DNA of 62,979 nt, filler included, from Kipferlia bialata (lineage: Eukaryota), in the NCBI GenBank assembly GCA_003568945.1. It is 6 parts of 6 records of this genome, joined end to end, with 100 filler letters (N's around TTAATTAATTAA, not from the genome) between each part and the next. Parts side by side here need not be neighbours in the genome. Positions count along the whole stretch, not along the records: positions 1 to 10,805 come from BDIP01000862.1; 5 more parts are not named here. One strand, 5' to 3'. A program made the translations under genes and the position numbers. Under the pieces are notes generated by a model. It searched no databases. It saw only the letters and a list, made by a program, of their open reading frames with translations, and was not told the origin of the DNA. Shown here piece after piece: positions 1-62,979 of the stretch (position 1 is its first letter; each line of letters starts with the position of its first letter).

Positions 1-303
1 CTTTTTGGGTTTTTTTTTTTTGGTCCCCCCCCCCCCCCCCCCCCCGCTGCTCCCGCGTATACATCATTAATATGTATGATTCTAGACATGCATTCATATC
101 CATGTGTGTGGGTTTCTATGTATGGATAGTGCCTTTCCACTCACAGTATTGTTCATCCTTCCTAACACCTCTGTCTCTTCGCTGTGGGATATATGCCTTT
201 TGCTCCATAGTAATCCTGTCAGGTCCATCACCTTGCTTACAACTCCCCCCCCTCTCTCTCCCTCTCTCCATAAATATATACATATTTACGCCCTCATTCT
301 CAG

Positions 304-363
304 GTACTTGGGTTTGGAGGTGCCATGTGGGCATTCACGGGTCTAGTCTTCAAGAGACAGGTA

Positions 364-395
<32 letters not shown>

Positions 396-1248
396 TCTCT
401 CTGAATACAATCTTCCTTACATCTGTATTCTGTCCATATTTCCAGTATACCTAGCGCTAAGAAGCATTAGTCATATACATTGATACATTTAGATATATAT
501 ATATATACGCATATAATCAACATAGCTAGTGCTGTTTGTTTCTGCATGTCTTCTTCCTCCCCCCCCCCCCTCAGTACCCCCGTAATACCAGACCGATCGC
601 ACTCCCAGAAACGTCGGTATATATGTTTCCTCCTATACACTATCTCACACTTTTCACATTGTACTATATACTCTCACTTATCCACCCGTTACTGTCAGGC
701 TGATACAACTGGCTGGAAGGTCTTCTATGTATGCACCCTGGTCTTCACCATGCCAGCATTCATACAGGTAGTATATAACTCTATATATAAGTGTATATAT
801 TTATGTTGCTCACTCTCGCCCAATCTCAGTGTATGTACCCTGCTCTTCGCCTTACCAGTACTCAGGCAGTTTCAGAATACACTGTGTTCATTATCACGCA
901 CTCTACTCTACTACAGTTGTTCCTCACTGTGCCAATATAATATAGTATATATGTGCGATGTAGTATATCCCACCTTCCGTTACACTTTGCAGTGTTTCTA
1001 ATACACACGACGTCACTCACCCCCAGAAACAGCTGGCCGCCCACCAGAGTAGGACGCAAGATCAAAAGAGAGTGGATGTTACTGAAGTAACATCTAAGAG
1101 AGAGGGAGTGGATACACCATCAGAGAGAGAGGCGGAGCGAGAGAGAGAGAGCACTGATGACGAGGATGCTGATCCTGATCCCTCACCCATACCCAATGAG
1201 TGCTTAATTGGTGACTGCATATGCCTAGATGAGGCTGATATCAAGTGA
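304..1248 (+). CDS. 3' part of a spliced multi-pass membrane protein of unknown function
   Basis: GT-AG exons give hydrophobic segments (VLGFGGAMWAFTGLVFKRQ; ADTTGWKVFYVCTLVFTMPAFIQ; EYTVFIITHSTLLQLFLTVP). The last exon 1027-1248 is open (KQLAAHQ...ECLIGDCICLDEADIK*). Confidence 0.6.
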
Positions 1249-1509
1249 ATACATGTAGAGACAGAGAGATCCTGACCCATCGCCCATACCTGATGAGTGT
1301 CTCATTGGGGACTGTATTTGCATTGAAGAGAAGGATATGGAGTAATTATATGTTTCGAGAGGCCTCTGCCTCTAGTGGAGATTGTGTACGAATAGATAAT
1401 GATGTTTTGTGGGAATATAGTATTGAAGTGTATGTATTTATATAGAGACAGAACCTTTGACAGCAGTGTCTCACAGGCATGTAACTACTATTTACCTCTA
1501 TTGAATTAT

Positions 1510-4500
1510 CAGTGTCTGGCAAACATATGGATGCAAAGTGAACCCACATGCACTCTCGACTACTGCACGCTCTGCAGCATCTTCTCCAACACCGACTCAA
1601 AGCTCCTCAGTTGCAACAACTTAGCCAGTCGGATAAGAGCCCTCACAAGGGGAACAACACATGTGCTAATGAACACATGGCATTGCTATAGGTCAGATCG
1701 TAAAGAGAGAGAGAGAGACAGAGGTGTACTATGTGAGTGTGGCTAGAAGCTATACCTTCACGGCACTCCTCTCTCCTGTGCCGTTGAACCTAACGCTACG
1801 TGTGTCAAACGTCCCTTGACACCTGTTGTTCCCAAGAGTGCTGTAGTGAGAGAGAGAGCTACCTAGTGACTACCGTAAAGGGTATATACTGATATGAGTA
1901 CACTAGGTATCTGATAAGGATAGGAGGAATCCTTTTCAATAGTAGACTGGTATTATAGTAGTAAGAGGAGAGTGGTTATCGACGTTATCTTAACGTAATA
2001 CAACGTTTAATGCACTCACCTCCTTCTGTTATGTACACTGGTGAGGGCCACTATACCCCGTAGTAATAGAGACTGACATGTGGCTGTTGGACAGTCAGGA
2101 CTTGTAAGGACACTTGGAAGTACTTCTTCTACCTGATGGTGGGAATATAACTATACTATAAACTCTAAACTATGATAGAGTTTGGGTTTCCAAATACATC
2201 ATTAAGTGTAATTACTTTTTTAGACCAGTAGCGCAATGTACATACCATTGGTCTTGCTAGCTCCATGGCCTCTTGGCGCTCTGACTCAGACAGTGACTCG
2301 TACCAGTCACAGAACATGCCGACCTGGGTAAAATTGAGAAATCCCAGAGAATCAATGAATCGCTACTTCATAATTCACATGAAGTTGAATGACTATGAGT
2401 CATAGTCTATGACTACTCAACAGAAAATCGGTTGCAGAATACAGAGTAGAGTATACTTAGTATAAATATGAGTATTACGACTATCTTCACCTCAATTGTC
2501 AAGGAGAGAATTTCTGGCACATTTGTGTTGCGTTGAAGTCTCCTCAGCAAAGAACACATTCCCATAGGCAGTCCTTCTAGTAGACCGCTCTCTTTGGCCA
2601 CAGTTAGTGTGATTCTTCAATGAGAGTCTAATGGGAGAGAATGGGAGAGAGAGAAGTGTACGTATCAGGAATGTGACTCTCGTGCAATAACACACACCAA
2701 CACATCCTGACAGTCATTCATGAACAGACACTTAATGACAACAAGGAATGTATGGATTCTTACCCGCTGACATGCGACGCCTTCGGAGGTGAGTGATGGA
2801 GTATCCCCAATACTTCGTCCTTCAAACCCTGTGACACACCTGTAATCAGTTGGAGTAGACTGCTGTTGTTCCACCAGATAGCTACACGACATGTAAATAT
2901 AATATACTTACGGAATATATATATGTGGCCCTGATTCTACTTTCACCTACCTGGGACAATGCATGTCGACACAGCGATGAGCACAGCTGCGAGTGCCTAG
3001 TATTAATACAGAGTCGCACGTGAGCATTGACGTGCGATCAAGAGTTTTCCATACCATGTGTACACTCATGTATCGGAGTCCCCCTGTACTAGCTCTCAAG
3101 GACGATACAAGGTGGTAGGTCTTATGGAGCACTGCAAGTGCATTCTCCGCACCAATTACGTTAGAGTTCAATCCCTGCTGTCAAAGAACGCTATGCTATA
3201 TTCTACGAGTGAGTATGCAACTCTTCAATGGCTAAAGAGTACGTAACTTCTCGACTAGCAGAAGAAGGGATACTAGAGACAAAGTCACCTTTAGTGTCAA
3301 GATGTATCGTCCCAATATCTTTGGACTGACATTGCAAGCTTCAAACCTGGATATGTCAGATAGAACCGGTACATATACGGTATATGTAACATATACCATA
3401 GCGTTGTACTCTTTCACTCAGTGATTGCAAATACTCTTATAATAAGAGGACCTAGGTGTTAAATCAACCCTGTTAATCGTACATACCCGAGTGTTTGGTA
3501 GACGAATAGCAAGGCAGTCTCTATGCCTCGCCCGTGACTCTGGGATAAGAATTCAATTATGCTGATCCTCTCGTATGTACATAGTGATCCTTATAGGATA
3601 ATAATGATGACAAGAGTTACAAGGTCTCCTACCTTGAGGTCTAACAGTCTTGTATCAAACTCTGTGTCGGACACAAACTGGTTCAAGGACTCCCTAGAAA
3701 TGAGTTGTTCTTTATAGTTCTTTCGACTCGTTTTCGATGAAACAGGTGTCGCATACTTTCAAGTGATTCACTATTCAAACTGCTATACCATACTAACATA
3801 GTATGATTATCCATTCTCACCTGGTCCGTGGGTCACCTATGTCCCGACGATACATGTACAGGAAGTCCTTAACACTGGCCTTGAGGTAAGAATGTACACC
3901 AAATTGTGCGTTACGTTCAAAGTAGTCTCTTCATGCAATGCCACTACTTCCTCACCTTAGAGACAGTATGTGAATTGGCTCTAAACACACCAGTCGGCAT
4001 TGTCGGTATCCACTGTGGGTGTGTCCTGACAAGCGGCAGGAGGGAGAAGTAACCGTCCTCTTCTATGCTTGTCTTAGTAATCAAACAGATAGTATCCTTG
4101 ATAGACTGCTGATTACGAGATACACCTAGGCTGGATCATCCAGCCTGGATGTCATATTGTCACAGAGAAATCAAACATAGCCATGAGGAACTCGGTGGTG
4201 GTACCTCTGCCGTTTTCTACTTCTGCGTAACACCTTCATATGCTGTCGATGCCAGAATATGGTACACACTCCACGGTTCTGGAATTGGAATTCAAGTATA
4301 GAAACAGTGCTACTGGAGACAGTAAGTGATGTAGTGCAACATGTGGGCCCCTGTATACATATACTGAGGTGTAAGTACTGTGATGCATTACCGTAAGGGG
4401 CCGTCTGTCTGGAGCCCGTGTTTCGACATAGAGCATCCATCCGAAGTGGAAGGGAAACTGAAGGAGTGAGTACTACTGTACTTACGTGGAAACCATTTCC

Positions 4501-7245
4501 AGTGACTAGTATTGGTGACGCCAAAACATACCTGTTTGTTGTGTATTTGAACAGTCAATGCCGCCACTGCAGAGTTCTGGAACGGTACGGACGGCAGTTG
4601 CATGACTTGCTATCGGGTCAGATACTGGTTCTCATGTTAGGCCTGTTCAAATGATAGAACCCACGAGATACTGGAATACATACTGTTTCTCATGATATTC
4701 AGTAGTGGAACCTGATTCTTCATGAGGTATGTCCTGACATCTGGCAGCATCATGTCAACATGGCGCAACCAGGGCCCATGGGGCTGAGATCAGCGAACAT
4801 TCAGAACAACACAGAAGAATGACGCTAAATGAATAATGCAGAGATATTGAATGATTATACACTAGACAAACCTCATAGTTCCCCAGAAAGAGAAGCCGGA
4901 ACCATGAGTCTGTGACAACGATACACATCCGTTGGGGGAACTGCACATATGGGGCATAAGGATTAGCAAGTGAATCAGAGCATCATTATCTGTATCATTA
5001 TCATAATACTAGAACACGAACTATGACACATTAACCACAGTCCGATTGGTTGGATTGCTATGTGTGCGTTATAGATGTAACTAGTGTGTGTATATGTACC
5101 GAAGTGTCTACCGATACCATTATTATACACTATATTTTTAGTATATACAATATTTGTGTTATATATATTAGTACTCCTACCTGGAAGCACCTAACTAGCC
5201 TTGATACAGAAGGGGCCCATGGGGCAGGCCATCTGTGGGGTCAGCATCTAGTGTATGCACACATATTCATGAGAGTGATTTCAATTGTGACTCTGACAAA
5301 TTGTGTGAATACCTCAGTGTATTGATTGGTTGTGGTGGAGTGTATGGAACACTGGGCACTTTGTATGCAGGGAGCATGTCTGACTTGTAGAAGCACTGGG
5401 ATACTGGCAGCCACCGACTATCATCTACGTCCTTCAGTCAGAAATTTTTGTGTCATTGGCAAATATGCATGCTGCAGTATGATAATGCAGAAAATGGCAA
5501 GACACACGTTCATTTCCATACCTCTGGAGAATAGGGAATAGTGTGGCAGGAACGATCCAAGATCCTCTGAGACACCAGATGGTACCGACAGAGCATCAAT
5601 GCATCATGCAAACTGGAGAATTAGCGGTATGTCTATCACCATTCATATGGCTCAGGCACAGACTGTATATTCTGGAATATGGTATAGGATTGTGTTTTAC
5701 TGTACCTCTGTTGTCGTGTGTCTTCTGTCATCTGAGCCAGCAACTGATAGAGTTCCCCTGAGTTAGGAGACTACATAAATTTAAGTCTTAAAAGAGTCTA
5801 CATGAGTCAGGTAACATGACAGTCTTTAACCGAGCCGCTTTGCTTGTAACATCTGCATGGTACCTGCTGCACTATAGACTGCCAGATTGTGTCCAAGCGG
5901 AACAATGTAGGGCACCTTCTTCAGATAGCGTCCTGTATGTCTCTTGCCGGCTTCTCTATACCACTTCCTAATGTTAGGCCTAGTGAATTGAATGTTTTCG
6001 AATTCTAGAGTACCGTCAGAGACTATATACACATACAACGTACTTAGTCCTTTGCATTCTGTGTGGGCTAATAACGTGGCTGTAGAGCAGCGGAAGGACT
6101 AACGTTGGTGCACAAGAAGTTAAATCCCAGAGTGCCTGTTGTTGGAGCATGTAGATACACATATTTGCAATGCACCTGGTCTGTGACTCTAGTCTACGTC
6201 CTACTCGATTCTTCATTATGAATCGGTGGGGTGTATCTATGACACTAATAATTGACTACTGGGGAATGGTTGACCTTGTATACTTCTAATAGAATGTATA
6301 TTTATATATAGTATGTCAATCTTAGTACCTTGCTGAAGACCGATATGCGAGGCAACACAACAATGTCAAAATCGTGTGGTACTTGATCGTAGGCCCTCAA
6401 CCCTGTTGGGAAGAGTGCTCTCAATATCTGGAGTGGGATAGTCCAAAGATGAAATTGTACCAAACACAAGACAACTATCTCAATGTGTAAATTGTTTTAA
6501 CTAGATTGAATTGTAAATTGTTGTATATATGGGATAGAGTATTGACCTGCAAAGACGAAAGTGGTGCGTCGTCACTGTTGTGGCCACCGTAGAGCCACTG
6601 CAGAAGTCGGAATATATCAGAGTGGTCTCTCAAGTGCATGGGACATCGCTGGCAGTAAGACAACTCATATACAGAACACATGTAGTTGATGAGGAGTTAC
6701 CTCAGCTTCCATGACATCTTTAAGTTAAAGACTTTAACCCTATGTCCCTCTAGCATGTTTGCAAGGGCAACTACTACCGGGTCTGGAACACTCTGCTTCA
6801 GAAGCAGTACCATGCACAACAGGATGTGGATAGGCAACAGACACACAGGTGTGGTCATAGCATATGCTTTTCTCTCTTGGTAATGCCATATGCGTCTGAG
6901 GGTTTCATATACCACCAGTATAGTCTGTAGCATTGTCATAGTGATGTAGACTACCATCATAGCAAGCATGGCACATGGACTCAACCTAGTTGTGAGAGAG
7001 CTCGGTTGAGATCTTGAATCTCGTACGTGGACTAAAGTTGTAGTAGTAGAACAGTTTGAAGCCACTGTGAGGCAACAGAGTCACACATACCTGGCACGAT
7101 ACCTCCCTAACAGACGTCTCTCTCTGTGCAAGTGCCTTTGTTCGTGCATTTACCACCAACTACACAGACACAAAGTCAAATACTGTGAGACTATTCAGGT
7201 GTAGAGTGACTACTATTGGCACTTAGTAGAGTGAGAGGTATTCTA
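1510..7245 (-). mobile_element. Decayed intron-containing gene, probably a Mutator/MULE-like DDE transposase pseudogene
   Basis: Minus-strand exon remnants occur in MULE order: YIVSDGT (~6020, candidate first catalytic D), LMLCRYHL (~5590, CxxH motif), SCNCRPYRSRTLQWRH (~4560-4610, SWIM-like finger with the last Cys lost). Many in-frame stops. No TIR, TSD or catalytic E found by eye. Confidence 0.45.
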
Positions 7246-7568
7246 TGGTGCGCACTGTAAGGTATACTGTATACTCAACAAGGAACACAGATACCGTAGT
7301 ATTTGTGCACTAAGGTCTACTAAGTTTACAGTATGTGTATCTATTCTGACGTCGTTATATCATTGTCATTAGTGAATATGCTTGCACTACTAAGGGAGGG
7401 GAAGAATGGTAGAGAACACTGATGGCGAGAGAGACACATCACCTCAGTTGTTGTGCAAATCTATTGAAATAGACAATCGTCTATACACCGCTAGTGAATA
7501 TAGTGAAAACTGCCAACTGATTGCCAGAAGATTCAGGATCTCTCAGCGTCTAGAATGTCACTTCTGCC

Positions 7569-7615
<47 letters not shown>

Positions 7616-7616
<1 letters not shown>

Positions 7617-7938
7617 TACTGAATGTCTGCTGGGCCAATGCCCTCCCCACCCTCAGAGCGAGGACCCCTAGGGTGAGGGTATAATGAGTATATATATATT
7701 GATAGTATACAAGGGTAAGCCTATCATGTATGAACCACATATGCTCTACCAGATGCCATATATACCAATATTGCATCATACTATAGGCTAGTAACTTACA
7801 ATAGGAATGACTAATAGTATATATCACCCAAACAGTGAACGAAGCTAGGGTATACGTGCCATGCAACATGTATATTTGCTACGGTACAATGACCGTACCT
7901 AGGTGTCTCCCCTTTGGCAAGGGAGGTCTCCACAAGCC

Positions 7939-7977
<39 letters not shown>

Positions 7978-10159
7978 TATAGTCTCACAGACTCTACTCT
8001 GCTAATAAAGTACAAACATAGTACCTAGGCGTCTCCCCCTTGGCAAGGGAGGCAGAAGTATCCTTAGACATGTATATATATGTGTGTGATTCACACTGTG
8101 AATGTGCATATAGTCTAACTACTAAACTCAGAAATAAGAGTACAACCATAGTACCTAGGTGTCTCCCCCTTGGCAAGAGAGGCAGAGGGCATCACAGAGG
8201 AGGACATGGGACTGCTGAGAATAAGGGTGTAGAGGGAGAGAGGGAGTGGGGGAGGGAGAGAGGGGGACCGTACCTGTCACTGTAGCTGTCTGAGTAGCTG
8301 CTCTCACTCTCCCGGGGTGACCTGGAGGTAAATGTATATTGATACATAAATATAATTATACATCTATACGTCTTCAATACCAACACAATATATTCTCTTC
8401 AGTACCTTGGCGACATTGACATTGACATGTCTGCCCTCTTGGCTAGATAAATGTAACCTCATCTATATAATACAACCTCCATAAGTAGTACCATAAGTAG
8501 TACAAATATATAATTATAGCTATAGCTATAGTAAAGCATGGATCATACCTAGGTGACATTGACATTGACATGTCGTCTCTGTCGTCTGATAGCCTGTCCC
8601 CATCAGAGTACTCATCACCCTCCTTGCCACCCTGGGGTCATTGGATATCATATACAATTATATACCAGCCGATATCATTAGAATACATTAGGGGTAGTAA
8701 TAGAATAGGGAGGTACGATGAAGTCACTCATCACCCTCCTTGCCACACTGGGGTCATTAGAATAAGGCACGTACTCATTAGAATAAGGATCAGGATCATT
8801 GGAATATGGATTACCGTATCATAAGATAAGTGTAATAAATCATGTACTGGAGAGTGATGCCGTCTGAGAAATGATCATCATCCTTGCCACCTGAGGGTAT
8901 TAAGAGGGACAATGCTTACATACATACGTAGGGATGTGGTAAAATGCAACTATACAGTACCATATTTCTATAGAACACAGATATACCAGTATGGAGTGTC
9001 TTTATGAAGCTATTTGATATATATATCATGAATATATGAACATACACACCTCTGACTGGGGCAGGTAGTCTGTCATGTATAACATTTGTATATATATATA
9101 TGTATCAATCAGGAAATGTATATATACAATGCATATATATACATCTATCTTATATATATATATATCATGAGTACACACACCTCAGACTGGGGCAGGTAGT
9201 CTGTCAGGAAGGACACAATGCCACGGTGCTGGAACCTAGAGGGGTGAGAACTACGCGGTAAAGAACACAACTCATCTACATGATTTACCTAGCAGCAGCG
9301 TGGATTGGCTGCCACCCATCGACGGCTCTCTTGTTGGGGTCTGCATTGCCCTCCTGAGGTGTAACATGCTGAATTGTGCGTGACATTTAATGCTACTCGA
9401 TGTGTGACAAGCTGTCCTTACCTGGATGAGGACCTTGACCACGTTGAGGAATCCGTTCTGGGCAGCGAAGTGCATGGCGGTGTAGCCACCTGGATGTGAA
9501 ATACATATTAGTAATACAATTGCAAAGAAATATTAACAAGATATCCATTATAACGAAGAAGGGTATATATGTATATTAAGGGTGCTGTACCTGAGAACTC
9601 AGCGTCTGGGTTGACAAGGTCTCTGCCCTGGGTGAGAGAGGGAGAGAGAGAGGGAGGGATAGAAAGCCAAAAATGCCGAGGATAGATATATGGTAACATC
9701 ATTCATAAGATGATGAGAGAGAGAAGAACCGACCACCCACCTGTCTCATGAGGAGCCTGACACACTCCACATTGCCAGTCTCGGCAGCCTGGGGGTGAGA
9801 GGGGAAAGGGTCAGACAGATACATCACGGATTTGTAATAGAACATATGATATTCAATAATATGACATGTATTCGGAGAATAGTAAATATGTATACATACC
9901 TTGTGCAGGGGTGTGAGTCCCTCGTCATCCACTGCATCTGAATCTCTCTCTCTCTATATATATATGTGTGTGTGCTATACACACATAGTCATGCCCATGT
10001 GTGTATATACATATACCTCGTGCAGGGGTGTCAGTCCCTCATCATCCACTGCATCTGTACTTGTATATCCATCTATATATCTCTCTCTATATATATAGAT
10101 ACATACGTATATATATGTAGATACACCTTGTGCAGGGGTGTCAGTCCCTCGTCATCCAC

Positions 10160-10201
<42 letters not shown>

Positions 10202-10767
10202 ATCTAATATATGTATTACCTATGTATATATACACATGTATATACATACCTTGTGGAGTGGTGTCAGTCCCTCGTCATCCACTGCATCTGAATCTCCACA
10301 TCTCTCTATATATATATATATGTGTGTGTACTATACATATATAGTCATGCCCATATGTGTGTATAAATATATATGTATATGTGTATAAATATACCTTGTG
10401 GAGTGGTGTCAGTCCCTCATCATCCACTGCATCTGGGTCCGCATCGGTCTCAGACAGAAGGAGTCTAGTATGAGTGTGTATATACTATATATATATATAT
10501 ATTTAATACACTATAATACTATATACTATCTATCTAAATCTATATAAATATCTATATCTATATATATATATACTGCATCTGAATCGGCATCAGTCTCAGA
10601 CAGCTAAAGTCTAGGGTAAGAATAGAAGAGTATAATATACTAGTGTGTCAGTCTTCATATGCATTTATATATACATTTATACATATATATTATATATATA
10701 TATATACATATCCATACCTCACAATGTCTGAGTACCCTCCCACACATGCGTAGTGCAGAGGGGTCCA
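7616..10767 (-). CDS. Ankyrin-repeat protein with Ser/Asp-rich tail (5' end lost at contig break)
   Basis: Spliced exons: WTPLHYACVGGYSDIVR|LLLSETDADPDAVDDEGLTPLHK|AAETGNVECVRLLMRQ|GRDLVNPDAEFS|GGYTAMHFAAQNGFLNVVKVLIQ. These carry TPLH/TAMH ankyrin motifs. Stop at 7616-7618. Confidence 0.85.
9900..10611 (-). repeat. Exon-echo array: four copies of the 3' half plus donor and one copy of acceptor plus 5' half of ankyrin exon ~10395-10464
   Basis: GATGCAGTGGATGAYGAGGGACTSACACCMCTSCACRAG|GT recurs at ~9900, 10017, 10127, 10250 and 10395, separated by TA-rich spacers. Confidence 0.95.
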
Positions 10768-10805
10768 GTATAACATATATATGTATACATACATAAGTAC
10801 TATAT

Positions 10806-10905
10806 NNNNNNNNNNNNNNNNNNNNNNNNNNNNNNNNNNNNNNNNNNNNTTAATTAATTAANNNNNNNNNNNNNNNNNNNNNNNNNNNNNNNNNNNNNNN
10901 NNNNN
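10806..10905. other. Artificial contig linker
   Basis: 100-nt N run containing TTAATTAATTAA (stops in all six frames). Confidence 0.97.
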
Positions 10906-11291
10906 CAATATACTCCACCATATACAAATGGGGTGGGTGGGTCTTCATGGTCATGTCAGAACCGGACTCAAGCAAGGTACAAGCTATATATATTTACACT
11001 ACACTATATACTATATACTACACTATTTACTATTTACTATATACTATACTATTTGCTATTTACTATACTATATACTCATGGGGTGGGTGGTCTTCATGGT
11101 CATGTCAGACCCTGACTCGGGCGAGGTGGGGGTATATTGATATACTATATACTATATATACTACTATACTTTACATACTCCTGGGAAGGTTGGTGTTTGA
11201 TATACTCCGTCTCTATCTCGCTCACTACGAGCCCCAGTGGATACATCTGTCTCTATTCCTCTATACATACCTATTCTCTCTCTCACCCCAG

Positions 11292-14200
11292 GTGATGCTG
11301 AAGGAGTGGGACGAGAACAACCTGGAGTGGGACCTCGTTGACGATACCCTTCTGTCCGATGATCGGTTCACAGACCTGGGGGGGTCTGGTGAGTAGTATT
11401 TGTAGTATGGCAGTGTCGGTATCACCAGGAGACACGAACAGTGGAGAGATGTGGTGATTCCCCCTCACCCCCTATCCTCACCCCCAGTGGCTATTGGCTG
11501 GCCCGGGTGGTACGGCTACTACGCCTTTACCGCGTACTACCTGGACTACCTGATGATCGCTGCATACAACACATGGCCAGGTAGGAACCATGTGTGTATC
11601 AGTATCTATACTGATACTAATACGATTACCTGGGCCAATTACTGGGACTACTACACACACACCTCTGACGCTAGGCAAGACCACCCCTGACACTTCTGTT
11701 CCCGACGGATTCGTGTGTGCGTCCATGAAGCCTAGGATATCACTCGGAGGTACAGCCTACTCCATAGCGGCCATAGTATTTACAAATGCACAAGATATTC
11801 GTATCGTCCCTAACTACACCCTTCTCTCACCTACAGGATCCTATCTGGCCCTCACTGGCGGAGAGGACAGTTACGCCTATGTCATCGACCTCAGTGACAC
11901 AGGTAGGGATATAGCTCTCTCTGTTGCTACACCGTCCTCTACACCTTCCTCTACCACTTTCCTTACCTCCAGAGGCTGAGTGGCAGCGTCTCTACTGCTC
12001 CACAGGAACCGTGACAGACGTTGTGGTGTACGAATTGGATCTGGACCAGTGGCCGAAGTACAACATTGGGCTGGGCCTGGTGTCAGATGACAGTCCAGAC
12101 ATGAACGGGGATATCACAGGTATGTATATGTGTATGTGTGTGCATGTATATACGGTGATATCATAGGTGCCGCCACATCATCCATCCATATACAATAGAG
12201 CATGTATACATATATATATCTCACTCGCAGGCACCATCACGATGTACGAGTACTCCAAGGAGTCAACTCCTTTGTATATATACATCTATCTATATATGTA
12301 CAGATATATGATATGTAGGTAGGCATGCATTCCTAACCCCCAGGCACCATCACCATGTATGAGTACTCCAAGGAGTCAGCCACCCACGACGATGGGTTTG
12401 TCTACAAGTCAACTGTCTATGGCCCTGCAGACGCCTTCCCTAACGGGGTATGTACCCCCCTCTCACTCTCTCTTTAGTCTTCCACCCCTTTCTCACTCAG
12501 GATCAGACGTCTGGAATAGCTGCCTGTGAGTTTGTTGACATGAAGAATGAGTACATGACATGTACCTACGCAGATGGACAGAACGGACCAGCCCTCACGT
12601 GAGTACTCTCCTTCGTTCTCTCCCCCCTCCTCTCTCTCTTGCTTATTCTCAGATACCACTATATATATATGTGTATATATATATATGCTTACTCCCAGAT
12701 ACCACTAGTACTATGATATATATATATATATATGCTTACTCCCAGATACCACTATGAGGATGCCAACGGAGACTATGAGGCAGACGATACGGGAGGCCAG
12801 TCATACGTCCTGCAGCATGTGGACTACCCCTTCAGTGTACGTATATATATCTCTCTCATACTACCCTTCGCCGCTCTTTTCTTATAGGTACTCTACATAT
12901 ACTTGCGGTATACGTGGATGGCCAGACCACTTTTGATTAGATATCTCCCTCTCTTTCTATCTTGCTCCTACGCTACCCCCTATTCCCTGTGCTCTTAGTC
13001 AGGTTACTTGTACATACTCACTATGTCTTATACCCATCTAATGCCCAACTTATACCCCCCTTATACCCAACTTATACCCCCGTTATACCCACCTTATGCC
13101 CAGGGTACCCAGGATACCTTTGCCGGAGATGTGGCGAGACTCCATGAGTACACGTTTGTCGCAGATAGGTACCCTTCCCTCCCCCATATTGTTGCTGTAT
13201 CTATATGTGTACACTACCCCCACTACGTACCCCTTACCTATATATGTATACATACTACTACTATATAGGTAGGTCCACCTCACCCCAGCACAGCCCTCGT
13301 TCCTGGCTCCACTACCGCTGCTGGAGGTATGTGTATGTGTGGTAGGTGTATAGTCGCTATAGTATTGATGCTGTAACTGACATACTAGGTGTGTATGTCA
13401 TGCGTGATGTCTATGCAGACGAGGCCACTCTCAGTGTGACTGAGTACACTCTGACTGAGGAGGAGGGCACTCTCTCTCTCTCTCTCCTCACTGACAAGAG
13501 CGACTCCTCTTCCACCCTAACCACACCCCTCCTCGATGGCCAGCTCTGGGTCGAGGTGTACGACTCACAGGGCACCCTCTCCTCAACTGTGGCCACCTAC
13601 ACATTCGACGAGACTGCCTACACATACACCTTCGACGTGACTATGCCTGTGGTGGCTGGCACCGCTGAGGTCAAGGTGGTACTGGCCGAGTGGTCGATGC
13701 TCGATACCAAGCTAGAGTTTGATGTCAAGATTGACGTCCTGTTCACATCTACAGACATTTCTAGTCTGACCGGTACCTCTACTTGTGGCACTGAGACACT
13801 CACCTATTCCCTGCTGGGCGATGAGGGTGAGGGTGATGGCCCTGTACCATGGACTGAGGACCTTGCTAGTGACATGACTGCAGTGTGGGACGATGCTGCT
13901 GAGACCACCAACACAGTCACATACACTGACGGAGTGTACTCTGTGGCGGTGGTATACCCTAGTGGAGCAGGTACCTACACCCTCTCCATCAGTGTCATGG
14001 GGTCAGTGCTGCTAGGCACCAGGGAGGTCACGGTGGCACCCACCTTCTCCGCTTCCCTCTCCGTTGTCACTCTGTTGCCTGCACAGTCTCTCTATGGAGC
14101 CGCTACCTCGTACCAACTAGTACCTAGGGACGAGTGTGGTCTGCAGATGGACGAGACGGAGACGAGTGTTGCCTTTGCTCTTGGAGACGCCCCTCTCTCC

Positions 14201-16340
14201 ACTCCTACCATACTGGATACAGCCAACAACTGGACGGTCTCTGTCACATCTGACATCACCTCCGAGGGTCTCTGGACCTTCACAGGCTATGCTGCAGACG
14301 GTGTGACTGAGGTGGACTCTACAGTGCTGGAGGTGGCACATGAGTACGTCACGGAGGACAGTGTCTCTAGGGGTGTCTCCAAGGGCCTCTCCTCTCTGAC
14401 AGGCCTACCCTCTGCTACTGACACTGCCTTCTCTATTGTCTACACGGTGCGTGACCTCTATGGTGAGGCCTTCCTCAGTGATGTCGCCTCTCTGCTCTGG
14501 GACGGGACTGCTATCACTACATGCACGGTAGACACTGTGACAGGTGCTGTGACATGCACTGGCACCAGTGACGTGCATCCGGAGCAGCTGACAGTCGAGG
14601 TTGCCCTACCATCGGGTGAGGTTGTGGTATCCGATGATGTTGACACTGAGTACGGTCTCACCTCCTCCCTCTCCCTCTCCGTCTCCACCCCTTGTGACAC
14701 CGAGTCTGCTGAGTTCACACTACTCAGAGACGGCACCCCCTATGTTACTAGCCTTCTCTCTGTCCTCTCTGCCTCATGGGATGACTCTGAGGACCTTACT
14801 ACTGTGTCAAAGGGTACCGGTGATGGTGTCTACTACCTGGCTGTTGGAGCGAGAGAGGTTGGGACCCACACCCTGACCGTGTATCTAGACGGGGATGTCC
14901 TTTGTTCAGATACCGTTGACATCGCCCAGGTTGCAGCAGGGACAGACGGTGGCTCAGTCGTGGTGGCCGAGGGAGACGACCCAACTGTAGGGGACACCTT
15001 GGTCGTCCAGGTAAGATGCTCTCCCCCACTATCAGGCAACAGTTGCTCCTCAGTACACCTCTCTCCACTACATGTTTCCCTCTGTGTCAGAGTATCTGCG
15101 CTTACCTTAGCTGTTGCTCTTGGATACATGTGGTGATCCCATGGATGCCGTAGAGGATATCCCAGCCACACTCAGAGTGAGTGGCTCCTATATGTATATA
15201 TACTGTGCTCTGATAGCTACAGAGTGCTTGGCTCCTATAGGGCTTTGACAGTAAGATGCTTGCGTGATATACTCACTGTTGCCTTACCCTAGGTTCGCCG
15301 TTCCACTACATTCGAGGTGGTGGAGACAGTTGACTTCGTGTCCACCGTCTCTGACGATGCTGCAAAGGTACACACCAAGGAGTCTGTGACCAGCACCAAG
15401 TACGCCGAGTCATGTTAGTTTACGAATCCCCAGTCCACTCTCACCCCCCAGCTATAACTTCTACGCCACACCATCCGCCTTCACCAGTGAGGGTGTGTAC
15501 TCACTCGAGGTTCTCTTTGGCGAGAGCGACGTAGCCGTACTCTCTTCCTCCCTCTCGGTGTTCACTGGATATGCTTCAGTGGGTGATGTCTCCGTCGGTG
15601 TCTCTGGGACCCTATCCACCCTCTCAGGCGTGCCATCCTCTGGCTACACTGTTGGTGACCCATACTCCCTGACGCTGGTACTCACCGACCTAGAGGGCAC
15701 TGCTCTATCCCAGAATCTGTCCCCTACCTGTACCATGGCGGGTTATGCCATGGATCCAGTGTACGATGCAGCTACCTCTGTCTACACCCTCTCTGGCCTA
15801 GTACCCGAGGTTGAGGACGCCGCGTCCCTTGACGTTGTGTGCAGTGTAGACGGGGTGGAGATGGTACGTGCAGTGTGTTCCCTCGACCAGGGTGGACTAC
15901 CCTTCTGGGCATACCTTCTCATTGGAGGTGTGACCCTCTGTCTCATTGGCCTAGGCGTGTACTACTTGTGGACACACCAGACTAAGGACACGTGCAGTGG
16001 GATGGACAGACACGCCAAGGTACAGGACTCCAAGGTGGACGATGGACTGGTTGGTGTGGGTGGTACTGTTGCTGTAGAGCCAGTCATGGCCGTTCCCGTC
16101 ATGCCAGTCCAGACAATTCCGGTAGGGTTTGTGCCTATCGAACTCATTCAGCCCCAGGTGGAGGAGGCAGGTGAGGAGGATGGTCTTCCCAACCCCTCTG
16201 TGCCTGTCAACCCCGACTCTGAGTCCTCGGTAGGGTTTGAGGGCGAGATTGACTGTGACTTCCATGTTGTAGTGGAGGACGGACAGGGGGAGAGAGAGGG
16301 AGAGGACGAGGCCCTTATGCCACTGGATTGCAAGGTGTGA
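11292..16340 (+). CDS. Large type-I membrane/surface protein with Ser/Thr/Val-rich beta (Ig/filamin-like) repeats and one C-terminal TM helix (5' end missing)
   Basis: Long exons within ORFs 13346-15136 and 15495-16340, with RDECG/RDLYG/TDLEG repeat motifs. TM WAYLLIGGVTLCLIGLGVYYLW followed by an acidic tail. Several small upstream exons. Confidence 0.75.
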
Positions 16341-17585
16341 TATGGTTTGATATGTTACGATATTGTACGCGCCTTGTGTCTCGTATCTGACGTCAGGGTA
16401 TCAGCCAGGTGAACCTTCTCACACAGACTGCGGAGGAGGGAGAGCTATAAGTACCCCTTCAATCGACGGTATAGGGACTTGGATATATAGTTAGAGTAGG
16501 AGTCTACCTGCTCTACCTGTGGGGTGTATCTACTATTGTGTTACGAATCCGCTGATTTGGTATATAGAGTGCCGAGGTAAACATAAATTGTATTTGTAGT
16601 CGTTGACTGTGTGGTTGCATGGTTTGTACTGCTTGAACCCACTCAGTGTGTAACTCTGTGAGCTCTACCGTACACCCACTCTAAAGTCATACGCTGCCTT
16701 TTACCAGGCCAACTTTGTTCGAATGATTAATTGATATAGAAAGACTAACCTCAGTCACCTATTTCATGGGGAGTGTTGTCAACCTAGGGCAAGGACCAGC
16801 CCTTCGAGAGATCTGTGTCACACAGGCCGTTGCTAGCTGTAACCAGCCTAGCCCAGTCGGTCAGTGATTTCACACGCCTGTTGAAGGTAACCTCTAATGA
16901 CGGTGTGACTCTTGACGCGGTCGCTGTAGCGGTATACGAGTCGTATCCGTTAAACGAACAGGTGATATGGCAAGTTCTTCACGCATCAAGTGCTCTTAAC
17001 TTTAGAGTCTTAAGTCACCATTGAGGGGCTCTTTGGTGCCGAGGGAAACCAATCTTAAGCTACAACCTTATGAGATCAACCCGTGGCTGCTGCTCTCATT
17101 CAGGTAGCATACGTTGATAACTCCTGGAACACAACCCCTGGGTATCATGGAGTATATTCAATATACTATATTGTTCTTAGTACAATCTACTACTTCTTCT
17201 TGAAAGGCACACAAGTTGTGTGACACAACCAAGGGTGGAAACTTTCCACTGGAAAGTAGGCATATTGGTGTGCACTAGCCGATACTTGTATCATCATGTC
17301 TATTCGCATCCGGACCAGTCCAAACATATAGCAATGATTGACTCTACGCACTTGTGAGGTGGTCGGACCTACATGGTTTGTATATAGGTCCGCCAGTACG
17401 GATCCTGTGACAGAACCTGTCAGACAGGACCTGTCACTGCCTTGCGGTATGTCAGTGACAAATGTACAATGAACAATGTACACTGATCATATACACACTC
17501 TATTGTCTCTTAGTTAACATGTAAATATACAATTGAATACACAGGAATATGGAAGGGAGACCCCCCCTCCTCTCTCCCTCTCTCT

Positions 17586-19155
17586 TTACTCCACAGACCC
17601 AGGGAGAGACACCTCCCGTGCTGGAGCCTCCATCGAGACCTCCTCCTGCCCCTGCTCCGCCTCCACACTGGCAGTATCAGTGGGGTTGGCCTCGAGGTCG
17701 TCGGCCTTGGACTCAACGGAGCTGCGTCTGAGTCTCCTGGGCCTGACTGCATCCATGAAGGGAGCCACACCCACCACAGCGTCACCCACAGTGGGTGAGA
17801 GGTAGGTGGCAGCTACCACGGCAACAGGGATAACAGCCACAGCAGCTACCAGCACAAGGCCCCAGATACTGCCACCCTCGACGGTAACACTGCCTGAGGT
17901 AGGAGTAAGAGAGACAGTGTGCATTAGAGCTTTGGAAGAGAGGTGAAGTAATGGCGTTCAGAGAGAGAGGTGATGAAGTTGGCTCCACTCTACCTGTGGC
18001 AAAGGCGACGCCGTCAATGGCAGCAGAGAGAGAGACGTCTCCCTTGGTAGAGAGTGACGCTGCAGCCTGGTACACAGAGGCAGCAGCCACCCAGGCAGCA
18101 GGGTGGGCGACACCACCCACTGATAGCACCACGTCACTGGATGCCTCTATCGTGTTGCTGTACTGGTCGACAGGGGACATTGAGACGGTGAGGGTGTCGC
18201 CCTTGTTGGCGACGGCCTGGTGCGACATGGAAGAGAGAGAGGGGTAGACAGGGCCGGCGACAATGGTGACACTTCCCGTCTTGAACTCTGCTCCTGAAGG
18301 TGAGGCAGGAGACCGATAGACCGATAGATGGATAGATAGCTGACAGAGGAGAAGGGTAAAGAGGGCTACAACCAGAGAGAGAAAGAGAGAGTACCTGACA
18401 CTCCATCATAGATGACTATAGGCTGCTCTCCAGCTGTGGTGAGGCCTGTAAGGTCAGGACACTCCCACCCCATAACAAAGGAGCCTGGTATAAGGGACTG
18501 GAGACAGAGAGAGGACGGTTACTATGACAGGGGAGGAAGATAGGAGGGTATAGGTGGGGGAAAGTCCCCTATTGCTAGAGAGTGCCAACCACACGTACAT
18601 GGTGCGGGTGCTGTGTCGTTTGGGAGGCCGATGCTGAAGGAGTAAGGGTCCCTGTGGTCTGGGATGATGAGCACAGTCTCGGGCGAGTAAGGACTGAACG
18701 AGACAGAGACGGCATCCCCGGCAACAGTGGCTGAGGTTTGGATAACGGAGGTTGCGGCATCAGGGACACCGCACTGGGTCTGCACAGTGGCCTGGGTTAG
18801 GTATATACTAGGATACATAAGTATATAGAGAGCCATATATATAGTATCAGGGACACCACACTGGGTCTGCACAGTGGCCTGGGTTAGGGGTATGAGTATC
18901 TAGTACATATATATATGCTAGATACACAAATATATAGAGAGCCACATATAGAGTATGAGGGACACCGCACTGGGTCTGGACGGTGGCCTTGGCTAAGGAG
19001 TATAGATATAGATATACAGATCATATACGGGTATATATATAGAGAGAGCCATATATATTGTATGAGGCACACCACACTGGGTCTGGACGGTGGCCTGGGG
19101 TAATGCGGTAGGGGGGGGGGGAGGGAGAGAGAGAGAGACAGTGGGGATTGCATGC

Positions 19156-19201
<46 letters not shown>

Positions 19202-19215
19202 ATATATACCTATGC

Positions 19216-19258
<43 letters not shown>

Positions 19259-19720
19259 TACATACTTGGTCAATGTACCCGTGAAGGCATTCGTCTATAC
19301 TATATAATGATTATTATATAGTATGTATTATATAGTATACAATATATACCTGGTCAATGTACTCGTGACTCCTGACATAGGCTGCGGCATGGAACCCGGT
19401 GGCCGAGTTGGGCGTGAAGGTGAAGGAGTATGTCTGGGTGGCATTGTCCCACACTGGAGTTATGGGAGACAAAGAGAGAGGAAGAGAGGGAGAGAGTACC
19501 TGGGGATATGGGATCCTCAGCCCCTACCACATTGGATATCTCAATTGTGAATGTCTCTGGCTCCCCGGCCTGGGAGTTGGGGAGAGAAAGGGGGGGGGGA
19601 GAGAGAGAGAGAGAGAGGGTGGAGGGGGAGAGATGTGCACCTGTGTGTTTGTGGTACTGAGACTGCCTGACCCGTCGTAGTAGGACATGGTGTTCCCATA
19701 CTGGTCCTCAAGAGTGACAT
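17586..19720 (-). CDS. Second surface protein with Ig/filamin-like repeats and C-terminal TM segment (5' end missing)
   Basis: Exons contain DQYGN and VDQYSN motifs, YSFTFTPNSA and TM IWGLVLVAAVAVIPVAVVAATYL. Stop at 17586-17588. Confidence 0.7.
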
Positions 19721-19803
19721 GGGGTTAGAGCAACTCTCAGGTGATATATATAGTTAGTGATAAATATATATTGATAGATAGATTGACCTGGGGTAGAGAC
19801 GAT

Positions 19804-19838
<35 letters not shown>

Positions 19839-19899
19839 GGGGGGGGCCCGCTCCGACACCACCCGCGGGGGGGGGGGGGGGGGGGGGGGGGGGGACACC

Positions 19900-21766
19900 G
19901 AGGGGGAGCAGGGAGAGGGGTCCGGAGACATAGTTCTGCAGAGACTACCCCCAGCGGCAGGTAAGTACCAGAAGGGTTTCAATATCAGTGCCTCTCTGTC
20001 TCCCGGCTGTCCTTTCTACTCCCCCCAGTCTCCACTCCCAAGGCCAACAGAGACACGACACACAAGACACACAAGAGGCATGACGCCGCAGGTAGCGCGG
20101 CTGTTGTGTGTGACAGAGTGTCAGACGTCTTTATACATCATGTGTTGTCTCTATACCCTTTCTATATTATACTATTTACCGTAATTCTCTCACCCAGGCA
20201 TCGATGTCGGGTCTCCAGCTGGGGTAGTACTGCCTGGTCTTGGGAAGAATAGGTATGAGAGGCAGCAGAATAGAATGTGTATAGAAGAGTTATATGCAGT
20301 GTACTGGTGTATCCTGTTGCTGACGCTCAGGGATAAGCGTGAGTCTCTCAGGGAGGGTGACAGAGAGAGGGCTAAGAAGGCTGATGGCGACAAGGAGACA
20401 GAGAGAGACAGGAAGAGAGAGCGCCGCATGCATCGTGCCCCCTCTCTCCCTGCCTCTCGCATACACAGGTCCAGATCGAAGTCAAGGTGGGGCGCCATAT
20501 GGGTGCACATGTCTATGAGTGTGTATGGAGATGGCTTACCCCAGTGTCAGTACAGAGCCCAAGCCTCCCAAGGAGTCGAGACCCCGTCACTCCCGGCCCA
20601 GCCACATATCCCGGCACAAGGTACGGGGGAGAATGCTATGTGGTATAGTGTTGGGAGCAGTGGTATGGCACAGAAGCTGGGATTGTGTTGCTCCCTTCCC
20701 CTCACTGGTCTCATCTCGTGTTATCCTATCTCCTCTCACCCCCAGTCCTCGGGGCCTGTCCTGAGGGGCAGGGACAAGAGAGAGAACAGGCCCACCAAGA
20801 GCAGGGGGGCAGAGAGACTCAAGAGCAGGGGCGGGGAGAGGCTCAAGCTCAGCAGAAACGCCTCCCAGGTATACATACTGTGCAGTACTTTCAATTGTAT
20901 GTGCTGTCTTATATGAATGTATATATATACATATGTATGTATGCTGTGGCACTGTTGAGTCGACTACCCCCCAGGCCGATGTCCAGACAGCAGCCGTGTA
21001 CCAGGGGCCAGAGATCCCGCGCTTTGCATCCAACGTCAGGTTTGGGGTTACGCTTCACTACTATATTCCTGTTTCTCCGCATCACACCTCAGACGCTCTG
21101 GCAAGCGGTCCGGGTCTCACTCCCTTCGGTCCAAGCCTAAGAAGGAGAGCTCGAAGAGGCGGAGCATCAGAGCAGCCAAGGAGCACCTCAAGGTGGGCAG
21201 AGTCAGTGTCAGCGTCATGTGTAGTGGGTGTGGCACAATGGGTGTGACACCCTGGGTGTGATGTATGATACTTATGTGATATATATATGATATACATATG
21301 ATATATATGTGTTGGGGTTCCTTCACCTCTTATCGATCAGGAGTTCCGGCAGCAGCAGAACGAGTACCTCTTCTCCCTGTTGGCCGAGGAACAGGCCAGG
21401 GAGACGGAGAGAGAGCTCATGTTTAGGTACCCGGTAATTCTATGCCTCCACAGTCACCTACAGTCACATCATGTGTGATCCATCTCAATTTTACATCTTT
21501 TATAACATCCATCTCACATCCAGTGGTCTCCATGGGGAGGGAGAGCGTCTCCGCTTGCAGCGCATCTTTGGGATCGAAAGGACCCAGGCCAACGAGCGTA
21601 TCATGCAGGTCACGGTCGCTTATGTATCAGATGTGTATCAGGGCCACAGTAATGCCCAATCCCGTGATATTCCCCTCACCCCTAGGTCACCGCTGCCCAG
21701 GAAAGTGCCCTGACCGACAAGATACAGGCCCTGGGCCTCACCCAGGAGGACGTCGATGCCATGTAG
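19900..21766 (+). CDS. Uncharacterised protein, low-complexity N-part and helical C-terminal domain (5' end missing)
   Basis: About 11 GT-AG exons splice to ...EFRQQQNEYLFSLLAEEQARETERELMFSGLHGEGERLRLQRIFGIERTQANERIMQVTAAQESALTDKIQALGLTQEDVDAM*. Confidence 0.7.
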
Positions 21767-22593
21767 CGCACCTGGCTCTCTCTCCCTCTGTTGACTTCTC
21801 GCACACCGGGTTCGGTGTGGGAGAGTGTAATGTATTCTGTGGAAGTAACGATTCGGAGAGTTGTCTTTTCTGATAATAAGTGAAAATTGGATGATATGGC
21901 GAAGACTTGGGGTACTTTGTAGCTCGGCGTAGAGAAGTAATATTCAAGAGCACTATTCTATGCTGGCAGAGGACTCTCAACCAGATTGAGTGACGAACGC
22001 CTACACTCTGATGCGTTACCACAGACTGCTGTCAAGAGTGATGTTTCAAAAGAACCCATCTCACGACCCCGTCATATGTTATTTATACAAATACACCTTT
22101 AGTCGGCTACATTTTCCCGTTGTTATGAGTTGAGTGTTGCCTGTCACGGCAGTGTTCACCGAAGTATAATTATTTCAATACACCTATTAATAGCTCTTTG
22201 TTTCATCCTAGTCTATTTTTATCTGACGTGAGCTGATACCAGTTACCGTATCCTCTTCTTCTCTATCAACACTGGTATTAGATAGGATGATATTGAGCGA
22301 TATGTGTACTCTATTGAGTAGAGACTCTACTAGAGTTGAGGGTCCCCTTCGCCTGTAGACTCTAAGATTCACTGTTCCATGACTGTAATGGAATTACTGT
22401 AGTGGACTGTTGAGGGGTGAGGGGTGGTCTTCCCGGTTAGGGAGGGAAACACAGGAGCCTTTCGAAACCACAGGTGAGAACTGGAGCGATTTCTTGTCAT
22501 ATACGTGTGTATATCTCTTAAACAAGCCAGCTGTTGTCTCTGAATGATATCGGTGTCTCTTTGGGTCTTTCCTTCTGGCTTTATGACCCCAGG

Positions 22594-23442
22594 ATGAAGC
22601 TGCTCTTTGTTGCCGTTGCCCTACTGGCCGTAGCCCTTGGCCAGACCTGCACCACCGAGCGGGATGCCCTCGAGGCCATCTATGATGCCACCAACGGACT
22701 GGACTGGACGGTGGCCAACAACTGGTGGGTGCCAGTGGGAATTCATGCATTGACTCTGTCTCTGACCCCTGTGTTCATATGACCCCGTATCTGTATCTGT
22801 ATGCTGATACTGATGCCCAGGCTCAGCCCGGACAACCCGTTCAGTCTATCAGGGTTAATTACTTATTTACTAGTGATCAGACTTGAGTGTTCTATTCATC
22901 TCCTTCACCTGATTCCCAGGCTCAGCAACGACCCGCACTGTGAGTGGACGGGTGTTAGCTGTAACTCGTCAGGCTGGGTGGTGCTCATCGACCTCTCCTC
23001 CTTCGGCCTCACAGGCAGCATCCCCGACGAGATCGGATGCTTCCCCTTCATCAAGGTGCCAGTACTAGTGTGTGGTTGTGGGTTAGACATATTTTTCCTC
23101 CATGGGGGTCTCCAATCATTCTCGGTGCTGACCCCCAGACTCTGTACCTCAACGACGCCGACATGAACACTGCCATCCCCGACTCCATCTGCCTCCTCCA
23201 GGCCCTCAAGTACTTCCAGATCCAGGATGCCGGCCTTGTTGGCGACATCCCCGAGTGCATGTGCACCATGGAGTACATGCAGTACTTCTACGCCACAAAC
23301 AACCAGCTGCAGGTGTGTGTATATCGACTCTTTGTATACGGACTGTCTCTCCAGCGTCTATCGTGTATTTACCACCCCTTCACCCCAGGGTACCATTCCC
23401 GCCTGTGTTAACCAGATGACGTACCTCAGGGAGATACATGTG
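22594..23442 (+). CDS. Secreted/surface leucine-rich-repeat protein with plant-type LRRNT cap (3' end lost at poly-C tract)
   Basis: Signal peptide MKLLFVAVALLAVALG, then ERDALEAIYDATNGLDW...NNW|LSNDPHCEWTGVSCN and LxLSxxxLTGSIPDEIG, LVGDIPEC, NNQLQ|GTIPAC repeats. Confidence 0.9.
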
Positions 23443-23555
23443 GTAAGTGGAACGCCATCCATGCATTCTTGTACCTCTGTTCTTGTGCCTCTGTAGCAAT
23501 GGCCCTCTCCACCCTCTCTGACCCCACCCCCCCCCCCCCCCTCCCCCCCCCCTCC

Positions 23556-23591
<36 letters not shown>

Positions 23592-23610
23592 TGATAATAA
23601 CTCACTCTAG

Positions 23611-23853
23611 TACGTTGACGGACGCTTCCGCAAGAGGTGTGAGGATGTCTTCATCAGGGGCAGCAACGGTGAGTGTGTACATATGTATATTGTAATCATT
23701 ATGTCTATATTGCCACTGTAGTTGCCCTTCAAGTATGTGGCGTCTCTGCTGGCGTCTCTGCTGGTTTAGGTGAGTATGAGGCATCCATGTTGTGGAGATC
23801 CCTGCCCTATTCTCACCCCAGTGTACTACATTGCTTCCAACCAGGCCACATAG
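23611..23853 (+). CDS. LSM6: Last two exons of U6 snRNA-associated Sm-like protein LSm6
   Basis: Exons 23611-23668 and 23822-23853 give YVDGRFRKRCEDVFIRGSNVYYIASNQAT*, matching the LSm6 Sm2 motif (YVNGQLKNKYGDAFIRGNNVLYIS). Confidence 0.7.
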
Positions 23854-24141
23854 GTAGAGAGAGAGAGACAGACACTGAGTGTGACTCTAATCTCACGGGT
23901 CACTCCGGCGGTGCAACGAACAACAAAGAAAAATAGAAAATGAGCAGTAGTGTCTGTGACCCCTCCTATGGTATAGTCCTAGTTAATGATGCTGCTAGGG
24001 TTAGATCAGGCTATAATATCTAGCCTGACCTCAGGAGTACAACTCGAAAATGAGAAAGGGTTCATAAGTGAAAAACGTGCTATTCCAATGAATGCGATCC
24101 TGTTCCGCCAGAGGCAGTCTCTCCTGTGCGTTCAGTATAAC

Positions 24142-24396
24142 ATGTCTGCCTCCAACTACCTGAACCCCCAGCCCGTGCTCAAGGAGTCCGAGGGCCAGAT
24201 GGTGCTTGTGAAGCTGAAGTGGGGATCCAGCTACAAGGGCACCTTTGTGTCTGCCGACCGGTACTTCAACTTCAGGCTCAAGGATGCCTCTGAGGTGATC
24301 AAGGGCGAGGAGAGGCCCGTGGGAGAGATCCTCATCAGGTGCAACAACGTCCTCTACTTCAGGACCCTGTTCACCCCCGCCAGCCTCCAGGTCTAA
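24142..24396 (+). CDS. SNRPF: Small nuclear ribonucleoprotein F (SmF), intronless, 84 aa
   Basis: LNPQPVL...VLVKLKWGSSYKGTFVSADRYFN...GEILIRCNNVLY; the VKLKWG and IRCNNVLY motifs are diagnostic of SmF. Confidence 0.93.
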   Translation: MSASNYLNPQPVLKESEGQMVLVKLKWGSSYKGTFVSADRYFNFRLKDASEVIKGEERPVGEILIRCNNVLYFRTLFTPASLQV

Positions 24397-38948: not shown

Positions 38949-39163
38949 TGTGGTAAGAGGGATAGTAGTACATACATATAAATGCAGAGAGAGAGAGATG
39001 TTATCTATTGAGTGATGGGGACAGGTATGTCACATCGACTGCAGGTCCTGTGGTAAGAGGGATAGTAGTACATACATATGAATGAGAGAGGTTAATTATT
39101 GAGTGGTCCTGTGGTGAGAAAGACGGAGGGGGGGGGGGGGAGGAGAAAAGAATAGAAGAGACA

Positions 39164-39263
39164 NNNNNNNNNNNNNNNNNNNNNNNNNNNNNNNNNNNNN
39201 NNNNNNNTTAATTAATTAANNNNNNNNNNNNNNNNNNNNNNNNNNNNNNNNNNNNNNNNNNNN
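39164..39263. other. Artificial contig linker
   Basis: N run containing TTAATTAATTAA. Confidence 0.97.
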
Positions 39264-39355
39264 CCCCAGGTCCCCCAACCCAAAACCCCCCCCCCCCCCC
39301 CCTCTCTCTCTCTCTCCAATTCATATCTATAGTATGTCTCTCTCCCTCACTCTAG

Positions 39356-40139
39356 GGCCTCTCTTGCTGCCAAGGCCGGTGTCAGTCCGGATCGTGTCTC
39401 TGTCTCTGTGTATGACCCTGTCCACACCGATGCAGACAGGGCACTGATGCAGAGGCTGGGGGTGGGGGTCAGTGGGGTCACAGACTGCACACTCAAGGGG
39501 GGGGAGGTGAGGGACCTGTCTGTCGGGCATATCGACAAATCTTTGTACTATCTCTCTCCCTCATTATTATATAATGTTTGTTTAGAGACCTGCTCCTCAC
39601 CCCAGCCCCTGCCCACCCTTGTGTACATGCCACACTGTCCCCTTGCCCTGTATGCATCCATGGTCAAGAGTGCCAGGGGGGTATCAGATGCACTACCATC
39701 AGTGTCTAGTGTATCAGATACCCTACCAGTGCCTAGTGCAACCCCTGGCCTATGGCTCTTAGGTAATGACCTTGGCCCTGCCTGTGACAGGGTGCTGATG
39801 AGGCATAGGGGGGCAGGGTCAGACAGTGTGGGGGGAGAGGCAGGGGGGTGGACACTGGTGGGCAAGAGAGGTGGGGGTAGGAAGGGGAAGGGGAAGGGGA
39901 GACACCCATCGAAGGCCAGGTTCAGTGCCAAGACAGAGGCAGAGGGAGGGAGAGAGAGAGAGAGATCCAGGCTCATGAAGGAGAGTGCCCTGTACCTGTC
40001 TGAGGTACCTGCCAGTGTGTGCTATGCATACAAGGAGGGACAGAGACCAAGGGGGGAGGGGCAGGGAGAGAGGGCATCTGCAGTGAGGGATGTATTGGAT
40101 ACAGCTCTCTCCAACACTGCCCTGTCCCACATAGGGTAG
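39356..40139 (+). CDS. SRR1-like domain protein, 3' part
   Basis: VYDPVHTDADRALMQRLG, PTLVYMPHCPLALY, LLGND and ALSNTAL match SRR1-family motifs (yDPvF, lfymPHc, iGN, aFnDta). Confidence 0.75.
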
Positions 40140-40850
40140 GGGTACACGCATATCCTAGAGAGTATATTGAGGGGGGGAGAGAGAGAGAGAGAGAGGTCTA
40201 TCCTACATATGATAGGGGGACAACCAAGGGCATGTTTCCTTCACTCTTCCCCTCCCCCTGCTAGCACTCTGTACACGTACCAGTCTGAGGCGTTGTACTC
40301 TTCGTGCCTACAGAGTACTCATCGTATGTGTTGGACAGGTATAGCTGGCACGGCTACTAACCGTGCACACCCCATGATCGAGTTGGTCACTCTGTGGGGT
40401 CAGAGACCACACCCATGTGGCATCCATCTGGACAATCATGTGGGATAGGACATGCACATGTGGGCTGTGGTACCCTCACACCCACATGTACTATGTATGG
40501 GTTATGTTTCGGTATCCACTGGTACAACTACTCCCTGTTGGGCTGGGATAGTGGAACAGTACTGTTATGGTCAGTGACTGGGTGTGATTTCTCGTCATAT
40601 ATGTATCTGCTGATGGTGGTTGGACAGTATCAAATACCGCACACCCTCATATCAATACACATTCATAGATGAGCACACAGTCTATTCTACACTGGACGCC
40701 TAAGGAAGTCTCTTCTTCTAACACTACAGATAACAACAGTCACCAAACGAAAACAACGAATACACATAATACACATACAGGTGCGTGTAGTACACGCAAT
40801 GCACCACCACAAGACACAAGATACCTCTCCCCCAGAAAGACATCCCTCTC

Positions 40851-42724
40851 TCACAGTGCCTCCATGAGCAGGTCTGCGCACTCCCCCCTGGCATGCTTCT
40901 GGGCCCTGTTGATACTATCTCTCAACACAACCTGGGGGAGGAGGGCACGGCCCTTGGCAATGAGCACACGCATCACACCTGGTGTGAGAGGGTACGCATA
41001 TACACATGAATAACGAGAGACAGAGGGGGGGAGAGTATCACACGCATCATATATCTGGGGGAAGAGAGGTTACGTGTATATCCAGTAGAGAGAGAGGTGT
41101 AAAGTAACCCACCTGGGTTGTGGTTTCTGGCCGAGTGGTAGAGTGCGTCGTGGCCGTCCTTGTCAATGAGCTCCAGCTCCCTTATGACGACAAACCCAGC
41201 CACCAGCACACCCCCACTGATGGCAGCATGGTGCAGGGCACACATGCCCCGGGAGTCCTGCTTGCCAGCCTCGTGGTCACACAGCATGCTGGGGGTGAGG
41301 GCGGAGAGAGAGGGAAGGAGTGTGTGAGAGAGAAGGTATGGTTACACATCATGCTGGGGGGTTACAGAACGAGGTTCAAAAGCAGAGCAGAGTGTAACAA
41401 TGTATATATATAGAATGCTGGGGTCAGATAAGAGAGGGAGAGATAAAGAGAGAGATATATGTGACAAGACACCACACAACACGTACCGCAGCTGGTCTGC
41501 CGTGGGTGAGTGTGGGGGTGTGCTGGCGAGGCCTGGGTTGGCAGCTGCCATCATCAATGCGGTCCGGCCCTCATTGTCGGTGTGACTGTGCAGGTCGAAG
41601 ACTGGTGTAAGGAGTATAGAGTACACTGCAGGTATTGTATATGTAAAATACATATGTGTCTGTGTGACTGTGCTGGTAAAGACTCCGGTGAAAGGTAGAT
41701 GAACGGAGTACAGAATGTAGTGTAACATACAACAGTATCCGCCTACCCGATCTGAACACGTCGTCTGGGATGTCTGGGGTGGGTCTCCTCATCAGAATGT
41801 GGAGGGAGGACAGACCAGCCTGAGGGGGAGAGAGGGAGGTTATGGTATGGCTCATGGAACAGTACAGTCATATGAATTAGGATATACGAGCATACCTTAG
41901 TGAGCAGGCCGTGCTCTATGCCCACACACTCCCTGGCCACCTGCCATGAACCACTGAGACAGGCAAAGTGCAGGGCACACCTGATGGTAGGGGATGCATC
42001 TAAACAGCATAGAATGAGTATAGTATAGTATACATATACACTATACTATTATCACTATCAATACCCACTCAGACAGGCAAAGTGCAGGGCACACCTGGGG
42101 GTAGCGGATGGGGGGAAGGGGGGGATATAAGTATATATTCTACAATATTATATGGTTCACTATCAGTACCCACTCAGACAGGCAAAGTGCAGGGCACACC
42201 TGGGGTGGGAGGCAGATGTATCAATTACACAATGTATGCAGTCATTATATCACACTATAAGTATCCGTCAGTACCTCCCCATTCTGTCCTGTGCCCCTGC
42301 CTCACTCATCAAGAGTCTGGCACACTGCACACTGCCACCCAGGGCAGCATGGTGCAGGGCGGTCTGGCCCATCTGGGTGTGAGGGAGAGAGAGTGAGAGA
42401 GAGAGAGAGATAGAGAGAGAGGGGGAGAGAGAGAGAGAACAAGAGAGGCATGTTGCAGGGCAGTCTGGCCCATCTGGGGGAGAGAGAGGTGGATGGATAT
42501 ACCACACACCTGGTTCCTGAGGCCCATCTCGAGAGGCACCAGCATCTGCACACACTCGGCATGGCCCTGGGGGTGAGGGTATATTCACTCAGTACACACA
42601 TTAACCTACCCCCTAACTAATGAATACCCACCTGCTGTGCTGCCCCCATGAGTGCACTGTTTCCCTTCTGGTTCTTTCTGATGGCCTCTCTCCTGAGGAG
42701 CAGGGACACCACGCTGGCATGGCC
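40851..42724 (-). CDS. Ankyrin-repeat protein of the Giardia protein-21.1-like 'EAGxQD' type (5' end missing)
   Basis: GNSALMGAAQQ, GQTALHHAALGGSVQCARLLMSEAGAQDRMGR, GRTALMMAAAN, EAGKQDSRGMCALHHAA. Stop at 40851-40853. Confidence 0.85.
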
Positions 42725-42974
42725 CTGGGGGGAGAGAGAGAGAGAGAGAAAGAGAGAGAAAGGGGGGGGGGGGGGGGGGGCCCCCGGGGGGGGGGGGGGG
42801 GGGGGGGTTCCCAGTGTTCAGTCACAGCAAGCTGTGAACACTTAGGACCACTCACTACATATACATATAGGAGAGAGAAAGTGTGTGCAGTCCAGAAGCA
42901 CCGTGTCCCTATGACGTCTACACTATCGAGTGAGACTGTAGATATACATAACTGCCACCCCCACCTCCTTGCAG

Positions 42975-43062
42975 AACACCTTCATGGTGGCATCAGAGGG
43001 CACCACAACCCTGGTCTGGCCCTTCTCAGTCCTGACCCGGATGGTGATGGGCTTGGCCTCCA

Positions 43063-43095
<33 letters not shown>

Positions 43096-44578
43096 TCTAC
43101 TCAACTGTCACCCAGTGATCAGGTACAAAGGGTACCCAAGTCTGAGAACTCAACTAATGAGGGTCTCTGTCGGGTTAGCAAGTGAAGGTCTGGTGCGCTT
43201 AGGTGGCAGGGACTGGTAGTTGAAGAGGAGACACAAGGTGTTGGTCTGGCTTGCTCTTTTTGCCTCACTGCACCCTTATACCACAGCTGTTTGTGTCAGT
43301 GCCAGGACGCCTCCACTCAGAGCATCATACCCAGGGTGGTACACTCCCATTTTCACTTCACAGCCACGGTGTTACTACATCCACCTGTAGTCTCCCCACG
43401 TCTGTGTGTCCCCCCTGTCCCATGCGCTTTGGCACCCTGTACTCCTCTGCCAGCTGTGGGGCATGCCGGGTACTGTCTAGACCCCTGGCGGCACTCTCCA
43501 GCAGGCTCTTCCCTCTGACCCACACTGTCTCTCTCCCAAGTGGGTATGGGCACATGCCGGGTTCCAACACCAATCTGGACATGTACCACGAGGCAGTGTC
43601 AAAGTGTCTGGCTGACACATCCATACCCCAGTCCATGCTAGGGCTGCCCTTGTATGTCTCTGCTGACAGGAGAGTGTGTCTGAGTGGGGCGCTAGGGCTG
43701 CTCTACCCCCTGACCTCCCCCCTCTCTGCCTCCCCCCTCTGGGACTCCCTGCTCGTCTCTCTCTCCCTCTCTGTGATTGGGTGTGTGTGCACCATGCTCC
43801 TAGGGGGCAGTATGTACCTGGGCACACTGGCAGGTATGGAGGGGTAGATGTACATGGGGGTGTCTTATCACAGAGCCTCCCACACTCATTCTTGTATGAA
43901 TACTCTCTTGACTTCCTATTGGTGACAAGTACTTCCCTCTGCCAATCTCTCTTGGTCTCTAACCATCAACATGCCCCCTCGCTCTCTACGTCTATCCCCC
44001 TACCTCTCCCTCACCCCCCAGCCGGTCTGTCTGGGATGTCCCTGTCCAACGCCCTGTCCCTCTGTCTGGCCCCTGCCCTCTTTGCATGCATCACTGCATG
44101 CATCTGCCGCATAGGTGTCCTTACACTCAGACTGATTATTGGAGAGTCATACTTCACAGTGGCTGCCGTGGCGTATCTATTCACTGCTCTGGTTGCCCCC
44201 CTGTGTGGCGTGGCCGTGCCTGCTGTGCTATACCCACCCAGACAAAGGGGGGACAGGCAGGGCATGGCTAGTAAGGGGGTGGCACCTGATGGGACAGGGA
44301 CTAGGCCCCACTTATCCTTGTTACTAGATACATGGAGGGTCTGGGTACCAGCTGGTGTTGCCCTGGCCCATACACCCCCCTCCACCCTCCTCCTGGCCCT
44401 TCCCTGTCTCTGCATAGCCATCATGCTCACCCTGATGACATGGGGCACAGTGCACCCACATACATGGCACCCGGCGCTCAGGGTGCCCCTCCTGCTTGTA
44501 CTATGCATGGGGTACATGCTGCTGTGGGTCAGGGCTGTGGTGATGGGGGTGTTCAGTGGCACGTCCCTCGGGCACTGA
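42975..44578 (+). CDS. Multi-pass membrane protein with lumenal region and ~6-7 C-terminal TM segments (topology loosely GPAA1/Gaa1-like)
   Basis: ORFs 43251-43847 and 43676-44578 join through a GT-AG intron (~43843-44020) and give a series of hydrophobic helices. The family call is weak. Confidence 0.5.
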
Positions 44579-44901
44579 TGTGCATTGTATTATACTGTAG
44601 TTGGGTGTTTAGGCACTGATGTCCAGGGATGCATTGTAATATATATTGTTGTGGTTGCTGTGTCTGAATTTTGTTATGGTACTCTGCTGTTGGTGGTCAT
44701 ATAGAATGTAGTCTAAAGGACTCCCCAGTCACTCTGGAGTAGCATACTAGCTAACAGATCTCTGTAAAGAGAGGCGGACCGCTGGATTCCCATTACTTGA
44801 CTCGGTTGAGGTTTTTGTCTTCAGTATTGACTAGACCCCTAGATCTGGAGCCGGACACTGACTGATGGAGGTCGCTATATACCGTCGCTATATACTCCGA
44901 G

Positions 44902-45853
44902 ATGGCAGATCTTAAGGGCCAGGTTATGGCCAAGATGCAGGCTGTGGTTGGCGAGATGGCCAGCTACAACCAGCTGTACCAGAGCAGTACGTGTATATAT
45001 CAGCATAACGACCTCTCTTTGTCCCTTGTCCCACTCTGACTATATGAGTATATATGAGTGTTTATTGCCTCTAGAGCCTCTATATGTATATATATGTGTA
45101 CAAGTGTGTGTACACTGACCCTAGAGAAGTTCGACCAGGCCATGGCGCAGGAGGACTCCATCCAGGCCTCCCTCTCCTCCCTCAAGAGAATCATTGACAG
45201 ACTGCCACCCAGGGACAGGAATGCGCTGCTGAAGAAGTTCAGGTGGGGCGTGGGTGTTATATATTGAACTATATATGTGCTGTGTGTATTGTGTGATGTG
45301 TATGGCCGGATTCATTTGGGTATACACTGTTAGATCTAACTATATCCTAGAATACTATTTGTATACTAGCCCCCCCTCCCCCCTTATGCCTGGGGTATGC
45401 AGAAGCAAGTATCTATATGTGTATCATGTCTTATGGCTAGGGATCTGCAGAAGCAGCAGATCCATCTATATATCCTACTATATCCTACTGTCATACTATC
45501 CCCCCCCCCCCCCCCTTATGCCCTAGGGATCTGCAGAAGCAGTTCCAGCAGACAGCAGCTGAGGTCATGAGGGCAGCCAGGGGGAGCAAGGGGGCAGTGG
45601 ACCCACTCACAGCACAGGTAGGGCATGTATATATACTCCAGATTATAGTATATAGTATATACTCTAGTCATATATATATATACCTATATATATATGCCTA
45701 TATATTATGCACAGGCATGGTGTGTGTAGTATATGTACTGTACTCTGTACAACAGACAGTCATATGTATATGCGTATTGATCCAATTGTGTGTGTTGTGT
45801 GTATATATCAGTCACTGGACGTGCCAATAGCTGAGGCATGATACTGTACTATC

Positions 45854-45889
<36 letters not shown>

Positions 45890-45902
45890 TTCTCCCCCCC
45901 CC

Positions 45903-45941
<39 letters not shown>

Positions 45942-46894
45942 TCCCACCCCAGGTGTTCCAGTCCCAGACCCATGCTGTGTCCCCCATGCAGAGACCACCC
46001 ACGTCAGGGGACAGGTGGGGCATATGCATCGTTCTGTATATGCATCCTAGTGACCATGCATATTTGAGTATATGTGTCCTTGAGGGCTAGTATTCTCTCC
46101 TCCCATTGCTTCTTCCCCTCTCACCTAGCTTTGGCTCCACTGTTGGCACCCAGCGCATGTCCCAGACAGCCATGCCCAGGGCAAGGGGAGGTGGGACACT
46201 GCTACTAGCAAGTTCACTACCAGATGTATACATATTCATCTGTCCGTTTCTAGGCCTAGTATGTGGTTACTCTCTCCATACCCCCCCCCCCCTCACTCCT
46301 AGATGACCCCCGTGGCATAGGAGACACTGCTACTAGAAGTACACTAGTGGACATGTAATTATTATTGTTGTGTGTTACTCCAATGATGTCCCTCACTTCT
46401 AGATGACCCCCGTGGCATGCGCACTGCGTCCAGTGCAGTGGGCAGGGCTAGGCCTAGGTCAGGGGTGGAGAACACCCCCCACAGACAGGGTGCCACAGTG
46501 CTAGGCAGTGCAGAGGGGACAAGTGGCAGACAGAGCGCTAGGTACTCTCTGTCTCTCTCTCTCTCTATCTGTCAGACACTTCTCTCTTGCTCCCTTTAAC
46601 CACAAGGAAGACTGGTGAGGAGGCCCACAAAGAGGCCCTTACCAGCCTTGAGGCAGCTGTCAACAAGATGAAGAGGGAGGGGCCTAGGTGGGGGAGTCTG
46701 TGTATATACTTATGAAGAGATGAATTGTCTGTCTCTCCCCTTACCTCAGGGGCAGCACCCTCACCATGGTGCTGCAGTCCGCACTGGACTCGGCCAGGCA
46801 CTACCAGGTGGAGTATGTGTATATGTATTCATATACCTGTATAGAGTATGTTCCAGACACCACCATGCCTCATCGCCCCTACCCCCATCATATT

Positions 46895-46936
<42 letters not shown>

Positions 46937-49900
46937 TGTATATATCCCCCCTGACCCAGGCTGGAGTGCAAGAGAGGGACAGGCGTGTGGCCGGTATGAA
47001 GATGGAGAGAGAGGCCAGGGAGAAGAGAACCAAGGAGGTATGATACACATGCTGTGGGTTTCGTACTATCATGCTGTCTCCCTTGGTACCTACACTCTAC
47101 CCCCCCCCCTCCCCCCAGGTTGAGGCCGAGCTACATGACCTCAAGGTGTCCATGGCCAGGGTCAGCCAGCAGATGCAGGTGGGGGCACAGTATGTGTATG
47201 TATATATATATATATATGTATTTGTGCAAACTAACCTCAGGAGACAGAGAGCACCGATGCAATCAGGGACAGACTCAGGGTGCGGGGTAGATAATGATAT
47301 ACCAAGTTTATTATATGTTTTCGTGTACCTCTTTGTTGAAGGCACAGTTTCCGTATTCTGGATCCTGAGATAATGATAGTTTTCCTCTCTCTCTCTCTCA
47401 CCCCTCCCCCCCCCCTTCCAACCTCAGTGTCTGCACCGTGACGTTGACTCCCTGTCCCTGAGGCTCAATGTCCCTGCCCCACCCCTCATGGTCAAGGAGA
47501 CAGACGACAGGTATGGTGTATGCTATATAGTACAGTATACTATATGGATGAGTGTGTGTCGTGTTCCGACCCTCATGGTCAAGGAGGCAGACGACAAGTG
47601 TAGGGGACAGGAGTATAGTGGTATATACTGTAGTGGACTATATGGATATACTGAGAGAGTGCTGTACACTCCTACTCCTCCTGCCTTTTCCCTCACCCCC
47701 AGGGTAGCCATGCTGGCCTATGAGTGCAGCCTGCAGAGGTCCATGATACAGCTGCTGGTCATGAAGGACTCAGGTCGGTACAGACATATGCTTCTCTTTC
47801 CCTCTCTCTCTCCCCCCTTATTCCAGAGAGAGACCGGATGGAGGCTGTCAAGTCAAGGGGCGGCACATTCTCTGCAGACCCCGTCAAGGAGACCAAGGAG
47901 AAGGTGGGGGGGTTTCTTTGTATAGTGGTTTGTCACCTTTATTCATATATTGGCCAATTCCGTGGATTCCTTCTCACTTGCAGGTGGACCCCGAGACCCT
48001 GTCCCTGCCCACTGCTGGTCTGACTGGGGGGGCTGAGGAGAGAGAGGAGACCAAGGCCAGGGACAGCGACAGACACCTCTCCCAGACAGCCAGGTATACA
48101 TATACATATATATATCTATATATATATATATATATCACTCTCGAAGAACTTGACACGGCTGTGAAACACTCTCTACGTGTGCGGTGTCTCTTAACCCCAG
48201 GCACAGGAAGAGAGAGAGAGAGAGGGCCAAGGAGAGAGAGGCCGAGACCCCAGCCATGGTGCTCAGGGGGGAGTTTGGGGGCAGCGCAGGTATGGGGGTT
48301 ACGTGTTAATGTGGGATATGGATATACCCTCTCTCTACCCCCTCTCCCTCACCCTCCAGAGCTGTGTGCCCGTGCTCTGATGGACCTCCGCCGCACCACA
48401 TCAGCACTACTCCTCAACGAGATCAGATTCGACCAGGAGCCACTGCTCGAGAGGAAGGTGGGTGTGGGTGTTGTATGCAATGATTGTTGCTTGGTAATAG
48501 GGTCTACTAGAAGAGTGTGCCTACAAATATACTGTTGAGTCCGCGAAACACCCCCCCCCCCCCCCTTACCGCCAGGGTGAGACCGAGTCCAGCCTCAGAC
48601 TGCTGGTGTCTGCCCTCCAGACAGAGCTACACCACACAAGGTATAGGAGGGGGGGGGGGTATATGGACAAAGGGCAAGATTGAATAGGTCTCTCTCAAAT
48701 TCTCTCTCCCCATCTGACCCCAGGACCCAGCTTGCCGTTGCCACTGCCGTGGGTCTCCCTACCAAGAGTGACAGGACCCAGGACGAGACAATGGCACTCG
48801 GTGCGTGGTGATTAGTATAATCCTTGGTCATCTATAGATGTATCGTTAAGCGCCCCATTCCTAGTCTCACCTCAGGCTCTCTTGTCAAGGCGGGTCTTCT
48901 CCCAGAGTCCCCTACCGCGAGACAGCTGTCAGACCTCGCAGGTTGGTTATCCCTCTACTCAGTTCTCTCCCTTCTCTCTCTACCCCCCAGACAGTGCCCT
49001 TGCAGAGCCCGACATGCTGTCACTGGCAGAGATGGCAGGTGGGTGTATGTATATATATTCATAAAGCTATTAGTACAAGTGTATGTATTGGTATTCCGCT
49101 ACTGATAGTGTCTGAGATGCTAATGTGTATCTCTAATTCTGTATACCGCTACTTGATCCCTCTCCACCCTTCTCACCCAGACCTGTGTCCCCCCAAGATC
49201 ATAGCTGAGCTGAATGCGGCCCTTGATGCATGCACCCTGTCTCTGGATCAGGTACATAGCACACATCAGTATATGCGTGTATCCTGCGACTCTTATGGTA
49301 AATATAGGTGTATGTGCATGTATGAAAATGCATGTCATCTCACCGCCAGGCCAAGGACAGGCACTCCCTCAGGGGCACAGGGGATGCAGCCAAGGAGCTA
49401 GGTGGGTGTGGAGTGGATTCATTAGTATTTATAGTATCAGTACTTGCCCTAGTGTGCCTCACCCCAGGCCGCATCCTGCGTTCCAGAGATGAGGCCCTGT
49501 CCCAGATCAAGGTGGTGGGGGCAACATTCATAGAGGCAGCTAAGGTATGGCTCGTGAGTATGTATAGAGACACTCAATAGTCTACACACAGTCACTTTGT
49601 GATCTCTTGCTCCCCCCCCCCCCCTTCTCTCTACCCTCACCCCAGGCCCTTGTCAACGATGGAGATGAGGTTGGGGTGGGGCTGGCATCCGTCACTGAGG
49701 TATGGGGACACATAGTTGTATGGGCAGAGAGAGAGACCTATCATAAGTATGTATCATCCTCTCCTCACCTTTCAGGATGTGCAGCGCATCATCAAGAACA
49801 CGAGACAGAAGAAGGGAGATAGGGAGGAGGAGACCGTGGTGACTGGGGGTGGGACCGAGGTGTCTGCCTCTCTATCGCTGGGCCTCCCTGCCCCAAAGAC

Positions 49901-51532
49901 ATCTGGTACAAAGGGTGCAGCCAAGGGAGATGAGTCATTCGACAGTGACTACGATAGTGACGCAGACTCTGACTTTGTGTCAGACAGCGATGAGTACAGT
50001 GACAGTGACGGGTACGATGAGGAGAGGGAGAAGGGCAGGGAGAGCCTCCTGGCAGCCTATGAGGCCACGGCCAGTGACAGCTTTGTGTCACTGTCACTCA
50101 CAGAGGCAGAGACATTCAGAACAGGTGCAGGGGGCTGAGTATATATCTGCACACACACGTTCACCCCATACTCTCTCTTCCTGTAAACTCACCCCCAGCC
50201 ACCGACAAGAAGTTGGACGGCATGACAGAGCTACTGTCAGACGTACAGGTATGTAGTTATATATATTGTGTGTACAGTGGACGATGCACGCAAGGTCACG
50301 GATGTACACCTCTATCGCCTCACTTTCAGGTCCAGCTACAGTGCAACGACTCCGACATCGAGCTGGAGGATGAGAAGATTGTGAGGGACGTGCTCACCCA
50401 GCACAGGTGTGTGGCAGTATATATATACAAGAGGATACCCTCCATTATCCCACATTACCTCATTATCCTGTTTCCACTCTCTCTCTCCCACCCCCAGTGA
50501 CGCCCTGTCTGTCATGCGGGGTCTGGTCATGCTGCTGGCCAGGAGAGACATAGCAATCAAGAGGTGGGTTGAGCAGGTTATTCCCTGCTATTGCTCTCAT
50601 ATTACACTTCTTTGATTATCCTCCTACCCCCAGGCTGCAGGACATCCTGACTGCCTCTCTGGTGACCAATGACACACAGAGGGCTCAGCTCACAAGGTAT
50701 ATAGTGTGTGTAATACTTACATATCCGGACCCTCCTCTTCTCACCTCCAGGGCTGCTGTGGCGAGGGTGGCCTGTGTCAAGACCATCACAGAGCTAAGGG
50801 CAGAGACAGAGAACATCAGGCACACAATGCAGGTGGGGGGGACTCAGTGTGTGTGTACTACCTTCTCTCACTAGGCATTGTAGAGTTATCCCTCTGTCTC
50901 ATCGCTTCTGACCGCAGGGCCTGACCCAGCTACTGAGCATGCCCAGTACCAGAAACGTGGATGCTATCTCAAGGTGTGTACAACACTTGTATACCTCGTT
51001 CTTATCCTCTCTCTCTCTTACACCCCTAGGTTTGTGATGGGTGTCACCGCCAACCCCTACCTAGATGACAGGGAGAGGGCCTCCCTCAAGGGTATCGTGT
51101 CTCTGGAGACCCAGGAGTGCTCGGGTATCAAGGAGGAGATACAGGTACGCCCTATGTACCTTCATATAGTCATGTATATGAAACTGCCATGAGATCAATG
51201 GGACTTAGACATCCTATCTACCCATTGTAGTACATAGACGCTCCCCCTCCCCTGACCCCCAGGCCACTGTGGACGAGGGACTGTCCGATGTGCAGAGGCT
51301 GATGGGGCTGTTGCTCAGTGGCGTCACAAGGTATGACCGTAAGTCATCTCACTCTCTCTACCTATACTGCCCTCACCCCAGGTACTGCCGCAAGGTGACC
51401 TCCCTGTCGAGCCGGGCAGCACAGACAGAGTCCTATGTAGCCCAGGTAGACCAGTGTGTGCAGATGGGGCCTGGTCTAGAGGCAGAGGCCGAGACACCCG
51501 CCAAGGAGGAGAAGGGGGGAAGGAGGCGGTAG
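44902..51532 (+). CDS. Large multi-exon coiled-coil protein of unknown function (apparently complete)
   Basis: Starts MADLKGQVMAKMQAVVGEM; about 30 GT-AG exons with heptad-like E/K/R/Q/L/A content; acidic Ser-Asp block at 49930-50020; stop at 51530-51532. Confidence 0.75.
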
Positions 51533-51817
51533 TAGCAGGTGGGCTCAGACCCCTCCAAGTAGGTAGTACGTGTATTAGGTATAATAGAGCAACGGAATGA
51601 TCGATGCTGGAAGATTGAATAGTATGATCTGGAGTGGGTCTGAATCAGACTCTGAACACTTCCCAGATGACATTCCATCGTAATGGTATCGTCGGATAGT
51701 AACACTACATCTTAGCAACAAGCTCTCATATACAACTCTAAGTTAGAGTCTAACCAGTAATAATACATGACGTGTATTTGTTATCACTATATGGTCCGAA
51801 GCGGACCACTCTGCAGT

Positions 51818-52997
51818 CTATTTCTTCTTCTTCTTGCCTTTTTTGCCCTTCTTTCCCTTTTTCCCCTTCTTTCCTTTCTTGCCCTTCTTTGCCTTCTTCT
51901 TCCCTGTCGAGAATGTCATTCCTGCCAGCTCAGCCTGTCTCTTCTGCTCCCCGTACTCCCAGCTGGGGTGAGAATGGAGATATGTACATAGATATAGGTA
52001 TCATGAGAGAGAGAGATAGAGACCCATACTCCCAGCTGGAGTCAGTAGCAATAGCGTGAGTATGAATTGTTACTGATGATATGGTATAAATATACATAGT
52101 ACTCACTTGTACTTCTTGGCTGGCTCTGGTAGCTCTGCCATGAGCTCTGCGTTGCCATACTCCTTGGCCCAGTAGTAGGCAGACTTGCCCTGGGGTGAGG
52201 GGGTATGTTCAGTCCATCCAATACGATTGGGATCCATGTCATCTCTACGATCCTCTATACCTGGTTATCCTCTAGAGCCAGGTCTGCCCCTGCGTCTATG
52301 CACATCTTGGCTATGGTACTGTTGCCCCTGAGGGTGAGGTAAGGGCGGAGAGATCTATAACATAGGAAGAGGAAGAGGATTTCAAAAGAGCTCTAAGAAA
52401 CATTCAGAGATGCACATACCTAGCGGCACACAGGATGAGAGCTGTCTGACCCAGAGCATCGGGAAAGTCAACCTGAGGGTGGGGTGGGGAGAGAGAGAAA
52501 CAAAGGAATCAGGTGTCCACTCAACCACTGCACTGTGTGTACCTGTGTCCCCCTCTTTAGTGCCACGAGTGCCACCTCTGCCCTACCGTCCAGGACAGCA
52601 CGGTGCAGGATGGTGCCTGGGGTGGGATACGGGGATATATATATATTCATACTTACCCAAATGGAATGCTATATGGGTTTCAATGATATTCATATGTATA
52701 CACCCACTCCACCCACCCTTGTTGCACCCGATGTGTGTCTCGTCAGGGTCACATCCGGCATCAAACAGAATCTGGAGCATCTCAACGTCATCCCTGTCTG
52801 CCGCAATCTGGTATCAGTTGGGTAACACATTAACAAGGGAGGGGGGGCATCACTTGTATTTTAGTATGCAAAGAGCACGTGTGGTACTAGTTGATAGTGG
52901 AGAGTCACTCACATGCAATGGGCTGGCCACTTGGGACACTGCTCTGAGGTCAAATGCCCTGTCAGCCAGGATACGGTTGACACCCTCATGGTCACAC
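51818..52997 (-). CDS. Small ankyrin-repeat protein with basic (KKG)n tail (5' end missing)
   Basis: SPLH|IAADRDDVEMLQILFDAGCDPD, TILHRAV, GNSTIAKMCIDAGADLALEDNQ|GKSAYYWA, ending GKKKAKKGKKGKKGKKGKKGKKGKKKKK*. Confidence 0.8.

Positions 52998-62979: not shown

What the first reader, a model, noticed from the sequence alone, without database searches (positions are those of the whole stretch)
1171..1405. Echo after a stop codon keeps protein sequence and stop position
Seen: the last 78 nt of the CDS (1171-1248, DPDPSPIPNECLIGDCICLDEADIK-TGA) recur 19 nt later (1268-1345) as DPDPSPIPDECLIGDCICIEEKDME-TAA. Nine codons are synonymously changed, the replacements are mostly conservative, there are no indels, and the stop is at the same position with a different codon. 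A third decayed copy (GDCVRID) lies at ~1377-1400. No splice site is involved and the copy is behind a stop. Inference: this separates echoes from splicing and favours DNA-level swapping or capture of alternative C-termini.
Basis: partly seen in the sequence, partly recalled or inferred. Interest (0 to 1): 0.85.

Follow-up and report, generated by a model that had tools for sequence, protein, structure and literature searches.

The report
Displaced gene end behind stop codon
In the free-living protist Kipferlia bialata a gene's last 25 codons and stop are repeated, apparently untranslated, in the tail of its own mRNA; it is one of dozens of nearby exon-end copies whose differences from the working exon are silent far more often than a dead copy should be, likely because DNA repair copied in pieces from a diverged working allele and pushed the old pieces aside.

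Summary
The echo is real. Bases 1171-1248 recur at 1268-1345 with no indel: 9 synonymous codons, a TGA/TAA stop swap and 6 replacements. One DNA contig and two RNA-type contigs (one spliced, one with a poly(A)-like tail at 1408) run through both copies, so copy 2 lies in the 3' UTR. The gene is K. bialata KIPB_004154, an orphan. Two in-frame AGs precede copy 2 but lack the branch motif of true acceptors. No RNA or DNA contig skips copy 1; no sign of ongoing swapping. The third copy is not established. The echo is not a special case: the window holds 59 clusters of local repeats, mostly an exon end plus unrelated filler. In a second gene, 23 echoes differ from the live exon five times more often at 4-fold than at 0-fold sites (CI 3.0-9.1; a dead copy allows at most 2), even copies without an acceptor; a separate set of 24 repeats this. 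Best reading (0.45): break repair copies from a diverged working allele and leaves the old piece beside the new. No second allele was seen, so the source is inferred.

The parts
304..360 (+). Internal exon of KIPB_004154; the public model starts at the ATG at 325, but the RNA contig has 175 more bases upstream that did not lie on 150-2600
   Evidence: X2 record 9 piece 302-352, record positions 176-226; P0001; translation
361..698 (+). Intron, GT..AG, with the branch motif close to the acceptor
699..767 (+). Internal exon, hydrophobic segment
   Evidence: X2 record 9 piece 696-764; P0001
768..1026 (+). Last intron, phase 0, GT..AG, branch motif present
   Evidence: joint 764>1024, GT..AG at cut +3
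1027..1408 (+). Last exon: CDS to 1248, then a 160-nt 3' UTR made almost wholly of the echo(es)
   Evidence: X2 record 9 (1024-1380) and X3 record 15 (1134-1408), 0 differences each
1171..1248 (+). Copy 1: live C-terminal 25 codons and TGA
1249..1256 (+). First 8 UTR bases, part of the repeated core (matched by 1346-1353)
   Evidence: family D2
1257..1267 (+). 11-nt GA-rich spacer, unrelated to either flank; holds the in-frame AGs ending at 1258 and 1264, both without the branch motif
1268..1353 (+). Copy 2: echo of 25 codons, TAA and 8 UTR bases; transcribed in the 3' UTR; translation not shown and inferred not to occur
1376..1417 (+). Possible third, older copy; not statistically established; runs past the poly(A) site
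   Evidence: protein P=0.031, nucleotide P=0.57
1408..1408 (+). Poly(A) site (one contig); the genome is not A-rich after it
   Evidence: X3 loose end of 14 letters, nearly all A

Best explanation
Copy 2 is a transcribed, likely untranslated duplicate of the gene's C-terminal 25 codons and stop in the 3' UTR, likely left when DNA-break repair copied the gene end from a diverged but working allele and joined it, with a few filler bases, in front of the old end. Shown: both copies are in DNA and in the mRNA, there is no usable acceptor, and the window-wide class carries a silent bias that untranslatable copies should not have. Inferred: one broken end copies across the exon end from the homologous chromosome (or another working version), lets go, and is joined by homology-poor end joining to the other end, which still carries the last 25-90 bases. 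The two copies then differ at birth like two working alleles, mostly at silent sites. Only events spanning a donor, acceptor or stop leave the protein intact, so these are what survive. Repeats of the event push older copies outward, where they decay. Which copy here is the newcomer is not determined. It is a one-off evolutionary scar, not a switch.
For: Locus: pN 0.14 against pS 0.68, no indel, stop kept; a copy-dead-from-birth simulation gives 6 or fewer amino-acid differences in 0.5-2.5% of about 3,300 matched runs per setting. Class, with frames from the public model P0005, set independently of the echoes: in 23 nearest echoes, 59 synonymous versus 33 non-synonymous differences against 40 synonymous expected (P 4.5e-5 at kappa 2, 1e-3 at kappa 8). 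4-fold sites 40 of 160, 0-fold 26 of 516, ratio 4.96, bootstrap CI 3.0-9.1, where a dead copy allows at most 2; 3.7 (2.4-6.5) without CpG sites. Live CpG changed in 2 of 22 0-fold sites but 14 of 20 degenerate sites (P 8e-5), in a window with CpG o/e 0.38. Donor-side copies show it too (31/17) although only 3 of 11 have a good acceptor, as in background (175 of 716). Replicate with heuristic models, 24 of 34 other clusters: ratio 4.9 (2.7-11.7). In arrays the nearest copies are 20/6 and the outer ones 19/21 (P 0.02, not independent). Spacers do not align to either flank (z up to 2.0 in 17 of the 18 cases examined; the 18th has no spacer). Context: the genome paper infers diploidy from two k-mer peaks (PMC5874029, passage); metamonads lack Ku70/Ku80/DNA-PKcs and Fornicata lack Rad51A but keep two Dmc1 (PMC8516963, section 8).
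Against: No second allele was seen: one DNA contig with no variant letters over 559-2600, and the X3 contig (another sample) is identical over 275 nt. P0001 and P0005 each form a one-member cluster with no allelic or paralogous relative; two metagenome scans found no relative. The model needs alleles about 20% apart at 4-fold sites, and 6 of 8 such sites differ here, which is extreme. Spacers are more AT-rich and simpler than echo-free introns (P about 0.01), which fits new filler better than an allelic intron. For the farthest copies the excess is weak (P 0.009 at kappa 2, 0.07 at kappa 8). The single-locus P does not survive correction for 59 clusters.
Confidence: 0.45

Rival explanations
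1. Plain dead duplicate: staggered-break repair duplicates a short core with filler from the same chromatid; only the live copy is under selection, and the extra silent bias comes from uneven mutation or from picking the best of many echoes.
For: The core-plus-filler anatomy and survival at donors, acceptors and stops need nothing more. This echo is the extreme of 59 clusters. Outer copies (19/21) fit this null. An earlier AI report on a sea urchin gene reached this reading (e1-9861148, unchecked).
Against: The null caps the 4-fold/0-fold ratio at 2; observed 4.96 and 4.9 in two separate sets, 3.7-4.0 without CpG-prone sites. CpG at 0-fold sites is barely decayed (2 of 22). By reasoning only (not simulated), gene conversion either way or collapse by deletion does not lift the ratio above 2.
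Confidence: 0.2
2. Both copies are used: in a minority of molecules one repeat unit is cut out between the direct repeats (in DNA, or in RNA without GT-AG), so the echo or a hybrid is translated and stays under selection.
For: It explains the silent bias, the preserved CpG and the stronger bias in the copy nearest the live exon. Removing 97 nt here would give a clean alternative C-terminus.
Against: No joint skipping one unit among the contigs laid (X1 329, X2 45, X3 1); the DNA contig at depth about 420 is unbroken and both RNA contigs keep both copies. At 74% identity recombination should be inefficient (general knowledge). Contigs drop rare forms, so a minor route is not excluded.
Confidence: 0.15
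3. Alternative last exon, now or in the past: splicing from the donor at 768, or from a GT inside the last exon, to the AG at 1258 or 1264 gives a protein ending in copy 2.
For: Both AGs are in frame with copy 2, as are phase-0 GTs at 768, 1072, 1078, 1087 and 1108. RNA depth is low (13.9 and 2.4), so a minor isoform would be missed.
Against: Neither AG has the TNAY-N1-5-YAG motif found at 34 of 37 annotated acceptors and at all 3 acceptors of this gene. No such joint. Acceptor-less echoes show the same bias, so this is not needed.
Confidence: 0.12
4. One copy came from a paralogous gene rather than from an allele.
For: It would account for the high divergence (74% identity). The same 108-aa protein is annotated twice, on two contigs.
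Against: That second annotation is identical, not diverged. No other protein with this C-terminus at E up to 1e-3 among 1.84 billion representatives (the one other hit is a low-complexity ant protein), nor. Echoes at 22 of 38 exons of another gene with no paralog found cannot all come from paralogs.
Confidence: 0.08

Closest known systems
Direct repeats flanking filler DNA after double-strand-break repair, as proposed for intron gain in Daphnia, Aspergillus and Drosophila (PMC3296678, passages read)
   Same: A duplicated core on both sides of unrelated inserted sequence, at gene-structure junctions.
   Different: Repeats here are 25-86 nt (the paper screened for 5 bp or more), include the splice site or stop, enlarge existing introns or the UTR instead of making new introns, occur at over half the exons of one gene, and carry a silent-site excess. 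Canonical NHEJ is reported absent in metamonads (PMC8516963, section 8).
Tandem exon duplication giving mutually exclusive exons or alternative last exons (recalled; PMC3342872 seen only in a search listing)
   Same: Adjacent homologous coding copies with protein-level conservation; here the stop is in register.
   Different: Copy 2 has no consensus acceptor and is retained in the 3' UTR; most echoes are partial exons with one splice site.
One-sided invasion, or SDSA finished by end joining, with a homologue as template (recalled; the term had no occurrence in the 20 papers listed)
   Same: Predicts a short tandem duplicate with one homologous and one non-homologous junction and allelic differences between the copies.
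   Different: Known from induced breaks in model systems; here it is inferred from sequence statistics and would be a pervasive natural scar.
Silent-cassette antigenic variation (trypanosome VSG C-terminal exchange) and integrase-mediated replacement of a gene's 3' end by prophages (both recalled)
   Same: A displaced or spare gene end, diverged at silent sites, next to the working one.
   Different: No mobile element or cassette array here; only 11-19 nt lie between the copies; no DNA variant was seen; the same pattern occurs at internal exon ends.
Ciliate internal eliminated sequences with pointer repeats (recalled)
   Same: AT-rich spacer between direct repeats within genes.
   Different: The unit is retained in the bulk DNA and in the mRNA, and the repeats are long and diverged.

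Membership tests
Alternative last exon by tandem duplication | Functional 3' splice site in front of the second copy | tested here: not met
   AGs at 1258 and 1264 are in frame but lack the motif present at 34 of 37 annotated acceptors
Alternative last exon by tandem duplication | Transcripts spliced into the second copy | tested here: inconclusive
   None in X2 or X3 contigs; depth low, contigs drop rare forms
Alternative last exon by tandem duplication | Protein-level constraint on both copies | tested here: met
   pN/pS 0.21; dead-copy simulation P 0.005-0.025, post hoc
Programmed DNA swapping or elimination (cassette, IES) | Rearranged DNA form present in the culture | tested here: inconclusive
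   No joint; unbroken contig at depth about 420; rare forms invisible in contigs
Programmed DNA swapping or elimination (cassette, IES) | Expressed mRNA carries only one copy | tested here: not met
   Both RNA-type contigs hold both copies
Stop readthrough or frameshift extension | Downstream copy reachable in frame; stimulatory RNA structure | tested here: not met
   Offset 97 puts copy 2 in another frame; readthrough ends after 8 codons; copy 2's frame has a TAG at 1256-1258; folding z 0.81
Break-repair tandem duplication with filler | Direct repeats separated by sequence unrelated to the flanks | tested here: met
   17 of 18 cases examined, z up to 2.0 against both flanks; here 86-nt core and 11-nt spacer, too short for a strong test
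Break-repair tandem duplication with filler | Pre-insertion allele without the unit | not testable with these tools
   No genome held; no relatives found
Inter-allelic capture (homologue as template) | Copies differ like working alleles even where one cannot be translated | tested here: met
   4-fold/0-fold ratio 4.96 and 4.9; donor-side 31/17
Inter-allelic capture (homologue as template) | A diverged allele exists that matches one of the copies | tested here: inconclusive
   Locus shows no variant in X1 or X3; diploidy only from the paper's k-mer peaks (PMC5874029)

The most novel reading that the evidence does not exclude
Kipferlia renews its exon ends and gene ends genome-wide by pasting in pieces of other working versions of the same gene, or uses either copy by cutting between the direct repeats. 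Introns and 3' UTRs would then be a layered archive of former working alleles, ordered by age from the live exon outward, and this would be how an intron-rich fornicate without canonical end joining grows its introns.
Probability: 0.3. Interest if true: 0.88.

Novelty: new variant of a known kind. Interest (0 to 1): 0.62.

Why it matters
Short duplications with filler are a known product of break repair, but dead copies should not look as though protein selection had acted on them. Here they do, in two separate sets within 63 kb, at over half the exons of one gene. If the allele-capture reading holds, one genome records extinct or unsampled alleles and the order of their replacement, and gives a direct test of how breaks are mended in a lineage reported to lack Ku and Rad51A. 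It also bears on why K. bialata is intron-rich among intron-poor relatives, and warns that gene models here may pick the wrong copy. The post-stop echo is the clearest single example, not a separate C-terminus-switching system.

Tried and rejected
No whole genome was held, so echoes could not be counted genome-wide and copy 2 could not be searched against the assembly. No listed run is on record as RNA; X2 and X3 are guesses, though splicing and a poly(A)-like end mark those two contigs as mRNA-derived. Reads were laid only on 150-2600, so which copy is live at other echoes rests on the public AUGUSTUS model (PMC5874029, section 7) or on my heuristic models, not on RNA seen here. Protein identity: Pfam gave no family for P0001 or the single exons (one sub-threshold hit, E 0.11); the Atlas gave no usable hit by features and only weak structural rows for a model of pTM 0.21; homologue searches returned nothing or the protein itself. 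The Cys-rich tail's function stays open. Two metagenome scans: 355 and 61 pattern matches, none confirmed. Readthrough or frameshift: rejected on frame, stops and folding. A Hexamitid-type code with TAA/TAG as Gln: not pursued, as the model P0005 ends at a TAG. CpG hypermutation as the cause: 15 of 59 silent changes are CpG transitions, but the excess remains without them. The pattern match to three copies is circular (pattern made from them) and is not counted. Other post-stop echoes: of 45 pairs sharing an in-register stop, only this one ends on a gene end that I could identify. Literature searches listed no paper describing these echoes; PMC5874029 has 0 occurrences of 'duplicat' and 'alternative' in its main text; its supplements were not read, and the library lacks most subscription papers.

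Full report
Observation. The last 78 coding bases of an ORF (1171-1248) recur at 1268-1345. Of 26 codons, 10 are identical, 9 synonymous, the stop is TGA in one and TAA in the other, and 6 are replacements; there is no indel, and differences fall 5/2/13 on codon positions 1/2/3. The repeat extends 8 nt past the stop (86 nt, 74%), leaving an 11-nt GA-rich spacer. The proposed third copy is weak: P=0.031 at protein level and 0.57 at nucleotide level.

The gene and its transcript. The last exon matches P0001 at 100%, which sources name Kipferlia bialata KIPB_004154 and KIPB_000608, one sequence on two contigs. It is an orphan with hydrophobic segments and an acidic, Cys-rich tail; no family was found. 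Of three runs laid on 150-2600, X1 gives a 7037-nt DNA contig covering 559-2600 without differences; it may be the source of this DNA. An X2 contig is spliced (introns 361-698 and 768-1026) and runs to 1380; an X3 contig, from another sample, covers 1134-1408 and ends in a non-templated A run. Both copies are therefore in one mRNA, and copy 2 is 3' UTR. No joint removes copy 1 in DNA or RNA and no variant letters were listed. These are contigs, so rare forms are invisible, and RNA depth is only 13.9 and 2.4.

Could copy 2 be reached? Readthrough of the TGA stays in another frame and stops after 8 codons; copy 2's frame has a TAG at 1256-1258; the region folds no better than shuffles (z 0.81). 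But acceptors here have a branch motif close to the AG: 34 of 37 annotated ones match TNAY-N1-5-YAG, against 23% of 535 background YAGs, and neither candidate does.

Is the silent bias more than chance? For this locus pS is 0.68 and pN 0.14. Simulating a fully constrained copy 1 and a dead copy 2 gave 6 or fewer amino-acid differences in 0.5%, 2.3% and 2.5% of matched runs at kappa 2, 4 and 8. As the best of many echoes, that alone would not survive correction.

The class. A diagonal scan found 121 local repeats, 59 clusters after dropping those under 38% GC. Most are 25-60 nt covering an exon end plus its donor or acceptor, with a median offset of 104 nt in the second gene. In 17 of 18 cases examined the spacer aligns with neither flank (z up to 2.0), even where the core is identical over 43-44 nt; one case is a plain tandem unit. 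Spacers are more AT-rich and simpler than echo-free introns (23 versus 16; P about 0.01). I mapped the public model P0005 (KIPB_004161, 1250 aa) to 40 pieces, merged one mapping artefact and dropped one doubtful 17-nt piece, leaving 38 exons. 37 echo copies lie at 23 of them; 34 copies at 22 exons remain after dropping hits under 20 nt. Taking the nearest copy on each of 23 exon sides: 59 synonymous and 33 non-synonymous differences, against 37-44 synonymous expected if only the live copy is constrained (P 5e-6 to 1e-3). At 4-fold sites 40 of 160 differ, at 0-fold 26 of 516: ratio 4.96, CI 3.0-9.1, where the dead-copy model allows at most 2. Without CpG sites it is 3.7 (2.4-6.5), and live CpGs changed at 2 of 22 0-fold sites against 14 of 20 degenerate ones. 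Of 6 echoes with alignment gaps, 4 have only multiples of three. The 11 donor-side copies give 31/17, yet only 3 have a good acceptor, the background rate, so they are unlikely to be translated. A separate set with rough gene models, 24 of 34 clusters modelled and some surely wrong, gave 26/18 (P 0.02-0.09 by count) and ratio 4.9, CI 2.7-11.7. Against: farthest copies give 56/45 (P 0.009 at kappa 2, 0.07 at kappa 8). In arrays, nearest copies are 20/6 and outer ones 19/21 (they share the live copy).

Mechanism. Survival explains where echoes lie: a duplicate spanning a donor, acceptor or stop leaves the protein intact (inference). It does not explain the silent excess. By reasoning, conversion between copies or collapse by deletion leaves the ratio at 2. 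So either both copies are used, or they differed at birth because one came from another working version. Use is not seen at this locus and is structurally unavailable to acceptor-less copies by normal splicing. I therefore favour capture: a broken end copies across the exon or gene end from a diverged homologue and is joined, with filler, to the other end, which still holds the old piece; repeated events push older pieces outward. The genome paper infers diploidy from two k-mer peaks (PMC5874029; abstract, term passages and section 7 read). Metamonads are reported to lack Ku70, Ku80 and DNA-PKcs, and Fornicata to lack Rad51A while keeping two Dmc1 (PMC8516963; passages and section 8 read); that Dmc1 favours homologues and tolerates mismatches is recalled. 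The weak point is that no diverged allele was seen: this locus shows no variant, neither protein has a near relative, and no environmental relative was found. Confidence 0.45; plain dead copy 0.20; low-level use by excision between repeats 0.15; alternative last exon 0.12; paralog donor 0.08.

Known kinds and novelty. The anatomy is that of break-repair duplications with filler (PMC3296678, passages read), but with longer repeats, high density and a selection signature. It fails the tests for an alternative last exon (acceptor) and for programmed swapping (the mRNA keeps both copies). Fused branch-point and acceptor motifs are described for diplomonad introns (PMC6679479, passages read), in line with the acceptor motif found here. 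Searches listed no description of these echoes; supplements were not read and the library is incomplete. An earlier AI report on a sea urchin gene (e1-9861148) explained a similar bias by one-copy selection; that null fails on this genome's data.

Verdict. Observation confirmed, third copy doubtful. The interest lies in the class that this echo exemplifies. New variant of a known kind; interest 0.62.

Noticed in passing
window 10806-10905, 24986-25085, 39164-39263, 53336-53435, 60584-60683: N runs around a TTAATTAATTAA linker: the window is a chain of separate contigs. The gene studied lies on the piece 1-10805; 25086-39163 is 14078 bases, the contig length given for KIPB_004161.
   Followed up: yes
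window 37244-37636, 37714-38197 and 34449-34630, minus strand: Arrays of acceptor-side echoes in which the copy nearest the annotated exon keeps an intact branch motif and AG. How splicing skips them, or whether it does, is open.
   Followed up: partly
window 9882-10440, minus strand: Five tandem copies of a roughly 40-nt exon end with donor, encoding an ankyrin-like motif (motif recalled, not tested); spacers are partly alike, suggesting later whole-unit expansion.
   Followed up: partly
window 30133-30654, 34812-35400, 29367-29731: Further three- to five-copy echo arrays inside KIPB_004161, suited to ordering copies by age.
   Followed up: partly
window 25461-38945, minus strand (P0005): The C-terminal part has motifs that recall a HECT ubiquitin ligase (recalled); Pfam found no family at E 0.01.
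   Followed up: partly
window 56758-56943 and 59421-59598: Very young echoes: cores identical over 44 and 43 nt, separated by 98 and 92 nt of low-complexity spacer unlike either flank; the best places to study the birth mechanism.
   Followed up: partly
window 39333-40136 (+) and 59673-60443 (-): SRR1 domain (PF07985, E 2.6e-10) and weak Kelch hits below the curated cut-off.
   Followed up: no
P0001: The same 108-aa protein is annotated on two contigs (KIPB_004154 and KIPB_000608), yet only one DNA contig covers the exons at 970-1051 and 1216-1379; perhaps an assembly redundancy.
   Followed up: no
whole window: CpG is depleted (observed/expected 0.38; 0.33 in the annotated coding sequence).
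   Followed up: partly
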